Positions 1 through 64,000 of a stretch of DNA of 64,000 bases are shown piece after piece. The stretch spans positions 97 through 64,096 of the forward strand of contig JAFBAN010000248.1 of assembly GCA_019247775.1 (NCBI GenBank), written 5' to 3'. This DNA comes from Chitinophagaceae bacterium (GTDB lineage Bacteria > Bacteroidota > Bacteroidia > Chitinophagales > Chitinophagaceae). Numbering within the stretch: the first letter of the stretch is position 1; every line of letters begins with the position of its first letter. The notes beneath the pieces are model-generated. The model was not told the origin of the DNA and did not search any database. It was given only the letters and a program-made list of their open reading frames with translations. A program made the translations under genes and the position numbers.

Positions 1-2
1 GC

Positions 3-1121
3 AGGCAGGAAAATCGCCAGGCCGAAGCGCCGCGCCAGCAGCCGCAGAGCAACGACAATGCTCAACGGGGCGGATGGCAGCGTCAGCAACAACCTCAGCA
101 GCCACAAGCGCAGGCACAGCCGCAGGCAAATGAAGGCCGCCAGCGTCAATGGCAGCAGCAGGCGCAGGAAGCGCAGCGTGCCAACGAAGGTCGTCAGCGC
201 GAGTGGCAGCAGCAGGCACAAAACCAGCAGCGTGCACAGGAAGCACAACGCGCTAATGAAAACCGTCAGCGCGAATGGCAGCAGCAGGCACAGAACCAGC
301 AGCGTGCACAGGAAGCGCAACGCGCCAATGAAAACCGCCAGCGCGAATGGCAGCAGCAACAACAGCGTTCGCAGGAAATACAGCGTACCAATGAGCGTAG
401 CCGCGAAGCCCAGCGTGCTGTCGAAAGCCGTCAGCGTGAGTGGCAGCAGCGAGACCAGGTAACCATGAACCGCGACAGGAACAATGTTTTCAACAACCGT
501 CAATACCAGCAAAGAAACCAGGAGGTTTACCGCCAGAGCAATGGCAGGTATGCCAACAGCAAGCTGAGGGTATATGCCAATAACTACCAGCCGCGTTATA
601 ACCGCGCTCCGATAAGCTGGAAGGGTCGTAATTACTATACTTTCAACACGTATAGCTACCATCCCTACAGGGCTTACAACTATGGTTCGTTCTTTCACCC
701 TTATGGTTATTTCAGGGCTTCACTTGGTTCACTGGCAGTGAGGATCATATTAGGCAACAGGCCTTACTGGTACGACCAGGGTGTATACTATGAGCCGTAC
801 AATAACGGATACCAGGTAGTACAGGCTCCAGAGGGCGCTTATATTCCGCAACTGCCTTACGGCGCCAGCAGTTTTGAGCTGGAAGGATATACCTACTACT
901 ATTTCGCCGGTGTATTCTATGCGGCTGATGAGCGGGGCTACTATGTGATCCCAGCTCCTCCGGGCGCTATCGTTTACGATCTGCCTGAAGGCGCAAGCGA
1001 GTTCAACGTAAATGGAATGACTTACCTCCAGTATGGTGATGCTGTGTTCCAGCCGATCACACTCAATGGCAGGTATGCTTACGAAGTGGTTGAACTGGAA
1101 GATGACTATCAGAATTATTAA
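3..1121 (+). CDS. DUF6515-like protein with Gln/Arg-rich repetitive N-terminal region (5' partial)
   Basis: Frame 3 is open from position 3 (RQENRQAEAPRQQPQ...RQREWQQQ...) straight into the track ORF 465..1121. The C-terminal domain has Tyr-rich YYYFAGVFY and GYxVxxAPxG repeats. Confidence 0.75.
   Translation, partial: RQENRQAEAPRQQPQSNDNAQRGGWQRQQQPQQPQAQAQPQANEGRQRQWQQQAQEAQRANEGRQREWQQQAQNQQRAQEAQRANENRQREWQQQAQNQQRAQEAQRANENRQREWQQQQQRSQEIQRTNERSREAQRAVESRQREWQQRDQVTMNRDRNNVFNNRQYQQRNQEVYRQSNGRYANSKLRVYANNYQPRYNRAPISWKGRNYYTFNTYSYHPYRAYNYGSFFHPYGYFRASLGSLAVRIILGNRPYWYDQGVYYEPYNNGYQVVQAPEGAYIPQLPYGASSFELEGYTYYYFAGVFYAADERGYYVIPAPPGAIVYDLPEGASEFNVNGMTYLQYGDAVFQPITLNGRYAYEVVELEDDYQNY
162..378 (+). 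repeat. Coding tandem repeat, about 72 bp (24 aa) unit
   Basis: The unit AQEAQRANENRQREWQQQAQNQQR is present in 2 near-perfect copies plus degenerate flanking copies. Confidence 0.85.
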
Positions 1122-1140
1122 TAGTTGTTCAATAATATAC

Positions 1141-1172
1141 AAGCCGCTTACTCAGGTAAGCGGCTTTTTTTT
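1141..1172 (+). terminator. Intrinsic terminator between convergent genes
   Basis: Perfect 11-bp stem aagccgcttac-tcag-gtaagcggctt followed by a T-run. It overlaps the last codons of the glycerate kinase gene. Confidence 0.85.
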
Positions 1173-2290
1173 GCTAGGCGGTTGCCGAGATCTTTGGAGC
1201 AGCGCACCAGGTTCGGTCCTGTGGCAGCCAGTGCAGCAGCGAGGCCGGTATCTTCTTCGTTAATGTTGATCAGCTCCATAAAATATTGCAGCAACCCGGA
1301 GCGGTCTTCTGCTTCGATCTTTCCCGCCATTGCTATCACGGGCACCTGTAGTTGCCGGCTGTGCATGGCCACACCGTAGGGCGCCTTGCCGTCGAGCGTC
1401 TGCCGGTCGAGGCTGCCTTCGCCGGTGATAACAAGATCTGCTGTACGCAGTGCGCTGTCAAAATCGGTGAGCTGCATAAAATGATCGATGCCGTTCACGA
1501 GCGCTGCGCCCATTATACCATGCAGGCCCGCAGCCACTCCGCCGGCCGCGCCGCCATGTTCGATCTCACCGACTGCACGACCTGTTTGTTTCTGAATGAT
1601 CGATGCCAGCTGTCTCAATCCTGCTTCAAGTAGATGTAGCTGCTGTGGAGAAGCTCCTTTCTGCGGGCCGAATACAGCAGCAGCGCCGTTATCCCCCAGC
1701 AGCGGATTACGCACATCGCAGAGAACGGTGAGGTTAAGTTGTCTATACCTGTGGGCCGGCGAATCATCGATGCTGGTCAATCCATTTTGAATTGCTGCGA
1801 TACTTTCCAGCTCATTTCCTTTGCCGTCCAGGAACCGGAAACCCAGCGCACGCAATAAACCGCAACCGCCATCCACTGTGGCGCTTCCGCCTACACAAAG
1901 GATTATTTTTTTCGCGCCTTTCTCTATCGCCTGTTTTATCTGCAGGCCGGTGCCATAAGAAGATGCACGCATCGGATCGAGCTCATCGCTTTTCAGTAAA
2001 CGCAGTCCTGATGCTGCCGCCATTTCGATCACTGCTGTCCGCCCGTTATCGATCAGCCCGAATTCAGCATTGATAGATCTGCCCAGCGGATCCCGGACAG
2101 GCGATACAATTATTTCTCCCCTGCACTGGTGAGTGATCAGCGCACCCGTGCCGTCGCCGCCGTCGCCAACCGGGAACAGCGTGGTGGTGCATACAAGATC
2201 ACTTTGTTCCAGTCCTTCACGGATGGCTTCCGCCGCAGCGGCTGCCGGCAGACTATTCTTAAAAGTATTTGGCGCAATAAGGATTCGCAT
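1148..2290 (-). CDS. glxK: Glycerate kinase
   Basis: N-terminal IAPNTFKNSL, plus DGGDGT, GGSATVDGG, FGPQKGA and TGEG motifs of the GlxK/GarK family. Confidence 0.92.
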   Translation of the reverse strand: MRILIAPNTFKNSLPAAAAAEAIREGLEQSDLVCTTTLFPVGDGGDGTGALITHQCRGEIIVSPVRDPLGRSINAEFGLIDNGRTAVIEMAAASGLRLLKSDELDPMRASSYGTGLQIKQAIEKGAKKIILCVGGSATVDGGCGLLRALGFRFLDGKGNELESIAAIQNGLTSIDDSPAHRYRQLNLTVLCDVRNPLLGDNGAAAVFGPQKGASPQQLHLLEAGLRQLASIIQKQTGRAVGEIEHGGAAGGVAAGLHGIMGAALVNGIDHFMQLTDFDSALRTADLVITGEGSLDRQTLDGKAPYGVAMHSRQLQVPVIAMAGKIEAEDRSGLLQYFMELININEEDTGLAAALAATGPNLVRCSKDLGNRLAKKSRLPE

Positions 2291-2291
2291 G

Positions 2292-3617
2292 TTATAGCAA
2301 AAAAGAAAACAGGTATATGGTTGCCAGTGAAATTAGTCCCATCAGGATGGTAGCTATCGAATATACCCGCAGCATTTCCTTCATCCCGATCTTTTCGAAT
2401 CTGGAGATCACCCAGAAATAGGCATCGTTGGCATGCGAGATCATCATGGAACCCGCGCCCATAGCCAGTACGCAAAGCAGTTTGCCATCGGGACTTGTAA
2501 ATCCCAGTGCCGGCAACAGGGGTTGAATGATGGAGGCGCCTGTTATGATCGCCACGGTGGATGAGCCCTGCGCCGTTTTGAGTACGAAGCAAAGCAGGAA
2601 GGGGAACAGCAGGCCCATGCCGGCGAGCGGCAGCGCTTCGCTGAACAGCGGTCCGATCTTCGTGGCATTCAGCACCGCGCCAAATCCGCCGCCCGCTCCG
2701 ATGATCACTAATATGCCGCCGGCTTTTTCAGCGCCTTCCTGCAGCCAGCCCGTCAATCCGTTACGGTTCTTTTTTGTGATCAGCGTAATCGCCAGCAGCA
2801 ATCCGATCGCAAGCGCTACAACAGGATCGCCCAGGACCAACAGGATGGAATTAGCTTTTCCGTTTTTTTCGATCGCCAAAAAAGACCTGGCCGCGATCAA
2901 CAGTACGGGAACAATCACCGGAAGGAAAGAATGCAGTACACCCGGACCATCTGCCGCTATCGGTTCATCCACTGTGTCGGGATGATCTGTGGTTGCAGCC
3001 ATTTTCATTCCAGCATAGCGGGCATAAATATTTCCGATCAGCATGGCCGGGATGGCAACAAGTATACCGGCAAGGATCAGTTTTCCATAATCCACTCCCA
3101 GTGTGGAGGCTGCAGCGGCTGCGCCGGGATGCGGCGGGATCAGGCAATGCACCGAATACAGGCCGGTAGCCATGGCTACTGCCAATACTACCACGGGCAT
3201 ATTGGTCTTTCGGGCGAATGATGCATTCAGTCCGCTCAATACAATAAAACCCGAATCGCAGAACAGTGGCATACCTACGATAAAGCCGGTGATGCCCATG
3301 GCCATGGCTGGGTATTTTTTACCGATCGTGCGCATGAGAAAACCGGCCATCTTTCGGGTGCTGCCCGTTTTTTCAAGCACCGCGCCGAGGGCCGTGCCAA
3401 GCACAATGATCAGCCCGAGTGAACGCATGATATTCCCGAATCCTTCTTTGACAAAATTCACCACGTCTCCAACAGGCAATCCAACACCGGTGCCTACCAG
3501 CAGGGAAGCGATCAGCAGGGCGAAGAACGGATGCAGCCGGAACCGGGTTGTAAGCAGCACGATGGCCACAATCCCGATAAGCAGGCAGAACAGGACAAGG
3601 TAAAGTGAGGGTTGCAT
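2292..3617 (-). CDS. GntP family permease
   Basis: Multi-TM protein with HPFFAL, PPHPG, KTAQGSSTVA and SHANDAYFW motifs. 1 bp from glxK. ATG at 3617 (alternative TTG at 3626). Confidence 0.9.
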   Translation of the reverse strand: MQPSLYLVLFCLLIGIVAIVLLTTRFRLHPFFALLIASLLVGTGVGLPVGDVVNFVKEGFGNIMRSLGLIIVLGTALGAVLEKTGSTRKMAGFLMRTIGKKYPAMAMGITGFIVGMPLFCDSGFIVLSGLNASFARKTNMPVVVLAVAMATGLYSVHCLIPPHPGAAAAASTLGVDYGKLILAGILVAIPAMLIGNIYARYAGMKMAATTDHPDTVDEPIAADGPGVLHSFLPVIVPVLLIAARSFLAIEKNGKANSILLVLGDPVVALAIGLLLAITLITKKNRNGLTGWLQEGAEKAGGILVIIGAGGGFGAVLNATKIGPLFSEALPLAGMGLLFPFLLCFVLKTAQGSSTVAIITGASIIQPLLPALGFTSPDGKLLCVLAMGAGSMMISHANDAYFWVISRFEKIGMKEMLRVYSIATILMGLISLATIYLFSFLL

Positions 3618-3625
3618 GGAAGACA

Positions 3626-3738
3626 AATTAATAATTAATAATTAGTAATTAATAATGAGGTCTGGTGGATTGCGGGAACTGCAGGTGATCGGAAAACAGC
3701 ACCACCAATTATTAATTATTAATTACTAATTATTAATT
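3626..3738. repeat. AT-only heptamer-unit arms forming a 24-bp inverted repeat
   Basis: aattaataattagtaattaataat (3633-3656) is the reverse complement of the first 24 nt read inward from 3738. Confidence 0.85.
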
Positions 3739-3752
3739 GCCGAAGCCCCCAA

Positions 3753-3760
3753 TATCTTTG
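3753..3760 (+). promoter_or_regulatory. Bacteroidota sigma70 -7 element (TAnnTTTG)
   Basis: tatctttg lies 3 nt before the nitroreductase ATG. Confidence 0.65.
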
Positions 3761-3763
3761 CGC

Positions 3764-4345
3764 ATGAACACATTCGAATATTTACAATCGATCATCCGCC
3801 AGCGGCGCAGCATCAAACCGGCTGACATGAATGGCAGCATTATCGATGAATCGCAACTTCGGGAACTGTTTGAACTGGCAGACTGGGCGCCAACGCATGG
3901 CCGAACCGAACCCTGGCGCTTTATCGTGTACGGAGCTGAAGCTAAAAAACAATTCTGCCTCGATCATGCTGCGCTATACCAGGCAAATACCAGTGAAGAA
4001 AAATTCAACCAGGGCAAATTCGAAAAACTGCAGCAGCAGGGCGACACCTTATCGCATATAGTGATCGCTTACATGAAACGCACTACGGGTCATACCATTC
4101 CCCCCATCGAAGAAACAGCGGCCACTGCGGCGGCCATAGAAAATTTTTTATTGGGCGCTGCCGCTCTGGGCATAGCGGCTTTGTGGAGTACGGGCGGGAT
4201 GACGCATCATCCTTCCATGAAAGAATATCTCGGGCTGGGGGATGAAGACCTGGTACTTGGACTTTTGATGCTCGGCTATTCCGATAAGCCGGCTGTCGCC
4301 GGTAAACGGAATATTCCGGTGGAGCAGAAGGTTGTGTGGAAATAA
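3764..4345 (+). CDS. Nitroreductase family protein (YdjA-like)
   Basis: RRSIK, WAPTHGRTEPWRF and W-S-T-G-G motifs. ATG at 3764. Confidence 0.9.
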   Translation: MNTFEYLQSIIRQRRSIKPADMNGSIIDESQLRELFELADWAPTHGRTEPWRFIVYGAEAKKQFCLDHAALYQANTSEEKFNQGKFEKLQQQGDTLSHIVIAYMKRTTGHTIPPIEETAATAAAIENFLLGAAALGIAALWSTGGMTHHPSMKEYLGLGDEDLVLGLLMLGYSDKPAVAGKRNIPVEQKVVWK

Positions 4346-4367
4346 AAAATTTATGCAAGCTGAACTA

Positions 4368-4514
4368 TATGCAACATTGCGCTCCGGGGCCGCTGGGCCC
4401 CGTCTTTGTTCCGCGGCTACTTTCTCTGCTATCGAAACCAGCTTCGCATGGTTTCGATTGGCATCGCTCCGCTCGCCACCGCAGACAAAGAGGCCGCTCA
4501 ACAAGGACTGCATA
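4368..4514 (-). repeat. Structured intergenic element, copy 1
   Basis: Ends are tatgca/tgcata, with an internal hairpin atcgaaacca/tggtttcgat (4431-4458). Flank blocks are shared in inverted orientation with 4631-4760. Confidence 0.6.
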
Positions 4515-4520
4515 GAATAA

Positions 4521-4572
4521 AAACGCAGAAAGCCGAAGGCTAAATGCAGAAGGCTAAACGCAGAAGGCGAAA
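4521..4572. repeat. Degenerate gcagaaggctaaa repeat with an inverted partner at 4819-4850
   Basis: aaggctaaatgcagaaggc versus the reverse complement of gccttcgcatttggcctt. Confidence 0.6.
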
Positions 4573-4630
4573 AAAGCATTTGGCTGCACAACCTGCCGCA
4601 TCCTACCTCCGCACATCTAAGCAGTACCTG

Positions 4631-4760
4631 CGGACGGGCCTCTCTTCTTACGATGCGAGCGAAGCGCAGCAGAAAAAATGATCCCCACGGTACCGTGGGG
4701 ACTTTTTTCAGGAAGAAAAGTAGCCCGGTAGCAGGTACGAGGCCCAGCGGCCCGAGCGAC
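4631..4760 (+). repeat. Structured intergenic element, copy 2
   Basis: Perfect 20-bp palindrome tccccacggtaccgtgggga (4682-4701) between conserved blocks gcgagcg-agcg and agaaaagtagcc...ggcccagcggccc. Confidence 0.6.
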
Positions 4761-4925
4761 AGTAGCCGCAACTGGAATACCGGATGACTGTACATTGCGC
4801 CGCCAAACGTGTTTCTATTGCCTTCGCATTTGGCCTTAGGCCTTCAGCTCTCAGCACCGGGGAATTCATCAAATGATATTAAAGCGACTGCTAATAAAAT
4901 TGTTTCTTTGCCTGAAAACCGACGC

Positions 4926-5498
4926 ATGAGCCCGCAACGGAAATTGATCATTCTTACTGCCCCTTCCGGTTCGGGTAAGACCTCTATTACGCGTTTTCTT
5001 ACGGCCAAGTATCCGGCGCTTTCGTTTTCGATCTCTGCCACTACACGTGCTCCGCGGGGCACCGAAAAAGACGGGGTGGAATATTATTTCATCAGCGTGG
5101 AAGAATTCCAGCACAGGATCAGCGAACATGCTTTTATAGAATGGGAAATGGTATACGAAGGAAAATATTACGGCACCCTGAATGCCGAACTGGAACGCAT
5201 CTGGGGTGCAGGCAAGATACCGGTGCTGGATATCGACGTGAAAGGCGCTATCCATGTGCAGCAGCAGCTGCCCGGAGATTGCCTCTCTATTTTTGTACAG
5301 CCTCCTTCAGTAGATGAATTGAAACGTCGGCTCGAAAGCCGCGGCACCGAAACGGCCGAAAGCCTGGCCACCCGCGTAAGTAAAGCGAGCTATGAAATGT
5401 CATTCTGCCATCATTTCAATAAGATCATTGTAAACGATAATCTGGAACGGGCCTGTGCGGAGACAGAACAGGCGATCAGCGAGTTTTTAGGCTGGTAG
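4926..5498 (+). CDS. gmk: Guanylate kinase
   Basis: P-loop APSGSGKTS, SATTRAPR and EGKYYGT. The upstream extension in the track is repeat DNA. Confidence 0.96.
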   Translation: MSPQRKLIILTAPSGSGKTSITRFLTAKYPALSFSISATTRAPRGTEKDGVEYYFISVEEFQHRISEHAFIEWEMVYEGKYYGTLNAELERIWGAGKIPVLDIDVKGAIHVQQQLPGDCLSIFVQPPSVDELKRRLESRGTETAESLATRVSKASYEMSFCHHFNKIIVNDNLERACAETEQAISEFLGW

Positions 5499-5512
5499 AT
5501 TACGGGCAGCTG

Positions 5513-5580
5513 TTTTAACACAAAGGCTCAGAGGTATTACAGTGGTCCCCGTGTGAACGCTATAAGTTCTGTGTTGAAAA
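5513..5580. repeat. acacagag-type palindromic intergenic element
   Basis: ttttaacacaaagg...ttctgtgttgaaaa. Relatives at 14201, 30059, 52611, 55932 and 59706. Confidence 0.65.
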
Positions 5581-5610
5581 AAACTCAATCTTTAACCCAG
5601 CAACTGATCT

Positions 5611-6429
5611 ATGTCATTTAAAAACAGAACCGTTTTGATCACCGGCGCCAGCAGAGGTATTGGCAAAGCCATTGCACTGCGGCTTGCCAAAGAAGGCGCC
5701 AATATTGTAATAGCAGCCAAAAGCGTTGAAGAAGACCCGCGGCTGGGCGGAACCATATTCTCCGCAGCCAAAGAGGTAGAAGCCGCCGGCGGACAGGCCC
5801 TGCCGGTGCAGGTCGATATCCGGCACGAAGAACAAATCATTTCTGCCATACAGCAGGCGGCGGAAAAATTCGGCGGTATAGATGCGGTCATCAATAATGC
5901 TTCTGCCATCCAGCTAACGCCAACAGAACAAACGGAAGCGAAACGTTTCGACCTGATGCAGAGCATCAATGTGCGCGGAACATTCCTGGTGGTGAAACAT
6001 TGCATCCCCTATCTCAAAAAAGGGAACAACCCGCATATCATTACCCTGTCGCCACCGATCAACCTGAACCCGAAATGGATGGGGGGACATATCGCCTACA
6101 CTATTACCAAATACAGCATGAGCATGCTGACGCTGGGCTGGGCTGCAGAACTGAAAGGCGCCGGCATTGCATCCAATGCACTCTGGCCGCGCACCACCAT
6201 CGATACCGCTGCAGTCAGGAATTTGCTGGGCGGCGAAGCCCTGGCCAAAATGAGCCGTACCACGGATATTCTCGCAGATGCGGTTTACTATATCCTTAGC
6301 AAACCCGCCACGCAATGCAGCGGCAATACGTTCATTGACGAAGAAGTACTGGCGGCCGAAGGGATTACCGATCTCGATAAATATGCCGTAGTATCAGGCG
6401 GACAGTTGTATCCGGATCTGTTTATTTGA
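5611..6429 (+). CDS. SDR family oxidoreductase (HSDL2-like catalytic domain)
   Basis: TGASRGIG, NNAS, catalytic YTITK and NALWPRT. Confidence 0.9.
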   Translation: MSFKNRTVLITGASRGIGKAIALRLAKEGANIVIAAKSVEEDPRLGGTIFSAAKEVEAAGGQALPVQVDIRHEEQIISAIQQAAEKFGGIDAVINNASAIQLTPTEQTEAKRFDLMQSINVRGTFLVVKHCIPYLKKGNNPHIITLSPPINLNPKWMGGHIAYTITKYSMSMLTLGWAAELKGAGIASNALWPRTTIDTAAVRNLLGGEALAKMSRTTDILADAVYYILSKPATQCSGNTFIDEEVLAAEGITDLDKYAVVSGGQLYPDLFI

Positions 6430-6441
6430 GGACTGATTAGC

Positions 6442-6525
6442 CCATAGTCCATGGTCCATGGTCTTTGCCGCAACTCGTGCTTAACTATGGACTGTGAACA
6501 AACTCCAGACTCCAAACTCCAGACT
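6442..6525. repeat. Heptamer tandem repeats (ccatggt; actccag)
   Basis: ccatagt ccatggt ccatggt, inverted partner actatggac, then actccag actccaa actccag. Confidence 0.8.
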
Positions 6526-8048
6526 TACCCAAAGTTCTCCGGCCTCATCTGCGGAAACAACAGCACATCCTGGATGGAGGGCTGATTGGTCATGAGCATG
6601 CACAAACGATCGATACCGATGCCGATACCCGAAGTAGGAGGCATGCCGTATTCCAGTGCGCGTAAAAAATCATGGTCGATGAACATCGCTTCCTCGTCGC
6701 CGCGTTCCATCAGTTTCAGCTGCTCCTCGAAACGTTCGCGCTGGTCTATGGGGTCATTGAGCTCCGTATACGCGTTGGCGATCTCCTTACCGTTCACCAT
6801 CAGTTCAAATCTTTCTACCAGTCCGGCTTTACTCCGGTGCTTTTTGGTGAGCGGGCTCATCTCCACCGGGTAGTCGATTATGAATGTGGGTTGAATATAC
6901 TTGTGTTCACTGGTAGCACCGAAGATCTCATCGATCAGTTTTCCTTTACCGATATTACCAGGCACATCGATCTTTAATTGTTTGCAGGTTTCGCGTAGTC
7001 CCGCCTCATCCATCTCGCTTACATCGATGCCCGTATTTTCTTTGATGGCATCATGGATGCTGATACGTTTGAACGGCGCTTTAAAGTTAATCGTCCTGTC
7101 TCCCAGCGGTACATCGGTGGTGCCATGCAGGGCGATGGCTATTTTTTCGATCAGCTGTTCCGTCACTTCCATCATCCACAGGTAATCCTTGTAAGCCGTG
7201 TACCATTCCAGCACAGTGAATTCGGGATTATGGGTACGATCCATTCCCTCATTCCTGAAATTACGGCTGAACTCGTATACCCAGTCGAAGCCGCCGACGA
7301 TCAGCCGCTTCAGGTAGAGTTCATTGGCAATGCGCAGGTAGAACGGTACATCGAGTGCATTGTGGTGTGTAATGAATGGTCTCGCAGCCGCTCCGCCGGG
7401 GATGGCCTGCAGCACAGGCGTATCAACCTCCAGGGCGCCCTGGGCATTCAAAAATTCCCGGATGGTATTGATCAGCTTTGTGCGTTTTTCAAACACCTGC
7501 TTTACTTCCGGATTGATCACCAGGTCGGCATAGCGCTGACGATAGCGGAATTCAGGATCGGTTACCGCATCGAAAACATTTCCTTCTTCGTCGCGCTTGG
7601 TTACCGGCAGCGGCTTCAGCGATTTGGCCAGCAGTACCAGGGTCTGGGCATGCACAGAGGTTTCGCCTGTCTTCGTCACAAATACAAAACCCGTTGAACC
7701 GATAAAATCGCCGAGATCGAGCCCGTGCTTGATCAGGTTATCCCAGAAGGATTTGTCTTCGCCCGGGCAGATATCATCTCTCCGCACATATAACTGGATA
7801 ATACCTTTGCTATCCTGCAGCTTGATAAAAAAAACCTTGCCTTTATCGTTGATGCTCATTACCCGGCCGGCCACGCATACCGAAGCGAACCGGTCTTTAT
7901 TTTCTTCCGAGAACTGTTCCTTAATATCGGCAGAGTAATGGGTAACGGGATATAAAGGAGCGGGATAAGGATCAACCCCCGCCTGCTGCAGCCTGGCGAG
8001 CTTTTCGCGGCGGATCTGTTCCTGTTCGGATAAATGCACTTGACTCAT
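6525..8048 (-). CDS. lysS: Lysyl-tRNA synthetase (class II)
   Basis: OB-fold N-terminus, RYRQRYADL, motif 2 FRNEGMDRTHNPEF and motif 3 YGMPPTSGIGIGIDRL. ATG at 8048; -7 box at 8069-8076. Confidence 0.98.
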   Translation of the reverse strand: MSQVHLSEQEQIRREKLARLQQAGVDPYPAPLYPVTHYSADIKEQFSEENKDRFASVCVAGRVMSINDKGKVFFIKLQDSKGIIQLYVRRDDICPGEDKSFWDNLIKHGLDLGDFIGSTGFVFVTKTGETSVHAQTLVLLAKSLKPLPVTKRDEEGNVFDAVTDPEFRYRQRYADLVINPEVKQVFEKRTKLINTIREFLNAQGALEVDTPVLQAIPGGAAARPFITHHNALDVPFYLRIANELYLKRLIVGGFDWVYEFSRNFRNEGMDRTHNPEFTVLEWYTAYKDYLWMMEVTEQLIEKIAIALHGTTDVPLGDRTINFKAPFKRISIHDAIKENTGIDVSEMDEAGLRETCKQLKIDVPGNIGKGKLIDEIFGATSEHKYIQPTFIIDYPVEMSPLTKKHRSKAGLVERFELMVNGKEIANAYTELNDPIDQRERFEEQLKLMERGDEEAMFIDHDFLRALEYGMPPTSGIGIGIDRLCMLMTNQPSIQDVLLFPQMRPENFG

Positions 8049-8094
8049 AATAACACATTGAAAGGATGCAAAGATAGGCGCTGAGCCGGATAGC

Positions 8095-8568
8095 TTATCC
8101 GTTTGTATGCGGCGGCTGGTTATAAACTTCGTTGTTGAGTATCTGCATGAACCGTGGCACCAGTTCTTCGGCCAGCGGCTTCCATCCGAACTGCTCGTAC
8201 AGGCCATGCGCATCGCGCGTAGCAAGCACCCAGCGACGGAAGCCCTGCAATTCAGGATGAGCGTGGATCTCCTGCAGCAAGCGCTTCGACAGACCCCTGC
8301 CCCGATGTGCCGGCAAAATGAATACATCGGCGAGGTAAGCGAATGTGGCTTTATCGGTTACCAGGCGCGCAAACCCGATCTGCGCCTTGCCATGATAAAC
8401 GCCAAAACAGAATGAGTTGGCAACAGCGCGTTGTACTGTCTGCATGGGAACGCCTTTGGCCCAGTAGGATTCGCCGGACAGGTATCCATGAATTACAGTA
8501 AGATCAAGCTTTGATGGATCTGTACTGATGGAATACTCCGCATTATTGTTTTGAGGATCTGCGCTCAT
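8095..8568 (-). CDS. GNAT family N-acetyltransferase
   Basis: SYWAKG, QIGFARLVTD, LADVFI, RGRGLSK and DAHGLY motifs. Confidence 0.9.
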   Translation of the reverse strand: MSADPQNNNAEYSISTDPSKLDLTVIHGYLSGESYWAKGVPMQTVQRAVANSFCFGVYHGKAQIGFARLVTDKATFAYLADVFILPAHRGRGLSKRLLQEIHAHPELQGFRRWVLATRDAHGLYEQFGWKPLAEELVPRFMQILNNEVYNQPPHTNG

Positions 8569-9148
8569 GAAAAAGTTTTTCATATACGGTATCGGTTGAA
8601 AGCTTCAGCATATCGCCCGGCCTCATGCCATCGATGCTGAGCCCTTCCATCCGGTACCTGATCAGCCGCAAGGTAGGAAATCCCACTGCAGCCGTCATCT
8701 TTCGCACCTGCCTGTTCTTGCCTTCCGTTAATGTGACACTGATCCAGGGAGCGGGGATTTCTTTACGGAAACGGATCGGCGGATCTCTCTCGGGCACAGG
8801 CGGCGGGGATTCGAAAAGCCTGGCTTTGCACGGCAAGGTACGATGGGGCTTGCCGTCTATGGTGATGGTCACGCCCTTTCTAAGTTGCTGCAGAGCATCG
8901 TTGGCAATAGCGCCATCCACCTGTACCCAGTACTCGCGTTCATGACTGAATTTCGGGTTGAGTAGACGGTGATTGAGCCGGGTATCATTCGTAAGCAATA
9001 ACAATCCTTCGCTATCGTAATCCAGTCTGCCCACCGGATACACATCACGTGGTACTTTGAAAAAGTCGGTAAGGGTCTGCTTTTTTTCGGCTGCTGAAAA
9101 CTGCGAGAGTACCTGGAACGGCTTGTAGATTAGGAAGTGATCGTTCAT
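8543..9148 (-). CDS. Pseudouridine synthase (RsuA/RluE-like)
   Basis: KPFQVLSQF, catalytic GRLDYDSEGLLLLT and EGKNRQVRKM. Confidence 0.92.
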   Translation of the reverse strand: MNDHFLIYKPFQVLSQFSAAEKKQTLTDFFKVPRDVYPVGRLDYDSEGLLLLTNDTRLNHRLLNPKFSHEREYWVQVDGAIANDALQQLRKGVTITIDGKPHRTLPCKARLFESPPPVPERDPPIRFRKEIPAPWISVTLTEGKNRQVRKMTAAVGFPTLRLIRYRMEGLSIDGMRPGDMLKLSTDTVYEKLFHERRSSKQ

Positions 9149-9282
9149 ACAAAACAAAAGTCCCGCAGAAGCGAGACTTTGTATATGGATGGGTTAGTAA
9201 GTACGGGAAATAAATTTCCCATCACAATATTAAAAAGACTTTTAACCAATGCAAAAATTTTTTTAAACAATTTTATTAACAT
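9145..9282 (-). other. Possible 45-aa upstream ORF (MLIKLFKKIFALVKSLF...)
   Basis: Its stop overlaps the downstream ATG as ATGA. The region is AT-rich, so the ORF may be spurious. Confidence 0.3.
9151..9180 (-). terminator. Intrinsic terminator-like hairpin just upstream of the pseudouridine synthase start
   Basis: Minus strand reads aaagtctcgc-ttct-gcgggacttt-tgtttt: a 10-bp stem (one G-U) plus a U-rich tail. Confidence 0.65.
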
Positions 9283-9566
9283 TTTAAGGCAGGGTGTGGA
9301 TTGTAACCGACTATTCTGTATGCGAAGACACAAGCTTAGTTGCTGAAAAGAGTTGATCAGGTGCGCAGGTATTTTTTTTCAATCGGCTGAAACATTGATG
9401 AACAGGGGGTTTCAGCGTGATGCATTCTTTAGTTGGGCAGATCGAAGCAAAGACAAAACAGCATGAGCGATGGTTGCAAAAGCCTTTTTTTAAGCCCGCC
9501 GGCCGCTCAAAAAAAATTTCGGGTTAAGGAGTCTTAGTACCTTTGATTTTACCAAAAACAGGCCTC

Positions 9567-10511
9567 ATGAAGTTTCCCGCCCCCGTTTCAGCGCAATGGT
9601 TAGCCGGCTTGATCAACGCGCAGACCGCCGGTAATACTGCTGCGGAGCTCACCGGTATCAATGAAATTCATAAAGTGGAAAGAGGAGACCTGGTCTTTGT
9701 AGATCATCCGAAATACTATGACAAATGTCTGAAAAGTGAAGCCGCAGGCATCATCATTAATTCGAAAGACGTAACCATTCCAGAGGGAAAAATCATTTTT
9801 GTGGTACCCGATCCTTTCGAAGCTTACCTGAATATCGTTCGCCATTTCAATCCTCCGGTAAAGCCCACCAAAGCCATCAGTGAAGATGCTGTGATAGGAG
9901 AAGGCACGGTGATCATGCCGAATGTTTTTGTGGGGCATCATGTTACCATAGGCAACAATTGCAGGATCTATCCGGGGGTAAGCATACTGCCGCATACCAG
10001 CATTGGCGACAATGTAGTGATACAGGCAGGCGCCGTGATCGGCAGCGATGCATTCTATTACAACGGCAAAAAAGACCGCGCGCTCTGGTATAAACGCATG
10101 GAAAGCTGCGGCAGCGTAGTGATCGAAAACGATGTGGAGATCGGCGCAGGCTGCACCATCGATAGGGGCGTGACTGCCGAGACCAGGATCGGCAGCGGAA
10201 GTAAATTCGATAACATGGTACATGTAGGACACGATGTAACTATCGGCAAAAACTGTCTCTTCGCTGCACAGGTGGGCATTGGCGGTGGCACGGTGATAGA
10301 AGACGGAGTGATCCTCTGGGGGCAGGTAGGCGTAAGCAAAACCCTTACCATCGGCGCCAATGCGATCGTATTGGCGCAGTCGGGCGTGCCTTCTTCGCTT
10401 GCCGGCGGCAAAACTTATTTCGGCTATCCCGCCGAAGAAGCCGGAATCAAACGCCGCGAATTGGTATGGATCAAACGGATACCGGAATTGTGGAAGAAGG
10501 TGATGGAGTGA
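9567..10511 (+). CDS. lpxD: UDP-3-O-acylglucosamine N-acyltransferase family protein (LpxD-like)
   Basis: Left-handed beta-helix hexapeptide repeats, IGSDAF, IDRG, and KFDNMVHVGHDV with the catalytic His. -7 box tacctttg at 9538-9545. Confidence 0.85.
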   Translation: MKFPAPVSAQWLAGLINAQTAGNTAAELTGINEIHKVERGDLVFVDHPKYYDKCLKSEAAGIIINSKDVTIPEGKIIFVVPDPFEAYLNIVRHFNPPVKPTKAISEDAVIGEGTVIMPNVFVGHHVTIGNNCRIYPGVSILPHTSIGDNVVIQAGAVIGSDAFYYNGKKDRALWYKRMESCGSVVIENDVEIGAGCTIDRGVTAETRIGSGSKFDNMVHVGHDVTIGKNCLFAAQVGIGGGTVIEDGVILWGQVGVSKTLTIGANAIVLAQSGVPSSLAGGKTYFGYPAEEAGIKRRELVWIKRIPELWKKVME

Positions 10512-10526
10512 GGGGGGGTGAATGGT

Positions 10527-10578
10527 GAAACGTGAGGCGTGAGGCGTGAGACGGGAGGCGTGAGATGGGAGACGGGGG
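10527..10578. repeat. Heptamer tandem repeat (gtgaggc/gtgagac)
   Basis: cgtgagg cgtgagg cgtgaga cgggagg cgtgaga tgggaga. Confidence 0.8.
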
Positions 10579-10612
10579 GCGATCAATATCATAAAAAACA
10601 TTTGATACCTAT

Positions 10613-11095
10613 ATGCCGGTCATACGCTTGCAGACTGTTATCGAGGCGGGCATTGAAACATGTTTCGACCTGGCACGGAGTATCGATCTGCATATTATTT
10701 CTACCAGCGGCTCCAATGAAAAAGCTATCGATGGCAAGGTGTCGGGATTGATCGGGCCGGGAGAGTTCGTTACCTGGCAGGCGCGGCATTTCGGGTTAAG
10801 CCAGAAACTCAGTTCACGCATCACACAATACAGTTATCCATTTCATTTCAGGGACGAGCAGATCAAGGGGCCTTTCCATCACCTCGTACACGATCACTAT
10901 TTCAGCGAACGGGATGGATCGGTGCAGATGACCGATGTTTTCGATTTTGCTTCTCCGCTGGGTATACTGGGAAAACTGGCCGATCTTCTGTTCCTTGAGC
11001 GGTATATGAAAAAACTGCTTCAGACCCGGAATGCCGTTCTGAAGAAATATGCGGAAGGCGATGAGCGGCATGCCTTGTTGCGTACACCGGGATAA
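10613..11095 (+). CDS. SRPBCC family protein
   Basis: FDLARSIDLH, VTWQARHFG, FRDEQIKGPF and MTDVF pattern. Confidence 0.85.
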   Translation: MPVIRLQTVIEAGIETCFDLARSIDLHIISTSGSNEKAIDGKVSGLIGPGEFVTWQARHFGLSQKLSSRITQYSYPFHFRDEQIKGPFHHLVHDHYFSERDGSVQMTDVFDFASPLGILGKLADLLFLERYMKKLLQTRNAVLKKYAEGDERHALLRTPG

Positions 11096-11106
11096 GCCGG
11101 GAGATA

Positions 11107-11133
11107 AGCCGCAGATCGGATGGATCTGCGGCT
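11107..11133. terminator. Hairpin between convergent genes
   Basis: Perfect 11-bp stem agccgcagatc-ggatg-gatctgcggct, with no long U-tract. Confidence 0.55.
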
Positions 11134-11141
11134 ATTTGGTC

Positions 11142-12044
11142 TCAGTGTTTCAGCGCTGCTATCCGCTTCTTCAATTCCTCATCCCCGGGTTTTAAAGCCA
11201 AGGCGCGTTCAAGCGCAGTTGCAGCTTCGATCGTTCGCCCCGATCTGATCAGCACATCTGCGAGCGAGCTTAAGGCAGATGCGCTTTCCGGAAAAAGCAG
11301 GCTGTTCAGTTGGAACACATTCAATGCCTCTGTTGTCTTACCTGCAGCGAGCAGCATATTTGCATAACCGGCAAATTCTCCATAGTATTTTACGATCGGT
11401 TTGAGCTGCGCAGCTGCCCGCTGCAATTCTGTAAGATCCATGGCACTCCCTCCGCTGGCATTTTCCTGCCAGTAGGCGATGGCCTGGTAGTTGGGATGAT
11501 AGGACTCGTGTTTCAGGATCGAGAGCAGGTCTTTTTCCAGTGACAGTACCGGCGATTCAATGATCCTTCCCAATTCCTTTTTCCCTTCATACACAATAAA
11601 AGTGGGCACGTGATGGATATTTTTTCCCTGCTCTTCATGCTGCGGGCTCTGCTTATAGCTGGCGGCGGCATTGTCTACAAAGATCAGCGCCAGCCGGTTG
11701 GTATCCACACCTGCCTGTTGTAATATCTTGAGCATACGGGGCACTTCACGCCGGCTATCTCCACACCAGGAGCCCAGGAAAATCTCCATGGTCTTACCCT
11801 TCAGCAGCGGTCTGAGCTGCAGTACCGAATTCGTATCGGTTGAATAAGTATTGTACGACTGATCGAACCAGTTTTTATAATTGGGCCAGCCAAGCACGGC
11901 AGGAGAAGCATGTCCGGCCAGGATCAGCTGACCATTCGCATTTTTGATCTCGGTATTGATGACCTGCGTTCCGGTTGGAAGCATGGCGCGTTGGCAGGCA
12001 GCAGCGAATGAAATGGCTGCTACCAGAAAAAAAATATTTTTCAT
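11142..12044 (-). CDS. Lipoprotein with thioredoxin-like (WCGDS) domain and C-terminal TPR repeats
   Basis: Signal peptide ending FAAAC, FLGSWCGDS, VPTFI, GRIIESP, and an Ala/Leu helical TPR tail. Confidence 0.8.
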   Translation of the reverse strand: MKNIFFLVAAISFAAACQRAMLPTGTQVINTEIKNANGQLILAGHASPAVLGWPNYKNWFDQSYNTYSTDTNSVLQLRPLLKGKTMEIFLGSWCGDSRREVPRMLKILQQAGVDTNRLALIFVDNAAASYKQSPQHEEQGKNIHHVPTFIVYEGKKELGRIIESPVLSLEKDLLSILKHESYHPNYQAIAYWQENASGGSAMDLTELQRAAAQLKPIVKYYGEFAGYANMLLAAGKTTEALNVFQLNSLLFPESASALSSLADVLIRSGRTIEAATALERALALKPGDEELKKRIAALKH

Positions 12045-12101
12045 GAATGAATTGTTGAAGATGATAAATGAGTTTACGGCTGGTACCGAATGCTTAAGCA
12101 A

Positions 12102-12198
12102 CCCTTTGCGAACCTTGCGTTCCTTTGCGGACTTTGCGTTACTGCCGGGTTCAGGATTTTGTAGCGCAGGGAACACAGGGAACCGCAGGGAACGCAGG
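12102..12198. repeat. ctttgcg/cgcaggg-unit palindromic element
   Basis: About four 9-10 nt units inverted against four cgcagggaac units. Relatives at 18356 and 21807. Confidence 0.8.
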
Positions 12199-12211
12199 TA
12201 ACAAATAGCAC

Positions 12212-12258
12212 ACTTATTACTTATTACTTATTACGTACTACTTATTACTTACTACCTA
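12212..12258. repeat. Heptamer tandem repeat (ttattac)
   Basis: acttatt repeated with point variants. Confidence 0.8.
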
Positions 12259-12331
12259 CAGCCAGCCTTCAATGGAGCACGACATAGCACTGCACTTATG
12301 GATGCACTGCATGGAACTCCGGGATATTACG

Positions 12332-12670
12332 TTAAACGCGGGGAGGGTGGAAAACAGCCTGCAGGGATTGGAGCGGAATATCGGCTGGTTTGAACAGAGA
12401 CGGTGTTAATTCAACAAGAGATTGCGCAACGCCCAGCCGGAACGCCGTTTCAGGCAGATATTTCCAGTCTGCTTTCAATGAGATCTCCTGTTGCTTGGGG
12501 TTATCGGGACCGTAAGGGATCATATCGGCGTCAACGATCTTGTTACAATCGCAGAGCAGCGGGTCCTGGTTGGAGAGAACGATATAGGAGCAATCCACAT
12601 AAGCCAGCAGTTTGGCTACATGCGGTGTGTACAACGAGAGCGCTAATATCAGGGTAAGTACCTGTTTCAA
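12332..12670 (-). CDS. Small secreted Cys-containing protein with C-terminal HPP motif
   Basis: Hydrophobic N-terminus, DC and CDC, and C-terminus VFHPPRV. Confidence 0.75.
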   Translation of the reverse strand: MKQVLTLILALSLYTPHVAKLLAYVDCSYIVLSNQDPLLCDCNKIVDADMIPYGPDNPKQQEISLKADWKYLPETAFRLGVAQSLVELTPSLFKPADIPLQSLQAVFHPPRV

Positions 12671-12684
12671 CTTTGTGCGTTGAA

Positions 12685-13662
12685 CTACAAGTTATGCATT
12701 TTCTTTAACTCCTCACAGATGCGCTCCAATGAGTCGTCCATAGAAGAGTATTTGAAATTTGGGAAGAACCGCTGGATCTTGCGGTTATCGATCTGCACTT
12801 TGGCCGCGGCCGTGCGCGCTGTTTCGCGTGTGAGCATCGGGTCTTTGCCGGTAAAAAAGGATTTGATCGCTTCCCATCTCCATACCAATCCGGCGATCAG
12901 CGGGGTTACTTTCCGGTGTGGCGGCCGCTTGTTGAAATTACGTGCGATCCAGGTGAACATACTCCTGAAAGGATAATTGTCGGCGCTGATGATAAACCGT
13001 TCCCCGGTTATCTTAACGGCATGCATCAGCATCACCATGGCCCGTACCACGTCTTCCACATCCACAAACCCGCTGACGCCTTCTGTATACCAGGGAAACT
13101 CTTCATAAGCCGATTTAAATATTTCCGAAGAACCCTTTTCCCAATTTCCTGCGCCGAGTATGATCACAGGATTCACGATCACCACATCGAGACCTTCGCC
13201 GATGCCGCGCCAGGTTTCGAGTTCGGCCAGGTATTTGGTCTTGCCGTATTCACTGTTGCTGGTCTCTTCCGACCAGACCATGTCTTCATTGATGGGACTA
13301 TCCTCGCGGATCCGGCCCATGGCGGCAATAGAGCTCACATGCAGCAGGCGCTTAACTCCGGCATCGAGGCAGGCATTCACCACGTTGGCTGTTCCTTCTA
13401 CGTTTACCTTGTGCATCTGCGCTTTTTTCCGCGGATTGAATGATACCATGGCGGCGCAGTGGTAAACATATTCAACTCCGGCCATCGCTTCTTCTAATGA
13501 AACGGTATCGAGGATATCGCCTTGTACCCATATCGCTTTATCGCTTCCTTCTATTTGCGGGATTTCTGAGCGGTACAGTGCTTTTACGGTCTGACCATCA
13601 TTCACCAGCTTTTTCAGCAGGTGCGAACCCAATAAGCCGGTAGCGCCGGTGATCAATACCAT
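12685..13662 (-). CDS. NAD-dependent epimerase/dehydratase family protein
   Basis: TGATGLLGS, HCAA, HVSS and catalytic YGKTK. ATG at 13662. Confidence 0.9.
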   Translation of the reverse strand: MVLITGATGLLGSHLLKKLVNDGQTVKALYRSEIPQIEGSDKAIWVQGDILDTVSLEEAMAGVEYVYHCAAMVSFNPRKKAQMHKVNVEGTANVVNACLDAGVKRLLHVSSIAAMGRIREDSPINEDMVWSEETSNSEYGKTKYLAELETWRGIGEGLDVVIVNPVIILGAGNWEKGSSEIFKSAYEEFPWYTEGVSGFVDVEDVVRAMVMLMHAVKITGERFIISADNYPFRSMFTWIARNFNKRPPHRKVTPLIAGLVWRWEAIKSFFTGKDPMLTRETARTAAAKVQIDNRKIQRFFPNFKYSSMDDSLERICEELKKMHNL

Positions 13663-13752
13663 GATGCGGATTTGGACGAAGATACGTTGCAAAAAAAGTA
13701 CAGCTATAACTGGCGCACTGAAATCTGAAGATTAGGTATAAACACCTGTTAT

Positions 13753-14169
13753 TTATACGCATTTCTGGCATTTACCGCTCACCACCACATCTGTTTGCGT
13801 GGCGCGGAAACCCTGCGGCAACGCCACAGGCGGTATGGTTACATGATCCAGGCAATAGGTGGTGCCGCAGTCGTCGCACATAAAATGCACATGATCATCG
13901 TGGTGGTGGCCCGAGCTGCAGTCATCCTTGCACAAAGCATAACGCACCGAATTATCGGCGGTGGGTATGGGGTGAATAATACCTTTTTCAACAAAGGTCT
14001 GCAGGGTACGGTAAATGGTTACGCGGTCGAATTCGGTGCCGCTATGGTGTTCGATATCTGCATGGGCCAGCGCGCCGTCGGTGCGCATGAACATTTCCAG
14101 GATCTTTTTCCGGCTGTCGGTAACGCTTAGCTGGTTCTTCTTCAACATTTCAATTACGGCGTATAGCAT
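13753..14169 (-). CDS. Fur family transcriptional regulator (Zur/Fur-like)
   Basis: DRVTIYRTL HTH, HHHDDHVHFMCDDC and C-terminal CQKC. Confidence 0.92.
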   Translation of the reverse strand: MLYAVIEMLKKNQLSVTDSRKKILEMFMRTDGALAHADIEHHSGTEFDRVTIYRTLQTFVEKGIIHPIPTADNSVRYALCKDDCSSGHHHDDHVHFMCDDCGTTYCLDHVTIPPVALPQGFRATQTDVVVSGKCQKCV

Positions 14170-14263
14170 ATTCTCATTTTTGAATCTCCGAATTTCGGTT
14201 TTTTAACACAGAGGTACAGAGGTGGCACGGAGGTCACGGAGAACCTCTAACTTAGAAACGCAT

Positions 14264-14902
14264 TTAGTTAACCATGCTTGTGACGTGCTCGGGCTTTTCT
14301 TTCAGTAAGGTTTTGATATCTTTTTTCAAACGCTCCAGTTCTGCCTGCTTCAGGCCGTCATATACCTGGCCCCGCACTTTCCCCTCACGGTCTACCAACG
14401 CGAAGAATTGGGTATGGATGAACTGGTCCTCTATCTTCTGCAGGTTGTTCTTCGGGTCGTCCAGTAAATAGGAACTCCGGGCGGCCTGGTATAAACTGTC
14501 TTTCCGGCCCGTAAGCAAAACCCATTTATGCGTATCGATCTTCATCGAATCGGCATATACTTTCAGCCTGGCCGCAGAATCGCGCTCCGGATCGCAGGTA
14601 TGGGATACTACCTGGAAGTCGGGCTCTTCACGGAAGGCATCGTACACTGTTTTCATATTGGCATTCATTTTCGGACAAATGCCTTTGCAGGTGGTGAAGA
14701 AATATTCCACCACAGACACTTTGCCCAGCATATTCCGATCGGTGTATGCCTGGCCGTCCTGGGTGGTAAACCTGAAAGGCTTTACATCGCTGATCACCGG
14801 CAATTTGGTGCGCCAGAAATCATTGTCGCGGAATAACCCATAATAAAAACCGACCACCAGCGCCACGAAGAAAACAGCATAGAATACCTGCTTTTTGCTC
14901 AT
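14264..14902 (-). CDS. SCO family copper chaperone
   Basis: FFTTCKGICP (CxxxC), DPERD and conserved His in FIHTQ. ATG at 14902. Confidence 0.92.
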   Translation of the reverse strand: MSKKQVFYAVFFVALVVGFYYGLFRDNDFWRTKLPVISDVKPFRFTTQDGQAYTDRNMLGKVSVVEYFFTTCKGICPKMNANMKTVYDAFREEPDFQVVSHTCDPERDSAARLKVYADSMKIDTHKWVLLTGRKDSLYQAARSSYLLDDPKNNLQKIEDQFIHTQFFALVDREGKVRGQVYDGLKQAELERLKKDIKTLLKEKPEHVTSMVN

Positions 14903-14953
14903 AAATAGCCTTTGAAACACGAAGTTAATACTTAAAAAACCAGTTTCCAATAT

Positions 14954-14972
14954 TTTGCAACATTGTTGCAAA
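14954..14972. promoter_or_regulatory. Perfect 9-1-9 palindrome, candidate Fur-family operator
   Basis: tttgcaaca-t-tgttgcaaa lies 4 nt upstream of the merC-like -7 box (tatttttg, 14977-14984). Confidence 0.65.
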
Positions 14973-14989
14973 GTTGTATTTTTGCTGCT

Positions 14990-15382
14990 ATGCGAGGAAA
15001 GATCAATTGGGATGCGATCGGGGTTACCACATCGCTGGCCTGCGCCATCCATTGCGCGTTGCTGCCACTGCTCATGACCAGCCTGCCATTATTCGGGGTG
15101 AATATTATCGAGAATACAGGATTCGAGATCGGGATGGCGGCACTGGCATTCGGGATCGGGTCTTATTCTTTATACCATGGGCGTAAAAAGCATCATCATA
15201 GCTGGCTGCCGCTGGTGGTGTTTGCCATTGGTGTAGTGTTGTTATTCGCCAAGATCGCCTGGCATGAATGGAGCCTGGTATTATTGATCCCCGCCGTGGC
15301 TGCCATCGTATCCGCCCACTACCTCAACTACCGCCTCTGCCGCGGCCATGACCATGCCCACGAGGATGATTGCGATCACTAA
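14990..15382 (+). CDS. MerC domain-containing membrane protein with His-rich tail
   Basis: SLACAIHCALLP, 4 TM segments and C-terminal HDHAHEDDCDH. Confidence 0.85.
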   Translation: MRGKINWDAIGVTTSLACAIHCALLPLLMTSLPLFGVNIIENTGFEIGMAALAFGIGSYSLYHGRKKHHHSWLPLVVFAIGVVLLFAKIAWHEWSLVLLIPAVAAIVSAHYLNYRLCRGHDHAHEDDCDH

Positions 15383-15389
15383 TCTTTCT

Positions 15390-15595
15390 TTTTGCCTTCT
15401 TTGCTCCTATCCACTCTTAGCGAAACGGTTTAGAGTGCAGCACCCGGTTTCAATAAAAGAAGAACGAAGAAAAAAAGATAAGAAAGTTCCTTTTTTTCTT
15501 CGTTCTTCTTCTATTGCGCAGCTGATGGTTTCGCTAAGAGGTTAAAAGAGCGAAGGAGGGTAGCAGGAGATACATCTGTTCCCTACTCCTTACTC
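15390..15595. repeat. Mosaic palindromic element (modules A and B)
   Basis: Module A ttcaataaaagaagaacgaag...cttcgttcttcttctattg lies between B arms ctcttagcgaaac and gtttcgctaagag. Confidence 0.8.
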
Positions 15596-15596
15596 A

Positions 15597-17099
15597 TTAC
15601 CCGATGCTATAGCTCATCCCGCCATCCTTTTCATCTTTCAGTTGCACGCCCAGTTCGGCCAGTTCATTCCTGATCTTATCGCTGGTTACAAAATCCTTGC
15701 GGCTTTTGGCTTCTTTGCGGATGTCGATGAGGAGCTGAAGCACGCCATCCAGCTTGCCGCCATTTTCCGTGCGTTCATTTACAAGGCCGAAGATCTCTTC
15801 CACAAATAATTTCATCTGCCGCCGCAGGTTGGCAACAGTTTCTTTAGCCAAAGCCGAAGCAGGTATATGTTTGTCCTTGATGGAATTGATCACCGGCACC
15901 AGTTCAAACATGTTGGCGAGCACTTTGGCCGTGTTGAGATCATCATTCATGAATTCATCAAACTCATTCGCCAGCTTTTGCACTTTTGCATCCAGCTCCG
16001 CATCGGCGCCATCGCCGCCCAGCCCTTCCTGCTGCTGCAGCCATTCATGGGCTTCCATCAGTCTCTTTAAGGCTTTCTCAGCCCCCTGCAAAGCTTCATT
16101 GCTGAAATCGAGCGTGCCGCGGTAGTGGCTCTGCAGAATGAAGAACCGGACAGTCATGGGCGCATAGGCCTGCGTAAGCATGGGATGTTCGCCGCTGAAC
16201 AGTTCTGTTAACCTGATCACATTGTTATAGCTCTTCCCCATTTTCCGGCCGTTGATGGTGATCATATTATTGTGCAGCCAGTAGCGGGCCATCATCTTAT
16301 GATTGCAAACAGCGCTCTGCGCGATCTCGCACTCATGGTGCGGGAACTGCAGGTCCATACCGCCACCATGGATATCGAACTCATCGCCGAGGTATTTTTT
16401 ACTCATGGCCGAGCACTCGATATGCCAGCCCGGAAACCCTTCGCCCCAGGGGCTCTGCCAGCGCATGATATGCTCCGGCGGCGCATTCTTCCAGAGCGCG
16501 AAATCGCTTTTGTTGCGTTTGTCTTCCTGGTTATCGAGGTCGCGGGTAGTATCGATCTGGTCTTCCAGTACCCGCCCGCTGAGTATGCCATAAGGCTGAC
16601 CCTTCTTCGAAAAATCGGTATTGTATTTCTCCACATCGAAATACACCGAGCCGTTCGCTTCATAAGCATATCCTGCAGCAATGATCTTTTTGATCATTTC
16701 GATCTGTTCAATGATATGGCCTGTAGCGGTAGGCTCTATTGCCGGCACCAGGTTATTCAGGCGGTTCATGGCCCAGTGATAGAGATTGGTGTATTTATGT
16801 ACCAGCTCCATCGGTTCCAGTTTTTCGAGCACTGCTTTTTTGCTGATCTTGTCTTCGGCTTCTCTCCCCTCTTCTTCAAAATGGCCGGCATCGGTGAGGT
16901 TGCGCACATAACGGACCTTATAACCCAGGTGCATCAGGTACCGGTAGAGTACATCGAAGGTCACATAAGGCCGTGCATGACCGAGATGGCTTTCGCCGCT
17001 CACCGTTGGTCCGCATACATACATACCCACATAGGGGGGATTGATGGGCTGGAACGTTTCTTTCTGACGGGTTAATGAATTGTATACTTTGAGTGACAT
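15597..17099 (-). CDS. cysS: Cysteinyl-tRNA synthetase
   Basis: YVCGPTV, HLGH (HIGH-like), [27 protein letters not shown] and KMGKS. ATG at 17099. Confidence 0.98.
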
Positions 17100-17157
17100 G
17101 TAAAGGAGTTGCGTTAAAGATGACAAACAGATTCCTGCTCCCGCACGGGGGCGCTGA

Positions 17158-17199
17158 TCAGCAACAGCAGCAACAACAGGATATGAGCGGGTGTCTCAT
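17158..17199 (-). CDS. Putative polycysteine leader peptide MRHPLISCCCCCC upstream of cysS
   Basis: atg aga cac ccg ctc ata tcc tgt tgt tgc tgc tgt tgc tga. The stop is 58 nt before the cysS ATG. Confidence 0.75.
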   Translation of the reverse strand: MRHPLISCCCCCC

Positions 17200-17206
17200 G
17201 GAGCGA

Positions 17207-17214
17207 CGAAGATA
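17207..17214 (-). promoter_or_regulatory. -7 element variant (tatcttcg) ahead of the polyCys leader
   Basis: One mismatch to TAnnTTTG, 7 nt before the leader ATG. Confidence 0.5.
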
Positions 17215-18318
17215 TTATTTTTTCAGAAGAATATCGGATACCAGCATAAGGTGGTCGCTGAGGTTCTCGTCTACCAGGTCTACCTGCCTGATATCGAAAC
17301 GCGGGTCGGCCAGTATATAGTCGATCCGCAACGTGGGCGCCAGGCTGAGAAAACTGCGCCCGATGGCAAAACCTTTTTTCAGAAAAGCATCCTGCATATT
17401 GCCTTTGATCCTGAAATACGCATACGAGTTGGGCACATCATTGAAATCTCCCGATATGATCACCGGATGCCGGCTCTTATCGATCTCAGTCCTTACCATA
17501 TCTGCCTGGATACCGCGGCGGATAAAAGCCAGCTTCATTTTTTTCACCAGGCTTTTCGATGCCTCCAGGTTGCCTTTTTCCTGGTCGCGCACTTTTTCCA
17601 TATCATCATAATCCTCCGGCTTGAATTTGAACGATTGCAGGTGGGTGGTAAAGACGCGGATGGTATCATCGCCTTTTTTCAGATCCACATAGATCAGGCT
17701 CTCCGCCACAGGATAGGCAATACGGCCGGAGTCTACGATCGGGTACCTGGAAAAAATAATGCATCCCGAGAGGTAATTACCGCCATCCCGCTGGTAATCC
17801 CGGGAAAAAAAATAGTAGGGATACTGCTTGCTGAAAAGTGAGATATTATCTGCAGCCGTGGCGGTATTGAACTCCTGCATGCAAACGATATCCGGCTGGT
17901 GACGCAGCACCGTTGCCGCCAGTTCGGTAGGCGCCAGTTTTCTTGCATCCTTTGCTTTGGAAAGACCGTTAAAGCTCTGCACATTCCAGTCTATCAGCCG
18001 CAGGCTGTTCTCCGGTTTGCGCTTCGAGAACCCCGCGCCGGGATGCCAGGCGAATACTACGCTCAGCTGCTGCCAGCCTACCAGCAGGGTCACCAATGGC
18101 AGCAACGCCCAGACCGGTCTTACTGTAAGCCAGATGATGATAAAAAAGACCAGCACAAGAATAAGATAAGGCACTGCCAGTCCGGCGAAGCCTGTGATCC
18201 ACCAATTCTTCGGGTTCACATAGGGGGTGAGGCAGGCAACCAGGAAAAGAATGGAGATAAGGATATTGATGCTGATCAGCAAAGTTTTAACCGCACGTCC
18301 GAAGAAAGTCCTGGCCAT
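17215..18318 (-). CDS. Endonuclease/exonuclease/phosphatase family membrane protein
   Basis: N-terminal TM segments, WNVQSF, CMQEF, THLQS, SGDFND, LRIDYI and SDH. Confidence 0.9.
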   Translation of the reverse strand: MARTFFGRAVKTLLISINILISILFLVACLTPYVNPKNWWITGFAGLAVPYLILVLVFFIIIWLTVRPVWALLPLVTLLVGWQQLSVVFAWHPGAGFSKRKPENSLRLIDWNVQSFNGLSKAKDARKLAPTELAATVLRHQPDIVCMQEFNTATAADNISLFSKQYPYYFFSRDYQRDGGNYLSGCIIFSRYPIVDSGRIAYPVAESLIYVDLKKGDDTIRVFTTHLQSFKFKPEDYDDMEKVRDQEKGNLEASKSLVKKMKLAFIRRGIQADMVRTEIDKSRHPVIISGDFNDVPNSYAYFRIKGNMQDAFLKKGFAIGRSFLSLAPTLRIDYILADPRFDIRQVDLVDENLSDHLMLVSDILLKK

Positions 18319-18355
18319 GGTTAAAATTAATGAAATTCAGGGGGACAAATTATTT

Positions 18356-18468
18356 TCCTGCGTGCCCTGCGATCCTTTGCGTTCCCTGCGTTACAAATCC
18401 GCAAGTTTCAGTATAGCAAAGATCGCAAAGGATCGCAGGGAACGCAAAGAACCGCAGGGGGCGCAGGG
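18356..18468. repeat. ctttgcg/cgcaggg-unit palindromic element
   Basis: ccctgcgatcctttgcgttccctgcgttac...atcgcaaaggatcgcagggaacgcaaag. Confidence 0.85.
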
Positions 18469-19401
18469 TTATAGCTGTTCTTTGCTGGCGCGTTTGAGGA
18501 AATCTTTTTCTTCCTCGCTGAGGCCGTCGTATCCTTTCTGGTTGATCTTGTCGAGGATGGCATCCAGTTTCTGCTGGGTGATATTCGCTTTTTTCTCAAA
18601 CGGCTTGCGGTCAGACAGGTAATGCAGGCGCTCTGCAGACCCACGCTTTTTTTTGTCGGGATGGAAAAGATCGTTCAGCCAATCCACCAGGTTATTCATC
18701 CACGCAGCCCAGTCGCGGCCGCGTTTCATCTGGTGAATAAAGAGAAATCCGATCAGTCCGGCGCCAAGATGCGCGATCGCCACAGGTGCATTGCCCTTGC
18801 CCACCGTTCCAAAATCAATGGCCACGTAAACAAGCGTAAGTACCCAGAGCGGGATGCCTCCGCCGATCAATGGAAAGATGCGATAATCCGGCGCCAGCGT
18901 AGTGGTAGCGATAGCGATGGCCATTACCGCCGCACTCGCGCCAAGCATGGAGCCGATAGCTGTTCCGTTCGGCAACAGGTTAGCGGCGAGCAGAAAACAA
19001 AGGGCCCCGGTAAAACCGCCATAGAGATAAATTGGGATCATTTTATTATTCCCGGCCAGATCCTGCAGGATAAAACCGAAACCCCATAACCAGAGCATAC
19101 TGCTTACCAGGTGCCAGAAGCTGTAGTGCGTGAACATGTACATTACCATGGTCCAGGGCCTGCCGGCAAGCGTATCTGCGGAAGCCGGTAACACCAGCCA
19201 GTTGAGGATCTGTTTCTGAAAAAATTCCATCGGAATATCAGAGAGCTGGTAGATCATGCTCAGGATATGCAGGGCCGCGAACATGATCATGTTGGCGGCG
19301 AACAGCAGTACCAGGGCATTATTGTCCTGCCCCAGTAAGATCTTCGGATTTTTTCTATAGGTTGATGAGCTTGCCATAGTTCTCACTTCATTAACGTTCA
19401 C
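18469..19401 (-). CDS. Rhomboid family intramembrane serine protease with DUF6576-like C-terminus
   Basis: HLVSSM, GASAA, HLGAG and LDKINQKGYDGLSEEEK. GTG start at 19401 or ATG at 19377. Confidence 0.9.
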   Translation of the reverse strand: MNVNEVRTMASSSTYRKNPKILLGQDNNALVLLFAANMIMFAALHILSMIYQLSDIPMEFFQKQILNWLVLPASADTLAGRPWTMVMYMFTHYSFWHLVSSMLWLWGFGFILQDLAGNNKMIPIYLYGGFTGALCFLLAANLLPNGTAIGSMLGASAAVMAIAIATTTLAPDYRIFPLIGGGIPLWVLTLVYVAIDFGTVGKGNAPVAIAHLGAGLIGFLFIHQMKRGRDWAAWMNNLVDWLNDLFHPDKKKRGSAERLHYLSDRKPFEKKANITQQKLDAILDKINQKGYDGLSEEEKDFLKRASKEQL

Positions 19402-20235
19402 TCAATACATGGTTCGCCGGTTGGTCTTGTTCCAGGTGATAACGACGAGCAGGCCAACGATGGCCCCGCCAATATGGGCCCAGTGTGCAACATTATCACC
19501 GGCCGAGTTGCGGATGCCTTCATACAATTCTACCGCACCGTAAAAAAGCACGAACCATTTTGCTTTCACGGGGATCAGCATATACAGGTAGATATAAGTA
19601 TTTGGGAACAGATACCCGAACGCCGCCAGGATACCGAACACCGCTCCGCTTGCGCCAAGGGTGGCGGAATTGAGCGTATTGTCGTAATAGCTTGCGAGAC
19701 TGTCTACCAGTTGGTTTACCTGCGGATGATTGCCGGGCATCACACGCAATGCATCGATCATCTGATCCTGCGATTTGAAAACATCATGGTGCTGCAGAAA
19801 GCTGATCAGCGCCGAGTTGTTGGAATTGGGCATCGCATGCTCCTGCATCACAGCAGTATAATCCCTCACCAGCGGGATCATTTCATAACTCAGAAACAGC
19901 AGATGCATCAGCGCGGCGCCCAATCCGCAGATCAGATAAAATGTCAGGAACCGCTTGGATCCCCACACATTTTCGAGAACCGAACCAAACATCCACAATG
20001 CCAGCATGTTCAGAAAAATATGCGAAAGACCTCCATGGAGGAACAAATGCGTTACCAGCTGCCAGGGTCTGAACAGGCTGCTTTGCCATGCATGCAGGGC
20101 AAACGTATCATCGATCGAAAATCCTGAATTGAACCCGCCGAAAGTCTTTTGCGCGAGAAAACAGAGCACATTGATGATGAGCAGGTTTTTTACCGCGGGC
20201 GGCAATATCTCGAAACGGCTTGGCCTAAATTCCAT
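19402..20235 (-). CDS. Rhomboid family intramembrane serine protease
   Basis: FLHGGLSHIFLNM, GASGAVFG and AHWAHIGG. Confidence 0.93.
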   Translation of the reverse strand: MEFRPSRFEILPPAVKNLLIINVLCFLAQKTFGGFNSGFSIDDTFALHAWQSSLFRPWQLVTHLFLHGGLSHIFLNMLALWMFGSVLENVWGSKRFLTFYLICGLGAALMHLLFLSYEMIPLVRDYTAVMQEHAMPNSNNSALISFLQHHDVFKSQDQMIDALRVMPGNHPQVNQLVDSLASYYDNTLNSATLGASGAVFGILAAFGYLFPNTYIYLYMLIPVKAKWFVLFYGAVELYEGIRNSAGDNVAHWAHIGGAIVGLLVVITWNKTNRRTMY

Positions 20236-20358
20236 ACCTCACCCCCCAGCCCCCTGAAGGGGGAGTTAAAATGTCTTTTATAAAAATGAGTTTCATATCC
20301 TATCAGGTTATCAATATTAATAAGAGTTTCCAACTTCCCCTTCAGGGGGCTGGGGGGT
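20236..20358. repeat. 22-bp perfect inverted repeat element (accccccagccccctgaagggg)
   Basis: Arms at 20241-20262 and 20337-20358. A half copy lies at 59752-59773. Confidence 0.85.
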
Positions 20359-21771
20359 TTTAAGCTGCACCACATTCTCAATATGCAAGGTATGCGGGAA
20401 CATATCAACCGGCTGTATTTTCGTTACCGTATATTTTTCAGCCAGCATCGACAGGTCTCGGGCCTGTGTGGCCGGATTGCAACTTACATAAACGACTGTG
20501 GGCGCGGCGATATCCAACAGTTTTTTAACCAATTTTTCGTGCATCCCTGCGCGCGGCGGGTCGGTGATCACCACATCGGGACGGCCATGCTGCTGAAAGA
20601 ATGCGTCATCACAAATATCGATCACATCGCCGGTAAAAAAACAGGCATGCGCAATATTGTTGCGCTCGGCATTACGACGCGCATCCACAATGGCATCATC
20701 CACCACTTCTACCCCCACGATTTTTGCCGCCTGCCGGCTCACAAAAATGCCGATGCTGCCGGTACCGCAATACAGGTCGTATACCGTCTGGCTGCCATCC
20801 AGTTCCGCAAATTCGCGGGTTACCTGGTAGAGTTTCTCGGCCTGCCGGGTATTGGTCTGGAAAAACGATTTCGGGCTGATCATGAACCGGAATTCTTCCA
20901 GCTGCTCTTCGATATAACCTTTGCCGGAATAGGTCTGCGGTTCCAGGTCAGTTAAACTGTCGTTCTTTTTGGTATTGATCGTATACAGCAGGGTGCTGAT
21001 CTGCGGAAACTGCTGCAGCAGCTGATCCAGCAATTGGATGCGGTGTTCTTTGTCCTCATAGCCAAAAACGATATTCACCATCAGCTCTCCGGCAGTACTG
21101 TCGCGCACGAACATATTGCGGAGCCAGCCCTCATGATGCCGGATATTGTAAAAAGGCAACTGGTGTTCCATGGCGAACTTAGACGCCGCTTTGCGGATCA
21201 GGTTGGTAGGCTCTTCCTGCAGGTGGCAGGTATCGATCTCCACCACTTTATCGAAAAAACCGCGCACATGAAAACCTGCTGCACCGGGATGGCCTTCCAT
21301 CGAAATACCTTCAGCTTTCAGCCTGCGGAACTCGGCATCGGGAATATATTTGCCGGTAGCGAAAGTGTATTCCATTTTATTGCGGTAGCGCCGGGTCTGT
21401 TCCGCACCAATGATCGGGGCGATCTCAGGCAAGGGGATGCGGGCGATGCGGGTAAGGTTATCGCTTACCTGCTTTTGCTTGTAATGAAGCTGTTTTTCAT
21501 AGGGCAGCATCTGCCACTGGCAGCCGCCGCAGACGCCAAAATGCGCGCAGAAAGGTTCAACCCTGTCGGCAGACAGGCTGTGGATGCGGATGGCTTGCCC
21601 TTCTGCCCAGTCGCTCTTGTTTTTCGTGAGCCGGATATCCACCAGGTCTCCGGGCACCGCTCCTTCTATAAATATCACTTTGCCCTCTACCCGGGCCAGC
21701 GATTTGCCCTCGGCGGCATAGTCCTCTACCCGGATCTTTTCCAGGATAACCTGTTGTTTCTGTTTTCGCAC
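20317..21771 (-). CDS. rlmD: 23S rRNA (uracil1939-C5)-methyltransferase
   Basis: TRAM domain, CGGCQWQ Fe-S motif, SFFQTN, DLYCGTG, DPPRAG, YVSCNP and DMFPHT. GTG at 21771; -7 box at 21776-21783. Confidence 0.95.
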   Translation of the reverse strand: MRKQKQQVILEKIRVEDYAAEGKSLARVEGKVIFIEGAVPGDLVDIRLTKNKSDWAEGQAIRIHSLSADRVEPFCAHFGVCGGCQWQMLPYEKQLHYKQKQVSDNLTRIARIPLPEIAPIIGAEQTRRYRNKMEYTFATGKYIPDAEFRRLKAEGISMEGHPGAAGFHVRGFFDKVVEIDTCHLQEEPTNLIRKAASKFAMEHQLPFYNIRHHEGWLRNMFVRDSTAGELMVNIVFGYEDKEHRIQLLDQLLQQFPQISTLLYTINTKKNDSLTDLEPQTYSGKGYIEEQLEEFRFMISPKSFFQTNTRQAEKLYQVTREFAELDGSQTVYDLYCGTGSIGIFVSRQAAKIVGVEVVDDAIVDARRNAERNNIAHACFFTGDVIDICDDAFFQQHGRPDVVITDPPRAGMHEKLVKKLLDIAAPTVVYVSCNPATQARDLSMLAEKYTVTKIQPVDMFPHTLHIENVVQLKTPQPPEGEVGNSY

Positions 21772-21806
21772 GGCGCAAATGTAGCCATTCCCTGGCGTTG
21801 CTCCTC

Positions 21807-21911
21807 CCCGCGTTCCCTGCGGTCCTTTGCGTTCTTTGCGTTCTTTGCGATACTTTAGAGTTGCGGCAGTAGTAACGCAGGGAACGCAAAGGACCGCAGG
21901 GAACGCAGGGG
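21807..21911. repeat. ctttgcg/cgcaggg-unit palindromic element
   Basis: cgcgttccctgcggtcctttgcgttc is inverted against gaacgcaaaggaccgcagggaacgc, with near-perfect arms. Confidence 0.85.
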
Positions 21912-21978
21912 ATTTTTTTGGGAGATGATTAACTGCAAGCCGTTCGTATTTGACTATTTTTACTACCAATTTTCAGTT

Positions 21979-23436
21979 ATGAGGCTTTTTTTACTTTCGG
22001 CATGTTTATTCGCAGGGGCTTCAGGTGCATTTTCTCAAGCCAAACCGGCGCCTGCTGCCCCTAAAGGCAGGAATATCAGCATCACACTTACCCCGCTGAA
22101 GAATACCAAGGTCTATCTCGGCAGTTACTACGGCAACAGCAAAGTGCTGGCCGATTCAGCTTATCTCGATGAAAAAAGTCACGGGGTATTCAAAGGTCCC
22201 ACCAAGCTTACGCAGGGTATCTATTTCGTGGTAACGCCGCAGCTGACCATTCAGTTCGACCTGCTGATGGACAAGACGCAGCAATTCAGTATCGTGGCTG
22301 ATACCTCCCTTAAGGATAAAGCGGTGATCACGGGATCGGTGGAAAATGATCTCTATAAAAGCTACGCTGCCACCATTGCCACCAAAGGCCAGCATGTACA
22401 GCAACTGGAAACTGCGTTCTACAACGCCAAGACCAAAGAGGACTCCATCCGTCTTCGCAATGAGGTCATCAAAGCCAAAAAAGACCTGGAGGATTCGCGT
22501 CTCGATATCGCCAGAAAACACCCGGGCAGTTTACTCGCCACCCTGCTCAATGCCATGAAGAAGCCTGAAGCGCCTCCTATGCCGATGAAGAACGGCAAAC
22601 TGGATTCACTCTATCCTTACCGCTATGTGAAGGAGCATTACTGGGATGATGTAAGTTTCAATGATGACCGCCTGCTGCGTACCCCGTTTTTTGAGCCCAA
22701 ACTGGACGAATATTTCAAGACCATGGTATCGCCTGAGCCTGATTCGGTGATCGCCGAGGTGAATTACATCCTGCTGTCGGCCCGTACCGGCAAAGAGATC
22801 TATCCCTACCTGCTCACCAAATTCACCAACAAATACATGAACCCGGAGTTCATGGGGCAGGATAAGGTGTTCGTGTACCTGTTCGAAAATTATTATGCAA
22901 AGGGTGATACCGTGTTACTCAACGCAGCATCCCGTAAGACCATCACAGACCGGGCCTATAGCCTGATGGCCAACCAGCTCGGCCAGCCTGCGCCTACACT
23001 GGATCTGACAGATACTTCGGGAAAGACCAGCTCGCTCTACAGCATCAATGCACCATTTACCGTGGTAGCTTTCTGGGATCCGAATTGCGGACATTGCAAG
23101 GAAGAGATACCCAGACTTGATTCGATCTACAAAGCCAAATGGAAGGATTACGGAGTGGCGGTATATTCGGTGAATATCTACGAGAACGAGATCCCCGCCT
23201 GGAAGAAATTCCTGAACGAAAAACATATTTCACCCGAATGGCGCCAGGCGTATGAGACCAAGGAAGCGCGCACGGCTACCGAAAAAGCCGGCAAACCAAA
23301 TTACCGTCAGCTCTACGACATCTATAAAACGCCTACGATTTACCTGCTCGATAAAGACAAGCGCATCATCGCCAAACAGCTGAGCCTGGAGCAGTTCAAT
23401 GATCTGATAGAGGCGAAGCGGAAAGCGGGGAAGTGA
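21979..23436 (+). CDS. Secreted TlpA/thioredoxin-like protein with DUF5106-like region
   Basis: Signal peptide, HYWD..RLLRTP, FWDPNCGHCK and YDIYKTPTIYLLD. Confidence 0.82.
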   Translation: MRLFLLSACLFAGASGAFSQAKPAPAAPKGRNISITLTPLKNTKVYLGSYYGNSKVLADSAYLDEKSHGVFKGPTKLTQGIYFVVTPQLTIQFDLLMDKTQQFSIVADTSLKDKAVITGSVENDLYKSYAATIATKGQHVQQLETAFYNAKTKEDSIRLRNEVIKAKKDLEDSRLDIARKHPGSLLATLLNAMKKPEAPPMPMKNGKLDSLYPYRYVKEHYWDDVSFNDDRLLRTPFFEPKLDEYFKTMVSPEPDSVIAEVNYILLSARTGKEIYPYLLTKFTNKYMNPEFMGQDKVFVYLFENYYAKGDTVLLNAASRKTITDRAYSLMANQLGQPAPTLDLTDTSGKTSSLYSINAPFTVVAFWDPNCGHCKEEIPRLDSIYKAKWKDYGVAVYSVNIYENEIPAWKKFLNEKHISPEWRQAYETKEARTATEKAGKPNYRQLYDIYKTPTIYLLDKDKRIIAKQLSLEQFNDLIEAKRKAGK

Positions 23437-23472
23437 GTTTGGAATTTTGGAATTGGGAAATTTCGAAATTTT
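23437..23472. repeat. Octamer tandem repeat (ttggaatt)
   Basis: gtttggaattttggaattgggaaatttcgaaatttt. Confidence 0.6.
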
Positions 23473-23477
23473 GGTCC

Positions 23478-24431
23478 CTACTGCAGCGCTTTTACAACAT
23501 TCCAGATAACCTTCGGTTTACCCAATGTATAGTAGTGCAATACCGGCACGCCAGCCTGTTTGAGTTCTTTGCTCTGCTGGATCAGCCATTCAGTTCCAAC
23601 CTGCTCGCATTCGATGTCGTTCTTGCACTTGATCAGTGCATTGGAAAGTTCGGTAGGCAGGTCAACATGGAAGATCCGGGGCAATACGGATAATTGCTTT
23701 TTATTGGTGATGGGCTTGAGTCCGGGAATGATTGGCACATTGATACCGATCTTTTTACAGGCGCTGACGAAATCGAAAAATTTCTGGTTGTCGAAGAACA
23801 TCTGCGTCATAATATATTCGGCGCCGGCATCTACTTTGTCTTTCAGCCGCTCCAGGTCTATCTCCAGGTTGGGGGCTTCAAAATGTTTTTCGGGGTAGCC
23901 GGCCACGCCTGCACAGAATTTTGTTTTACCGCCATTCTTGATGTCTTCATCCAGGTAAATGCCATTGTTCATATTCGACACCTGCTGCAGCAGGTCTATC
24001 GCGAAAAAATTACCGCCCGGCTCGGGTTCAAATGCCGCTTCATTTTTGGCGGCATCGCCGCGCAGCACCAGCACATTGTCGATGCCCAGGAAGTCGAGAT
24101 CGATCAGGGCGTCTTCGGTTTCTCGTTTGGTAAAACCGCCGCAGATGATATGGGGCACCGCATCAACCTGGTAATGGTTCATGATGGCCGCGCAGATTCC
24201 CACCGTACCCGGACGTTTACGCACTTCCACTTTCTCAAATGTGCCATCTGCCTTTTTCTTGAACATAGATTCGCTGCGGTGGTAAGTAACATTGATCCAT
24301 GCCGGCTTGAACTCCATCAGGGGGTCCAGATGATCGTATAAAGAGGAAATGGTCTTCCCTTTCAGCGGCGGCAATACCTCGAAAGAGATCAGTGTATCCT
24401 TTGCCTGTGCAATATGTTCGGTGATCTTCAT
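23478..24431 (-). CDS. metF: 5,10-methylenetetrahydrofolate reductase
   Basis: SFEVLPP, VPHIICGG, LVLRGD, AGYPEKH, IMTQMFFD and LHYYT. ATG at 24431. Confidence 0.96.
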   Translation of the reverse strand: MKITEHIAQAKDTLISFEVLPPLKGKTISSLYDHLDPLMEFKPAWINVTYHRSESMFKKKADGTFEKVEVRKRPGTVGICAAIMNHYQVDAVPHIICGGFTKRETEDALIDLDFLGIDNVLVLRGDAAKNEAAFEPEPGGNFFAIDLLQQVSNMNNGIYLDEDIKNGGKTKFCAGVAGYPEKHFEAPNLEIDLERLKDKVDAGAEYIMTQMFFDNQKFFDFVSACKKIGINVPIIPGLKPITNKKQLSVLPRIFHVDLPTELSNALIKCKNDIECEQVGTEWLIQQSKELKQAGVPVLHYYTLGKPKVIWNVVKALQ

Positions 24432-24470
24432 TGGCTTATTTAAAACGGCTGCAAGATAAGACAGGAGAGA

Positions 24471-24620
24471 CAAAGTACGAAGGACGAAATACGAAGGACG
24501 AGAGGAAGGCAGTGGAGGACAATGGCGTAGTGTGTCTGGAGCTGTGATTAAACACATAGGTACATAGGAAAATGAGGGCACATAGCTATGTGTTCTATGT
24601 TATCTATGTCCCTATGTGTT
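24471..24620. repeat. Heptamer repeat (tacgaag/gacgaaa) followed by a cacatagg/cctatgtg inverted element
   Basis: Units at 24471-24502; perfect 10-bp inverted repeat aacacatagg (24551) and cctatgtgtt (24611). Confidence 0.75.
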
Positions 24621-24673
24621 AAACCCTTCCTCACCACACGTTATTCCACTATTTTTGTAACAAAACCATTCAT

Positions 24674-25447
24674 TTGAACCTGACCATCCATACCCAGGAG
24701 CTTGTAAAAAGTTATAAAGGCCGGACCGTGGTTAAACAGGTGTCCGTTACTGTTGAACAGGGCGAGATCGTGGGTTTGCTGGGACCGAATGGCGCCGGCA
24801 AGACCACTACATTTTATATGGTGGTGGGATTGATCAAACCGGATGAGGGCACTGTTTTTCTGAATGACCAGGATATTACCCGGCTGCCGATGTACAAACG
24901 TGCGCAGATGGGCATCGGCTACCTTCCGCAGGAAGCCAGTGTGTTCAGGAAACTGAGCGTGGAAGACAATATCCTGGCCGTACTCGAAATGACCAAACTC
25001 ACCTCAGGCGAGCGGCAGCATAAACTCGAGTCGTTGCTGGATGAATTCAATCTCCATCATGTGCGCAAGAACAACGGCGATAGTCTGAGCGGCGGTGAAA
25101 GAAGACGGACCGAGATAGCGAGGGCGCTGGCTGTGGATCCCAAATTCATCCTGCTCGACGAACCTTTTGCCGGCGTGGATCCGATTGCGGTGGAAGATAT
25201 CCAGAGCGTGGTGGCCCGCCTCAAATACAAGAATATCGGCATCCTGATCACCGATCACAACGTAAACGAAACACTTTCCATCTGCGACCGGGCCTACCTG
25301 CTGATCGAAGGAAAGATCTTTAAACATGGCACGGCCGAAGAGCTCGCAGAAGATGAACATGTAAGAAGATTATACCTCGGCACCAACTTCGAACTGCGCA
25401 GGAAGGATTGGATCATTGAAATGGGGAAAGAAGGGAGTGAGCTTTGA
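24674..25447 (+). CDS. lptB: LPS export ABC transporter ATP-binding protein
   Basis: [45 protein letters not shown] and TDHNV. TTG start. Confidence 0.96.
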
Positions 25448-25500
25448 GATTGGATCTGAGATCCCGGAATCGATGTTATTCGCAGTTCCGACTTTAATTT

Positions 25501-25579
25501 TTTTACCGCAAAGACGCAAGGGCGCGAAGTTTCGCGAGGGCTTAGCGTTTCTTTGCGTCATAGCGCCTTTGCGGTAAAA
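25501..25579. repeat. cgcaaag/ctttgcg palindromic element
   Basis: Terminal 13-bp inverted repeat ttttaccgcaaag/ctttgcggtaaaa. Confidence 0.8.
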
Positions 25580-25658
25580 CACAATGCCTTCGCCGATTCC
25601 CGTCCTTCCCCATTTCCCAATTTCAAAATGAATGCTTACATTGCTATAACTCTCAACC

Positions 25659-27170
25659 ATGAAACTGCTCAGCCCAGCAATATCCCGATTGGCCCGGTTC
25701 AGGCATTGGCGCATCGAGCAATGGATCAGCGATCCGGTGGCGGCGCAGCGTGAAGTACTGCAGGATCTTGTTACCCATGCCCAGTACACCGAATTCGGCC
25801 GTAAATATGGCTTGAAAGAACTGTACAGCATCCGAAGCTTTAAACAGCATGTTCCCATCCACGAATACGAAGACCTGAAACCTTATATAGACCGGCTGAT
25901 GCAGGGCGAAGAGAACCTGCTCTGGAATACGCCTGTCAACTGGTTCGCCAAAAGCAGTGGCACCACCAGCGATAAAAGCAAATTCATCCCGGTAACGCAG
26001 GAAAGCCTGGAAGACTGCCATTTCCAGGGCGCCAAAGATGTACTCACCCTGTACTACAATTATAACAGCAACAGCGATCTGCTCACGGGTAAAGGATTGG
26101 TGATCGGCGGCAGTCACCAGATCAGTAAGATAAATGAAGACATTCAATATGGCGATCTGAGTGCCGTGCTGCTGCAGAACACGCCCATGTGGGCCAGCTG
26201 GATCCGTACACCGGAACTCTCCATCGCATTGATGGATGAATGGGAGAGTAAAATTGAAAGGCTGGCGCAATCCACCATACCCGAAGATGTGACTTCTATC
26301 TCCGGCGTTCCTACCTGGACGATGATACTGATGAAGCGCATCCTCGAGATCACCGGCAAATCCACCATCAGGGAAGTTTGGCCCAATCTCGAACTGTACA
26401 TCCATGGCGGCGTATCCTTTTTGCCCTATCACGAACAATTCAAGCAACTGATCGGAGAAGGCTGCACCTATCTCGAAATGTACAACGCCAGCGAAGGTTT
26501 TTTTGCCGCGCAGGATAACCCGGATGAGGAGGGGATGCTGCTATTCCTGAACCATGGCATTTTTTATGAGTTCATGCCGGTGGAAGAATACGGCAAGCCT
26601 GATCCCAAAACCATTGGATTAAACCAGGTGCAGACTGGATGCAACTATGCGATGGTGATCAGCACCAATGGCGGGCTCTGGCGTTACCTGGTGGGCGATA
26701 CCATCCAATTCACTTCAACTTTCCCCTTCCGCATTAAAGTTACCGGAAGGCTTAAGCAATACATCAATGCATTCGGCGAAGAAGTGATCGTTGACAATGC
26801 CGACAAAGCCATTTCCATCGCCATGCAGCGCACGGGTACGATGGTGATCGATTATAGTGCGGCCCCTGTTTATATCAATGGAGATAACAAAGGCGCCCAC
26901 GAATGGCTGGTTGAATTCGATAATGCTCCGGCCTGTACGGAACGCTTTGCTTATGAACTGGACTGCGCGCTGAAATCGCTGAACAGCGACTATGAAGCCA
27001 AACGCTACAAGGATATTGCGTTGACGCTGCCACGGGTTCATGCACTGAAAAAAGGCGTTTTCCACGAATGGCTGAAAAGCAAGAACAAACTGGGCGGCCA
27101 GCACAAAATACCGCGGCTGAGCAACGACCGCAAATACATTGACGAGATCCTGGCCCTACAGGGGCGCTAA
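25659..27170 (+). CDS. GH3 family (acyl-adenylate amido synthetase-like) protein
   Basis: AKSSGTTSDKSK, YNASEGFF, GLWRYLVGD and GGQHKIPRL. Confidence 0.92.
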   Translation: MKLLSPAISRLARFRHWRIEQWISDPVAAQREVLQDLVTHAQYTEFGRKYGLKELYSIRSFKQHVPIHEYEDLKPYIDRLMQGEENLLWNTPVNWFAKSSGTTSDKSKFIPVTQESLEDCHFQGAKDVLTLYYNYNSNSDLLTGKGLVIGGSHQISKINEDIQYGDLSAVLLQNTPMWASWIRTPELSIALMDEWESKIERLAQSTIPEDVTSISGVPTWTMILMKRILEITGKSTIREVWPNLELYIHGGVSFLPYHEQFKQLIGEGCTYLEMYNASEGFFAAQDNPDEEGMLLFLNHGIFYEFMPVEEYGKPDPKTIGLNQVQTGCNYAMVISTNGGLWRYLVGDTIQFTSTFPFRIKVTGRLKQYINAFGEEVIVDNADKAISIAMQRTGTMVIDYSAAPVYINGDNKGAHEWLVEFDNAPACTERFAYELDCALKSLNSDYEAKRYKDIALTLPRVHALKKGVFHEWLKSKNKLGGQHKIPRLSNDRKYIDEILALQGR

Positions 27171-27179
27171 TTTTCCTGC

Positions 27180-27866
27180 ATGAGTGATTCCACGAAAGAG
27201 AGTATCCACAAAGAATTTGAGTTAGAACGGATGATTCTTTTCAGCGATGCGGTGTTCGCCATCGCCATTACATTGTTGATCATCGAGATCAAATTCCCCC
27301 AATTGCCTGAAGGTTATCGCATGGGCCCTGACCTCTGGCAGTTCCTGAAACCAACGCTTAAAGAATTTCTCGCGTTTGCCCTCAGCTTCTTTTTTATCGG
27401 GGTATCCTGGGCCCGGCATCTGAAAATGTTCCGCTATTTGCGCGCCTACAATGACCGCGTTATTTTCCTGAACCTGTTCAGTATGTTCTTCATCGTCACT
27501 TTCCCTTTTTCAGCGTCCGCCTTTTTTCATTTTCGCCCAGATTTCATGTTCCCCATGGTTATCTATTTCGGGAATGTGATGATGATCTTTACAGCGAATT
27601 TTCTCTTGTCGCTGTATATCTTCAAGCGCAATACTCATCTTAGTGTTCCGGGATTCGATGCGGAAAAAAAATACATCTATCTTGTAAACCGCGGGTTTGC
27701 GATCAGCCTTTGCGCCGGTTTTTTGATCATACTGATCGCTGGCATCGCTACAAATTTCAGGGGCGATCTTTTGGCGTATAGCTGTTGGGCAACAGTGCTG
27801 CTGATGCTCGGCACCCGACGCTGGGCGCATCGGTATAAGCCAAAAAAAGAAACTATCCATTCCTGA
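27180..27866 (+). CDS. TMEM175 family ion channel
   Basis: Signature RMILFSDAVFAIAITLL and 6 TM segments. Confidence 0.88.
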   Translation: MSDSTKESIHKEFELERMILFSDAVFAIAITLLIIEIKFPQLPEGYRMGPDLWQFLKPTLKEFLAFALSFFFIGVSWARHLKMFRYLRAYNDRVIFLNLFSMFFIVTFPFSASAFFHFRPDFMFPMVIYFGNVMMIFTANFLLSLYIFKRNTHLSVPGFDAEKKYIYLVNRGFAISLCAGFLIILIAGIATNFRGDLLAYSCWATVLLMLGTRRWAHRYKPKKETIHS

Positions 27867-29082
27867 TCCGTACCTTCTCACTGGCATATCCGCTTAACAT
27901 CATCAGGCTAACAAAAGAAGAAGTGTAGAATAAGTAGAGATACGGCACATCCACCAGGCTGTAAAATATTACCAGCGACAGTTTCAACATGGCGATCGGG
28001 ATATTCGCTGTTCCGATCCGCCATTTTTTTTGCTTCAGCAGCAATACCCAGGTTGCCAGTACAGGCAGGATCAGTACACAAACGATAAGCAGGCTATGCT
28101 GCAGCGCAATATGCCGTACGCCGAAGAACCGCGCGAGGCCGGGGCCTTCCGTAAACACTTCCGGGGAATCGTGCCATACCCGGCCGGCGAAAGCGATATA
28201 CGACTGTGGGAGCGCCACCAAAGAATCCAGCAATTTCCACCCGAAAGGAAGGACAAGGACCAGGGCAGTTACAAAGCCCGCCACACTCATCCGTAGCAGC
28301 GCTCTCCATTCTTTACGCCAGATCATATACAGGAGCAATGCAGGCAGCCACCCTATGAATGCATAGCGGCTTAGTGCGCAGATCGCAATCGCTATGCCGG
28401 TGAGCCAGGGATTTTTTCTTTGCAGCGCAATTACCAGCAGCACATAATAGAAGATCACGACGCCTTCTTCTGAAAAGGGCAGGAGACCGGGCATATCATC
28501 GATGAACAACCAGCACAGCAGCAGCGCCGCTCCTGCTGCAGTAAATATCCCATGCATGTTAAACCGGTTCCTGAGAATAAATATGGCGAATACAACAAAC
28601 AGGCAGGCAATGGTAATCCATCTCAGGTCAATCCCTGCCGCCAGCGGCAATGCATACGGAAGCCACATCGCAGGCAGGTAAATGGGAACTGTGCCATGCC
28701 AGATCTGGGGAATGGGATCGTATACCTGCATAGGATGCCCGGCCAGCAACCGTTCGTTCATAACTTTAATGATCGGCAGCATATCGGCAGTTTCATAAGC
28801 CAGGGGTTCGGCCAGCATGCGTTGGTAGCCGAACCAGCACATGCCATCCAGTATTATCGCCAACAGGATCCATTTAAAGGCAGGCTGTTTTAAAAAACTT
28901 TGTGAGATCGCAGGCAGATCAGGCAAAAACAAAAACGCAAATGCCAGTACAAGTCCGGACAAGCTGTACAAAATGCTGAGCAGCGCCCCGAAGGCCGGGA
29001 AATGAAGCCCATAGCTGATACAAAAAGTCTCGAGCAGGAAGCAGAATATAAGTAACCGGTATAGACGGTCTTTGGATTGCAT
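27853..29082 (-). CDS. Polytopic membrane protein, possibly a GT-C type glycosyltransferase
   Basis: More than 10 TM segments with ADM, P.YLP, GIDLRW and NEE-like EEG motifs. Family not certain. Confidence 0.65.
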   Translation of the reverse strand: MQSKDRLYRLLIFCFLLETFCISYGLHFPAFGALLSILYSLSGLVLAFAFLFLPDLPAISQSFLKQPAFKWILLAIILDGMCWFGYQRMLAEPLAYETADMLPIIKVMNERLLAGHPMQVYDPIPQIWHGTVPIYLPAMWLPYALPLAAGIDLRWITIACLFVVFAIFILRNRFNMHGIFTAAGAALLLCWLFIDDMPGLLPFSEEGVVIFYYVLLVIALQRKNPWLTGIAIAICALSRYAFIGWLPALLLYMIWRKEWRALLRMSVAGFVTALVLVLPFGWKLLDSLVALPQSYIAFAGRVWHDSPEVFTEGPGLARFFGVRHIALQHSLLIVCVLILPVLATWVLLLKQKKWRIGTANIPIAMLKLSLVIFYSLVDVPYLYLFYTSSFVSLMMLSGYASEKVRIRNG

Positions 29083-29129
29083 TCAGTTCAAAATACAACA
29101 AAGCCGATAAATCGGGTACACCGAATCTG

Positions 29130-29216
29130 TTTCACGCAAAGGCGCTAAGGTGCTAGGGCGCAAAGGAATAAAGAAAACGATTTTGCGCCTTTGCCTCTTT
29201 GCGCCTTTGCGCGAAA
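29130..29216. repeat. cgcaaag/ctttgcg palindromic element
   Basis: tttcacgcaaaggcgc...gcgcctttgcgcgaaa. Confidence 0.8.
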
Positions 29217-29270
29217 TTTTTCAAAACGGAAATCCTCTTTTAAATTAAGTTTGCAGCACAACCCAGCCTT

Positions 29271-30026
29271 ATGAAACTACTCGCAGGAAAAGTATCGATC
29301 GTTACCGGCGCCGCTCGCGGCATCGGGGCAGCTATTGCGCTTAAACTGGCCGAACATGGCAGCGATGTGGCCTTCAGCTATGTGAGCGACAGCAGTGCGG
29401 AAAAAGCGAAAGCCCTGGAAGCCCAACTGCAGGCGCTCGGCGTAAAAGCCAAAGCTTACCAGAGTAATGCCGGCGATTTTGCGCAGTGCGAAACATTTGT
29501 AAATGAGGTCTTGAAAGATATGGGCAAGGTGGATGTCTGCGTTAACAATGCCGGCATCTCCAAGGACAACCTGCTGCTGCGCATGACGGCCGAACAATGG
29601 GATGAAGTGATGGACATCAACCTGAAAAGCGTATTCAATATGACCAAGCAGGTGATCCGGCCGATGATGAAAGCGAAGAATGGCAGTATCATCAATATGA
29701 GCTCTATCGTTGGTATCCGGGGTAATGCCGGGCAAAGCAGCTATGCTGCGAGTAAAGCCGGTATCATCGGCTTCACCAAATCGGTAGCGCTCGAACTGGG
29801 CAGCCGCAATATCCGCTGCAATGCCATTGCGCCTGGTTTTGTGGAAACCGATATGACCCATTATCTGAAAGAAGGTGATGGGGCAACTGAGTTCCTGAAA
29901 AAAATTCCACTTTCACGTTTTGGCAAAGCGGAAGAGATCGCGGATACAACTCTATTCCTCGCCAGCGATATGGCTTCTTATGTGACGGGGCAGGTGCTAA
30001 GTGTTTGCGGGGGATTGAACATTTAA
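29271..30026 (+). CDS. fabG: 3-oxoacyl-ACP reductase
   Basis: TGAARGIG, NNAGISKD, GNAGQSSYAASK and APGFVETDM. -7 box at 29246-29253. Confidence 0.93.
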   Translation: MKLLAGKVSIVTGAARGIGAAIALKLAEHGSDVAFSYVSDSSAEKAKALEAQLQALGVKAKAYQSNAGDFAQCETFVNEVLKDMGKVDVCVNNAGISKDNLLLRMTAEQWDEVMDINLKSVFNMTKQVIRPMMKAKNGSIINMSSIVGIRGNAGQSSYAASKAGIIGFTKSVALELGSRNIRCNAIAPGFVETDMTHYLKEGDGATEFLKKIPLSRFGKAEEIADTTLFLASDMASYVTGQVLSVCGGLNI

Positions 30027-30058
30027 TCTGTTAGCTTTTAGCAGGAATGCATTAATTA

Positions 30059-30178
30059 CTCCGCGAAACTCTGCTCCTCATGTTCTCTGCGGTGAAAAGC
30101 CAATTCGATATTTAGCGGGCCGCTATAACGGAGGAATTTTACCGCAGAGAACATGAGATAGCAGCGTTTACGCAGAGT
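30059..30178. repeat. cgcagag/ctctgcg palindromic element
   Basis: catgttctctgcggtgaaaa versus ttttaccgcagagaacatg (one mismatch). Confidence 0.8.
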
Positions 30179-30246
30179 GAAAGATTTTGTTAAAGCCAAC
30201 CACTAATAGCTTCCTTCAGATTTTGTCCTTATTTTCGCGGCAATCT

Positions 30247-30549
30247 ATGCGGAAAAAACTCTCCACACTTTTTCTTCTACTGGTGCTCAGCATCCAGGCC
30301 CTGCCCGTAAAGCAGATGGGGCTGGCCCTGTTCAGCAACCAGTTCACGGAAGAGTTGCCGCATGCATTCGATACGGAAAAGGACTGCTGTAAAAAATCCG
30401 GGTTTAAGAGCGATTTCATCGAGACGCCAATGCTGGCCCTTAACAACAGCCAGTTCGATCTTCCATTACTATGTCATCCCACCGCCGCTGCCATCCCGCA
30501 GAACCATACCGGCGAGATCCATGTGCCCCCGCCCAATGTTTGCGCTTAA
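30247..30549 (+). CDS. Small secreted protein with CC motif and C-terminal HVPPP
   Basis: Signal-like N-terminus, DCCKK and IHVPPPNVCA. 40 nt upstream of SulP. Confidence 0.8.
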   Translation: MRKKLSTLFLLLVLSIQALPVKQMGLALFSNQFTEELPHAFDTEKDCCKKSGFKSDFIETPMLALNNSQFDLPLLCHPTAAAIPQNHTGEIHVPPPNVCA

Positions 30550-30589
30550 CTGAGTAAGCAACTTTTTTATTTCATTTAAGTTCAGCATC

Positions 30590-32155
30590 ATGAAAAAATA
30601 TTTTCAGCATGCGGGCAGTGATCTGCCCGCGGCTATCGTAGTATTCCTGGTGGCCCTGCCGCTGTGCCTGGGCATCGCCCTGGGGTCGGGTGCACCGCTT
30701 TTTTCGGGTATCATCGCAGGCATTACCGGCGGTATCGTTATCGGCATGCTCAGCGGTTCGCAACTAAGCATCAGCGGACCGGCAGCGGGGCTCACCGTTA
30801 TCGTAGCCGCAGCCATTATCAGGCTGCAGGTATACGAAGCGTTTTTACTGGCAGTAGTACTTGCCGGATTTTTCCAGCTCATTTTCGGTTTTATCCGCGC
30901 AGGCGTGCTCGGCGATTATGTGCCCAATGCCGTGATCAAGGGCATGCTCGCGGCCATCGGGCTTATCCTCATCATGAAACAGTTCCCCCATCTTGTCGGT
31001 TACGATGCGGATTTCGAGGGCGATGAAGGATTCGCGCAGGCCGATACGAACAACACTTTCTCCGGCATCCTGCAGGCAATCGGCAGGATCCACCCGATGG
31101 CAGTAGTGATCGGCTCGGTTTCGCTGTTCCTGCTTTTTCTGTGGGAAAGACCGGCGATGAAATCGTTCATCATACTCAAGCTGGTACCCGGACCGCTGGT
31201 TGCGGTGTTGTCGGGGATCGCATTGCATGCTTTCGTCCTGAACAATTATCCGGGCTACGCGTTAGGCAAAGAACAACTGGTTACATTGCCCGTAGCAGAT
31301 TCCATGCAATCGTTCGTATCCTTTTTTACATTTCCGGATATCAAACATCTGAGCAATCCCGCTGTATGGACCAGCGCCATCACCATTGCCATCGTTGCGA
31401 GCCTTGAAACATTGCTCGGCATCGAAGCCGCAGATAAACTGGATCCGCTCAAACGCGTTACCCCGCCCAACCGCGAGCTGAAAGCGCAGGGCATCGGCAA
31501 TATGGTGTCGGGGCTGCTCGGCGGATTGCCGCTCACTTCCGTAGTGGTGAGAACATCCGCCAATATTTCCGCCGGCGCCAGAACACGTTTCTCTGCGATC
31601 ATGCATGGCCTGCTGTTGCTGGTATGCGTGATGTTCATTCCATCACTGCTGAATAAAATACCGCTCAGCGCTTTGGCAGCCGTACTTATCTTTACTGGGT
31701 ATAAGCTGGCGAAGATCTCGCTGTTCAAACAGTTCTTTCAGAAAGGCTGGGACCAGTTCGTACCATTCGTGGTAACGATAGCGGCCATCCTTATCACCGA
31801 CCTACTGACAGGCATCCTGATCGGCATCGGCGTGGGATTGTTCTTTATGGTAAGAAGCAATTTTCGCTCATCGGTGTTCATGGTGAAGGACGCAAACCAT
31901 TTCCTGATCCGGCTCAGGAAAGATGTATCCTTCCTGAACAAGCCGATCGTGAAAAAAACCCTGGAAGATGTGCCCGAGAACGCAGCGGTACTGATCGACG
32001 CCAGCAGGGCCGATTTTATCGATAAGGATGTGATCGAAGAGATCAATAATTTTCTTTGTCATGCCCACCTGAAGAATATCAGGGTGGAAGTCAGAAAAAG
32101 CATGACCAACCCAATGCATATTTTATTTATGGAACCTAAAACACCCGCAGCATGA
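30590..32155 (+). CDS. SulP/SLC26 family anion (likely bicarbonate) transporter
   Basis: [37 protein letters not shown] and a short STAS-like tail. ATGA overlap with the carbonic anhydrase. Confidence 0.93.
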
Positions 32156-32787
32156 AAGCATACGAAAAACTATTACTGGAAAACAAAGCCTGGGCACACG
32201 AAAAAGTAGCCGACGACCCCGAATATTTTCAACGATTGTCAGGACTGCAGACGCCCGAATTCCTGTGGATCGGCTGCAGCGACAGTCGCGTGCCCGCCAA
32301 TGAGATCACCAATACACAGCCCGGCGAGATCTTTGTTCACCGTAATATCGCCAACATGGTGATCCATACCGATGTGAACCTGCTGAGCGTTCTCGAATAT
32401 GCCGTTGCACATCTCAAGGTAAAACATGTGATCGTTTGCGGTCATTATGGATGCGGCGGCGTTAAAGCGGCCATGACCAATCACGATTTCAAACAGGTGC
32501 TGAATATGTGGCTGCGCAATATCAAAGATGTATACCGCCTGCACCGCTCCGAACTGGATGGGATCACCGATGAAGAAAAAAGGGCAGACCGGCTGGTAGA
32601 GCTGAATGTGCGTGAACAGGTACAGCATCTTGCCAAAACCTCCATCATCCAGCGCGCCTGGAAAAATGAGCAGCGTCCCGACCTGCATGGCTGGGTATAC
32701 GGACTGAAAGACGGCATCATCAATCCCGTTTTCGAAATGAAAGCAGGTACCCATATCGATCCGCTGTACGAATACGATGACCTGTGA
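32152..32787 (+). CDS. can: Beta-class carbonic anhydrase
   Basis: [17 protein letters not shown] and CGHYGCGG zinc ligands. Confidence 0.96.
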
Positions 32788-32806
32788 TCGTTCAGGCATA
32801 ATATGG

Positions 32807-32833
32807 AAGGCGCAGGAAATCCTGCGCCTTTTT
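32807..32833 (+). terminator. Intrinsic terminator after can
   Basis: aaggcgcagg-aaat-cctgcgcctt followed by ttt. Confidence 0.85.
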
Positions 32834-32849
32834 CATGCCTTCAAATAAT

Positions 32850-33296
32850 TTAAACGGCTTTCGCCTCTCGTTCTTCCGGCACCTTCAACTGGCCGTATTT
32901 ATCCTTGAGGAAAGCGGAAAGGATCTCGCTGATCTCATATTTCCAGTCCGACACGGTAGGGGGTTTGGTAAGATAACATGCCGCACCAAGCTCCCAGGTA
33001 TCGTCCATATCACGTTCGGATGAGGAAGTGGTACAGATGATCACCGGGGTATTCTTATGTCGCACCATGTGTTTGATCATGGACAGGCAATGTTTTCCGG
33101 AGAGTTTGGGCATATTCAGATCGAGAAAGATCAGGTCTGGGCAGAGTTCGGTATCTGTTTCGAGAAGCCGCATGGCAGACTGGCTATCCTTGTGCAGGAA
33201 ACAATGAATGCCGCGATCGATATCTTTCACAGCCTGGTAAAAAAAACTCAGATCATCCTCGTCGTCGTCGATGAATAGTAGGGTGGTCGTGTTCAT
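32850..33296 (-). CDS. Stand-alone response regulator receiver protein
   Basis: IDDDEDD, FLDLNMP phospho-Asp, TTSS and LTKP. Confidence 0.9.
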   Translation of the reverse strand: MNTTTLLFIDDDEDDLSFFYQAVKDIDRGIHCFLHKDSQSAMRLLETDTELCPDLIFLDLNMPKLSGKHCLSMIKHMVRHKNTPVIICTTSSSERDMDDTWELGAACYLTKPPTVSDWKYEISEILSAFLKDKYGQLKVPEEREAKAV

Positions 33297-33467
33297 ACTT
33301 ATCGGATTTCGGTAACAGTTTTAAAAGTAACAAACACCGGTCCACCGCAGAGGTATTATGCGAAGACATGTAAATTTTATCATTTCATTAAACAACTGGG
33401 TAATTGGCCTCCCCAAAAGGAGATAGCATGGTTTTTTCAGGTATATGGGGAGATCCAATATCAGATC

Positions 33468-33656
33468 ATGAGACAGATCCTACGATATTTAACGTACCAG
33501 GAATTGCTGGACCGCCTGGTGGCCCTTACTGATCATCTGGCCACCTGCAGGGGGTTGAATGCGTCGTATGAGTTCTGTAAGATGGACATCGAGGAAACCC
33601 AGGAGGAGATAGTTTCCCGCAGACCTGAAGGAACCCGGTCTAACAACGATCATTAA
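33468..33656 (+). CDS. Small hypothetical helical protein (62 aa)
   Basis: Fills the gap between the response regulator and the enoyl-CoA hydratase; helical-hairpin-like pattern. Confidence 0.6.
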   Translation: MRQILRYLTYQELLDRLVALTDHLATCRGLNASYEFCKMDIEETQEEIVSRRPEGTRSNNDH

Positions 33657-33675
33657 CAATTTATTGGGTCGCCTG

Positions 33676-34455
33676 CTATGATCGCTGTTTCGACTTGAAT
33701 TTAGAGATGAACGTTTTGCTGTGCTCGCTCAGTATGAGACGCCCGCTGATGGCGGCCCTTTCCTTTAACAGGTCATCCCAATGTTCTGTTCCCTTCCACA
33801 AGACTTTCTTGATCTCGTGCATGGCGGCGGCGCTGGAATGTGAAAGATTGGTGCTGAGCCGGTCGATGGCGTCGTCCACAGCGTCAATATCGCTATACAC
33901 TTCTGCATACAGTCCTTTTCGTTTCGCCCAGTCTGCAGAACGCCACATAGTGGCATCGATGGTAAGTTGAGAGAATGCGGATAGGCCCAGTTTACGTTCA
34001 ACGGCCGGCCCAACCACGAATGGGCCGATGCCTACCGCCAGTTCACTAAGTTTGATGTCTGCACCATCAACGGCGATGGCGTAATCGGCGGCGGCGGCCA
34101 GTCCTACCCCGCCCCCAACACATTTGCCCTGGATCCGGGCGATAATGAACTGCGGGGTTTTTCGCATGGCGTTGATCACTTCAGCAAACCCGGAGAAGAA
34201 ATGGATGCCCTGGGCTTCTGTACTGATTGCTGCCAGTTCGTCGAAGGATGCACCGGAGCAGAATACTTTATCGCCGCAGGATTTCAGGATGATCACTTTG
34301 GTATCGCGGTTCAGGCCTTCGCTGTGGATGTCTTTGGCAAGTGTATGCAGCAATTCGCCTGGTAATGAATTGCTCTGCGGATGATAGAACTCTATCGTAG
34401 CAATCCCATGCTCACGTTCTACTTTTACATGTCCTTCTTTGATCTCTTCTATCAT
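33676..34455 (-). CDS. Enoyl-CoA hydratase/isomerase family protein
   Basis: FCSGASF, VGGGVGL and LSELAVGIGP. Confidence 0.9.
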   Translation of the reverse strand: MIEEIKEGHVKVEREHGIATIEFYHPQSNSLPGELLHTLAKDIHSEGLNRDTKVIILKSCGDKVFCSGASFDELAAISTEAQGIHFFSGFAEVINAMRKTPQFIIARIQGKCVGGGVGLAAAADYAIAVDGADIKLSELAVGIGPFVVGPAVERKLGLSAFSQLTIDATMWRSADWAKRKGLYAEVYSDIDAVDDAIDRLSTNLSHSSAAAMHEIKKVLWKGTEHWDDLLKERAAISGRLILSEHSKTFISKFKSKQRS

Positions 34456-34853
34456 ACTAACTTTCTTGAATGGTTATTAAATCGCCTGTAAAAACCGTCT
34501 TTTAATAAGTTGGCATTAAAATTAACTAATACTCCGTCTCTAAAACCTGCCAGCTTAAGATAAGCGTGTAGTTGTTTAAAATGAATGGGAGCTACAGCTT
34601 CCACCGATTTTATCTCTACTACAACCCTATCGTTAACCAACAGATCGAGCCTGAAACCAATACCGAATTTAATATAATCGTACACCACCGGTATCGGCAC
34701 TTGTCTCTTTACAACAAATGCACGCTTGGTCAACTCATGTATAAGAACTTCTTCATAAACGGATTCATATAGACCCGGACCCAGCTCCGCATGTACTTTG
34801 ATGCAGGAATCAAGTACACTTGCGATTATGGCGTTCACTGTTGTTTGACTCAT
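34452..34853 (-). CDS. GxxExxY protein (PD-(D/E)XK nuclease family)
   Basis: GPGLYESVY, FRLDLLV, VEIKS and QL..YLKL. Visibly more AT-rich than its neighbours. Confidence 0.93.
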   Translation of the reverse strand: MSQTTVNAIIASVLDSCIKVHAELGPGLYESVYEEVLIHELTKRAFVVKRQVPIPVVYDYIKFGIGFRLDLLVNDRVVVEIKSVEAVAPIHFKQLHAYLKLAGFRDGVLVNFNANLLKDGFYRRFNNHSRKLV

Positions 34854-34854
34854 C

Positions 34855-35000
34855 GTTTCAATAAAAGAAAGCCAAAAGAAAAAGAGAAAAGTATCGACTA
34901 TAGTTCAGACGTTTTTAGGTATCTGCCGCACTCTAATGCAGTTTTTTCACCTGTTGAACCTCTTCTTACTCTTCTTTTCTTCGTTTTTCTTTTATTGAAC
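34855..35000. repeat. Palindromic module A adjoining the GxxExxY gene
   Basis: Perfect 14-bp terminal inverted repeat ttcaataaaagaaa (34857) and tttcttttattgaa (34986). Contains the linker ccgcactcta. Confidence 0.85.
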
Positions 35001-37040
35001 CTTCCGCGCCACCATTGTAAGAATGGTTGCCACGCCTACGATCTCGTCTGTTTCATCCATCATTTCCACGAGCCATTTTACGATACCACGCGGGATATCG
35101 GTTGGCTCTTTTTGTTCCTGCCCTGTTTTTTCCTTGCAGGTGAACCGCACATAGAATTCGGCGCCGGGATAAACCGGTTTTGTAAACCGCAGTTCATCGA
35201 TACCGTAATTCAGCAGCACCGGGTTTTTCTCATAGCTGTCCACAAATAATCCTGCCGCTGCACTGATGAGAAAATAACCATGCGCTACCTGCCGCTCAAA
35301 CATGGTACCTGCAAAATCTGTTCCCGTGAGATGGGCGTAGAAATGATCCCCACTCAGGTCTGCAAAGCGGTTGATGTCTTCGGCGGTGATCAGTCTTTTT
35401 TCCGTTACCAGCTGATCCCCGATCTCCAGTTCCTCGAAATATTTTTTGAACGGGTGGATGCCGTCGGTACGCCTTGTAGCCCCGGGCTGGAACACGTTGC
35501 TCACCGCCGTGATCATATCCGGCGAGCCCTGGATAGCCACCCGCTGCATATAATGTTTCACGCCGCGGATGCCGCCCATTTCCTCGCCACCGCCTGCGCG
35601 GCCAGGGCCCCCATGCACCAATAAAGGCAGGGGCGATCCGTGTCCGGTACTTTCTTTGGCACACTGGTTATTGAGTATGAGGATGCGGCCATGATAGGTG
35701 CCTGCTCCGAGTACATATTTTTTGGCGACGGCCGGATCTGCCGTTACCACCGAACTCACCAGCGAGCCCTTACCCATTTTGGCCAGGGTGATGGCTTCTT
35801 CCGTGGTGGAATAAGGCATCAAGGTGGAAACGGGCCCGAAAGCTTCCACTTCATGCACTTCCCGGCTGGTGTGCGGCTGTTCATTCAGCAGCAGGATGGG
35901 GCTCATGAAAGCGCCTCTCGCCGCATCGGCATCGATCAGTTCAACACTGTCGAGCGAGCCGTAGATGATCTGCGAGGAAGCCAGTAATTTCTGCACCTGT
36001 GCTTTTACTTCCTTGCGTTGCGATTCGCCTGCCAGTGAACCCATCCGCACTTTTTCATTGAGTGGATTTCCGATGGTGGTTTGGGCCAATGCTTTCCCCA
36101 ATGCAATGCCGATATCTTTCAGTTTATTTTCAGGAACGAAAATGCGGCGGATAGCGGTGCACTTTTGTCCGCATTTCGTGGTCATTTCTTTCCGCACTTC
36201 TTTGATGAATATATCCCATTCCGGCATGCCGGGAGTTACGTCTTCACCCAATACAATGCAGTTGAGGGAATCGGCTTCCATGGTGAAAGGAACGTTCTGT
36301 TCCAGGATATTTTTGCCCGATTTAAGCATGAGTCCGGTGGAAGCCGAACCTGTAAAGCTCACTACATCCTGTGCAGTCACATGATCGAGCAGGTCGCCCG
36401 CGCTTCCACAGATAAGTTGCAGCGCACCCTTCGGCAGAATGCCTGAAGCGTCTATCCGCCGTACTACCGATTCGGTAAGAAAAGAGGTAATGGTAGCCGG
36501 CTTCACTACCGCAGGCACGCCGGCCAGCAGGTTAACTGCAATTTTTTCCAGCATACCCCATACCGGGAAATTGAATGCATTGATATGCACGGCAACCCCT
36601 TCTTTGGGAATGAGCAGGTGATGGCCCATAAAGGTGTTTGCCTTTCCCAGCTGATGATGTTCGCCATCGAGGCAGTAAGGCGTATCCGGAAATTTCCGGC
36701 GCAGCGAAGCATAGGAAAACAGGTTGCCGATACCGCCTTCGATATCCACCCAGCTGTCTGCCCTGGTAGCGCCGGTGCGATAACTGATCTGGTAAAATTC
36801 TTCAAGATGCTCCCGCAGGTAGAGGGCAAGTGAACGCAGCATCAGTCCGCGCTCGTGAAAACTCATCTTCCGCAGAGCGGGATTGCCCGTTTCGCGGGCG
36901 TAGTTGAGAATGGCAGCAAAATCCAGCCCTTTGGTAGAAGCCCTCGCAACAGGTTCGCCTGTGATAGCATTGAAAAGGACCTGCCCGTCGCCGTCACCTT
37001 TAATCCAGCGGCCGGTTACATAATTTTCGGTACTAAGCAT
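34992..37040 (-). CDS. paaZ: Bifunctional oxepin-CoA hydrolase/aldehyde dehydrogenase PaaZ
   Basis: INAFNFP, FTGSA, EADSLN, GQKCTAIRR, EAFGPV, HGSPLP and C-terminal MaoC domain SGDHFYAH. -7 box at 37045-37052. Confidence 0.95.
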   Translation of the reverse strand: MLSTENYVTGRWIKGDGDGQVLFNAITGEPVARASTKGLDFAAILNYARETGNPALRKMSFHERGLMLRSLALYLREHLEEFYQISYRTGATRADSWVDIEGGIGNLFSYASLRRKFPDTPYCLDGEHHQLGKANTFMGHHLLIPKEGVAVHINAFNFPVWGMLEKIAVNLLAGVPAVVKPATITSFLTESVVRRIDASGILPKGALQLICGSAGDLLDHVTAQDVVSFTGSASTGLMLKSGKNILEQNVPFTMEADSLNCIVLGEDVTPGMPEWDIFIKEVRKEMTTKCGQKCTAIRRIFVPENKLKDIGIALGKALAQTTIGNPLNEKVRMGSLAGESQRKEVKAQVQKLLASSQIIYGSLDSVELIDADAARGAFMSPILLLNEQPHTSREVHEVEAFGPVSTLMPYSTTEEAITLAKMGKGSLVSSVVTADPAVAKKYVLGAGTYHGRILILNNQCAKESTGHGSPLPLLVHGGPGRAGGGEEMGGIRGVKHYMQRVAIQGSPDMITAVSNVFQPGATRRTDGIHPFKKYFEELEIGDQLVTEKRLITAEDINRFADLSGDHFYAHLTGTDFAGTMFERQVAHGYFLISAAAGLFVDSYEKNPVLLNYGIDELRFTKPVYPGAEFYVRFTCKEKTGQEQKEPTDIPRGIVKWLVEMMDETDEIVGVATILTMVARKVQ

Positions 37041-37090
37041 GGCGCAAAGCTAACGAATGGTAGCCTTATGAGTTGTGCTCTCCATCAAAT

Positions 37091-37237
37091 CCTCACCCCA
37101 ACCCTCTCCGCCAACACCTCACCCCAACCCTCTCCACCCGTGGAGAGGGAGTTTGAATATCATCTTTTGAAGAATATCATGTCCCCATGAAAATCTTTCT
37201 CCCCCTCTCCACTGGTGGAGAGGGGCCGGGGATGAGG
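37091..37237. repeat. ccctctcc/ggagaggg hairpin element
   Basis: 19-bp direct repeat cctcaccccaaccctctcc (37091, 37117) and hairpins at 37128-37149 and 37202-37225. Confidence 0.85.
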
Positions 37238-37280
37238 AGTAAAGCTGAGGGATGAAGAATGATTGGCAGCCAGGAACAAC

Positions 37281-37742
37281 TCACAACCCAAACTGCGCCA
37301 AATGATGCTTAGCATGTTTATGCAGCAAATGCACCTGCTGCTCATAATTGAGATCGCCGAACACCGGGTTTACCAATACCTTTTGAGGATCTGCGGCATA
37401 AACGGTAAACACATCTTCGAGTTCGGGCCGCAATTTTTCGATGGCTTCTTCCATGCCCGCATATTTATGCCGGCGGGGCTCCTCTGGCATCAGGGGCATT
37501 TTTGTGTTTTCCCGGAATGGGGCTTCCGAGAGCATGAAAGCCCTGGCTTTTTCGAGCACGGCCGGGTCGGTATTGATCAGTGGCAATACTATTTTCCCGT
37601 TGGCCACTTTGAAAGCATCGCGCATATGCTCCACCATTTGCTGGGCATCCATTTTGCCCCAGCGGCCCGGCTGGTGCGCCTGGAGCTGCCGCAGGAGGGG
37701 AATGTACTCGTGTTTGAGAAATTGTTCTTTTTCCTGTAGCAT
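37281..37742 (-). CDS. DinB-like/DUF1569-like protein
   Basis: WGKMDAQQMVEH, NPVFG and HAKHHLAQFG. ATG at 37742. Confidence 0.8.
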   Translation of the reverse strand: MLQEKEQFLKHEYIPLLRQLQAHQPGRWGKMDAQQMVEHMRDAFKVANGKIVLPLINTDPAVLEKARAFMLSEAPFRENTKMPLMPEEPRRHKYAGMEEAIEKLRPELEDVFTVYAADPQKVLVNPVFGDLNYEQQVHLLHKHAKHHLAQFGL

Positions 37743-37794
37743 ATGAATTGGTTCTGATCTTAAAGGTAGCGGATCGCCATTCTCCCCTGGGGAC

Positions 37795-37827
37795 AAAAAA
37801 ATCCCGCCAAAGAGACCGTGGCGGGAT
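37795..37827 (-). terminator. Intrinsic terminator downstream of adk
   Basis: Stem atcccgcca/tggcgggat with an adjacent A-run (U-tract on the minus strand). Confidence 0.7.
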
Positions 37828-37880
37828 AGCAGGTTGGTTATTGGTTGTAAAGAAACTCGTTAAGCAGTTAGCTGGTATAA

Positions 37881-38459
37881 TTAAGACAAACGCCGATCAA
37901 TTTCGCTGCAAAGGGATCTAAAAATCTCATCTACCGTTCCTTCACCCGGCACTTTCACTACTTTGCCGCTTTTATCGTAGTGTTCTGCCACCACTGAGGT
38001 CTTGTTCCTGTATTCGGTGATGCGGGCCCGGATCACCGATTCGTTGGTATCGTCGCTGCGGCCGCTGGTAAGTCCGCGGTTGAGCAGCCGGTTCACCAGC
38101 TCCTCTTCGCCCACTTCCAGTGCCAATACTACACCAATTTCGGTATTTTTCAAGCGCAATAATTTGTCCAGTGCCTCGCTTTGTGCCACGGTACGTGGAA
38201 AACCATCAAAGAGGAACCCCCTGGCCTGCGGGTGATTGTCCAGCGCAGAGCTGATCATCCCCACCACTACCTCGTCGGGCACCAGCTGCCCCCGGTCCAT
38301 AATACTTTTGGCTTCCAGCCCCAGCGGGGTCTGCCTGGCGATCTCGCTCCGCAGCAGGTCGCCGGTGGATAAATGCTTGAGCCCATAGGCCTGGATCAGC
38401 TTCTCACTTTGCGTGCCTTTGCCACTGCCCGGAGGTCCAAACAGGATAATATTAAACAT
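37881..38459 (-). CDS. adk: Adenylate kinase (short LID)
   Basis: GPPGSGKGTQ, HLSTGDLLR, FDGFPRT and GRSDD. -7 box at 38485-38492. Confidence 0.97.
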   Translation of the reverse strand: MFNIILFGPPGSGKGTQSEKLIQAYGLKHLSTGDLLRSEIARQTPLGLEAKSIMDRGQLVPDEVVVGMISSALDNHPQARGFLFDGFPRTVAQSEALDKLLRLKNTEIGVVLALEVGEEELVNRLLNRGLTSGRSDDTNESVIRARITEYRNKTSVVAEHYDKSGKVVKVPGEGTVDEIFRSLCSEIDRRLS

Positions 38460-38634
38460 GTACTTGCTAAACTTGCGTGAAGGGCAAATATAAAGGTTGG
38501 CCTTTAAAAAATGTTTAACATTTGATGAAAACCTTTGAAAACAGTGAATCGCAGCCTGTTCAGCGGCACCACATCGTTCCGAAGGGAAACTAATAGGCGA
38601 TAGCAAACGTATCTTTCAGCACAATTCCTCCCGG

Positions 38635-39177
38635 ATGAACAAAAAATGCCTGGCACTGGTTTTTTCAACCTTATTTCTGATCAATTGTTCTCCGAAAAAG
38701 ACGACAAACCCTATGGACAATTCAAAAAATAACCCCGTTTATTCCCGTACCGACAGCAGCAAGCTGGCGCTGAAGGATGAGGAATGGAAAAACATCCTTT
38801 CACCGGAAGTATACCATATCGCCCGCGAAAAAGGTACGGAACGGCCATTCTCCAGCAAGTTCGAAACTTCCAAAGAGATCGGTACCTACTACTGCACGGC
38901 CTGCGGCAATCCCTTATTCAAAAGCGACACAAAATTCGAAAGCGGCTGCGGGTGGCCGAGCTTTTATGAGCCGGTTTCGAAAAGTTCGGTTATCTATATC
39001 CCCGATAATTCGCACGGCATGCGCCGTACCGAAGTGGAATGCGGCCGCTGTAAAGCCCATCTCGGACATGTATTCGAAGATGGCCCGCCGCCTACCGGCT
39101 TACGCTATTGCATCAATGGCGTAGTGCTGGATTTTGAAAAAGCGAAGGAAGCGGAGAAGAAGTTTGAGGGGAAATAA
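38635..39177 (+). CDS. msrB: Methionine-R-sulfoxide reductase with lipoprotein signal
   Basis: [28 protein letters not shown] and RYCING. Signal ends LINC. Confidence 0.95.
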
Positions 39178-39228
39178 GAATAAGAAACTCCGGCCTTAAT
39201 CGCGCCTCTGGAGTGCAGCCTAAAAATG

Positions 39229-39314
39229 GCTTCGCTAAGAGCTTAAGAAGAAAAGAAGGGTTACAGGAGGACGACTCCTATACTCCTTTGCTCTTATCCA
39301 CTCTTAGCAAAACG
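39229..39314. repeat. Palindromic module B
   Basis: cttcgctaagag...ctcttagcaaaac. The right arm lies inside the 3' end of the DUF5690-like gene. Confidence 0.8.
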
Positions 39315-40567
39315 CCTTTTCTGGCAAAATAGAGTGCGGAGAAAACAGAAATGATCAATCCGAGCACCGAGAGAATGATCACACTGTTGGAAAAGAACTG
39401 CACCCAGTTCAACCTGACCTTGAATATTTCCTTGCTCAGCAGCACACCTACGCTTCCCATATACCCGAACGAATCTGCCAGGTAGATCAGGAATCCGACA
39501 TTGCCGGTAAAGCGGAAGGCGGCGATAAATCTTTCGAAGAAAACGGAGTTGAAGGGAATGTAGACCATGTACAAACCCAATCCTACCGCTGTCATCCACC
39601 ACACCGGCGGTAATTGATGCTGCAAAAAAAGGAAAGTGGATAAGCCGGCGATAACAAATCCCGCGGCAATGAAAACATGGGCCAGCATGAACGCTTTGTA
39701 ACTGTTGCGGATCAGTACCATGCTGCCGATCAGTACAAGCACCACCAATGTGATCGGCGTTTCGGTAGTGGAGAAAATTGCGGGCTGGTTCAGATAGCCC
39801 AGCTCCTTCCACATATCGGCGCTGAAATTATCGCGGATATCCCGGAAGATAGTGGCGAAACTGTAGATCAGGATGCAGGCGGCCAGGCCGGGAAGGAATT
39901 GCTTCAGCATTTTTCTCCGTTCTGCTGCAAGCATTGGGGAGCGGTTCATTCTCGCTGCCTCGTCTGCCGCATCGGGTGGCGGGATCCGCTCCATCAGCCA
40001 GGTGAAGAACAACAGCGGAAGCGCAAATACGAGTCCGGTCACAAATGGCACCCAGAACTCAGACAGATGAAATTGCAGCAATAACCAACCGCCCACCGAT
40101 TTCACAAAACCCGAAGAAAAAATAAAACTTACTGCCAGCGCTGCCCCGATAAAATCGGTACTGCGTCTTCCTTCGATATACGAGAATACAACACCCCATA
40201 GCATGCCCAGCGGAAAACCGTTGATGAAAAGGAATACTGCATTATAAGGCGCAGGCACCAAAGCAAAACAAAGCCAGGCCAGCCAGGAAATGGCTACCAG
40301 CAGCAAGATGATCTTATGCCTGCCCAAACGTTTTAACTCCGAAATAAACTTGATGCCATAGAATTTCGCAAGCAGGTAACCGATCATCTGGCTGAGCACC
40401 AGAATGGTTTTATAATTCAATCCCGAGTACCGCATTCCATCGAATGTGCAGACAGTATACGATTTGCGGAAACCGAAGATCATCGTATAGGTCAGAAAAG
40501 CCGCCACCGCAGCATAGAGGCCGGTCTGCAGGGAATTTCCTTTGTAAAAACCTTTTGGGAAGGGCAT
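39278..40567 (-). CDS. DUF5690-like membrane transporter
   Basis: About 12 TM segments with FGFRKSY, YLEGRR-like, FRDIRDNF and YLADSFGY motifs. Confidence 0.8.
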   Translation of the reverse strand: MPFPKGFYKGNSLQTGLYAAVAAFLTYTMIFGFRKSYTVCTFDGMRYSGLNYKTILVLSQMIGYLLAKFYGIKFISELKRLGRHKIILLLVAISWLAWLCFALVPAPYNAVFLFINGFPLGMLWGVVFSYIEGRRSTDFIGAALAVSFIFSSGFVKSVGGWLLLQFHLSEFWVPFVTGLVFALPLLFFTWLMERIPPPDAADEAARMNRSPMLAAERRKMLKQFLPGLAACILIYSFATIFRDIRDNFSADMWKELGYLNQPAIFSTTETPITLVVLVLIGSMVLIRNSYKAFMLAHVFIAAGFVIAGLSTFLFLQHQLPPVWWMTAVGLGLYMVYIPFNSVFFERFIAAFRFTGNVGFLIYLADSFGYMGSVGVLLSKEIFKVRLNWVQFFSNSVIILSVLGLIISVFSALYFARKGVLLRVDKSKGV

Positions 40568-40584
40568 GGGGGTAAATATAAGGA

Positions 40585-40677
40585 AGTCTGGAGTCTGGAG
40601 TTAGGAGTCTGGAGTAGGTTTGAGCTCCTGTTCGGTTCCTTGTTCTTCTGTTCCTTGTTCACCTGTTCCTTGTTCCT
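40585..40677. repeat. Heptamer repeats (agtctgg; tgttcct)
   Basis: agtctgg agtctgg agttagg agtctgg is the reverse complement of the 6502-6525 unit, followed by cttgttc-type units. Confidence 0.8.
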
Positions 40678-40710
40678 TTTGCGTACTTTTGCGGCTGAAC
40701 GGATTGGAGT

Positions 40711-41976
40711 ATGAGTCAAACACAACTTAGTCAGCTTGCGGGCAGCCTGGTGGGCAGCGAGATCGTAAAATTGGGCAATGCCATCAGCGAGCGGATCCGC
40801 AACGGGGAAAAGATCTATAACCTGACCATCGGTGATTTCGATCCTACCATATTTCCGATACCGGCAAAACTGGAAGAGTTTATCATCGATGCCTATCGCC
40901 GGCATTTTACCAGCTATCCATCTGCCGAGGGCATACTGGACCTGCGCACATCTGTAAGCAGATTTATCAAGGAATGGGAGGGACTCGATTATGCGCCCAG
41001 CGAGATCCAGATCGCTTCGGGTGGAAGGCCGCTGATCTATACCATCTTCAAGGCCATCGTTGACAAAGGCGATAAAGTGATCTACGGCGTGCCGTCATGG
41101 AACAATAACCATTATGTTCATCTCACCGACGGGCAACATTGTGTGATCGATTGCAAAGCCGAAAATCATTTCATGCCTACCGCAGATGATATCAGGCAGC
41201 ATATCAAAGGGGCTACCCTGATCTGTCTCTGCACACCCCAGAACCCCACCGGTACCACCCTTACAAAAGACACGCTCGCGGAGATCTGCGACCTGGTGAT
41301 CGAAGAAAATAAACGCCGCGGCGAGAACGAAAAGAAGCTGTACGTCATGTTCGACCAGATGTACTGGACCCTCACATTCGGCGATACCGTTCATTATGAT
41401 CCGATCTCCCTCCGGCCTGAAATGAAAGCATACACCATCTTTGTCGATGGTATTTCCAAAGTATTCGCCGCTACCGGTGTGCGCGTGGGCTGGTCGCTGG
41501 GCCCGGAAACAGTGATCGCCAAAATGAAAGCATTGCTGAGCCATCTGGGCGCTTGGGCGCCGATGGCAGAACAGAAAGCTGTTGCAAAATATTTACTGCA
41601 AACCGAAGATATCCGTCAATACCTCACACAGTTCAAGGCAGCACTCGCGGAAAGACTGCAGCGCATCCATGCCGGGTTCATCGCCCTGAAACAAAAAGGC
41701 TACCAGGTAGATTCAGTGGCGCCGCAGGCTGCGATCTATCTCACTATCCAGTTTAACCTGCTGGGCAAGAACACTGCCGATGGCAAAACACTGGCCACGC
41801 AACAGGAGGTAACTTCTTATATTTTATCTGAAGCCAAACTGGCCGTTGTACCTTTCTCCGCATTCGGCGCCGGCGCAAAAAGTACCTGGTACCGGCTGAG
41901 TGTTGGCACCTGCAAAAAAGAAGAGATCCCCGAAATGCTTTCCAAGCTGGAAACAGCCCTCTCCAAACTCCAATAG
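40711..41976 (+). CDS. PLP-dependent aminotransferase class I/II (aspartate aminotransferase-like)
   Basis: LTIGDFD, PQNPTG, FDQMY and DGISKVFAATGVRVGW. -7 box at 40684-40691. Confidence 0.9.
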   Translation: MSQTQLSQLAGSLVGSEIVKLGNAISERIRNGEKIYNLTIGDFDPTIFPIPAKLEEFIIDAYRRHFTSYPSAEGILDLRTSVSRFIKEWEGLDYAPSEIQIASGGRPLIYTIFKAIVDKGDKVIYGVPSWNNNHYVHLTDGQHCVIDCKAENHFMPTADDIRQHIKGATLICLCTPQNPTGTTLTKDTLAEICDLVIEENKRRGENEKKLYVMFDQMYWTLTFGDTVHYDPISLRPEMKAYTIFVDGISKVFAATGVRVGWSLGPETVIAKMKALLSHLGAWAPMAEQKAVAKYLLQTEDIRQYLTQFKAALAERLQRIHAGFIALKQKGYQVDSVAPQAAIYLTIQFNLLGKNTADGKTLATQQEVTSYILSEAKLAVVPFSAFGAGAKSTWYRLSVGTCKKEEIPEMLSKLETALSKLQ

Positions 41977-42152
41977 CTTTCTTCTTTACTTTTTCCCTTC
42001 GTTTTTCTTTTATTGAACTGCGAGCCTGCACTTTGATGCATTCTGTCTACGGGTGCGCCGTTAAATGTTTCGCTAAGAGATCAAGGAGAAAAAGAGGTAA
42101 CAGGAGGATTTTCTCCTAAGCTCCTTCGCTCTTATCCCCTCCTAGCGAAACT
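41977..42152. repeat. Mosaic palindromic element (half A plus B)
   Basis: cttcgtttttcttttattgaac followed by gtttcgctaagag...ctcctagcgaaac. Confidence 0.8.
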
Positions 42153-42192
42153 GCATGCACTATCCGCTAGCAGCATTTTTTCGGAGGCAAAA

Positions 42193-42438
42193 TCAATTCT
42201 TGTTGCTTGTAAAAAGGAATGCTTTCGGAGCGCGGAGTCCGGCCTGGATAAGATGCGGTTTGCGGATGATCCGGCGGCGGTTGATATCGATCAGTTCGTG
42301 GGCGGTACAGAAATTTTCCCAGTTCTCCACATGGTACAGCAGTGCATTGAGCAGGCTGATCTGACGGTCCAGTTCCCTGGCATTCAGGTTCGCATTTTTG
42401 CCAGGCAGGAGCAGGTCTCTGTTCAGATCGGGTACCAT
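42193..42438 (-). CDS. Small hypothetical protein (81 aa)
   Basis: Sits between the repeat and the small lipoprotein, co-oriented with it; no overlap with the other called genes. Confidence 0.65.
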   Translation of the reverse strand: MVPDLNRDLLLPGKNANLNARELDRQISLLNALLYHVENWENFCTAHELIDINRRRIIRKPHLIQAGLRAPKAFLFTSNKN

Positions 42439-42454
42439 CCGGTTAGGGGTTCAA

Positions 42455-42580
42455 CTATTTATGATTAGGACAACCACAAAATTGCGTGCCATTGCTTTTT
42501 TTGAAAATACCGCAGGATGTGGTACTTATCGCCGCCAGCAACAACAAAAGAACAAGGATTTGGTTTATTTTCGATTTCAT
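42455..42580 (-). CDS. 41-aa lipoprotein MKSKINQILVLLLLLAAISTTSCGIFKKSNGTQFCGCPNHK (not in the ORF track)
   Basis: Basic N-terminus, hydrophobic core, lipobox TTSC and C-terminal CGCP. Confidence 0.7.
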   Translation of the reverse strand: MKSKINQILVLLLLLAAISTTSCGIFKKSNGTQFCGCPNHK

Positions 42581-42629
42581 CGGATTCTAAAGTACAGAAT
42601 TAGGATGTTTCAACCCCTAAACGCAGCCA

Positions 42630-43715
42630 TTGTCCGGGAATTTTAACATACGCAACGTACTCGTAGCCCCGCTCGATTGGGGCCTGGGCCATGCCACCCG
42701 CTGTATTCCCCTGATCCGGGCCCTGCTGGAGAACGGGATGAACGTGATACTCGCTGCCGAAGACGCCCAGCAGAAGCTGCTGTTACAGGAATTCCCCGCG
42801 CTAACCTGCCTGCCATTATTCGGTTACCGGGTCATCTACAGCCAGAGCGGACCCGGGCTTCCATTCGTGGTATTGCGCCAGGCGCCGCGGCTGCTGGGGC
42901 TTATCCGCAAAGAGCATGCATGGCTCGATAAAGCGATCGGCGAGCACCAGATAGATCTTGTGATCTCTGACAACCGGTATGGATTGCATACCAGAAAAGT
43001 TCCCTGCGTTTTCATCACGCACCAGCTGATCATCAAAGCTCCCTTCCCCTGGCTGGAAAAATTATTGAGGCGGATCAATTACCGTTTCATTAACCGGTTC
43101 AGCGCCTGCTGGGTACCCGATGCCGGTGGCGAGGATAACCTCGCCGGTAAACTTTCCCATCCAAAACGATTGCCGCGCACCCCGGTTTCCTATATCGGCC
43201 TGCTGGCAAGGTTTGATGCACAGCAAAAGCCTGCAGAACACGATTTCTGCATCCTGCTTTCAGGACCTGAACCGCAGCGCACATTGCTGGAAGAAAAACT
43301 GATGGCGGGACTGGCAGGCATCAACGGAAAAATCTTACTGGTACGCGGTAAGCCCGGATCTGCCGAAGTGATCGAGGCGCCACAGCAGGTAGCGGTATTC
43401 AATCACCTGCCCACACAGGAACTGCAGGAGCATGTGCAGAAAAGCCGTTTCGTGGTAAGCCGCAGCGGGTACACGACTGTAATGGAGTTGATGCGGATGG
43501 GGAAAAAAGCGATCCTCATTCCAACTCCCGGCCAGACTGAACAGGAGTACCTGGCGGCAAGGCTGGAATACCTCAATTATTGTTTCACCGTTACGCAGGA
43601 CGAGCTGGATGTACCCAAACATTTCGCTGCTGCAGCGCGGTTCCAGTATCAATTACCTGAATTACCGGTGTTCTCGGCCGATCTTATCCCCGGGTTATTA
43701 AACCCGCTCACCTGA
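42630..43715 (+). CDS. Glycosyltransferase (GT28 C-terminal-like)
   Basis: LDWGLGHATRCIP, SDNRYG, SGPEPQR, SRSGYTT and IPTPGQTEQEYLA. TTG start. Confidence 0.88.
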   Translation: MSGNFNIRNVLVAPLDWGLGHATRCIPLIRALLENGMNVILAAEDAQQKLLLQEFPALTCLPLFGYRVIYSQSGPGLPFVVLRQAPRLLGLIRKEHAWLDKAIGEHQIDLVISDNRYGLHTRKVPCVFITHQLIIKAPFPWLEKLLRRINYRFINRFSACWVPDAGGEDNLAGKLSHPKRLPRTPVSYIGLLARFDAQQKPAEHDFCILLSGPEPQRTLLEEKLMAGLAGINGKILLVRGKPGSAEVIEAPQQVAVFNHLPTQELQEHVQKSRFVVSRSGYTTVMELMRMGKKAILIPTPGQTEQEYLAARLEYLNYCFTVTQDELDVPKHFAAAARFQYQLPELPVFSADLIPGLLNPLT

Positions 43716-43743
43716 TATTACCTGTTCACTATTTTTACGCCAG

Positions 43744-44649
43744 ATGACGAACAGCAGCAAAGCACATGCGGCAGTACTTGGCGCCAACCTGATCTTCGGC
43801 GCCAATTATGCGATCGTAAAATATATCACTCCCGGAGCCATCCGGCCCTTTGCGCTTAATGTGGTGCGCATACTGGTGAGTCTTGTTCTGTTCTGGTTCC
43901 TTTTTTTATTCAAGCCCGGCAAAAATCCGATCCGGCGTCGTCATATTCCGCGGTTTGTGATCTGTGCACTTACCGGTGTTGTCATCAACCAGTTGCTGTT
44001 CATCAAAGGCCTCTCGCTTACGACCTCGATACACAGTTCTTTGCTATCGCTCGCCACACCGATCTTCATTACCATCATCGCCGCCTGGCTGCTGCGTGAA
44101 GGTTTTACCTTGACAAAAGCGGCAGGTCTGGTATGCGGTATCGGCGGAGCGTCACTGCTGGTATTGCTGAAAGACAGCACGCATACGGGATCGGATATCC
44201 TGCTCGGCGATATCCTTGTATTGATCAATGCGATCTCTTATTCATTTTACCTGGTACTGGTAAGGCCGTTAATGGCAGCTTATAGCGGTATCCAGGTATT
44301 ACGCTGGGTGTTCAGTATCGGCGCGCTGATCATTATTCCGGTGGGTTGGAGCGAATTCGCGACCACTGATTGGACCGCATTCAATACTTCACAGTGGATC
44401 TGCCTGGGCTTTGTAGCGATCGGCGCAACCTTCGTTGCTTACTTACTGAACGTGTATGGCATTTCGGTGATCGGCGCATCGGCTACCGGAGCGTATATCT
44501 ACACGCAGCCTGTGTTTGCCGCAGCCATTGCCGTAGCGTTTGCGGGCGAACATTTCAGTTTCATTAAACTGGTTGCCGCAGTGCTGATATTTACGGGCGT
44601 CTATCTTGTGAATAAAAAGAAAGCAGCACCCGCTCAGCTTTTGGGGTAG
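43744..44649 (+). CDS. EamA/DMT family transporter
   Basis: 10 TM segments in two repeats, with YIYTQPV. Confidence 0.9.
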   Translation: MTNSSKAHAAVLGANLIFGANYAIVKYITPGAIRPFALNVVRILVSLVLFWFLFLFKPGKNPIRRRHIPRFVICALTGVVINQLLFIKGLSLTTSIHSSLLSLATPIFITIIAAWLLREGFTLTKAAGLVCGIGGASLLVLLKDSTHTGSDILLGDILVLINAISYSFYLVLVRPLMAAYSGIQVLRWVFSIGALIIIPVGWSEFATTDWTAFNTSQWICLGFVAIGATFVAYLLNVYGISVIGASATGAYIYTQPVFAAAIAVAFAGEHFSFIKLVAAVLIFTGVYLVNKKKAAPAQLLG

Positions 44650-45122
44650 TCGAAGAACCAGAAATCCTTTACGGCATCGCGGAAATCCTTCCAGTGTTTG
44701 ATATCCGCTTTTACGGCAAACACGGCGCAGGTAGGCATATTGTCGATCTGGGCCTGGCTAAGCATATTCACAAACGCCGTGATACCCGGATTATGCGAAA
44801 AAATGGCCGCAGTTTTAATGGAGTCGTCGAGCTTATCGATCAATTCAAAAAACACGGCCGGCATGGCATGGTACAATTCTTTGCGCTGGTCGATGTCTTT
44901 TTTATGGACTCCGTATTCTTTCGCAAAATAAACTGCGGTTGTCAGCGCACGGTTGGCCGGGCTGGAGATGAAAGCATCTATCTGCAGATCCGATTTCCTG
45001 AGTCTTTCCGCCATCATCGGCGCATCGCGGTGGCCGCGGTCGTTCAACGGACGCTCGAAATCCTCCTGCCCCGTAAGGGCCCAGCTGCTTTTTGCGTGAC
45101 GTATCATCAGCACTCGCTTCAT
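44634..45122 (-). CDS. SixA-type histidine phosphatase
   Basis: RHAKSSW, RPLNDRG, SSPANRA, HNPG and MPTC. Confidence 0.92.
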   Translation of the reverse strand: MKRVLMIRHAKSSWALTGQEDFERPLNDRGHRDAPMMAERLRKSDLQIDAFISSPANRALTTAVYFAKEYGVHKKDIDQRKELYHAMPAVFFELIDKLDDSIKTAAIFSHNPGITAFVNMLSQAQIDNMPTCAVFAVKADIKHWKDFRDAVKDFWFFDYPKS

Positions 45123-45161
45123 GGTCAAAAGTTACAAAAAACTCCGCTTACATTTGCAGAC

Positions 45162-46262
45162 ATGGCGATCACCCGGCTTACGATACAGGAATTTCTGCAA
45201 CTGTCTAAACAGCATCCCGTGCTGGACGTCCGAAGTCCGGGCGAATTCAAACACGCCTGCATCCCCGGCGCATACAGCCTGCCTTTGTTCACCGACGAAG
45301 AAAGAAAAATAGTAGGCACGGCTTATAAACAGGAAAGCCAGCAAAAAGCCATCAAACTCGGACTCGATTTTTTCGGATCGAAGATGGTGAAGATGGTGGA
45401 AGAAGCAGAAACGATCTGCAAAACTTTTTATCCAAAGGATCAGCCGCAAGCTGCGGTGCTGGTGCATTGCTGGCGGGGCGGCATGCGCAGCGCAGGTGTT
45501 GCCTGGCTGCTGGATCTGTACGGCTTCAAAGTGTACACGCTGGCCGGTGGTTATAAAGTGTACCGGAAATGGGTGTTGCAGCAGTTCGAGAATGAATATC
45601 CTTTGCAGGTGGTTGGCGGCTACACCGGCAGCGGCAAATCGGAACTGCTGCATGAACTGCGCAAAAAAGGCGCCTGCGTGATCGATCTCGAAACGATAGC
45701 GGCACATAAAGGTTCAGCATTTGGTAATCTCGGCATGCCGCCGCAACCCACACAGGAAATGTTCGAGAACCTGCTGGCGCAGCAACTCAGCGAACATTAC
45801 GGCAACGATGCAGCGGACCAGCTGATCTGGATAGAAGATGAAAGCCAACGCATCGGTGAAGTAAATATCCCTTCGGTATTCTTCCGGCAGATGCGCCGGA
45901 AACCTTTATTCTTCCTGAATATCCCATTCGAAGAAAGGCTGGATTTCATTACGGGCCACTATGGAAATTTTGAGCGCGACAAGCTTATCAACGCCATCAT
46001 CCGCATCAGCAAACGTCTTGGCGGACTGGAAACAAAGACCGCTATAAACCATCTGCTCGAAAACAATATCCGCGCCTGCTTTGGCGTGCTGCTCCATTAC
46101 TATGATAAATTTTACCTTAAAAGCCTGCAGAACAACCGCGAGGATTTTGCAAAGCTGTTCCAGAAAGTGGAGGTAGAAACGGTATCTGCGGAGATCAATT
46201 CAAAAAAACTTGCCGAGCTGGCAATGCAGCAGCGTTCTATGTCTTCAGCCAGTCCAGAATAG
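45162..46262 (+). CDS. mnmH: tRNA 2-selenouridine(34) synthase
   Basis: Rhodanese domain DVRSPGEF and HCWRGGMRS, P-loop GYTGSGKS, HKGSAFG, and WIEDESQRIG. -7 box at 45149-45156. Confidence 0.93.
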   Translation: MAITRLTIQEFLQLSKQHPVLDVRSPGEFKHACIPGAYSLPLFTDEERKIVGTAYKQESQQKAIKLGLDFFGSKMVKMVEEAETICKTFYPKDQPQAAVLVHCWRGGMRSAGVAWLLDLYGFKVYTLAGGYKVYRKWVLQQFENEYPLQVVGGYTGSGKSELLHELRKKGACVIDLETIAAHKGSAFGNLGMPPQPTQEMFENLLAQQLSEHYGNDAADQLIWIEDESQRIGEVNIPSVFFRQMRRKPLFFLNIPFEERLDFITGHYGNFERDKLINAIIRISKRLGGLETKTAINHLLENNIRACFGVLLHYYDKFYLKSLQNNREDFAKLFQKVEVETVSAEINSKKLAELAMQQRSMSSASPE

Positions 46263-47433
46263 CAACGCTTCCCATCCAGCCCATTACAACCACCACGATC
46301 CAGCCTGCGATCTGCATCCATACCGGGTGCTGATAACCCTTCATTAATTTTTTCCGGGTACAGGCTATCAGCAATACAGCAAGCGCCAGCGGCAGTATCA
46401 GCCCGTTCACCATTCCCGCAAGCAGCAGCAATTGCCGCGGTTTGCCCACCAGCAGGAATACCAGGGTTGAGATAATAATAAAAATGGAAATACTTGCCCG
46501 TTCATATTTTGCGATCGCCGGATGCAGTGTTTTCAGAAAAGAGACCGAAGTGTATCCTGCGCCTATGACCGAAGAAATGGCAGCGCCCCAGAGAACCACA
46601 CCGAATATCCTGAATCCGAATTCACCTGCCGCAAAACGGAATACACTGGCGGGAGGATTATCATGATCGAGCACAGCGCCGTGCGAAAGCACACCGAGTA
46701 CTGCAAAGAACAGGATGAAACGCATCAGTCCGGAAATAAAGATGCCGCTGATGGCGCTTCGGTTGATGGCTGAAATATTTTCTTTTCCTTTTATGCCTGC
46801 ATCGATCAAACGATGTGCGCCGGAGAACGTGATATACCCGCCCACCGTTCCACCCACAATGGTAACGATGGCCTGGGCGCTTAGAGTTTCGGGTACGAAG
46901 GTGCGGTGCAGGGCCTGCAGCACGGGCGGATGCGAACTGATGGCGATGATCAGGGTAAGCAGGATCTTTGCCGTACCTGCAATGCGGGTGAAATTATCCA
47001 GCATCTTTCCCATCTCCCTGATCCAGAACAGCAGCAGGGCAGCCACGCAACTGATGATGGCTCCTGTCTGGAACGATACGCCGGTAAGCACATTCAATCC
47101 CAGGCCGCAACCGGCGATATTGCCGATATTGAAACTGAATCCGCCCATTACCACCAAGGCCGCAATCAGGTAGCCAAGTCCCGGCAGCAGCCGGTTGGAA
47201 ATATCCTGCGCCCGCAGTTCGCTAACGGTAAGTATGCGCCAGGTGTTCAGCTGTGCACCCACATCAAGCAGAAAAGAAACCAGGATCACAAAACCGAAGC
47301 TCGCCATGAGCTGCTGTGTGAAAACAGTTGTCTGCGTAAGAAAGCCCGGACCGATGGATGAATTGGCCATCAGGAATGCAGCACCCAGGCCAACCCCGCT
47401 GACGATGGGTAGTCTATTCTTTGATGATGCCAA
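46237..47433 (-). CDS. NRAMP-like transporter (YcsG-like) linked to pxp genes
   Basis: GAAFLMA, IGPGFLTQT, FNIGNI and GGTVGGYI. Start uncertain (TTG at 47433). Confidence 0.85.
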   Translation of the reverse strand: MASSKNRLPIVSGVGLGAAFLMANSSIGPGFLTQTTVFTQQLMASFGFVILVSFLLDVGAQLNTWRILTVSELRAQDISNRLLPGLGYLIAALVVMGGFSFNIGNIAGCGLGLNVLTGVSFQTGAIISCVAALLLFWIREMGKMLDNFTRIAGTAKILLTLIIAISSHPPVLQALHRTFVPETLSAQAIVTIVGGTVGGYITFSGAHRLIDAGIKGKENISAINRSAISGIFISGLMRFILFFAVLGVLSHGAVLDHDNPPASVFRFAAGEFGFRIFGVVLWGAAISSVIGAGYTSVSFLKTLHPAIAKYERASISIFIIISTLVFLLVGKPRQLLLLAGMVNGLILPLALAVLLIACTRKKLMKGYQHPVWMQIAGWIVVVVMGWMGSVAILDWLKT

Positions 47434-48154
47434 TCTGATGTTTTTGTAAGGTTTGAAAGATCGCTTCGGCAAATGCCAGCGCATGTTCGCCGTCGCCATG
47501 TATGCAGATGGTTTCGGCAATGATAGGCACCTGCAGGCCGCTGACACTGCAGACAGTGTGTTCGCAGACCATCTGCAATACCTGTTGCAACGACTGTTCC
47601 GTACTTCCGATCATGGCGTTGAGATGCGAGCGCGGAGTAAGACTTCCATCATCCTGGTAGCTGCGGTCGGCAAATACCTCGCTGGCAGTCTTGAGACCGC
47701 TCCGTTGCGCTTCTGAAATGGAATGACTGCCGCTCAGTCCGAACAATACCAGCTGCGGATCGATCGCATACACGGCTTTGGCAATGGTATTCGCGATCAG
47801 AGGATCTTTTGCCGACATGTTGTACAAAGCGCCATGCGGTTTAACATGCCGCAGTGCTGTTCCGTTTTTTTTCGCTATCTGCTGCAAAGCCATTACCTGG
47901 TCGACTACCAGATCGTAGATCTCATTCAAGGGCAATTTCATTTCAGTTCGTCCGAAATTCTCCTTGTCATTGAATCCCGGATGAGCACCCACAGCCACCT
48001 CGTATTTCAGCGCGAGTTCAACGGTACGCTCCATGATAACGGCATCGCCGGCATGATAGCCGCAGGCGATATTGGCGCTGGTGATATAATGCATCAGTGC
48101 TTCATCGTTCTGAAGACCTTCGCCCATATCGCAGTTGATGTCTATTAGCCGCAT
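47414..48154 (-). CDS. pxpA: 5-oxoprolinase subunit A (LamB/YcsF)
   Basis: INCDMGE, ANIACGYHAGD, HVKPHGALYN, EVFADR and TICIHGD. Confidence 0.95.
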   Translation of the reverse strand: MRLIDINCDMGEGLQNDEALMHYITSANIACGYHAGDAVIMERTVELALKYEVAVGAHPGFNDKENFGRTEMKLPLNEIYDLVVDQVMALQQIAKKNGTALRHVKPHGALYNMSAKDPLIANTIAKAVYAIDPQLVLFGLSGSHSISEAQRSGLKTASEVFADRSYQDDGSLTPRSHLNAMIGSTEQSLQQVLQMVCEHTVCSVSGLQVPIIAETICIHGDGEHALAFAEAIFQTLQKHQIGIIKE

Positions 48155-48182
48155 ATTGTATGGCGGGGTTGATGCAGGCATG

Positions 48183-49169
48183 TTAACTGTTCCGGATGGA
48201 CACTAAATATTCCTGCAACCGGAAGGTACAGGCATTTTGCAGTTGTTGCAAGTTTCGCTGCTGGCTGAGAAACAGTCTTTCGGCAGCAGCAATATCGGTG
48301 CGCACAAACCGCATATCCTCACCAGGGCGCATTTGTGAGAGTGAGGGCTGGTGCGCCGTGATCACATGCCCTATACGGGGATAACCGCCGGTTGTCTGGT
48401 GATCGGCCATTAATATGATAAGCTGGCCGTCTGGTAATAGTTGCATGGTGCCGCGGGTGACAGCCGTGGAAATGAGTTCACCACTCATGTTTGAATGCAG
48501 GGCCGCGCCTTGCAAACGGTATCCCATCCTGTCGCTTTTGCGGTTGATGCTGAAACAGGCTTCCTGCAACTGGGTTTTACTTGCCGCATCGAGAAAATCG
48601 TATTCAGCGCCGGGCAAAAACCAAAACGATGACTCGATGTATAGTCCAGATAGGTTCGCCAGCCAGGGCAATGCCTGAGAAGGACGACCGGATAAAGCGA
48701 TGGTATTGCGGTACGCGATCCGATCATTCTTTTGCAGGGCCCGCCCGCCATGACCGCCGGCCCCGGCTTTGAGATGAGTGCTGTAACTATTCAACCATGC
48801 ATCGGCCGCAAATCCGCCACGCACCGCCAGGTAAACCCGGCAGCCTGATACCTGACGCACAAATTTCAAAACGGATCCTGCCGCTGCGATTACAGGATGA
48901 TGCACCGCCAGTTCCTGTCCGTTTAAAGTAGCGCCGAAATCTGCGCCTGCAAGAGAAAAGATCGTAGGCTCTTCAAAATTTATTTCCGCTGCGGGAAAAT
49001 GCATTTCGATCACCGGCGCGGCGGGAGGATTATCCACCAGCATATTCGCCACCTGCATGGCAACAGTATCCATGGCGCCGCCGGGATTAACACCCCAGTG
49101 CTGAAAGCCGTACCGTCCCGCATCCTGGATGGTATCGAGCAGCCCGGATTTAAGAATACATAGCGCCAT
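48183..49169 (-). CDS. pxpC: 5-oxoprolinase subunit C
   Basis: TIQDAGR, GGAMD, DRMGYRL and DHQTTGGYP. Confidence 0.92.
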   Translation of the reverse strand: MALCILKSGLLDTIQDAGRYGFQHWGVNPGGAMDTVAMQVANMLVDNPPAAPVIEMHFPAAEINFEEPTIFSLAGADFGATLNGQELAVHHPVIAAAGSVLKFVRQVSGCRVYLAVRGGFAADAWLNSYSTHLKAGAGGHGGRALQKNDRIAYRNTIALSGRPSQALPWLANLSGLYIESSFWFLPGAEYDFLDAASKTQLQEACFSINRKSDRMGYRLQGAALHSNMSGELISTAVTRGTMQLLPDGQLIILMADHQTTGGYPRIGHVITAHQPSLSQMRPGEDMRFVRTDIAAAERLFLSQQRNLQQLQNACTFRLQEYLVSIRNS

Positions 49170-49878
49170 GTTGCTGCAGGTTATTGAATTCAGTAATATC
49201 GATAGCATAAAATTGCACTTCATCGCCCGGCTGCAGTAATGCAGGCTGGGCACGATGGGCGTCAAACAGCCGCAACGGCGTTCTGCCCAGCAGTTGCCAG
49301 CCGCCGGGCGATTCAAAAGGATAGATCCCGGTCTGTTCGCCGGCGATGCCAACAGATCCGGCGGCAACGGAAACACGGGGCGATGAGCGGCGCGGTGTGG
49401 CGATCTTTTCATCCACACTTCCCATATAAGCGAATCCCGGAAGAAACCCAAGCAGGTAAACGCGATAAGAGCGGGACAGATGCAGCGCAATCGTTTCGGC
49501 AACAGACAAACCGTGCGCATCTGCAATAAAGGAAAGATCGGGACCGAATACCGGATCATAACAGACCGGTATTTGCACCTTTCGCGAAGCCGTTGTTTTC
49601 AGTTCGCAGGCCGCTATCGCCTGCTGCATTAGAGTGAGCGCCTGGTCGTAGGCGGTAGTTTTGTTTTCTGAACCTGTTAGTTGGAGAAGGTCATATACCA
49701 CTGTCAGCGTGTGGTAAGAAGGGATAAGATCTTTTATCCAGGGCAGCCGGCGATCCTGCAGGAATTGAAAAAGAGCGATCACCTGTTGATTGATCTGCCT
49801 GTCTATGCGATTGCCCAGCTCCAGGGTAAGCGCATGGTCGCCGCAGGGATAGAACCGGTAGTCCGTGCTGGGGTGCAT
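49150..49878 (-). CDS. pxpB: 5-oxoprolinase subunit B
   Basis: PSYHTL, PVCY, GFLPGFAY, QTGIYP and SPGGWQLLG. Confidence 0.93.
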   Translation of the reverse strand: MHPSTDYRFYPCGDHALTLELGNRIDRQINQQVIALFQFLQDRRLPWIKDLIPSYHTLTVVYDLLQLTGSENKTTAYDQALTLMQQAIAACELKTTASRKVQIPVCYDPVFGPDLSFIADAHGLSVAETIALHLSRSYRVYLLGFLPGFAYMGSVDEKIATPRRSSPRVSVAAGSVGIAGEQTGIYPFESPGGWQLLGRTPLRLFDAHRAQPALLQPGDEVQFYAIDITEFNNLQQHGAMYS

Positions 49879-49898
49879 GGCACAAAATACACAATAGC

Positions 49899-49995
49899 TG
49901 CGAGCCGCGAGCTGGAGCTTCGGGCAGACTATCATGAATGAAGGCATTCATCACCCTGTCGTTTGCTCGTAGCTCACAGTGCGCGGCTCGTAGCT
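49899..49995. repeat. Heptamer-like agctgcg/gctcgta repeats in inverted arrangement
   Basis: agctgcgagccgcgagctggagc versus gctcgtagctcacagtgcgcggctcgtagct. A similar unit occurs at 51765-51803. Confidence 0.55.
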
Positions 49996-50700
49996 TCTCA
50001 ACGCCAGTTGCCTTATTGAAAAGATATGAAAGCTGTACGCGATCACCACCAATATGGCAGGCAGGTAAATAAAGGGAAATTCTGTAACAAGGGTATTGGC
50101 AGGTCCATTGAGGAATTTCCGAAAAGGAGTGGGCATTGATAAGACTGCGATCACGAGAATATTGAGCAGCAGTAACAGGCCGATAATGTTATAAGCGAGT
50201 ACAAGCTGCCGCGAATACTTTTTCTTCAGCAGAATGGCTACGACCAGGGCGAGCAGGCCGCTGACGATATCGAAATTATAGCCTTCAAAACTCATCTGTA
50301 CAGGCAGCAGGTGCAATACAACGGCGCGGAACAGCAGCAGTTCTACCAGGATACGAAATGCCTGAATACCGATCAGCCACTGGGGCGGTGTGATCTTAAG
50401 CAATGCCGTTCCATTTTTTGAAAACGCCGCAAACAATACCAGGGGCAGCGGCAGCAGGATAACGAACATGGGCCGGGGCGGCAGTTTGCTGAAATCTGAA
50501 AAGAACCCTTTGATAGCGAGAAAACCCACCAGCATGATCCATGCAAAAATGGAAGCTACCACACGCGTGAACACTTTTTGTTGTTTGATCCTGCTCCAGC
50601 CTGTCCGGGGCAGCAGTTTCGCCAGGCCGATCACGATGGTAATCACAGATCCGAGCGAAAGCAGGCTCATAAGGGCGGCGGCGATTAGTTTCTGGTCCAT
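49951..50700 (-). CDS. Hypothetical integral membrane protein
   Basis: About 7 TM segments with QAFRI, GYNFDI and FPFIYLP. Confidence 0.8.
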   Translation of the reverse strand: MDQKLIAAALMSLLSLGSVITIVIGLAKLLPRTGWSRIKQQKVFTRVVASIFAWIMLVGFLAIKGFFSDFSKLPPRPMFVILLPLPLVLFAAFSKNGTALLKITPPQWLIGIQAFRILVELLLFRAVVLHLLPVQMSFEGYNFDIVSGLLALVVAILLKKKYSRQLVLAYNIIGLLLLLNILVIAVLSMPTPFRKFLNGPANTLVTEFPFIYLPAILVVIAYSFHIFSIRQLALRSYEPRTVSYEQTTG

Positions 50701-50757
50701 AAAAGATATTTAGCGCAAAGATGGAACAGGATCATCAGGCACAGGTAGCCATTCTTG

Positions 50758-51705
50758 CTAATTTACGGCAAGTCTGTACTGGCTTGGATAAACTCCCCGG
50801 TGCTGCCGGAACAGCCGGCTGAAAGAATTGCTGTTCTCAAAACCCAACTGCAGGGCGATATCTGCAATGCTGGCAGACGAATGCTTCAATAAATTTTCGG
50901 CCCTGCTTATCCGCAGCTGCTGCAGGCACTGGTAAGGCGAAACTCCATACGCCAATCTGAACAGGCGCAGAAAATGGAATTTCGACAGGCAGGCCGCCGA
51001 AGCGATCGCATCCAGGTCAATGGCGCTGTTGTAGGCAGACTGGATATAGTCGGCCCCGAGCGATAGTCTTTTGTATAGCTCGATCCTGGTGGCCTGCTTC
51101 AACGGCGGTATGGATTGTATCTGCCGCAGTATGCCCCGGTGTTGCTGCAGCAGGTAGAATAAAAGCCCGGCCAGCTTTTCTTCAAACAATAATTTGTCAA
51201 AGCCTGCCTCCTGTCTGGCAGAACGGATCTCGTTCACCAGCGCATCGAATACCGCATCCCGCCGGTACAATTGATTATGAAAGGCGATGGTTGGTATGTT
51301 CAGCTGTTTTCCCTGGTTCAATAAGGTATCGGAAGACTGCATTACCCCGGCAAAGAATTGTTCCGAAAAATATTCGCCGATATGAATATTGAAAGTTTCG
51401 GTAGTCGCGTTATTTTCTATTTCAAGGGTATAAGGCTGGTGGCGGTTGGAAATAAAATAATTGTCTTCACCCACTACTACTGTCCGTCCATCCACTTTAC
51501 ACCGGCTTTGACCTTGCAGGTTAATGAATACCGACAGCGGCCCCGCAATATCCGGCCGGAAGGTTTCTTTCGATTTTGCGTTGATGACCACACTCGGAAA
51601 CCCTTCGGTATCCAGTTGCAGGTTACCAAGTCCCCGCCGGGACCTGAAATTCTCCGCGATCCGGGCTTTGAGCCAGCCGAGCTCAGGAAATTGCGTGGCG
51701 ATCAT
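50758..51705 (-). CDS. AraC family transcriptional regulator
   Basis: C-terminal SKFHFLRLF and LGFENSNSFSRLF double HTH. -7 box at 51710-51717. Confidence 0.93.
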   Translation of the reverse strand: MIATQFPELGWLKARIAENFRSRRGLGNLQLDTEGFPSVVINAKSKETFRPDIAGPLSVFINLQGQSRCKVDGRTVVVGEDNYFISNRHQPYTLEIENNATTETFNIHIGEYFSEQFFAGVMQSSDTLLNQGKQLNIPTIAFHNQLYRRDAVFDALVNEIRSARQEAGFDKLLFEEKLAGLLFYLLQQHRGILRQIQSIPPLKQATRIELYKRLSLGADYIQSAYNSAIDLDAIASAACLSKFHFLRLFRLAYGVSPYQCLQQLRISRAENLLKHSSASIADIALQLGFENSNSFSRLFRQHRGVYPSQYRLAVN

Positions 51706-51788
51706 GCTGCAAAGTTATTCTTCCGGGATAAGGAATGCAATGGTTTTGGGTTGAATGGAAGAAGAAGCTGCGAGCCGGCAGCTAAGAG

Positions 51789-52610
51789 CTAATAGCTGGC
51801 AGCTTCCTCTTCAACCAGAAGCTCAAACAACCGGCGACTCAGCTCATTTGAATGGAAAGAAATATCGTCAACCTGCTGCACCGGTATGATCCGCTTGGTG
51901 GAACTGCTGATAAATGCTTCCCGGGCAAGACGCAGGTCACCCAGGCTGATGCTGGCTTCTTCGATGGGAAGATGATGGGCAGCGGCCACCTTAAGTATCT
52001 GCTTGCGGGTAATACCGCGAAGGATATTGGCAGCCGGAGTAACGATCCTGTCGTCTTTTGTAACGATAAAAAAATTGGAGCGCGGGCATTCGCTTACAAA
52101 TCCGTTCTGCCGGTAAAGCACATCGTCTGCGCCCTGTTCTTTCATCCAGGGATACAGCCATACCGCCATCAGGTAATGCGTGGTCTTGATCTCGGGCATC
52201 TCGCGCTGATATTCGCAGGTGACCAGTTTGTATGGCGAAGGCAGCTGCGCCGGTGGCGGGGCAAGCGGCTGCTGGATAATGGTAAGATTCGGCTGTACGA
52301 TCTGGTACCCATCAGGCGAAATACCGCCGGTAAGCAGGATCCGCAGGCCCGCATCTGGCAATTGGTTCTGTTTAATTAACCGGTCGATGGCCTCTTTCAG
52401 CTCATCTTTTGTTCGTCCGACCGGAAGCCGCATTTTTTCGGCTGAATGATAAAACCGCTCCAGGTGGTCGTCGAGGAATAGCGCCCGCCCATTCGTCACT
52501 CTTACAAAATCGAAGATCCCATACCCCCGCTGAATGCCCAGGTCGCCAACCGGCAGGCCTGCGCTGTCCAGCGGAATAAATTGTCCGTTTAAATAGCAGA
52601 TCAAATCCAT
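51789..52610 (-). CDS. Aminotransferase class IV (D-amino acid/branched-chain type)
   Basis: RGYGIFD, PLP Lys in EIKTTHY, ECPRSNFF, LRGITR and AFISSS. Confidence 0.9.
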   Translation of the reverse strand: MDLICYLNGQFIPLDSAGLPVGDLGIQRGYGIFDFVRVTNGRALFLDDHLERFYHSAEKMRLPVGRTKDELKEAIDRLIKQNQLPDAGLRILLTGGISPDGYQIVQPNLTIIQQPLAPPPAQLPSPYKLVTCEYQREMPEIKTTHYLMAVWLYPWMKEQGADDVLYRQNGFVSECPRSNFFIVTKDDRIVTPAANILRGITRKQILKVAAAHHLPIEEASISLGDLRLAREAFISSSTKRIIPVQQVDDISFHSNELSRRLFELLVEEEAASY

Positions 52611-52731
52611 ACTCTGTGTACCTCTTTGTATTCTGTACCTCCGTGGTAAAATCTCCGCGCCTCCCATTCCTCCAGGGCATCATTAAAACTACGCAGTTCT
52701 TTCTTACCTTAAGGGCCTATTTAAACTGCTT

Positions 52732-55700
52732 ATGAAAAAGATCTTGATGTTGCTGGCCATCCTGACCAGTGTTTACGGTATGGCCCAGGTAAACCCGGGC
52801 TGGTTGCGTTATTCCGCTATCTCTCCCGATGGCAAAACCATCGTTTTCACCTACAAAGGCGATCTCTACCGTGTGCCCAGCGCCGGCGGTACTGCCACCG
52901 CGCTCACCATGCACGAGGCGCATGATTTCATGCCGGTCTGGAGCCATGATGGTAAAAACATCGCGTTCGCCAGCGACCGGTATGGCAATTTCGATATTTA
53001 CATCATCCCTGCAGAAGGCGGAGAAGCCCGGCGCGTGACCTTCCATTCCGCGCAGGAATATCCATATGAATTTTCAACCGACGACAAGAGCATCATTTTC
53101 GGCGGTACCAGAATGGATCTCGCCAGCAACCGTAGTTTCCCCACCGGCTCTCAGCCGGAACTGTACAAGGTAAGCGTAACCGGGGGTCGGGTAGAACAGG
53201 TATTGAGCACGCCTGCCGAAGATGTAAAACTGAGCAAGAACGGTCAGTACATGCTTTACCACGACAAGAAAGGCGGCGAGAATAACTGGCGTAAACACCA
53301 GACCTCAGCCATCGCCCGCGATATCTGGATCTACGACAGCAAGGCCGGTACACACCGCAAGATCACGTCGTTCGCCGGCGAAGACCGGTCGCCGGTTTTC
53401 AGTGATGGCGACAAAGCATTTTACTACCTCAGCGAAGAGAGCGGCTCGTTCAATGTTCACAAGATGAATATCGATGGCGGTAAATCCACGCAGATCACTT
53501 CCTTCAAAAAACACCCGGTAAGGTTCCTGAGCATGTCAGGCGACGGAACGCTTTGTTTCAGCTATGACGGTGAGCTGTACACAATGAAAGGCGGCAGTCC
53601 GAAAAAAGTGAACATCAGTATCGCCGCCGATGCAAAGCGGAACAATGAAAGCGTTGTGCAGGTAACAGGCGGCGCCCGCGACCTGGCCGTATCGCCCAAT
53701 GGAAAAGAAGTGGCTTTCATTTTTCGGGGTGAGGTATTTGTGACCAGTGTGGAAGGCGGCGTTACCAAGCGCATCACCAATACACCGGAACAGGAAAGAC
53801 TGGTGAGTTTTTCTCCCGATGGCAAATCGCTGCTGTACACCTCCGAGCGGGGTAATAGCTGGAAGATCTATGAGACCAGAAAGCTGCGCGATGAGGAGCC
53901 TTATTTTTATGCGTCCACCGTATTGAAAGAAACGCCGGTGATCGTGAACGAAAAAGAAAATTACCAGCCTGTTTACTCGCCCGATGGCAAGGAGATCGCT
54001 TATATAGAAAACCGGATGACGCTGAAGATCTACAATATGGCATCCAAGCAATCGCGTACGGTACTCACCGATCAGCAGCTGTTCTCCATGAGCGATAATG
54101 ACCAGTATTTCCAGTGGAGCCCCGACAGCAAATGGATCCTGTTCGACTATTCAGTACCGGGTCTGGCTCCCGGCGAGGTGGGCATTATTGCCGCAGATGG
54201 CAAGGGTAAGCCGATCAACCTGACAGAAAGCGGGTTCAACGACAGTCGCGCCAAATGGATCATGGGTGGTAAAGGCATGCTCTGGTTCAGCAACCGCGAC
54301 GGCCTTAAATCGGTGGCCCAGAGCGGCGGCGCGCAGAGCGATGTGTATGCGATGTTCTTTACCCAGGAAGCATTCGATCGTTATAAACTGAACAAAGAAG
54401 ATGCGGCCCTGCTCAAAGAAATGGAAGACAATAAAGCGAAAGCGGATACAACAAAGAAAAAGGAAACAAAAAAAGATACCGTGCAAATCGATTGGGATGG
54501 ACTCACACAACGCAAGGCTAAACTTACCATTCACTCTTCTTCGTTAAGCGATGCGTTGGTAAGTAAGGACGGTGAGAACCTGTACTATCTCGCCCGGTTT
54601 GAACGGGGCAGTAATTTATGGACGACCAATCTCCGCACCAAAGAAACAAAAATGCTGGTACCGCTGAATGCCGGCGGGGGTAGTATGGTCTGGGATAAGG
54701 ACCAGAAGACCATTTTCCTCGCTACCGATGGCGGCATTTCCAAAATAGATCCGGCCAGCGGTAAGCGCGATCCCATCAGCATTAATGGAGAGATGGTGCT
54801 GAATACCGATGCCGAACGCCGCTTCATGTTCGAGCATGTGTGGCGCAGGACAAAGGAAACATTTTATACCGCCAGTATGCATGGGGTAAACTGGGACAGT
54901 TATAAACCCGACTACGAAAAGTACCTGCCCTATATCGGCAACAACTACGAGTTCTCCGAAATGCTCAGCGAGATGCTGGGTGAACTGAATGTCAGCCACA
55001 GCGGTTCCAGCTATGGCAATGCGTTGCCGAATGGAGACGCAACCGCATCACTGGGTGCGTTCTATGATCAATCGTACCGGGGCAATGGCGTGAAGATAGA
55101 AGAAGTGATCAAGGAAGGTCCGCTGGATAAGGCAGGCCTGAATATCAGGCCCGGAATGGTCATCGAATCCATCGATGGCGAACCGGTTACGGCCGATAAA
55201 GATCTTGCGCAGTTCCTGAACAGGAAAGCGAATAAGAATACGCTGTTGACGGTCTCCGATAATGGAGTTAACAGGGAGCTGATCATCAAACCTGTTTCGC
55301 TCGGTGAGGAATCGCAGTTGCTGTACAAGCGCTGGGTGCGACGCAACCAGGATGAAGTGGATCGCATGAGCGGCGGCATGCTGGGTTATGTTCATATTCC
55401 CGGCATGAACGATGGCGCTTACCGCACTACCTATGAAGAAGTGATGGGCAAATATGCCAACCGGAAAGGCATGGTGGTAGACACGCGCTTTAATGGCGGC
55501 GGCGACCTGGTAGCGGATCTGGCGATGTTCCTCAGCGGCAAAAAATTCATGGACTATACCACCGATACCCGCAGCAATGGATATGAGCCTAATTTCCGGT
55601 GGAGCAAGCCGAGTATTTCGCTGGCCAATGAAGCCAATTACAGCGACGGGCATTGTTATGCGTACACTTACCAGGAACTCAAACTCGGTAAACTAGTGGG

Positions 55701-55929
55701 CATGCCCGTACCCGGCACCTGCACTTTCGCCGGCTGGGAGAGCCTGCAGGATAACAGCATCCGCTGGGGCGTACCTCCATTGGGCTGCAAGGCCATGAAC
55801 GGCCAGTATCTTGAGAACCATCAGACCGTTCCGGATATCCAGCTGATGAATGAGTACGATGTGGTGATCAAAGGCAAGGACCAGCAACTGGAAGCGGCGG
55901 TGCGTGAGCTGATGAAGGAAATGAAATAA
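52732..55929 (+). CDS. Tricorn-like S41 peptidase, secreted
   Basis: Signal peptide, PD40 beta-propeller repeats, ELNVSH, PDZ region, DTRFNGGG and catalytic NYSDG. Confidence 0.93.
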   Translation: MKKILMLLAILTSVYGMAQVNPGWLRYSAISPDGKTIVFTYKGDLYRVPSAGGTATALTMHEAHDFMPVWSHDGKNIAFASDRYGNFDIYIIPAEGGEARRVTFHSAQEYPYEFSTDDKSIIFGGTRMDLASNRSFPTGSQPELYKVSVTGGRVEQVLSTPAEDVKLSKNGQYMLYHDKKGGENNWRKHQTSAIARDIWIYDSKAGTHRKITSFAGEDRSPVFSDGDKAFYYLSEESGSFNVHKMNIDGGKSTQITSFKKHPVRFLSMSGDGTLCFSYDGELYTMKGGSPKKVNISIAADAKRNNESVVQVTGGARDLAVSPNGKEVAFIFRGEVFVTSVEGGVTKRITNTPEQERLVSFSPDGKSLLYTSERGNSWKIYETRKLRDEEPYFYASTVLKETPVIVNEKENYQPVYSPDGKEIAYIENRMTLKIYNMASKQSRTVLTDQQLFSMSDNDQYFQWSPDSKWILFDYSVPGLAPGEVGIIAADGKGKPINLTESGFNDSRAKWIMGGKGMLWFSNRDGLKSVAQSGGAQSDVYAMFFTQEAFDRYKLNKEDAALLKEMEDNKAKADTTKKKETKKDTVQIDWDGLTQRKAKLTIHSSSLSDALVSKDGENLYYLARFERGSNLWTTNLRTKETKMLVPLNAGGGSMVWDKDQKTIFLATDGGISKIDPASGKRDPISINGEMVLNTDAERRFMFEHVWRRTKETFYTASMHGVNWDSYKPDYEKYLPYIGNNYEFSEMLSEMLGELNVSHSGSSYGNALPNGDATASLGAFYDQSYRGNGVKIEEVIKEGPLDKAGLNIRPGMVIESIDGEPVTADKDLAQFLNRKANKNTLLTVSDNGVNRELIIKPVSLGEESQLLYKRWVRRNQDEVDRMSGGMLGYVHIPGMNDGAYRTTYEEVMGKYANRKGMVVDTRFNGGGDLVADLAMFLSGKKFMDYTTDTRSNGYEPNFRWSKPSISLANEANYSDGHCYAYTYQELKLGKLVGMPVPGTCTFAGWESLQDNSIRWGVPPLGCKAMNGQYLENHQTVPDIQLMNEYDVVIKGKDQQLEAAVRELMKEMK

Positions 55930-55931
55930 AT

Positions 55932-56057
55932 CCTCCATGGAATTCTGTGTGCTCTGGGCCTCTGTGGTGAGATGCGATCGCATCTGAATAGGAAATCTTT
56001 TTTGATGATGATCTCAATTCACCACAGAGACACAGATAGCACGGAGTTTCACAGAGA
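55932..56057. repeat. acacagag-type palindromic element
   Basis: ctctgtggtgaga...tcaccacagagacacaga. Confidence 0.8.
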
Positions 56058-56115
56058 ACGCCCGGGCCGCTATGTTAAACTACTGGCTTATTCCGGCAAT
56101 TGATTAAATTTAATC

Positions 56116-56448
56116 ATGCGAATACTGCTAGGCCTTGTCATCCCAGTATTGTTGCTCTTACTTCCGCTGGCATACCAGGTAACATTTACCCGCAGGCGTC
56201 TCAGGCATAAAACGGACCAATCTATACTGGTTACATTTATCTATTCAATGTTCAGCGAGGGGTTGGTGTCAATAGCCGCCTCGTATATTGCCATGTTCGG
56301 ACTTGAATGGGGGAGCGTGGAAGTGAAATGTTTGACCGGTGTATTTGCTTACGTATTTTTCGGCCTGGTGATCGCATTTACTTTGATGCCGGTTATTGCA
56401 CTGGCTGGCTGGTTACTGCAGTGGCATCTGCGCTCCAAAAACGCCTAA
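56116..56448 (+). CDS. Hypothetical membrane protein
   Basis: 3 hydrophobic segments; no family recognised. Confidence 0.65.
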   Translation: MRILLGLVIPVLLLLLPLAYQVTFTRRRLRHKTDQSILVTFIYSMFSEGLVSIAASYIAMFGLEWGSVEVKCLTGVFAYVFFGLVIAFTLMPVIALAGWLLQWHLRSKNA

Positions 56449-56452
56449 TAAC

Positions 56453-57211
56453 ATGCGGTATTTACTGTTTTTACATGTTATCCTGTTTAGCCTGTCAGCA
56501 TCGGCGCAGGTAAAGCCGTTTGCCCGGTATGCGTTTGAGAAAGGAGGTTATGCCATCGTAGGGCTGCATTCGGAAAGCGATCCCAATGCATTGCAGGCTT
56601 CGTTGGGCGAGTTTTATACAGACGATATAGCGCTGATGAATGAGATTAAAAGGAGCTGGGTCTTTACAAAGAAGATCCCGGTGAAAAACTGCGGCTATCA
56701 TTATTCCATCCAGGTAACGCATCATGGGAAGATCGTACAGGATATGCTGATCAACCTGAACTGCAATATAATATCGTCAGACAACGGCTACTACTATTTC
56801 AGCCCCGAAAAACTGGCCCGGTTAGCGCCGCGGTTGAAAAAGCCGGTTATCATCACCCAATCATTCAGGACCAGAGCAGAAGGCATTCGTTTCATAGACA
56901 GTTCACTGCACGACAAGCGCCTGCTGCTCAGTTTTGAACCGCTATGGATGCAGTACGAGGGAAAATTTGCGGCCAGTTACCGGCTCGCAGGAAAATTGCG
57001 CCAGGAAAAATCTGCGCAGAAAAGCCTGGAGAGCGCTATCCGGAAAAAATACCCGGCCGAAAAATTCCGGCTTAGCTGGCTTGCATCAGCCAAAGATGTT
57101 TATGATTTTGATATCATCTGCAACCAGTCATTGTTCAATCGATACACGCTCACCGCAAAAAAGAACTGGAAGCCTTACATCCCTGAGGTAACAATGGCCT
57201 GGAGGCCCTGA
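56453..57211 (+). CDS. Hypothetical secreted protein
   Basis: Signal peptide ending SASA-Q; 4 nt after the previous gene. Confidence 0.75.
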   Translation: MRYLLFLHVILFSLSASAQVKPFARYAFEKGGYAIVGLHSESDPNALQASLGEFYTDDIALMNEIKRSWVFTKKIPVKNCGYHYSIQVTHHGKIVQDMLINLNCNIISSDNGYYYFSPEKLARLAPRLKKPVIITQSFRTRAEGIRFIDSSLHDKRLLLSFEPLWMQYEGKFAASYRLAGKLRQEKSAQKSLESAIRKKYPAEKFRLSWLASAKDVYDFDIICNQSLFNRYTLTAKKNWKPYIPEVTMAWRP

Positions 57212-57221
57212 TCCGAACGAA

Positions 57222-57737
57222 CTATTTTCCTGCGTTTTCGATGGTGTCGAGTACGGTTTCGGGACGGGTGTCCTGTGAGAGTTGTTCGATCTCCTTATCA
57301 TCCGCTTCTTCTATGTTCATTTTACTCGCGATAGCTTTTACCAGTTTCATGAGCTGGGTAACCTCATGCTCGGTTAACAGGCTTACCTGCAGATCGAGTT
57401 CGGCCCATTTATCGGCTTCCAGGTTCAGGTGGCGCTGGCCGATAAGAACGAAAGTGGTAAGAAAGATGGCTTCTACCGCAGCAAAAGTGGCCAGAAAAAT
57501 ATAGTTGGGATCGAAAATGGGTAAATGAAGCCAGCCCTGGTTCCAGGCGATCCATCCGCCAAACAGGAACAGGTGAAAATAGACGGAGCCCATACTGCCG
57601 GCAAAATTCGTAATGCCGGTCACCAGCTTGTCTTTCATCGTAAGCTTACGCTTATCTTCCTGCTTGCGATGCAATAGGGCATTCACATTACGCTCCACTA
57701 CCGCTGCGAGTTCGGGGATTTCGTCCTGTTCGGCCAC
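57222..57737 (-). CDS. DUF1003 domain membrane protein
   Basis: FAGSM, WIAWN, FDP, EAIFLTTFVLIGQ and LLTEHEVT. GTG start. Confidence 0.85.
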   Translation of the reverse strand: MAEQDEIPELAAVVERNVNALLHRKQEDKRKLTMKDKLVTGITNFAGSMGSVYFHLFLFGGWIAWNQGWLHLPIFDPNYIFLATFAAVEAIFLTTFVLIGQRHLNLEADKWAELDLQVSLLTEHEVTQLMKLVKAIASKMNIEEADDKEIEQLSQDTRPETVLDTIENAGK

Positions 57738-57776
57738 GATCTTTTTAATGGGATTTAAAGAAATTGTGCCAGTGCT

Positions 57777-58046
57777 TTAAGCTGCGGGGCTAACGGTAAC
57801 CGGCGATGCGGCACCGCGAAGGCGGGTCTTTGGCAGTCGTCTTTTTTTAAGTGTGCTAACCAACCGCTTTCGGACTGCCTGTCTTGCAACGGGCTTCAGA
57901 AACATGTACATCATCCAGGCCACCACTATAGGCGAGAGATAAAAGAAGAAAACGGCATAGTCCCTGGTTGCATCAACCTGTAATAAGATCCAGTACACCA
58001 ATAAATAGGCAACGCCCACGGTAGCCGCCTTCACATCACGGGCCAT
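57777..58046 (-). CDS. Small hypothetical membrane protein
   Basis: Two TM segments followed by a basic tail. Confidence 0.55.
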   Translation of the reverse strand: MARDVKAATVGVAYLLVYWILLQVDATRDYAVFFFYLSPIVVAWMMYMFLKPVARQAVRKRLVSTLKKRRLPKTRLRGAASPVTVSPAA

Positions 58047-58223
58047 AGTTCATCATTTATACTCAAGAGCGAAAAAAAGTCGTGCCAGCAGCCTCGTAAA
58101 AGAAAAACGAAGGAAAAAAGCTGAATAAGCCTGATTTTCAATGGTAGTTGGACCTCCTTCCTTTCCGGCTTCCCTTCTGTTGCAGATCCGATCCCAAGAC
58201 CGTAATTTGTTTCAAAAAATACT

Positions 58224-58628
58224 ATGCGTCCGTTATTATCTGCCCTGCTGCTGATCGTCCTGCTCGGCTTCCGGCCTGCAAACACGCCTGCCAATGAACT
58301 GGATGGCACCTGGCTGCCCATAAAACAAGAATTTTCAGGCACTGCGCTGCCGCCGGCCTCGTTCGAGAAGGAATCGCTGGTGATCAGTAACAGTACTTAT
58401 GTGTTCACCGCAGAATCGGTTGATAAAGGCGAAGCCAGGTATGCAGATGGCAAAATGGATATTTACGGCAAAGAAGGCGTTAACGCAGGCAAGCATTTTA
58501 CGGCCATCTACAAACTCGAAGACGGGCAATTATACATTTGCTATAATCTGAAAGGCGATGCTTACCCGGAGTCTTTCGATACCAAAGGAAAGCCGCTGCA
58601 TTTCCTGTCGGTGTTTAAAAAGGGTTAG
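58224..58628 (+). CDS. TIGR03067-like secreted domain protein
   Basis: LDGTW, MDI, GPN-like GVNAGK, AIYKLED.L.ICY and P..F pattern. Confidence 0.75.
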   Translation: MRPLLSALLLIVLLGFRPANTPANELDGTWLPIKQEFSGTALPPASFEKESLVISNSTYVFTAESVDKGEARYADGKMDIYGKEGVNAGKHFTAIYKLEDGQLYICYNLKGDAYPESFDTKGKPLHFLSVFKKG

Positions 58629-59643
58629 CCCCTGACCAGGTTTTTGAGGGTGCGGCTTCAAGGGCCGCTCTTGCGTATTCCAGGCATTTCCTCGTCTCCT
58701 TCACCGCATCACTTCCTGCCGGTATATCATATTCCAGCTCGATCGTGGCGGGTATCCGGTATTTTTTATCGCGGAGCCAAACAAGAATTGCCTTCAGCGG
58801 GGTATCGCCTTCACCCCAGGGCATATTGCGTCCGCCGTTGATCTTGTTCTTCCTGTCCTTGATATGCATGCTGGTAATACGGTCGTGCTTCGCTTCGATA
58901 AGGGCAAGCAAACTTGCAGGCGTATTGTTTTCACCGGCGGCGATATAATGGCCGCAGTCGAGGTTGATGGAATTGTAAGGCGACTGCGCCAATGCCGTAT
59001 CCCAGGCAGTATCGGTGGCCTGAAGATGCGCGTGATAGCCGATGAACATTTTATTTTTCTCACCCAGCTCACCAAGACGTTTCGAATGCGCCGGATCTGT
59101 AGGCAGTTCAACGGTAACGGATCTGGCGCCGAGCGCTCTGGCGGCATTCATGGCATAGGTAATTTCTCCGTCGGTATTATCGGGGTTGAGGGCATTGGGT
59201 TTGAAAGCATAGATGGTTACACCGGCCTCATTGTATTTTTTACGAAGGGTTTTGAATGCATCCATCGATACGTTCTCGCGCCAGCTCACTACCTGCTGCT
59301 GGTAGGCTTTCAGTTGTGCTTTCTGCTCGTCTGTCAGTTCAGGCCGGGGCTGGCCTGGCACCCGCGGGGGAAATTTAACGGGATTGGCGGGCTTTCCGGC
59401 CCAGTCCTCCACTGCATCGCCCATTAACTCGATGGCGCTGATGCCGCTGTCCACACAATATTGTAAGGTTTGATCAGGATTGCCCGGGAGACTGCGGAAG
59501 GAATATGTGATCGCCCCTATCTGCACGCCCCTGATCAGCGAATCAGGTTTGTCTGCTTCACGGGCAAACAGGGATTTGGTTGTAATTACGGCGATCGATG
59601 CTAATCCGGTTTGACGCAGAAATGCGCGACGTGTGTTTGGCAT
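58615..59643 (-). CDS. Sugar phosphate isomerase/epimerase (TIM barrel) with Tat signal
   Basis: RRAFL twin-arginine signal, GAITYSFR, YHAH, DCGH, HIKDR and ELEY. Confidence 0.88.
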   Translation of the reverse strand: MPNTRRAFLRQTGLASIAVITTKSLFAREADKPDSLIRGVQIGAITYSFRSLPGNPDQTLQYCVDSGISAIELMGDAVEDWAGKPANPVKFPPRVPGQPRPELTDEQKAQLKAYQQQVVSWRENVSMDAFKTLRKKYNEAGVTIYAFKPNALNPDNTDGEITYAMNAARALGARSVTVELPTDPAHSKRLGELGEKNKMFIGYHAHLQATDTAWDTALAQSPYNSINLDCGHYIAAGENNTPASLLALIEAKHDRITSMHIKDRKNKINGGRNMPWGEGDTPLKAILVWLRDKKYRIPATIELEYDIPAGSDAVKETRKCLEYARAALEAAPSKTWSGANPF

Positions 59644-59705
59644 GCTTTCGTTTTATTCTTAAAGCTAATAATTTTATCGATGTGAGTCTGGACCGACTGT
59701 CTTCC

Positions 59706-59773
59706 ACTCACCACAGAGACACGGAATACACGGACGCTCACAGAGAATGGCCCCCTTCAGAGGGCTGGGGGGT
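59706..59773. repeat. Half acacagag element fused to a half ccccttcagagggctgggg element
   Basis: ctcaccacagagacacgg..., then ccccttcagagggctggggggt. Confidence 0.7.
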
Positions 59774-59774
59774 A

Positions 59775-62306
59775 TCAATGAGAAACAGCAAATCCGAATT
59801 TGAAAGCCCAGTTCTTTGCTGCATCAGGCAATTCATAATAGCCGTAGCGACGAAACACACCTACGCCCACGCCGAGATAGAAAATACGCAGGTTGATCCG
59901 GTACAGATCATTTATCAGCAGCCCTGTTTCATACAGCCCCTTATCCGGAGACTGCAGGTTCAGCCCATTATGCTTTTCCGGATGCGGCAGTGTTCCATAA
60001 CTGATGTTCTGCGCGAGGATAATGGAGGGTCTGATATTAGCGCTGCCCGGTTTGAAAAGCAGGTTACTGAAATTCTGTTGCAGGAAGAAAGTGGCAGCGT
60101 TGGCAGAACTGAATTCGTAAGGCCCAACAGTTTGAAAAGTATTGCCAACAAAAAGTCCGGAGGCCAGCGTACCCTGCTGCTGACCTACGCCGGGTACGTT
60201 GAAGAGATAAGCGTACGGTACATCGCCCCATAATTTTCCAAGCTCCAGCTGAAAAGAAGTTTCACCGAAATGTTTGGTATTGAAACGCTGGAAATAGAGC
60301 AACGCAAATTTTGTATAATCGAGCTGCCCGTTCATCGTGCCGGGTAATCCTTTGGATACCTGCATCAGTATTTTGGTCCAGGGTTGGGTGTTGGGAATAA
60401 TGGCGCGGCCAACGCGCGCATAGGTTTCGCGTGTGGTGTAGCGGAAGCCGATGCCCGCTTCGGTATTCTGGTAGCGGCTGATGAACTGGTTATTGCCCTT
60501 GATATCGAAGCCATAGGAAAACCCGGCAGGACCACGCTCTTCCGTAAGCAACCACGCATTGGCCTGGAAATTGGGCCAGGGTTTGGTATTGAACTGCACT
60601 TTCCACTCGCGCATGCTGTCGAGTCTTGAGCTGAAAAACCCGCGCAGGGTTTTGATAGAGTACAGCGTTTCGTTCTCGATGAAATAGGGAACATTCCCCG
60701 GCTCGCGCAGGTCCTGCGCAAAAGAGAAACGGAGCTCGGTGTGATTGCGGCGGTTGAAAGTGAACAATACATTGCCGCCATATTTCCAGGCCTTATCGCC
60801 GATGCCGTAACCGGCATAGCCGCCGATGGAAACCCATTTACTGAAAAGCAGGTTTGTCTGCGCACCCGCACCGATCCTGAATTTTTCATAAGGATTAACG
60901 CCGGAGAACAGGTATTGAAAAGGCAGGTCTATTTTTCCAACCGGTATTGCCTGCAATGCCAGGGCTTCGGTGAGGCCATTGATCAGGTTGAGCATACCAA
61001 GCAGTTCCGAGGGCATATGCTCGTAGGCGCGATAAGTTGCCTGGTCTTTTATGGAAAGACTATCCGGCCGCAATGCTTTCCACTCTTCTTCAGATCTGCG
61101 GCCGGCATCGCGCGGGAATTCCATGGCGATATCGGAAAATTCATTCACTGAAAAAGATTTATCCAGTGCAATATGGGAGAGCGTGGTGCGGGTATCAAAA
61201 TAAAAAAGTGCGGAGTCGTTTTTGAGATCCTTCTGCGTGGTGTACAGGTCTAGCTGCTTTGGGAACCATTGACCTTTCACACGTTCGTATTGCTGGTGCA
61301 GCCGAAAGCCCTGCGCCATAGAACGCTCATCGGCGGGCGCGGCAGTTACCTGTTCAATGGCGTAGCGATCGGAATTGATGTAAAGGGATCCTTTCAGTCC
61401 CGTGAAATTTTTTCCGGCCCTGGGTTCAAAACTGATCACATAGGTGGTGTCCTTCCCGTGCGGGATCATTTCGCGCAGCACAAAGCGGTAGAGGCTGATG
61501 CTGCCCGGCACGATCGGGCTGGTATAAGTGCGTTCGTTGATACGGGGATAATCAAAATAGAAACCGAAGTATTCGAAATTAGCGGTGGTGATGGCCATCA
61601 TCGGATGTTTGATACCCGAGATCCTGGTGGCCAGTACTGTTTCTTTTACCTGGCGTGGATAGCGGTATTTTTTATCGGTATACGATTCTGCCACGAACAG
61701 GTAATTTTTTACCAGCTCTTTCATTGTGGAATCCTCGTGCCTGTCCTGGATGGAATCGACCATATCGGTCTTTTTCTGAGGCCTGACCCTGTGCCGGCGT
61801 GAGCTGTCTACCTTGCCTTCTGCTATCCGCCACAGGTAGGGCATGCCGCCTACTTCGGCGATGGTATAGGCATTGTATTCGTATGACTGGATGTAGAGCG
61901 GATCATTCTGCTTACGGTTTTCCTGCATGAGCAGGACGATGCGGTGGGCGGGATTGAGATCGGAGGTGACCACCACTTCATTCAGCGCTTCGGTTTTACG
62001 GCTGATGGCAATATGCAGGGTGTCGGAAATATTCTGGATCAGCACACGTTTGACCGCATAACCAGTATACCCTATGATCAGTGTGCTGCCGGCGCCGACA
62101 CGCTGGATGGAAAAACGACCATCGGCATCCGACAACGTACGTTTGTTCGTTTCTTTTACCGTGATGGTGGCAGACGCCAGCGGCGATTGGGTTGCAGAAT
62201 CGACGATAATACCATGGACCGTCCGGGCCTGGGCCGCTACGGTACGGCAGGCCAGAAAGGCCGGGATCAGGAACAACAGGAATATGAATGCACGGTAAAA
62301 GCGCAT
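59775..62306 (-). CDS. Outer-membrane protein with carboxypeptidase-regulatory-like N-domain and DUF5686-like barrel
   Basis: Signal peptide, GIIVDSAT..PL..ATI, LNEVVV, NPYEKFRIG and a C-terminal beta-strand. Confidence 0.85.
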   Translation of the reverse strand: MRFYRAFIFLLFLIPAFLACRTVAAQARTVHGIIVDSATQSPLASATITVKETNKRTLSDADGRFSIQRVGAGSTLIIGYTGYAVKRVLIQNISDTLHIAISRKTEALNEVVVTSDLNPAHRIVLLMQENRKQNDPLYIQSYEYNAYTIAEVGGMPYLWRIAEGKVDSSRRHRVRPQKKTDMVDSIQDRHEDSTMKELVKNYLFVAESYTDKKYRYPRQVKETVLATRISGIKHPMMAITTANFEYFGFYFDYPRINERTYTSPIVPGSISLYRFVLREMIPHGKDTTYVISFEPRAGKNFTGLKGSLYINSDRYAIEQVTAAPADERSMAQGFRLHQQYERVKGQWFPKQLDLYTTQKDLKNDSALFYFDTRTTLSHIALDKSFSVNEFSDIAMEFPRDAGRRSEEEWKALRPDSLSIKDQATYRAYEHMPSELLGMLNLINGLTEALALQAIPVGKIDLPFQYLFSGVNPYEKFRIGAGAQTNLLFSKWVSIGGYAGYGIGDKAWKYGGNVLFTFNRRNHTELRFSFAQDLREPGNVPYFIENETLYSIKTLRGFFSSRLDSMREWKVQFNTKPWPNFQANAWLLTEERGPAGFSYGFDIKGNNQFISRYQNTEAGIGFRYTTRETYARVGRAIIPNTQPWTKILMQVSKGLPGTMNGQLDYTKFALLYFQRFNTKHFGETSFQLELGKLWGDVPYAYLFNVPGVGQQQGTLASGLFVGNTFQTVGPYEFSSANAATFFLQQNFSNLLFKPGSANIRPSIILAQNISYGTLPHPEKHNGLNLQSPDKGLYETGLLINDLYRINLRIFYLGVGVGVFRRYGYYELPDAAKNWAFKFGFAVSH

Positions 62307-62557
62307 GCAACCAAAAATAGTGGTTGCGGCTTCGGTTTTTGGGAAATAACTGTAGAGGAAATCACAAAAATCACTGACCCCGGGATTTTTTTCAGGATAA
62401 GGGAGCCCGGTTTTTTTGCAAAAAATAAACAGATCGCCGGCAGAATGCCGCCGTTCCGCGCCAAATTCTAAAGTCTTTGTAATTTTCCTGAAAAACTTAC
62501 AAAATTCTCACATTTTAGACCTAGCTTGTCCGAATGCGTATAACTTCCGTACCGACT

Positions 62558-63547
62558 ATGAAAGAAGATTTTGTGCACCAGACTTGTTGTGAGCCGCACC
62601 GGATCCGCACCAAGGAAATCCTGAAGCAACATCCCGATATGCGCAAGCTGATCGGGAAGAATCCCAACACGATATTCGCCATTATCGGCCTCGTGGCATT
62701 TCAGTTATTGTTGTGCTGGCTGGTGTCCGACCAATCCTGGTGGATTGTGGTTGCGGCCGCTTACCTGCTGGGCGCATTTGCCGACCATGCGTTGTTCGTG
62801 ATGATCCATGAATGCGCACACCGCCTGATCTTTAAATCCAGGGCAGCCAACCGCCTGGCCGGAATGCTGGCTAATATCCCGCTGCTGTTCCCGAGCTCTA
62901 TGACCTTTGAGAAATACCATCTCAAGCACCATAGTTTCCAGGGCGTACACGAGCTGGACGGCGATCTCCCCAATTACTGGGAAGCCAAACTGATCAACAA
63001 TTTTTTCGTTGGAAAAGTGATCTGGTTGTTGTTCTATCCATTGTTCCAGCTTTTCCGTTTTCCCAGATTGAAAGAGATCAAGGCATTCGATAACTGGACC
63101 GTTTTGAACTGGGCCATCCAGGCAGTTGCGGTTACCGCCATCGCTTTGCTGTTTGGTGTTAAAGGTGTGGCGCTTTTGTTCCTGAGCTTTTTCTTTTCTG
63201 TTGGCCTCCACCCACTGGGCGCAAGATGGATCCAGGAGCATTATCTCACCAATGGTGAGCAGGAAACCTACAGTTATTATGGCGTGCTGAATAATGTGGC
63301 GTTCAATGTGGGCTATCACAATGAGCATCATGATTTCCCTTCCGTTCCCTGGAACAGGCTGCCTGAGATCCGCAAGCAGGCGCCGGCTTTTTATGATTCA
63401 CTCTCTTATCACACATCCTGGACAAAATTATTCTTCCGGTTTATTTTCGATAAGGAGATATCGTTGTTCTCACGTGTGGTAAGAAAGAACCGGGGTAAAA
63501 TTCCTCTGACAGATCCTTCTACGCCGGACCTGGAACAATACAATTAA
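62558..63547 (+). CDS. Sphingolipid Delta4-desaturase (DES1/DEGS)-like fatty acid desaturase
   Basis: N-terminal EPH..R..EIL..HP; His boxes HECAH, HLKHH and HNEHH; SYYG.LN...FNVGYHNEHHDFP. Confidence 0.88.
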   Translation: MKEDFVHQTCCEPHRIRTKEILKQHPDMRKLIGKNPNTIFAIIGLVAFQLLLCWLVSDQSWWIVVAAAYLLGAFADHALFVMIHECAHRLIFKSRAANRLAGMLANIPLLFPSSMTFEKYHLKHHSFQGVHELDGDLPNYWEAKLINNFFVGKVIWLLFYPLFQLFRFPRLKEIKAFDNWTVLNWAIQAVAVTAIALLFGVKGVALLFLSFFFSVGLHPLGARWIQEHYLTNGEQETYSYYGVLNNVAFNVGYHNEHHDFPSVPWNRLPEIRKQAPAFYDSLSYHTSWTKLFFRFIFDKEISLFSRVVRKNRGKIPLTDPSTPDLEQYN

Positions 63548-63581
63548 GCAGAATTCAAAGCTTCGATGATTCGGGGCGAGG

Positions 63582-63799
63582 TTCAATAGAAAAGTAACGA
63601 AGTAAAAAAGAAAAGAAGTTGTACTCTTTTTTACTTCGTTCTTCTTTTATTGATACCCCCGCGGACCGGAGCAGCGATAAGTTTCCCAGCTTTAGAGCGG
63701 GCAGCCCAAGGGTTTCGCTAAGAGCCAAGGAGAAAAAGAGGGTAGCAGGAGGAGATTTCTTATTGGCTCCTTTGCTCCTATCCCCTCTTAGCGAAACCC
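63582..63799. repeat. Mosaic palindromic element (A plus B)
   Basis: ttcaatagaaaag...cttcttttattga, then gggtttcgctaagag...ctcttagcgaaaccc (15-bp perfect inverted repeat). Confidence 0.85.
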
Positions 63800-63829
63800 T
63801 TCCTGGCATAATAATTAACGGCATAGGGT

Positions 63830-64000
63830 ATGGCCAGTAACCGCGATATCCGCCGCCAGTTTTCCCTGTTTGCAGAGTTATTGCAACTGCATGAGCAGGA
63901 TGAAAAACTGGCGGGCATCCTTTCAGGCACTGCCTACCGCATCCGCCGCATCGATGAGCCTTTGACGGAGCTTCCCAAAGCGGAACTGGAGGCGCTTAAA
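63830..64000 (+). CDS. Partial gene, N-terminus resembling the PolX/helix-hairpin-helix N-domain (3' truncated by the window)
   Basis: MASNRDIRRQFSLFAELLQLH...AYRIRR is open to the window end. Confidence 0.55.
   Translation, partial: MASNRDIRRQFSLFAELLQLHEQDEKLAGILSGTAYRIRRIDEPLTELPKAELEALK

Follow-up and report, generated by a model that had tools for sequence, protein, structure and literature searches.

To our knowledge, Bacteroidota have no T-boxes. They make little use of Shine-Dalgarno (SD) sites, and the regulation of their aminoacyl-tRNA synthetase genes and of their sulfur assimilation is poorly known. The locus described here raises the question of how cysteine supply could be sensed in such a background. 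[quoted passage not shown] We asked whether this sORF encodes a leader peptide through which a ribosome could read the level of charged tRNA-Cys, and how such a reading could be passed on to cysS. A polycysteine (polyCys) leader of this kind would be a conserved and easily testable candidate cysteine cis-sensor in a large environmental family.

Layout of the cysS locus

The genome searched comprises 4.04 Mb in 248 contigs with 50 % G+C, and the window is contig C5. The gene upstream of the leader, a member of the Exo_endo_phos family according to Pfam (17215-18318), ends with a TAA stop codon at 17217-17215. Directly adjoining this stop codon on the minus strand is the -7 promoter box TATCTTCG (17214-17207), which has the TAnnTT[T/C]G form of the Bacteroidota sigma-A type. 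Seven nucleotides (tcgctcc, 17206-17200) separate the box from the ATG of the sORF, which occupies 17199-17158 on the same strand and encodes the 13-codon peptide MRHPLISCCCCCC. The ATG at 17199-17197 is followed by the six codons AGA CAC CCG CTC ATA TCC, the six Cys codons TGT TGT TGC TGC TGT TGC (17178-17161) and the stop codon TGA (17160-17158). The Cys-codon tract is a putative stall site for the ribosome when charged tRNA-Cys is low. A 58-nt spacer (17157-17100) leads from the sORF stop to the ATG of cysS at 17099. The cysS gene (17099-15597) encodes a protein of 500 aa with the Pfam domains tRNA-synt_1e (1.7e-98) and DALR_2, and its closest named relatives, at 85% identity, are CysS proteins of Sediminibacterium (S. 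roseum among them), which places the genome in Chitinophagaceae of the phylum Bacteroidota. Minus-strand reading and translation reproduced exactly the order given in the preliminary description of this DNA: box, 7 nt, ATG, six codons, six Cys codons, TGA, 58 nt and cysS.

The leader was scanned for sigma-70-type promoters and terminators, and no site was found. An Rfam scan of positions 16000-18500 at E <= 10 gave no match to the leader; the only matches in this region were miRNA-like and lay at a long inverted repeat (18351-18473).

Occurrence of the leader upstream of cysS

The regions upstream of cysS were aligned for 21 species of the genus. The box AAAATAAAATATCTT[T/C]G is conserved directly 3' of the upstream gene. 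The leader is absent from 18 of the 21 species, and in these the cysS ATG lies 5-23 nt past the box (at most 14 nt in all but one). The remaining three, namely the source genome, G022 and G013, carry an insert between box and cysS that starts with an ATG 7 nt past the box. The insert of G022 encodes MSYPHTYCCCCCCC, with an order of TGT and TGC codons that differs from that in the source genome, and the insert of G013 encodes MLRCCAKYC. The leader is thus absent from most close relatives and is not universal in the phylum.

We then searched 401 genomes of the order for five Cys codons followed by TRR, a pattern that covers the stop codons TAA, TAG and TGA and also TGG. The pattern matched 213 of the 401 genomes and was far commoner than a reversed control. 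Eighty of the matches listed, all of them stop-ended and with at least five Cys codons, were fetched, and the majority of them lay within long ORFs. Ten were intergenic sORFs of at most 30 codons that begin with ATG, and eight of these ten were found 54-71 nt upstream of cysS, all of them in Chitinophagaceae and distributed over six genera. When the 80 best CysS loci of named genomes (Sediminibacterium, Segetibacter, Deminuibacter, Parafilimonas and Ilyomonas) were inspected, about half had a leader. The peptides of named carriers include MTHPHLHTCCCC in S. roseum, one ending in MKFLRINNLPCCCCCC in Segetibacter aerophilus and MTTHSVFTILSCCPCCCRRSK in Deminuibacter soli; Sediminibacterium roseum SYL130, Segetibacter aerophilus NBRC 106135 and Deminuibacter soli are cultured carriers. 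Pooling all searches gave 48 distinct cysS leaders of Chitinophagaceae.

A census with a preset criterion was carried out on one genome for each Chitinophagaceae genus (n = 146). [quoted passage not shown] Runs of other amino acids, counted as a control, reached at most 4 of 146 genera (Leu). In eight other families of the order, no such sORF was found before cysS. A sample of the phylum outside Chitinophagaceae yielded a cysS-linked polyCys run in 2 of 379 genomes, in a search whose YN[ST]L anchor restricts what can be detected. The full layout is present at one of these two loci, from another class (L387), with CTATCTTG, 7 nt, an ATG, the peptide MKHTNSHTLLCTSCCCC with its stop codon and then AAGCAACA.

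The preliminary description had suggested looking ahead of cysS for polyCys sORFs that are conserved yet vary synonymously, and had named their absence from relatives as evidence against an attenuator. The 48 distinct leaders and the 31 positive genera provide the conservation that was sought.

We also considered whether the tract might have arisen by chance, as a trinucleotide microsatellite, or as a promoter element (a -33 box TTG), with no reading frame involved. The sequence TTG is indeed present in (TGY)n, and some 65 out-of-frame runs of four or five Cys codons occur inside genes; runs of at least four Cys codons in any frame number 66 in the genome, nearly all of them out of frame within genes. 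However, only one run of at least six Cys codons exists in any frame of the 4.04-Mb genome, and this is the tract of the cysS leader, where about 0.01 such runs per genome are expected by our own estimate under uniform composition. Mixed use of TGT and TGC had been taken in the preliminary description as a sign of Cys coding rather than of a microsatellite, and the synonymous variation among the 48 leaders (TGT 143, TGC 109) agrees with that view. The ATG, the frame and the stop codon are kept in the 48 leaders, and Cys runs on the opposite strand were seen in 0 of the 146 census genera. On account of the unique run of six, the conserved frame and the zero count on the opposite strand, the chance, microsatellite and -33 box readings were rejected as having next to no probability.

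Shared anatomy of the leaders and promoter geometry

In about 40 of the 48 leaders, the sORF ATG is separated by 4-7 nt (mode 7) from the end of a TAnnTT[T/C]G box on its 5' side. The first Cys codon typically follows the ATG at a distance of 6-8 codons, longer in some leaders, and the non-Cys residues are unconserved. The Cys run comprises 3-8 codons, shares the frame of the ATG in every case and lies at or next to the C-terminus. TAA is the stop codon in 28 leaders, TGA in 17 and TAG in 3. The spacer between the sORF stop and cysS measures 43-81 nt in the 48 aligned leaders (43-88 nt in the general layout) and up to 118 nt in the census.

In Flavobacterium psychrophilum, the sigma-A box spans positions -12 to -5, counted from the transcription start (PMC9723704). 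From the same position of the box here, we infer that the 5' UTR of the sORF mRNA would be about 0-3 nt. Near-leaderless mRNAs account for only 3.7-5.5 % of the total in the two Bacteroidota that have been mapped to date (PMC9723704 being one source). The polyCys leader is predicted to be a case in which near-leaderless translation is used for regulation, in a phylum where only about 4-5 % of mRNAs lack a leader. In relatives without the leader, the ATG of cysS itself takes the position of the sORF ATG relative to the box, so initiation at 5'-proximal ATGs can serve an essential gene. This arrangement argues that initiation at the box-proximal ATG is efficient.

A second TAnnTTTG box was found 32-55 nt before cysS in 13 of the 48 spacers, where 1.7 were expected. 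In some lineages, cysS might be transcribed internally from this second box. The spacer of the source genome contains no second TAnnTTTG box.

RNA structure of the leader

The minimum-energy fold of the source leader contains the pairing of UCCUGUU with AGCAGGA that the preliminary description had pointed out, but the fold as a whole is no more stable than that of shuffled sequence (z = +0.72), and the alternative hairpin proposed in the same description found no statistical support. In this fold, a distal segment, UGCGGGAGCAGGAA (17145-17132), forms an outer stem with UCC and the start of the Cys tract. Closer to the sORF, the post-stop segment UCAGCG (17157-17152) pairs with GCUG of the Cys tract, and the resulting small hairpin encloses the stop codon. 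Within the distal segment, GGGAGCAGGA (17141-17132) is a pairing partner of the tract, and on its 3' side comes the U-rich stretch UCUGUUUGUCAUCUUU (17131-17116), which could be no more than a weak tail for termination or pausing.

The pairing around the stop codon was evaluated in all 48 leaders. Duplexes between the first 14 nt after the stop codon and the last Cys codons had a mean energy of -5.3 kcal/mol, compared with -2.6 for other windows (Wilcoxon p = 9e-8) and -2.4 for shuffles (p = 9e-10), where the p-values, like those given below, are indicative only because related sequences are not independent. The duplex reached -5 kcal/mol or lower in 32 of the 48 leaders. Its stems vary with codon choice and include GCUG/CAGC, GUUGC/GCAAC, GUUGU/ACAAC and CUGC/GCAG. 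A covariation test in which each tract was paired with its own or with swapped partners gave -5.34 and -4.58, respectively, a modest difference (p = 0.027). The stop hairpin usually precedes a pyrimidine- and U-rich stretch, and a score combining the hairpin with a U-rich tail was -3.96 compared with -1.40 for shuffles (p = 3e-5). On these predictions, the stop-codon hairpin is the one conserved RNA feature of cysS leaders.

The distal arm behaves differently. In the source genome its energy is -16.4 kcal/mol, where shuffles give -11.2 (p = 0.05), and related Sediminibacterium leaders have a hairpin and then YUGUUUC at the matching place. As a general feature it was rejected, because the mean z over the 48 leaders is -0.40 and p <= 0.05 was obtained in only 9 of them.

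A canonical Rho-independent terminator is absent from the source leader and weak or absent in relatives. Terminator scans of the leader were negative, in line with the earlier remark that no strong terminator is visible there, and with a simple terminator scan 14 of the 48 cysS leaders pass, on weak stems of 5-7 bp. Constrained folding, as a look for a mutually exclusive antiterminator that a stall would allow to form, revealed no recurrent alternative helix. The predicted accessibility of the region from -20 to +12 of the cysS start was 0.63 with and 0.65 without a stalled ribosome (p = 0.25). Base pairing between the tract and the initiation region showed no enrichment at cysS (p = 0.55, 6 of 48 leaders) or at cysH (p = 0.12, 5 of 23). 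With accessibility unchanged and pairing not enriched, masking of the cysS start was rejected as a general mechanism.

A second Cys leader and other leaders of the genome

The source genome carries a second polyCys sORF, MTEAKRYKPVCAMLPCCCCC, on contig C54, where it lies 41 nt before cysH (PAPS_reduct). The ORFs 3' of cysH, judged by eye from their sequences, resemble cysD, cysN, a sirohaem-synthesis methyltransferase and a sulfite-reductase flavoprotein. [quoted passage not shown] PolyCys leaders also precede TonB-dependent receptor genes in two relatives. In the cysH leader of the source genome, the pairing partner of the tract GCUGUUGUUG is CAACAACAGC, which occupies -14 to -4 relative to the AUG (-16.2 kcal/mol, p = 0.013), and the complementarity between the tract and the AUG region extends over 10 bp.

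Two further candidates were tried and set aside. The GTAGACTAAT motif was considered as the mark of a wider regulon in the source genome, and it occurs together with a -7 box at the cysH leader only. Possession of cysH showed no clear link with the cysS leader, since about 22 of 31 leader genera and about 89 of 151 overall have cysH in a by-eye comparison.

The box, 7 nt and ATG layout is shared by the his leader MRTFAHTHHHHYLPQG (HHHH) and the phe leader MKTMAANTFYFFFYYFFEKRSRVVFVKA (FFFYYFF) of the source genome. These two leaders have strong terminators with GC-rich stems of 9-11 bp followed by 7 to 9 U, which were detected as positive controls, whereas the terminator scan found no canonical terminator in either of its polyCys leaders, at cysS or at cysH. 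A comparison of his and phe leaders that have strong terminators with Cys leaders that lack them could reveal a terminator-independent read-out of the stall.

Proposed function and read-out

The family-wide recurrence of the polyCys leader, together with a similar leader at the sulfate-assimilation operon, indicates that it is very probably a sensor of cysteine supply that is read by the ribosome. We hold with good confidence that it would act in cis as a leader peptide, on which the ribosome gauges charged tRNA-Cys and thereby adjusts the expression of cysS. Taken overall, the data are probably best explained by a leader peptide with a near-leaderless start on which a stalling ribosome registers the supply of Cys-tRNA(Cys).

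[quoted passage not shown] When Cys-tRNA(Cys) is ample, the ribosome would reach the stop codon at once and leave. When it is scarce, either from low cysteine or from low CysRS activity, the ribosome would stall on the tract. The stall would raise the output of cysS, and the same logic would apply to the leader of the cysH-cysD-cysN operon; that a stall switches the gene on is proposed because it fits both cysS and cysH.

For the read-out of the stall, we tentatively favor a weak hairpin-dependent pause or termination in which the stalled ribosome occupies the 5' arm, and we offer it as a possibility rather than as a firm proposal. The Cys tract would be the 5' arm of the hairpins, that is, of the conserved stop hairpin and, in the source genome, also of the pairing with GGGAGCAGGA ahead of the U-rich stretch. 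A ribosome stalled on the tract would block formation of the hairpin while RNA polymerase passes, so that the weak pause or termination is relieved. As the tract itself would be the 5' arm, no antiterminator would be needed.

Several observations stand against this model. By our own reasoning, a near-leaderless mRNA leaves the ribosome little time to reach the tract, unless the polymerase pauses. The fold of the source leader is no more stable than that of shuffles, no canonical terminator is present, the distal arm is not general, and the covariation of the stop hairpin is modest. Furthermore, 18 of the 21 species of the genus do without the leader, and 13 of the 48 spacers hold a second box.

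The lack of a canonical terminator would also suit Rho-dependent attenuation of the tnaC type, in which the naked, G-poor and unstructured spacer loads Rho and transcription ends early in cysS, while a stalled ribosome covers the start of the site and excludes Rho. The composition of the spacers points the same way: pooled, they consist of A 26, C 25, G 12 and U 37 %, and their median C/G is 2.0 compared with 1.17 upstream of 2,150 long ORFs of the source genome. The Cys tract abuts the stop codon, and from this geometry a stalled ribosome would reach about 12-15 nt into the spacer. The spacer is, however, merely 43-81 nt long, and the stalled ribosome would mask only a small part of it. The spacer of the source genome is also less skewed (C 31 %, G 22 %), and G-poor leaders are needed for initiation as well in a phylum without SD sites, and we consider the involvement of Rho unlikely. 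Translational attenuation of the mycobacterial type, in which the tract pairs with the downstream initiation region and a stalled ribosome frees this region, is a proven mechanism for Ms5788A (10.1101/834739), and the cysH leader of the source genome, with its tract pairing at -14 to -4 of the cysH AUG, would fit it. At cysS, the partner of the tract in the source genome sits 32-45 nt before the AUG, and neither the unchanged accessibility of the start nor the unenriched pairing over the two sets of leaders agrees with such a mechanism, which we regard as quite improbable.

A stalled ribosome might act without any structural switch. Positioned about 20 nt from the 5' end, it could shield a near-leaderless mRNA from 5'-end-dependent decay and so raise the level of cysS mRNA; the erm leaders of Firmicutes are a parallel for stall-dependent mRNA stabilization. 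The near-leaderless start, the near-constant distance of 6-8 codons from ATG to Cys in most leaders, and the fact that neither a terminator nor start-site masking was seen are all compatible with stabilization, but the predicted stop-codon hairpin is left unexplained by it, and its probability appears similarly small. It could further be supposed that the sORF does not regulate cysS at all, being a separate gene for a tiny polyCys peptide (for example, a metal- or redox-active one) or an evolutionary remnant, with cysS transcribed from a promoter of its own in the spacer. The excess of second TAnnTTTG boxes, the absence of the sORF from most relatives and a terminator-like hairpin right at the end of the sORF in nine leaders would be explained in this way. 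Nevertheless, the Cys run and its position are all that is conserved in the peptide, the same device is found before two unrelated cysteine-linked operons, cysS and cysH, and the spacer of the source genome is without a second box, all of which makes a separate gene very unlikely.

Beyond the stalling leader preferred above, the data could be gathered into a wider picture, namely a ribosome-read cysteine regulon of Chitinophagaceae that comprises cysS, the cysH operon and a TonB-dependent receptor and operates without a terminator or SD masking. A stall on the C-terminal polyCys run would melt the stop-codon hairpin and would be turned into expression by a route that would be new for amino-acid leaders in an SD-less phylum (such as Rho exclusion, release of a paused polymerase or protection of the 5' end), and the leader would toggle in evolution with leaderless cysS. 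Judged from the sequence comparisons, this picture as a whole is speculative and rather doubtful.

Comparison with known systems

Mycobacteria provide the proven case of this principle, and Deinococcus and Rhodobacterales provide proposed ones. Unusual here are the predicted near-leaderless start in a non-SD phylum, the terminal Cys run, the stop-codon hairpin and the lack of a terminator. The preliminary description knew of no characterization for Bacteroidota cysS, and our literature searches likewise found no report for Bacteroidota.

The polyCys leaderless sORFs of mycobacteria (Ms5788A, the 'Cys ribulon') are experimentally established as Cys-responsive attenuators (Canestrari et al. 2020, 10.1101/834739, Mol Microbiol 114:93). 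[quoted passage not shown] The resemblance extends to the presence of more than one locus per genome, here cysS and the cysH-led operon on contig C54, to a stall that is expected to switch the genes on, and to the lack of a classical terminator. Consecutive Cys codons in a short ORF (two or more, typically three or more), a mark of the mycobacterial type, are present as six in a 13-codon ORF in the source genome and as 3-8 in relatives. Pairing of the tract with the ribosome-binding region, another mark of that type, is seen only in the cysH leader of the source genome and not at cysS. The two differ further in phylum and in promoters, which here have the sigma-A -7 box, and in the use of SD sites; since these are not used here, there is no SD to mask. 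In Chitinophagaceae, the Cys codons stand at the C-terminal end of the peptide, next to the stop codon, and a predicted stop-codon hairpin is conserved. The target here is also the synthetase itself, and cysS is absent from the text of 10.1101/834739.

Leaders upstream of cysS have been described in two other groups. In Deinococcus deserti, a leaderless sORF with Cys codons on the cysS leader was proposed as an attenuator (2014, PMC4007540). That sORF has two Cys codons only, its transcription start was mapped by dRNA-seq, its cysS has an SD, and the phylum is unrelated. The Rhodobacterales uORFC-8-2, a tandem-Cys uORF before cysS with the Cys codons in a stem, has been read as ribosome-mediated attenuation (Brewer et al. 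2021, PMC8632094). Its two Cys codons occupy positions 14-15 and lie in the first of two stems, and a U-run terminator is found on the 3' side; the motif is not leaderless and belongs to Alphaproteobacteria. The Chitinophagaceae leader differs in taxon and anatomy, had no Rfam match at E <= 10, and is not a case of this motif.

With the classical trpL and hisL attenuators, the polyCys leader shares a short leader ORF rich in cognate codons. The Rho-independent terminator of the classical type is lacking at cysS, whereas the his and phe leaders have one. In the tnaC-tnaA system of E. coli, attenuation is Rho-dependent, and a stalled ribosome masks a rut site that adjoins the stop codon. There, the nascent peptide together with free tryptophan brings about the stall at the stop codon, rather than a shortage of charged tRNA. 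The polyCys leader is similar in that the stall would occur on the last codons of the leader ORF, ahead of an unstructured spacer that has no terminator, with a role of Rho that is hypothetical here.

The analysis also flags ORFs of 12-20 codons that are missed by gene callers, which is of use for annotation. Five tandem polyCys-plus-stop runs in another genome (G339, locus L063) were rejected as off-frame repeats, since long open frames on both strands contain them, the longest of which has 474 codons and is on the opposite strand.

Polycysteine leaders outside the cysS locus

A second polycysteine leader of the source genome, MTEAKRYKPVCAMLPCCCCC (or MLPCCCCC) up to its stop codon, lies outside the window on the minus strand of another contig (C54, approximately 6499-6396), and cysH begins 41 nt downstream. 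cysH is the first of a run of open reading frames, in which the others resemble cysD, cysN, a sirohaem-synthesis methyltransferase, and a sulfite-reductase flavoprotein. The Cys tract of this leader is complementary to CAACAACAGC, located at -14 to -4 relative to the cysH AUG.

A conserved motif, (T)TTnGTAGACTAAT, was found at approximately 6510-6500 of C54 and at the relatives' loci L191-L220, L106, and L079. In the cysH operons, it is placed after the TAnnTTTG box and before the leader ATG, and its combination with a -7 box occurs once in the source genome. A sulfur regulon may use this motif as an operator or as a 5'-UTR element. The motif also stands upstream of two polycysteine leaders, MKPNFLPKTFCINSHCSLHCCCCCCC and a 40-codon ORF with a QLYCCCCC end, at L106 (genome G231, same genus as the source genome) and L079 (genome G184). 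These leaders are located 101-128 nt upstream of genes for TonB-dependent receptors with Plug and CarbopepD_reg domains, which may serve the uptake of sulfur compounds under the same control.

Alternative states of the cysS promoter

In most Sediminibacterium relatives (L002, L004-L009, and L011-L028 in the alignment of cysS upstream regions, and the census loci), the cysS ATG lies 5-14 nt 3' of the -7 box, and the essential cysS mRNA therefore appears to be leaderless. One promoter is found in two alternative states among relatives, with a polycysteine leader or with leaderless cysS, each replacing the other.

Of the 48 leaders, 13 have another perfect TAnnTTTG box (TACCTTTG or TACTTTTG) 32-55 nt upstream of cysS, compared with 1.7 expected (L082, L109, L143, L151, L153, L156, L157, L171, and others); the window's own cysS spacer has no such second box. 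The second box could act as an internal promoter for cysS or belong to the U-rich tail.

Classical attenuators in the source genome

Two near-leaderless leader peptides were found on minus strands of the source genome: a his leader, MRTFAHTHHHHYLPQG (contig C191, ATG at 36356), and a phe leader, MKTMAANTFYFFFYYFFEKRSRVVFVKA (contig C242, ATG at 2889), and the genes behind them look like hisG and prephenate dehydratase. Because each contains a strong canonical terminator, classical attenuators exist in this organism.

Atypical polycysteine runs and an inverted repeat

In genome G563, from another family of the same class, the run CCCCTCCC, closed by a stop codon, stands 71 nt upstream of a cysS gene whose product is 48 % identical (L379). 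The run has no in-frame ATG and is preceded by ATT ATT; it is a leader that has decayed or one that starts at a codon other than AUG. Five Cys-codon runs at L063 (G339:C1:146009-146209), each with a TGA end and spaced by 45 nt, were rejected as leaders; both strands carry long open frames there, of up to 474 codons on the opposite strand, and the runs lie within them, so they probably reflect a repeat protein gene read out of frame.

In the window, a long inverted repeat (18351-18473) occupies the gap upstream of the Exo_endo_phos gene. Its Rfam matches, obtained on both strands, resemble miRNA precursors and are weak, with E values of 0.004-0.2 and scores well under the gathering scores.

Follow-up and report, generated by a model that had tools for sequence, protein, structure and literature searches.

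Why does a 100-codon open reading frame (ORF) stand directly ahead of a transporter gene and a carbonic anhydrase gene, and is it a working protein or a device that controls the genes behind it? The question is raised by a 64,000 nt stretch of DNA from a Chitinophagaceae bacterium (assembly GCA_019247775.1, contig JAFBAN010000248.1, positions 97–64,096), referred to below as the window. A first, sequence-only reading of the window proposed that ribosome stalling on the small ORF controls the operon. The answer that we favour, with somewhat better than even confidence, is that the ORF is a cis-acting, ribosome-pausing leader of a leader–SulP–β-carbonic anhydrase (β-CA) operon, and not a working protein. 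Several points bear out the initial proposal: the conserved position, the Pro-Pro-Pro (PPP) run by the stop codon, the hairpin geometry, the dependence on read-through, and a layout like that of CutF and CruR. Two points are not supported: metal sensing by a CC pair or by the His ahead of the Pro run, and the hairpin as a general output.

A small leader ORF is linked to SulP–carbonic anhydrase operons

The leader ORF ends in IHVPPPNVCA followed by a TAA stop codon, with the Pro codons at 30526–30534, and 40 nt separate it from the SulP start codon (ATG at 30590). The two genes behind it form an adjacent, co-oriented pair in which the SulP stop codon and the β-CA start codon overlap (ATGA at 32152–32155). 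The SulP protein scores under the equivalog cut-offs of BicA, DauA and sulP, and the β-CA is near Escherichia coli Can (PRK10437), scoring 240 bits where the cut-off is 251. The coordinates of these and other features are collected in Table 1.

Table 1. Features of the leader–SulP–β-CA locus and of a second Pro-Pro-tailed protein in the window.
Feature	Position	Strand	Details
Likely -7 promoter box, TATTTTCG	30230–30237	+	one mismatch to Bacteroidota consensus TAnnTTTG; 17 nt before leader ATG
Leader ORF	30247–30549	+	100 aa: MRKK, membrane helix, LFSNQFTEELPH motif, variable spacer, AIPQNHTGEIHVPPPNVCA, stop
Codons for residues 1–39	30247–30363	+	basic N-terminus, hydrophobic helix, conserved LP.xQMG..LFxNQFTEE.PH motif
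Variable spacer, residues 40–83	30364–30495	+	length kept, sequence not; pLDDT <50
Pro-Pro-Pro-Asn codons, CCC CCG CCC AAT	30526–30537	+	proposed ribosome pause site
Weak hairpin	30537–30560	+	5' arm = Asn-Val-Cys codons; stop codon (30547–30549) in loop region
T-rich run, CUUUUUUAUUU / CTTTTTTATTT	30562–30572	+	directly 3' of hairpin
SulP-family anion transporter	30590–32155	+	521 aa; PF00916, E 3.8e-58
β-class carbonic anhydrase	32152–32787	+	211 aa; PF00484, E 2.7e-57
Strong intrinsic terminator, operon end	32805–32840	+	-28.1 kcal/mol, z -5.29; 0 of 200 shuffles as good
Second Pro-Pro-tailed protein	12332–12670	-	own family with invariant VFHPP, then two residues, stop

The small ORF with a signal-like N-terminus and PPP tail that the sequence-only reading placed 40 nt 5' of SulP is a real gene, with homologues that have been kept: there are 31 close homologues (49–70% identity), and a profile search with the leader family yields 312 clusters. 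Carriers of the family make up 143 of 401 Chitinophagaceae genomes, in 65 of 151 genera; among them are the cultured strains Sediminibacterium goheungense DSM 28323 (L034) and Limnovirga soli KCS-6 (L056). The window protein matches no family in Pfam or NCBIfam (nor do 10 diverged members in Pfam); profile searches of the PDB with the leader, and of Rfam over positions 29500–33500, also gave no match. No family name has been given to the leader ORFs, and the handful of source annotations encountered read 'hypothetical protein'.

The position ahead of SulP is likewise conserved, in agreement with the initial proposal. SulP, mostly with β-CA, lies directly downstream of the leader in 109 of the 118 loci examined (57 of 58 for the close loci, 52 of 60 for the distant ones), and the linkage persists where the upstream gene fabG is missing. 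The same linkage would equally be expected of a true transporter subunit. Some members precede CA alone, without SulP, and diverged members precede operons encoding an ABC transporter, HlyD and TolC (L061, L062, L064, L065). These diverged cases would suit a leader that is itself an exported peptide—a signal or bacteriocin-like cargo—whose transporter neighbours reflect its export. We regard such a role as extremely improbable: the leader has no double-glycine leader sequence, membrane segments, not a peptidase domain, stand at the start of the ABC proteins, and the great majority of members precede SulP–CA, with no peptide exporter.

The leader has two conserved ends and a spacer of constant length

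Leader length is near-constant, at 98–102 aa among family representatives, and the majority-residue fraction is 0.23 in the spacer, compared with 0.57 and 0.60 for the ends that flank it (alignment A2). Among the 31 close homologues, the invariant columns in the N-terminal part are V13, Q17, L19, P20, Q23, G25, L28, F29, N31, F33, T34, E35, E36 and H39; in its broad form, the conserved motif near the membrane helix reads LPVxQxG..NQxTEExPH. AlphaFold2 predicts a helix at residues 2–34 (pLDDT 76–87) and no fold apart from it, with residues 39–87 at pLDDT <50. The N-terminus is more likely an uncleaved signal-anchor than a cleaved signal, because the putative signal-peptidase -1 position holds I, T, V or M in most homologues.

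Between TEE and PPP, the median distance is 59 residues, with an interquartile range of 58–60 (n=155). With its predicted disorder, constant length and free sequence, the spacer has the pattern of a molecular ruler, and its constant 59 residues are a geometric prediction open to direct test.

A PPP motif is kept close to the stop codon

The PPP run is invariant in all 31 close homologues. In the wider family, the last 16 residues hold PPP (168) or PP (7) in 175 of 180 representatives, and outside them PP occurs only nine times in ~15,000 residues. PPP[N/D] lies 2–5 residues before the stop codon in 155 of 175 representatives (PPP lies four residues before it in the window), making its position relative to the stop the best-conserved property of the leader. 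The Pro codons differ synonymously between loci; the constraint therefore acts on the peptide. Among 175 representatives, the Pro run is followed by N in 149 and by D in 18, and Asn or Asp after PP favours stalling (PMC4176338). Before PPP, T is commonest, then V, with S or C also found. T, C, S and L in this position give the weakest PPP stallers in E. coli (PMC4176338) and, by that ranking, the frequent T counts against strong stalling.

Weak stalling would suit a genuine protein product: a small, single-pass membrane protein serving as an accessory or regulatory subunit of SulP, whose C-terminal PPPN would be a functional motif; the hairpin described below would be an ordinary leaky terminator or stabiliser that sets the product ratio. 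Such a subunit would fit the tight and ancient co-occurrence with SulP, the well-conserved membrane helix and adjoining motif, and the near-constant length. It fits less well with a chain that, beyond its N-terminal helix, is predicted to be disordered and shows little sequence conservation, and whose best-kept property is the distance of PPP from a stop codon. Further, leader families that profiles cannot link have only architecture in common, some members precede ABC–HlyD–TolC genes or CA alone, and the positive-inside rule would put the C-terminus in the periplasm, away from a cytoplasmic CA. We therefore consider a subunit role unlikely.

Metal or Zn sensing by way of a CC pair or of the His that precedes the Pro run was rejected, since neither is conserved. 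The CC pair (residues 47–48) is replaced in many close homologues and missing from the broad family, while the His before VPPP is Leu or Asn at several loci and varies widely in the broad family.

SulP lies behind a read-through region with a clade-specific hairpin

Transcription from the likely -7 box would start a few bases 5' of the leader ATG and give a near-leaderless mRNA. An exact TAnnTTTG occurs at -21 to -13 (mostly -17) relative to the leader in 24 of 58 related loci, but in none of the 58 between the leader 5' end and SulP (ORF body plus intergenic region). SulP therefore relies on read-through from the leader.

In the minimum-energy fold of the window, UGUUUGC (30537–30543) pairs with GUAAGCA (30554–30560). 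This is the hairpin earlier described as gctta/taagc with a T-run at the stop codon, that pairing being an alternative register of the same structure. By itself the window hairpin is weak (-6.7 kcal/mol, z -1.81; 10 of 200 shuffles fold as well), and it is given weight in the window's clade because of its recurrence: 57 of 58 related loci have an equivalent, which in 54 extends across the stop codon, and the middle base of that codon changes together with the base it pairs with (A:T 19/19, G:C 11, G:U 5). In the related loci, a median of seven T follow within 12 nt of the stem; hairpin and T-rich run together resemble an intrinsic terminator. A strict consensus terminator scan did not call the leader hairpin. 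RNAalifold found no consensus structure in 46 aligned sequences, because the pairing register of the 3' arm changes from lineage to lineage; per-sequence folds and the stop-codon covariation were used in place of a consensus.

The hairpin lies where a pause on PPP could affect it. It starts a median of 5 nt past the first base of the third Pro codon (57 loci), and its 5' arm begins +3 to +7 nt from that base in 47 of the 57. In the window's clade, this geometry fits the earlier proposal that a ribosome paused on PPP would cover the 5' arm. The hairpin would be covered just as well by a ribosome that has reached the stop codon; the pause would therefore alter only dwell time.

The hairpin is limited to relatives with intergenic gaps of at most 80 nt. 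No signal is seen in relatives with gaps >80 nt (mean z -0.37) or in the other leader families tested (mean z -0.27), so that the hairpin is not the general output of the system; its status as a universal feature was rejected on the same grounds. For long-gap relatives, a Rho route is only a possibility; the genome encodes Rho, and EF-P as well. Attenuation would also require RNA polymerase and ribosome to be tightly coupled in Bacteroidota, a demand that counts against it.

Alternatively, the output of a pausing leader could be translational, as in CutF, MifM and SecM, with the ribosome melting a structure that occludes the SulP start. Initiation in Bacteroidota is tuned by mRNA structure and not by Shine-Dalgarno sequences (PMC6847099), and a 91-nt fold of the window does pair 30536–30551 with 30574–30589, just 5' of the SulP AUG. 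Masking the ribosome footprint raises the predicted start accessibility from 0.40 to 0.46 in the window, from 0.39 to 0.53 in L028, from 0.45 to 0.61 in L039 and from 0.52 to 0.68 in L042. Over 55 loci with simulated occupancy, however, mean start accessibility is unchanged (0.564 vs 0.566), and unmasking of the SulP start by a paused ribosome is not supported on average. The window's long fold does not stand out from shuffled sequences (z -0.44), the hairpin is local in most loci, ending 25–30 nt 5' of the AUG, and the mechanism is impossible over gaps of 100–800 nt. We hold a translational output to be very unlikely.

Other small PPP-tailed ORFs precede SulP

Among Chitinophagaceae SulP operons that lack the leader family, 17 of 20 have, in its place, another small membrane ORF with PPP[E/K/D] at its end; in the same comparison for other Bacteroidota families, a PPP-ending small membrane ORF precedes SulP in 12 of 20. 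The leader profile does not detect these alternative ORFs, which have only architecture in common with the leader and appear to represent convergence on one layout.

The window encodes a second Pro-Pro-tailed protein, at 12332, and the similar layout that had been ascribed to it is borne out: its own family keeps VFHPP near the stop codon. Homology between the two proteins was sought and rejected.

Comparison with known leaders

The closest likeness is to CutF, the DUF2946-like leader of cutFOG in Rhodobacter capsulatus, a protein with a signal peptide and a C-terminal PPP that is sensitive to EF-P, is followed by a stem-loop and works in cis only (PMC9973294; bioRxiv 10.1101/2025.02.05.636593). 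CutF-like leaders also precede other transporter operons, and have been filtered for as proteins of <150 aa with an N-terminal targeting sequence, PP in the last 15 residues and a same-strand gene <1000 nt downstream (PMC9973294). The window leader has each of these properties (100 aa, helix 2–34, PPP four residues from the stop, SulP 40 nt on), and the same holds family-wide. Like CutF, it is the small first ORF of an operon, with a conserved motif in its putatively exported part, PPP by the C-terminus, a stem-loop directly downstream and a short intergenic gap. CutF regulates the next gene in cis, as we propose for the leader. The CutF protein is reportedly not detected in vivo.

The leader differs from CutF in several respects. 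The two have no sequence similarity: an hmmscan with DUF2946 (PF11162) at E up to 0.1 gave no match among 11 members (the window protein and 10 diverged ones). The conserved Cys metal motif of CutF and CruR (CxxxC or CXXC) is missing, with NQxTEExPH in its place. The genes behind the leader are SulP and β-CA rather than copper genes, its N-terminus is probably an uncleaved anchor, and its hairpin is not predicted to shield the downstream start on average (under simulated occupancy a few loci change, the window slightly). Finally, it would work in Bacteroidota, which do not use Shine-Dalgarno sites (PMC6847099, PMC7797042).

CruR of Bordetella pertussis is an exported, DUF2946 upstream ORF with C-terminal RAPP arrest and Rho-dependent termination (PMC9426467). 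It shares with the leader an exported upstream ORF, a C-terminal Pro motif and a place at the head of a transporter operon; arrest is shown for CruR. Where CruR uses RAPP, Rho and copper binding via CXXC, the leader has [T/V]PPPN with a hairpin and U-run. CruR arrest is unchanged in an efp mutant (bioRxiv 10.1101/2025.02.05.636593). The RAPP/RGPP core found in ApcA, ApdA, ApdP and CruR is missing from the leader family, in which the core is [T/V/S]PPP[N/D] with no Arg before the Pro run. A survey of small secretory upstream ORFs that searched for RAPP and RGPP, both refractory to EF-P, reports them ahead of diverse genes (PMC12992588); the leader resembles them as a small secreted or membrane protein with a Pro motif near its C-terminus, upstream of varied genes. 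In the portion of that survey considered here, the neighbours named are sec, TonB-related, metal-homeostasis and DsbA/thioredoxin genes, not SulP or CA, and Bacillota and Bacteroidota are among the exceptions to the lineages with upstream ORFs ahead of Cu-related genes (PMC12992588).

MifM of Bacillus subtilis, SecM and VemP are substrates that monitor Sec or YidC (PMC7897499, PMC10987492). MifM shares with the leader a length of ~95–100 aa, an N-terminal membrane segment, a poorly conserved spacer and a C-terminal arrest point (proposed here for the leader). In all three, the stalled ribosome opens a downstream hairpin and a pulling force at the membrane relieves arrest, a likeness that we propose extends to the leader. 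In contrast, MifM, SecM and VemP control Sec or YidC components, unmask a Shine-Dalgarno sequence and arrest without polyproline, and no Sec or YidC gene follows the leader: the genes downstream are SulP (PF00916) and β-CA (PF00484). Attenuation leaders of the trpL/hisL type have ~14–30 codons, among them several regulatory codons in a row, and can fold into either an antiterminator or a terminator hairpin. The leader has 100 codons, a membrane helix and a single local hairpin, with no alternative pairing predicted.

A proposed mechanism for pausing-dependent read-through

The conservation, architecture, gene linkage, hairpin and missing internal consensus promoter box are computed features of the locus; to these, we infer a pause, membrane targeting, a switch direction and a signal, as follows. 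The mRNA would begin a few bases 5' of the leader ATG, and the nascent N-terminal signal-anchor would bring the translating ribosome to the membrane. At Pro-Pro-Pro-Asn, three codons from the stop, peptide-bond formation would slow. The NQxTEExPH motif would then be fixed 59 residues from the peptidyl-transferase centre—enough to clear the exit tunnel and reach the translocon or membrane surface—and the length of the pause would be set by EF-P activity and by whatever pull or hold the chain meets at the membrane. With Pro95 in its P site, a ribosome on an mRNA of the window's clade would cover the Asn-Val-Cys-stop codons, and thus the 5' arm of the hairpin. A long pause would keep the hairpin open and allow transcription, or a stable transcript, into SulP and CA; a short pause would let the hairpin form and lower SulP and CA expression.

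The pairing of a signal-anchor with a pause site near the stop codon could also serve a different end, with the leader bringing the operon mRNA to the membrane: the anchor would recruit, the PPP pause would hold the complex for synthesis of the polytopic SulP, and there would be no on/off switch. XBP1u pausing in eukaryotes offers a likeness. The downstream genes are membrane transporters in nearly all contexts, and the constant spacer fits exposure of the helix at the time of the pause. Yet SulP's own hydrophobic N-terminus serves co-translational targeting, and the acidic/His motif, the hairpin with its T-run and the cases with CA alone would be left unexplained. We see little likelihood of such an mRNA-targeting role.

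Within the pausing-leader model that we prefer, a more specific and tentative version, which we think possible but doubtful, is that a membrane-spanning nascent-chain sensor controls SulP–CA. The peptide held at PPPN would show its acidic/His motif 59 residues out, at the outer face of the translocon, where a signal from outside the cytoplasm or from membrane energetics (bicarbonate or CO2, pH, membrane potential or Zn, for example) would determine how long the ribosome pauses and, hence, operon read-through. Families with no sequence link would then have reached the same architecture across the phylum.

Implications

SulP–CA is preceded by a PPP-tailed leader ORF in most of the sampled Chitinophagaceae; for other Bacteroidota families, this is so at 12 of 20 loci. 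To our knowledge, nascent-chain sensors of the CutF/CruR type have so far been shown for copper genes in Proteobacteria, and we know of no description of how bicarbonate/CO2 supply is regulated in heterotrophic Bacteroidota. If the pausing-leader model is true, nascent-chain regulation would extend (i) to carbon and pH physiology, (ii) to a phylum in which ribosomes take no notice of Shine-Dalgarno sequences, and (iii) to [T/V]PPPN, a motif that should respond to EF-P. If the sensor version is also true, it would make the leader the first CutF-like sensor to respond to something other than a metal, and would place it in bacteria without Shine-Dalgarno-based initiation.

A small ORF is retained ahead of SulP-carbonic anhydrase operons

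The 100-codon leader ORF precedes genes for SulP and a beta-class carbonic anhydrase (CA); the CA start overlaps the SulP stop codon. A word-indexed search returned 31 leader homologues (49-70% identity, nearly all 97-99 aa), and 312 clusters, with lengths of 93-110 aa in almost every case, reached E 1e-3 or better in a profile search over 1.8 billion cluster representatives. Zero matches to the family were obtained in Pfam, NCBIfam, Rfam and PDB. The leader ORF is thus a real, conserved and unnamed gene. Among 401 Chitinophagaceae genomes its profile matches 143, covering 65 of 151 genera; in a phylum-wide sample, also of 401 genomes, it matches only 13.

Features of the leader operon, its flanks and the second PP-ended protein
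Feature	Position	Strand	Details
21-nt inverted repeat	30077-30157	+	CTCATGTTCTCTGCGGTGAAA / TTTTACCGCAGAGAACATGAG; arms 95% complementary; 39-nt spacer; unique in window; between fabG stop codon and leader's promoter
-7 box counterpart	upstream of leader ATG, at the mostly -17 position	+	TATTTTCG
Leader ORF, 100 codons	30247-30549	+	product MRKKLSTLFLLLVLSIQALPVKQMGLALFSNQFTEELPH...AIPQNHTGEIHVPPPNVCA
Leader Pro codons	30526-30534	+	
Leader stop codon	30547-30549	+	TAA
SulP	30590-32155	+	PF00916, E 3.8e-58; start 40 nt past leader
Beta-class carbonic anhydrase	32152-32787	+	PF00484, E 2.7e-57; close to E. coli Can
Strong terminator closing operon	about 32805-32840	+	-28.1 kcal/mol, z -5.3
Response-regulator receiver protein, stand-alone	32850-33296	-	PF00072; converges on operon terminator
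Second PP-ended protein	12332-12670	-	112 aa
Thioredoxin-like/TPR protein	11142-12176	-	next gene downstream of second protein

The position ahead of SulP, central to the sequence-only reading, is kept. SulP lies directly downstream in 57 of 58 close loci (one-genome-per-species contigs from Sediminibacterium and other Chitinophagaceae) and in 52 of 60 more diverged loci, where it is 46-73% identical to the window SulP and mostly accompanied by CA. CA is also present in every close locus not cut by a contig end, and the leader-SulP linkage persists in loci without the upstream fabG. The sole close exception, L050, carries an intact leader and only a C-terminal SulP fragment (residues 456-513) ahead of CA, i.e., a natural deletion sparing leader and CA. 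Counting in reverse, by hand cross-tabulation, a window-type leader adjoins 63 of the best 150 Chitinophagaceae SulP orthologues. Conserved linkage would be expected equally of a true SulP subunit, an explanation that we consider unlikely.

Two leader copies precede one SulP-CA pair in six loci (L004, L029, L030, L035, L037, L040); tandem copies are also seen in genome G623 (contig C15). The remaining eight diverged leaders precede (i) an ABC transporter-HlyD-TolC operon (four; L061, L062, L064, L065), (ii) CA, then ABC and HlyD (one; L078), (iii) CA alone (two), or (iv) neither (one). The leaders in (i) and (ii) end in TPPPNFC, TPPPDFA or RPPRC.

Two elements flank the operon. The inverted repeat upstream may serve as terminator of fabG or, for the leader operon, as a site of protein binding. 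The receiver protein is probably unrelated, since it adjoins the operon in just one of 58 related loci (L045).

The peptide is conserved mainly at its two ends

The N-terminal conserved part consists of a helix followed by LP[VI]xQxG..NQxTEExPH, and the C-terminal part reads IPxNH..[DE]I.[TV]PPPN; the majority-residue fraction is 0.57 and 0.60 at the ends vs 0.23 in the middle. AF2 with an alignment is confident for helix 2-34 only, and residues 39-87 have pLDDT <50. Within their final 16 residues, 175 of 180 family representatives have PPP (168) or PP (7); other PP pairs number just nine across about 15,000 residues. Of these 175, 155 end 2-5 residues past the last proline; the residue next to the proline run is Asn in 149 of the 175 and Asp in another 18. 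The proline codons differ synonymously from locus to locus, and therefore selection acts on the peptide. TEE, in the N-terminal motif, and PPP stand 59 residues apart (interquartile range 58-60, n=155) despite a freely varying spacer sequence; the spacer looks like a ruler, not a folded domain. Two features stressed in the sequence-only reading fall away: the His before VPPP is not conserved in homologue alignments or loci, nor is the CC pair among close homologues or the broad family.

Chitinophagaceae SulP loci without a window-type leader were also sampled: a different small ORF lies upstream in 17 of the 20 fetched, and none in three. These 17 ORFs make up a second leader family (within L121-L139), 85-240 nt ahead of SulP-CA, with a membrane helix, NPAGPDEKSP, [FS][TS]EEY[IL]H, then HFE[LI]LSPPPE[A] before the stop; like the window's family it has a (F)TEE..H-like motif, at another distance from PPP. 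Among 20 SulP loci from nine non-Chitinophagaceae Bacteroidota families, 12 (within L145-L160) are closely preceded by a membrane ORF of 97-114 aa whose C-terminal end carries PPP[E/N/D] or PP (e.g., CIPPPESL, TPPPNVI, SPPPEA, APPPNVA). Because PP-ended membrane ORFs recur in these 17 and 12 loci, the leader architecture is far wider spread than any single sequence family. Several of the L145-L160 ORFs show an acidic patch and then His (SEEEPHSH, AEEEVH, ELEHEG).

A hairpin begins just past the proline codons

The hairpin and T-run earlier noted at the leader stop are present: in the minimum-energy fold UGUUUGC (30537-30543) pairs with GUAAGCA (30554-30560; -6.7 kcal/mol), followed by CUUUUUUAUUU. 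Alone, this hairpin is unimpressive (z -1.81; 10 of 200 shuffles as good). Across the close loci, a hairpin is predicted in the 42 nt from the third Pro codon in 57 of 58 (median -6.2 kcal/mol, mean z vs shuffles -1.9), its 5' arm starting a median of 5 nt into that stretch (+3 to +7 in 47 of 57). In 54 loci it extends across the stop codon, and the tail holds a median of 7 T per 12 nt. The arms are lineage-specific (GCTAAC/GTTAGC, TGCTGA/TCAGCA, TTGCTAGTCTTA/TAAGATTAGTAA), and RNAalifold found no common pairing register among the close loci. The middle base of the stop codon covaries with its opposite: A faces U in 19 of 19, and G faces either C (11 loci) or U (five loci). In tandem loci a hairpin also follows the first copy, beginning at the Asn-Cys-stop codons in only three of six; it overlaps that copy's stop codon in L004, L035 and L040. 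Relatives with gaps of <=80 nt have a mean hairpin z of -1.64, those with longer gaps -0.37, and other leader families -0.27; the hairpin is confined to the short-gap group.

In 24 of 58 loci the leader ATG is preceded, at -21 to -13 (mostly -17), by an exact Bacteroidota -7 box (TAnnTTTG); inside the leader ORF or intergenic region such a box occurs in 0 of 58. From this placement we infer that the leader mRNA is probably almost leaderless and that transcription probably runs through the leader into SulP-CA. A simulated ribosome on PPP left predicted SulP start accessibility unchanged on average (0.564 vs 0.566). In the window, a long-range fold reaches the region before the SulP AUG, yet its stability is at chance level (z -0.44).

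A second PP-ended protein in the window

The other protein reported to share this layout, near 12332, does so, with a hydrophobic N-terminus and VFHPP[R/Q/K]x, invariant in 16 homologues, before the stop. Its conserved core is DC..DPxLCDCN..KADWKY. Homology to the SulP leader was rejected (hhalign probability 2.7%). A recent survey reports RAPP-type upstream ORFs ahead of DsbA and thioredoxin genes (PMC12992588).

A candidate pausing leader

Because its anatomy matches that of exported or membrane-inserted arrest leaders, we favour, with moderate confidence, reading the leader ORF as a cis-acting pausing leader. Six parts would contribute: (i) a near-leaderless first cistron, (ii) a signal-anchor, (iii) a conserved motif at fixed distance from the pause site, (iv) a disordered spacer, (v) polyproline a few codons before the stop, and (vi) a hairpin, which would begin where a ribosome paused at polyproline ends. 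EF-P and Rho are both encoded in the genome. In E. coli, PPP stalls ribosomes least when preceded by T, C, S or L, while Asn/Asp after PP strengthens stalling (PMC4176338); the proposed pause may therefore be short and EF-P-dependent. A ribosome at the stop codon would mask the hairpin too, so that only dwell time would differ. Attenuation would need close coupling of transcription and translation in this phylum.

Comparable systems include CutF, with a signal peptide, C-terminal PPP, EF-P sensitivity, a downstream stem-loop and cis-only action (PMC9973294; bioRxiv 10.1101/2025.02.05.636593), CruR, with a RAPP motif and Rho-dependent termination (PMC9426467), and MifM, SecM and VemP (PMC7897499, PMC10987492). 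The recent survey shows that genes of many kinds lie downstream of small secretory proteins bearing a Pro arrest motif at the C-terminus (PMC12992588). We found no paper that links an arrest leader with SulP or carbonic anhydrase, and the CutF survey text mentions neither sulfate transporters nor carbonic anhydrase (PMC9973294). The window's family is not a member of DUF2946 (the CutF-CruR family), whose Cys motif it lacks; unlike RAPP/RGPP arrest peptides it has neither motif, and unlike Sec/YidC-controlling leaders it controls neither. It thus appears to work like these systems yet belongs to none.

For the window's clade, the most economical mechanism would be that the ribosome prevents termination, or stabilises the transcript, at the hairpin and U-run; a Rho-type route resembling that of CruR is plausible for long-gap relatives. 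During the pause, the conserved acidic, His-containing part would sit at the outer face of the translocon, and for this reason pH, bicarbonate, metal and membrane potential are, speculatively, candidate signals.

Follow-up and report, generated by a model that had tools for sequence, protein, structure and literature searches.

The GxxExxY gene located between paaZ and a crotonase gene in the window (the whole stretch of 64,000 nucleotides that was analyzed) is probably the stranded cargo, or remnant, of a hairpin cassette, and we give this reading of its history and function, taken as a whole, a probability of roughly 0.6. Such a cassette would begin with an arm of tandem purine-rich words, followed by a GxxExxY nuclease gene and then by a second arm, the reverse complement of the upstream one. 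As shown by comparison of the sequences of relatives, three steps would lead to the present arrangement. A cassette with arms of the module B type (GCTAAGAG-AAAAG... / ...CTTTT-CTCTTAGC) would have been placed exactly between paaZ and the crotonase gene; in the ancestry of this genus, a module A hairpin, complete with both of its arms, would then have nested downstream of the first B arm, ahead of the ATG; and the loss of both B arms would have left the paaZ stop with module A, the GxxExxY gene, and an ATGA overlap with the crotonase gene. The gene is probably no longer mobile as a cassette. Its product may be an active RecB/Cas4-like nuclease that recognizes or processes hairpins made of its cognate word repeats (module B, perhaps A/B mosaics) in trans and so maintains or spreads gene-less copies, a functional proposal that we advance tentatively, at somewhat below even odds.

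Organization of the paaZ/crotonase junction

The layout given in a preliminary description of this DNA (a palindrome with the paaZ stop in its far arm, a gene starting 1-3 nt away, and an ATGA overlap with the following gene) was confirmed throughout. The TAA stop of paaZ (34994-34992) sits within the first arm of the module A palindrome, and the GxxExxY ATG lies 3 nt (ACG) past the end of the second arm (Table 1). The paaZ gene was identified by its match to TIGR02278 (890.9 bits) and by the Pfam domains Aldedh and MaoC_dehydratas. The GC content of the GxxExxY gene was 0.391, compared with 0.528 for paaZ and 0.519 for the crotonase gene, and its GC3 was 0.35 vs 0.58 in both neighbors. Together with the PF13366 and TIGR04256 matches described below, these values (39% vs 52-53%) agree with the AT-richer PD-(D/E)XK gene reported previously. 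The cassette reading accounts for an alien gene within a conserved catabolic operon and, for annotation purposes, indicates that a cassette terminus is able to provide the stop codon of the upstream gene.

Table 1. Positions of the features discussed in the text (window coordinates).
Feature	Position	Strand	Remarks
paaZ	34992..37040	minus	682 aa; bifunctional oxepin-CoA hydrolase / aldehyde dehydrogenase
Module A, whole palindrome	34857..34999	minus	143 nt; includes the paaZ stop
Module A 5' arm	34959..34999	minus	TTCAATAAAAGAAAAACGAAGAAAAGAAGAGTAAGAAGAGG; purine-rich (mRNA sense); inverted-repeat search and RNA fold
Module A loop	34893..34958	minus	66 nt; inner stem-loop by RNA fold
Module A 3' arm	34857..34892	minus	ACTTTTCTCTTTTTCTTTTGGCTTTCTTTTATTGAA; pyrimidine-rich; inverted-repeat search and RNA fold
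GxxExxY / PDDEXK_3 gene	34452..34853	minus	133 aa ORF
ATGA	34452..34455	minus	GxxExxY TGA stop and crotonase ATG start overlap
Crotonase/enoyl-CoA hydratase family gene	33676..34455	minus	259 aa
Further module A copies	15446-15520; 63580-63660		
B arms bracketing a module A copy	15395-15559		
Gene-less module B palindrome	39229..39313	.	GCTAAGAG...CTCTTAGC; cognate arm type of the window gene's lineage
Further gene-less module B copies	42067-42151; 63712-63798		

The GxxExxY and crotonase genes are presumably translationally coupled through the ATGA overlap. Because the hairpin is not followed by a terminator, the GxxExxY gene is also likely to be read through from paaZ, and in the paaZ-crotonase interval no terminator-like site was found on the minus strand. 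This copy of module A was rejected as an intrinsic (Rho-independent) terminator, having an AT-rich stem (GC 0.33) followed by AACGAUGAG with no U-run.

As RNA, the module A palindrome had a folding energy of -48.2 kcal/mol (z = -4.45), and none of 200 shuffled sequences was equally stable. Its loop contains TAGAGTGCGGCAG at 34935-34923, and a related motif turns up again in loops or linkers of other palindrome families; the orthologous module A loop of locus L131 has CTGCGGCAGATACCTAA in common with it. The loops of other module A copies are 12-13 nt long or carry a nested module B. The earlier characterization of module A as a dispersed palindrome was upheld: the 4.04-Mb genome contains about 10 complete module A copies together with 33 arm termini, and among 81 genera the strict pattern was present only in this genome (G000).

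The junction in related genomes

In six other genera, GCTAAGAG.../...CTCTTAGC arms lie on either side of a GxxExxY gene at the paaZ/crotonase junction. In these B-type cassettes, a TAA in the outer terminus serves as the paaZ stop, and the crotonase ATG lies 0-9 nt past the other terminus. The adjacency of paaZ and the hydratase gene in relatives, raised as a check beforehand, was found in 15 genera, with neither a GxxExxY gene nor B-type arms between them, and one of these (L027) has a short, unrelated CGCAAGG-word hairpin at the junction. The crotonase gene starts 12-97 nt after paaZ in about 15 other genera (253-263 nt in two of them). The closer homologues of the window's gene (79%, 70%, and 68% identity) are all at this junction, and the GxxExxY genes of the paaZ site form one clade (98, starred).

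Locus L132 represents an intermediate state, in which a B arm is followed by a complete module A hairpin, the GxxExxY gene, and a second B arm. Loci L131 and L133 match the arrangement of the window, the former with the same ATGA overlap. The window lacks the downstream B arm that relatives carry at the GxxExxY/crotonase junction. The statement that only one side shows a repeat is therefore true of the window, but the relatives are armed on both sides, and the one-sided state is, by this comparison of sequences, a derived one. The nesting in L132 also led us to reject module A as the terminal repeat belonging to the GxxExxY gene. Because of this nesting and of the restriction of the strict module A pattern to G000, the module A copy beside the gene is best explained as a secondary insertion followed by the loss of the true arms. 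Of the interpretation put forward in the preliminary description, the tie between GxxExxY genes and palindromes thus stands, but the designation of module A as the partner repeat of the gene does not. A degenerate downstream A arm within TTCAAGAAAGTTAG, at the 3' end of the GxxExxY gene, is conceivable; TTCAAGAAAGTTAG resembles the ancestral paaZ tail and junction at least as well (compare L008, AGACAGTTAGTATG).

The same gene lineage with the same termini (GTTTCGTTAAGAG.../...CTCTTAGCGAAAC) was found between purD and guaA in genome G068, and therefore the arm-gene-arm unit seems to move as a whole. The cassettes have terminal inverted repeats; the GxxExxY protein has no recognized transposase domain, and no clear target-site duplication was found when filled and empty paaZ/crotonase junctions were compared. 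The recurrence of the cassette at this junction in many genera would be explained by homing, in which the nuclease cuts the empty junction or hairpin of genomes or alleles without the cassette and recombinational repair copies the arm-gene-arm unit into it. PD-(D/E)XK homing endonucleases, such as I-Ssp6803I, are known, the empty sites are scar-free, and the pattern of presence and absence requires at least six changes on the paaZ tree, at least four of them forced by starred branches. The cassette gene tree and the paaZ tree also disagree (AU p = 0.015 for L003 placed with the G000 clade), although this group was chosen after the tree was seen and the proteins are short. Nevertheless, the B lineage also occurs at the unrelated purD/guaA junction, within a genome the paralogues are without exception old and divergent, and the closest folds are those of exonucleases rather than site-specific enzymes, and we consider homing improbable.

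Features of the GxxExxY protein

The protein encoded by the stranded gene matched TIGR04256 (GxxExxY) with 126.5 bits (cut-off 35), residues 10-124 covering profile positions 3-114 of 116, and PF13366 (PDDEXK_3) with 122.8 bits (cut-off 22; E = 1.2e-35). The latter was the sole Pfam match, and no match to Y1_Tnp or HUH was obtained. In an alignment of 54 homologues, H21, G25, G27, E30, Y33, E34, D70, E80, K82, Q94, and Y98 were invariant, as was the motif set E..D..ExK..QxxxY. From this motif pattern, D70, E80, K82, E30/E34, Q94, and Y98 are predicted to have catalytic roles. The AF2 model (pLDDT 92) showed the PD-(D/E)XK fold with the element order H-H-E-E-E-H-E-H-E. Its closest solved structures were Cas4 SSO0001, lambda exonuclease, and MGME1, all weak matches (E ~1e-3, TM 0.45-0.54), and its structural relatives are mostly end-processing exonucleases and not site-specific enzymes. 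A solved structure with sequence-level similarity was not found in the PDB. As judged from sequence and model, the 133-aa protein is a minimal PD-(D/E)XK nuclease of the RecB/Cas4-like branch with a predicted intact active site.

The window's gene is the sole member, in this genome, of a lineage with cognate arms of the module B type. After arm loss, its dN/dS was about 0.07-0.17, compared with 0.03-0.05 for the neighboring genes, which indicates purifying selection, these figures being rough since dS is saturated (above 1). GxxExxY/PDDEXK_3 genes were present in 56 of 81 Chitinophagaceae genera and in 114 of 201 Bacteroidota genomes sampled. The function of the family was given as 'Unknown' by Steczkiewicz et al. 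(2012). Our literature searches for GxxExxY, PDDEXK_3, PF13366, and TIGR04256 returned incidental mentions only, and no paper tying the family to repeats was found.

GxxExxY genes between inverted arms

Among 57 GxxExxY genes of other Chitinophagaceae, 33 (58%) were enclosed by inverted tandem-word arms at a score of at least 14, whereas only 8 of 247 neighboring genes (3%) were (Mann-Whitney p = 1e-18). In a phylum-wide sample, 13 of 26 GxxExxY genes and 4 of 60 others were enclosed. The enrichment of flanking palindromes, proposed as a check in the preliminary description, was thus found at both levels. In this genome, inverted arms or a full palindrome lie no more than about 100 nt from each of the six GxxExxY genes (the flanks of two paralogues, C134 and C137, were read by eye). 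These counts bear on whether the window's gene is simply an ordinary, horizontally acquired small gene beside one of the many hairpins of its genome. The genome is indeed palindrome-rich, with about 660 long inverted repeats or roughly one per 6 kb, and ordinary genes (rpsQ, nuoK, and a ROK kinase gene) are also bracketed by arms of one family. The difference in enclosure, the six of six within this genome, and the arrangement kept in orthologous loci argue against a chance neighborhood, which we regard as very improbable.

The similarity of the arms tracked the identity of the GxxExxY proteins (Mantel r = 0.42, p <= 0.0005). Across 81 genera, the GxxExxY copy number was correlated with the number of cognate-word arrays (Spearman 0.66), a relation that had been suggested as a check for gene presence and repeat copy number. 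The correlation was 0.51 when the four-helix-bundle gene count was controlled for, and the reverse partial correlation was 0.006. Genome G030 has 10 CRCANRG arrays, with GxxExxY genes absent. Four-helix-bundle genes were enclosed as often as GxxExxY genes (29 of 40) but by other arm words. Because the four-helix-bundle proteins are non-nucleases with the same architecture, the arms appear to need no nuclease in cis. Eighteen of the 33 cassettes directly adjoin the stop of an upstream gene that has the same orientation.

Gene-less palindromes and the proposed function

Six of the 81 genera have an intact B-lineage gene, and these genes are clearly set apart by score (at least 189 bits, the next being 168). 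Gene-less B palindromes occurred in five of these six genera but in only 1 of the 75 without such a gene (Fisher p = 1.4e-6); G019 has a B-lineage gene and no strict gene-less B copy. For module B, the check on gene presence and repeats suggested in the preliminary description was thus positive at the lineage level. The G000 genome has 17 strict gene-less B copies at different loci and one B-lineage gene only. These copies are old, with a mean pairwise identity of 66% and one near-identical pair, which is in tandem. The co-occurrence of gene and gene-less copies would also arise were the gene-less hairpins mere decay products of cassettes. Simple internal deletion was rejected as a common origin for all gene-less hairpins, failing for the CGCAGGG and CGCAGAG families, in which the arms are reversed compared with gene-bearing cassettes. 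In the commonest gene-less family of G000 (CCCTGCG...loop...CGCAGGG), the arm order is opposite to that of C241, the gene-bearing cassette with the same words.

It is also conceivable that the word arms are the real unit and act at the RNA level in the manner of 23S rRNA intervening sequences, RNase III cutting the long stem, freeing the cargo mRNA, and insulating the host operon. The protein would then have an unrelated role (repair, defense, or addiction), and the hairpins without a gene would have arisen by decay or be terminator-like elements in their own right. Several observations are in line with this explanation: the architecture resembles that of ORF-bearing intervening sequences (IVSs), including the tandem heptamers in the stem, and ACAGAT-word arms were found here; the four-helix-bundle cargo shares the design with no nuclease; the cassettes occupy the spacers of host operons and run in the same direction as these; and the window's gene is still under purifying selection once its own arms are lost. 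However, the arm vocabulary is specific to the cargo and follows its phylogeny, which host RNase III would not require, and the gene-less B palindromes are confined to genomes with a B-lineage gene, as given above. PADLOC, moreover, gave no match for the GxxExxY gene as a defense gene. Taken together, we consider a purely RNA-level unit with an unrelated cargo unlikely.

A trans-acting role of the GxxExxY protein comparable to that of RAYTs is plausible, and the protein of the stranded cassette would then maintain or spread roughly 20-40 gene-less copies in the genome, as RAYTs do for REPs. This can be extended to a speculative and rather doubtful general proposal, in which a RecB/Cas4-type nuclease, the GxxExxY protein, would act in trans as the enzyme of a REP/RAYT-like system. 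Each lineage would read tandem-word arms of its own type and would maintain, homogenize, or spread the cassette and the gene-less hairpins. The window's gene would be a 'domesticated master', armless and still servicing module B (and A/B mosaic) palindromes, and a second set of arm words would be read in parallel by non-nucleases, the four-helix-bundle (IVS-type) proteins.

The large, uncharacterized GxxExxY/PDDEXK_3 family gains a named candidate DNA substrate that can be tested, because the genes are borne between arms, the words co-vary with the protein, the gene-less hairpins are limited to the matching lineage, and the armless copy is under purifying selection. These results may also explain how the many intergenic, word-periodic palindromes of Bacteroidota arose and would tie them to the long-unexplained ORF-bearing rRNA IVSs.

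Similarity to known systems

The cassettes resemble the ORF-bearing IVSs of 23S rRNA in Leptospira and Coxiella burnetii (S23p / PF05635), in which a small ORF lies in the loop of a long inverted-repeat stem. The IVS of Coxiella has GACAGAT repeats and is excised by RNase III (PMC4990558). Shared features include tandem short repeats (heptamers) in the stem near the start codon, a GC content below that of the host, a sporadic distribution, and copies decaying to ORF-less hairpins, and the layout of ORF-bearing IVSs is also that of the PF05635 genes in this genome and in the family. An ORF-enclosing stem of the IVS kind was found in the orthologous loci and in 58% of the family, whereas the stem in the window lies wholly upstream of the ORF. 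Unlike IVSs, the GxxExxY elements carry a PD-(D/E)XK nuclease instead of a four-helix bundle, lie in the spacer of a protein-coding operon and not in an rRNA helix, and have the arm words CRCANRG or A[AG]GAG with a period of 8-10 and the termini TTTAACCAC or GCTAAGAG. In the IVS literature that we found, the cargo was a four-helix bundle only.

As in REP/RAYT (REPIN-RAYT) systems, there is about one gene lineage per repeat family, with many gene-less copies and with repeats only where the lineage is present. The RAYT-like flanking of a single-copy nuclease gene by inverted members of a dispersed palindrome family is seen in relatives, as B arms on both sides, whereas the window itself has only the nested module A upstream. 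The GxxExxY family is not a RAYT family, as it has no HUH/Y1 domain and has another, RecB/Cas4-like PD-(D/E)XK fold. The arms are also arrays of tandem words, whereas a REP is one short hairpin bearing a conserved tetranucleotide.

Gene-less elements with terminal inverted repeats that share their ends with a gene-bearing one are reminiscent of MITEs and their autonomous parents or of enterobacterial BIME mosaics, as are the intergenic nesting and tandem mosaics (A in B, B in A, A-B-A). In contrast to MITEs, the cassettes have no recognized transposase and no target-site duplication was seen in them, and some gene-less families here have an arm order that is the reverse of the gene-bearing form. 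With Cas4, RecB, and lambda-exonuclease nucleases, the GxxExxY protein shares the fold and the E..D..ExK..QxxxY motif set; unlike these nucleases, it is about 130 aa long and has neither Fe-S cluster cysteines nor partner domains. Additionally, the genome contains at least one real Y1 (IS200-type) gene, C185, with a Y1_Tnp match and its own flanking inverted repeats.

GxxExxY gene between paaZ and a crotonase-family gene

On the minus strand of the window, paaZ is followed by a palindrome, a GxxExxY gene, and a crotonase-family gene (see table). The preliminary description of this arrangement was right in every detail. The first palindrome arm contains the paaZ TAA, 3 nt separate the second arm from the GxxExxY ATG, and the crotonase ATG is overlapped by the GxxExxY TGA (ATGA). 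The GC content of the GxxExxY gene was 0.39 vs 0.52-0.53 in its neighbors. As RNA, the palindrome was predicted to fold at -48.2 kcal/mol (z = -4.45); a terminator was ruled out because no U-run follows it. Transcription from paaZ probably reads through into the GxxExxY gene, and translation of the crotonase gene is probably coupled to that of GxxExxY. At the start of the window, the coding region of a Q/A/E-rich repeat protein contains a 72-nt tandem repeat (approximately five copies) rich in CAGCAG/CAGGC.

Features of the window, its genome (contigs C) and loci of other Chitinophagaceae genera (G)
Feature	Location	Strand	Remarks
paaZ	window 34992-37040	minus	TIGR02278, 891 bits
Palindrome, 143 nt (module A)	window, arms 34999-34959 and 34892-34857		between paaZ and GxxExxY gene
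GxxExxY gene, 133 aa	window 34452-34853	minus	PF13366 (PDDEXK_3), E = 1.2e-35; TIGR04256, 126.5 bits
Crotonase-family gene	window 33676-34455	minus	
CGCAGGG-family palindromes	window 12105-12198, 18346-18468, 21806-21910		
TAGAG(T)(T)GC(G/A)GCAG	window 34923-34935, 15431-15447, 21856-21870		first site in module A loop
72-nt tandem repeat	window 99-461		
PF05635 genes	C74:17079-17573, C89:5117-5680, C118:13589-14069, C180:1160-1685		between tandem-word inverted arms
DUF559 (Vsr-like endonuclease) gene	C82:9770-10223		between long inverted repeats of own kind
IS200/Y1-type (RAYT-like) ORF	C185:6478-7118		between long inverted repeats of own kind
ORF, IS200-like by eye	C243:63-802		between long inverted repeats
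Ordinary genes	rpsQ C87:3341-3801; nuoK C245:28320-28722; ROK kinase C124:4977-6025; C157:26340-27529		bracketed by one-family inverted arms
Terminus-supplied stops	paaZ loci L009, L014, L017, L019, L029; L167:1440-1470; window 34992-34994		L167, purD/guaA of G068
GxxExxY cassette	C241:29872-30381		
Second GxxExxY gene of G047	C1:1585528-1585836		
CACAGAG arrays	L032 (G034:C7:6260-7600)		beside GxxExxY gene

Inverted arms around GxxExxY genes

The genome (G000; 4.04 Mb, 50% GC, with the window on contig C5) contained six GxxExxY genes. Those on C134, C188, C241, and C23 were tightly enclosed by two inverted arms of 35-40 nt each, the upstream arm ending 0-80 nt before the ATG and the downstream arm beginning 0-6 nt past the stop or inside it, and the genes on C137 and in the window had a complete palindrome directly upstream. 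The arm family was distinct at each locus, and all consisted of tandem short words (CACATAGG, CGCAAAG, CGCAGGG, CGCAGAG, and CACAGAG). Gene-less copies of every arm type were present elsewhere in the genome (each arm gave 1 to 35 hits in blastn).

From further genera of the family, 60 loci with a GxxExxY gene were sampled, and 57 were scored by the best inverted repeat between the 200 nt upstream and the 200 nt downstream of the gene. A score of at least 14 was found for 33/57 GxxExxY genes vs 8/247 neighboring genes and 3/90 small neighbors (Mann-Whitney p = 1e-18), and a phylum-wide sample gave 13/26 vs 4/60 with unchanged words and termini. The enrichment of flanking palindromes proposed earlier is borne out, and chance proximity of gene and palindromes is excluded. 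The arms were arrays of CRCANRG-type words with a period of 8-10, the purine-rich arm coming first, and their outer termini were TTTAACCAC... and ...GTGGTTAAA; a second GxxExxY protein clade used (N)GATT words and TGTCTGAA termini. These cassettes (upstream arm, gene, and inverted downstream arm) lay directly against the stop of an upstream gene of like orientation in 18/33 cases and against the start of a downstream one in 18/33, and are typically operon-spacer fillers. Lower GC than in the flanks was found for 55/57 GxxExxY genes. Additionally, the outer terminus of a cassette or hairpin can supply the in-frame stop of the upstream host gene (C-TAA-GAG, TTCAA-TAA-AAG, TT-TAA-CCAC). At L032, arrays of CACAGAG words recurred at ~160-nt intervals, at least four times and all in direct orientation, which makes the locus a row of tandem arms and not a simple palindrome.

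A genome-wide inverted-repeat scan of G000 identified other ORFs between arms, namely four PF05635 genes, a DUF559 gene, an IS200/Y1-type ORF on C185, and a second, IS200-like ORF on C243. The PF05635 arm words (TCTGGAG/TTAGGAG, GTCTGTG, GGTTAAA, and CGTGAG) differed from those of GxxExxY arms. Inverted repeats of the C82 and C185 ORFs were ACCCCCCAGCCCCCTGAAGGGGGAG and GCAGTCGCCCGCCTCCAGGCGGGTGAC; the C243 ORF had no match in a Pfam search. The arms bracketing a few ordinary housekeeping genes sometimes formed nested double pairs and may represent either two flanking hairpins or truly split arms.

Arm words specific to the enclosed gene

Four-helix-bundle genes (PF05635/TIGR02436, 23S rRNA intervening sequence (IVS) protein) from the same genomes were arm-enclosed in 29/40, as often as GxxExxY genes. 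Their arms consisted of GCTGCAAG, GGATGTT, AGTTGAT, AAGTTAT, and GAGCTNN words with a period of 6-7, and CRCANRG words never occurred in the arms of these 40 genes. By inspection, word types matched clades on the GxxExxY protein tree, and arm 6-mer similarity rose with protein identity (Mantel Spearman 0.42, p <= 0.0005).

Gene presence and repeat copy number, which the preliminary description had proposed to compare, were correlated: GxxExxY copy number followed the number of three-word CRCANRG arrays in 81 genera (Spearman 0.66, p = 2e-11). With the four-helix-bundle count controlled for, arrays and GxxExxY count had a partial correlation of 0.51; for arrays and four-helix-bundle count, with the GxxExxY count controlled for, it was 0.006. 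The correlation is in part trivial because every gene brings its own arms. Nevertheless, arrays exceeded gene number more than 4-fold in ten genomes, three of them without any GxxExxY gene, and G000 had 151 arrays for its six genes.

History of the paaZ junction

The paaZ loci of 29 other genera showed three states. In 15 genera, paaZ adjoins the crotonase gene, mostly across a 12-97 nt spacer, with no gene and no arms of the second palindrome family (module B). In six genera, a GxxExxY gene lies between the two (G019, G047, G045, and G065; decayed in G014 and G049), within arms GCTAAGAG-AAAAG... and ...CTTTT-CTCTTAGC, and in the rest, paaZ has no crotonase gene beside it. The paaZ TAA lies within the outer terminus of this junction cassette in 5/6 genera, and the crotonase ATG 0-9 nt beyond the other terminus.

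The three closer homologues looked up (79%, 70%, and 68% identity) were all at this junction. In L132, the order is paaZ stop/B arm, complete module A palindrome, gene, B arm, and crotonase ATG, whereas L131 and L133 resemble the window, with module A followed by the gene and no B arms. L132 is the intermediate state, and together with the two loci lacking B arms it shows that module A is a secondary, nested insertion and that this genus has lost the true arms. The window gene belongs to the class of arm-gene-arm cassettes, and its own arms were of module B type. The proposal that module A is the gene's own repeat is not upheld: L132 carries it nested within B arms, and its strict pattern was found in G000 alone among 81 genera. 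A/B nesting was common elsewhere in G000.

In L027 (G040), the paaZ-crotonase spacer contains a 97-nt gene-less CGCAAGG-word hairpin. The 16-nt spacer of L020 (G063) is TAACCAC-TTAGC-TTAGC, which may derive from the termini of a cassette that was lost, leaving them collapsed together. G047 has a second GxxExxY gene ~1.5 kb downstream of its paaZ-site cassette.

Movement of the cassette, and distribution of gene-less module B palindromes

The paaZ-site GxxExxY proteins formed one clade (SH-aLRT 98; 98/94 in a second tree). Presence and absence on the paaZ tree required at least six changes, at least four of them forced by well-supported branches, and the cassette gene tree was in mild conflict with the paaZ tree (AU p = 0.015, for a group named after tree inspection). 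A rival reading is homing of the cassette into empty junctions, with which the repeated changes are consistent. In G068, a gene of the same protein lineage (B-lineage; 50% identity to the G047 gene) sits between purD and guaA within arms GTTTCGTTAAGAG... and ...CTCTTAGCGAAAC, which differ by one base from the termini of module B in G000 (GTTTCGCTAAGAG / CTCTTAGCGAAAC), and the purD stop lies inside the terminus. A B-lineage gene with near-matching termini at this site indicates that arm-gene-arm is the unit that moves. No target-site duplication was seen.

A lineage-specific profile (intact B-lineage 189-220 bits vs <= 168 bits for all other GxxExxY) identified intact B-lineage genes in 6/81 genera (G000, G019, G045, G047, G065, and G068). 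Gene-less module B palindromes (GCTAAGAG N30-60 CTCTTAGC; none with a reversed-pattern control) numbered 17 in G000, three in G068, two in G065, and one each in G045 and G047; G061 had one doubtful match, not word-like, and the other 75 genera had none. The comparison of gene and repeat called for earlier was positive when made with module B, the right repeat (5/6 B-lineage genera vs 1/75 others, Fisher p = 1.4e-6), and carriers are dispersed over the paaZ tree. The 17 copies occupy different loci, with a mean pairwise identity of 66% and two arm variants. Module B is an old, amplified family in G000, and the window gene is its sole resident gene of matching lineage.

Protein conservation and possible function

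An alignment of 54 homologues had 22 invariant positions, including H21, G25, G27, E30, Y33, E34, D70, E80, K82, Q94, and Y98, which we take to be the E..D..ExK..QxxxY pattern of RecB/Cas4/lambda-exonuclease nucleases. The AlphaFold2 model of the 133-aa protein was confident (pLDDT 92, pTM 0.85), and its top PDB fold matches (Cas4 SSO0001, lambda exonuclease, LHK-Exo, MGME1, and splicing endonucleases) were all weak (E 1e-3 to 1e-1, TM ~0.5). No solved structure of a sequence relative was found, and PADLOC gave no hit. The dN/dS of the gene was ~0.07 vs L131 and 0.17 vs L132, and 0.03-0.05 for its neighbors, these ratios being rough as dS was saturated. The predicted active site is intact and constrained, and constraint on the protein persists where it has lost its own arms; the need to keep a frame open for coupled translation would not account for it.

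We consider it possible, at a probability of about 0.3-0.4, that the nuclease would recognize arrays built from its own word type, on which it would act in trans, in the fashion of RAYT on REP. Alternatively, the arms might act at the RNA level, like an IVS, with an unrelated function of the protein; the equally frequent arms around IVS protein genes are consistent with this, and the cargo-specific words and the co-occurrence with gene-less module B speak against it.

CGCAGGG family and shared loop motif

Among the gene-less families of G000, CCCTGCG... loop ...CGCAGGG was the most abundant, with at least 25 full copies. It consists of a pyrimidine arm (CCCTGCGTTCCCTGCGGTCCTTTGCG...GTTAC), a loop (ATAGAGYYGCGGATTT) that is conserved, asymmetric, and present in both orientations, and a purine arm (GTAACGCAGAGAACGCAAAGGACCGCAGGG). 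The arms are ~90% like those of the C241 GxxExxY cassette in reversed order, and the cassette-outer termini (GTAAC) face the loop. The module A copy at the window gene holds a related loop motif (TAGAGTGCGGCAG), and the motif TAGAG(T)(T)GC(G/A)GCAG is shared by the module A loop, the A/B linker, and the CGCAGGG-family loop, which suggests a common functional core outside the arms.
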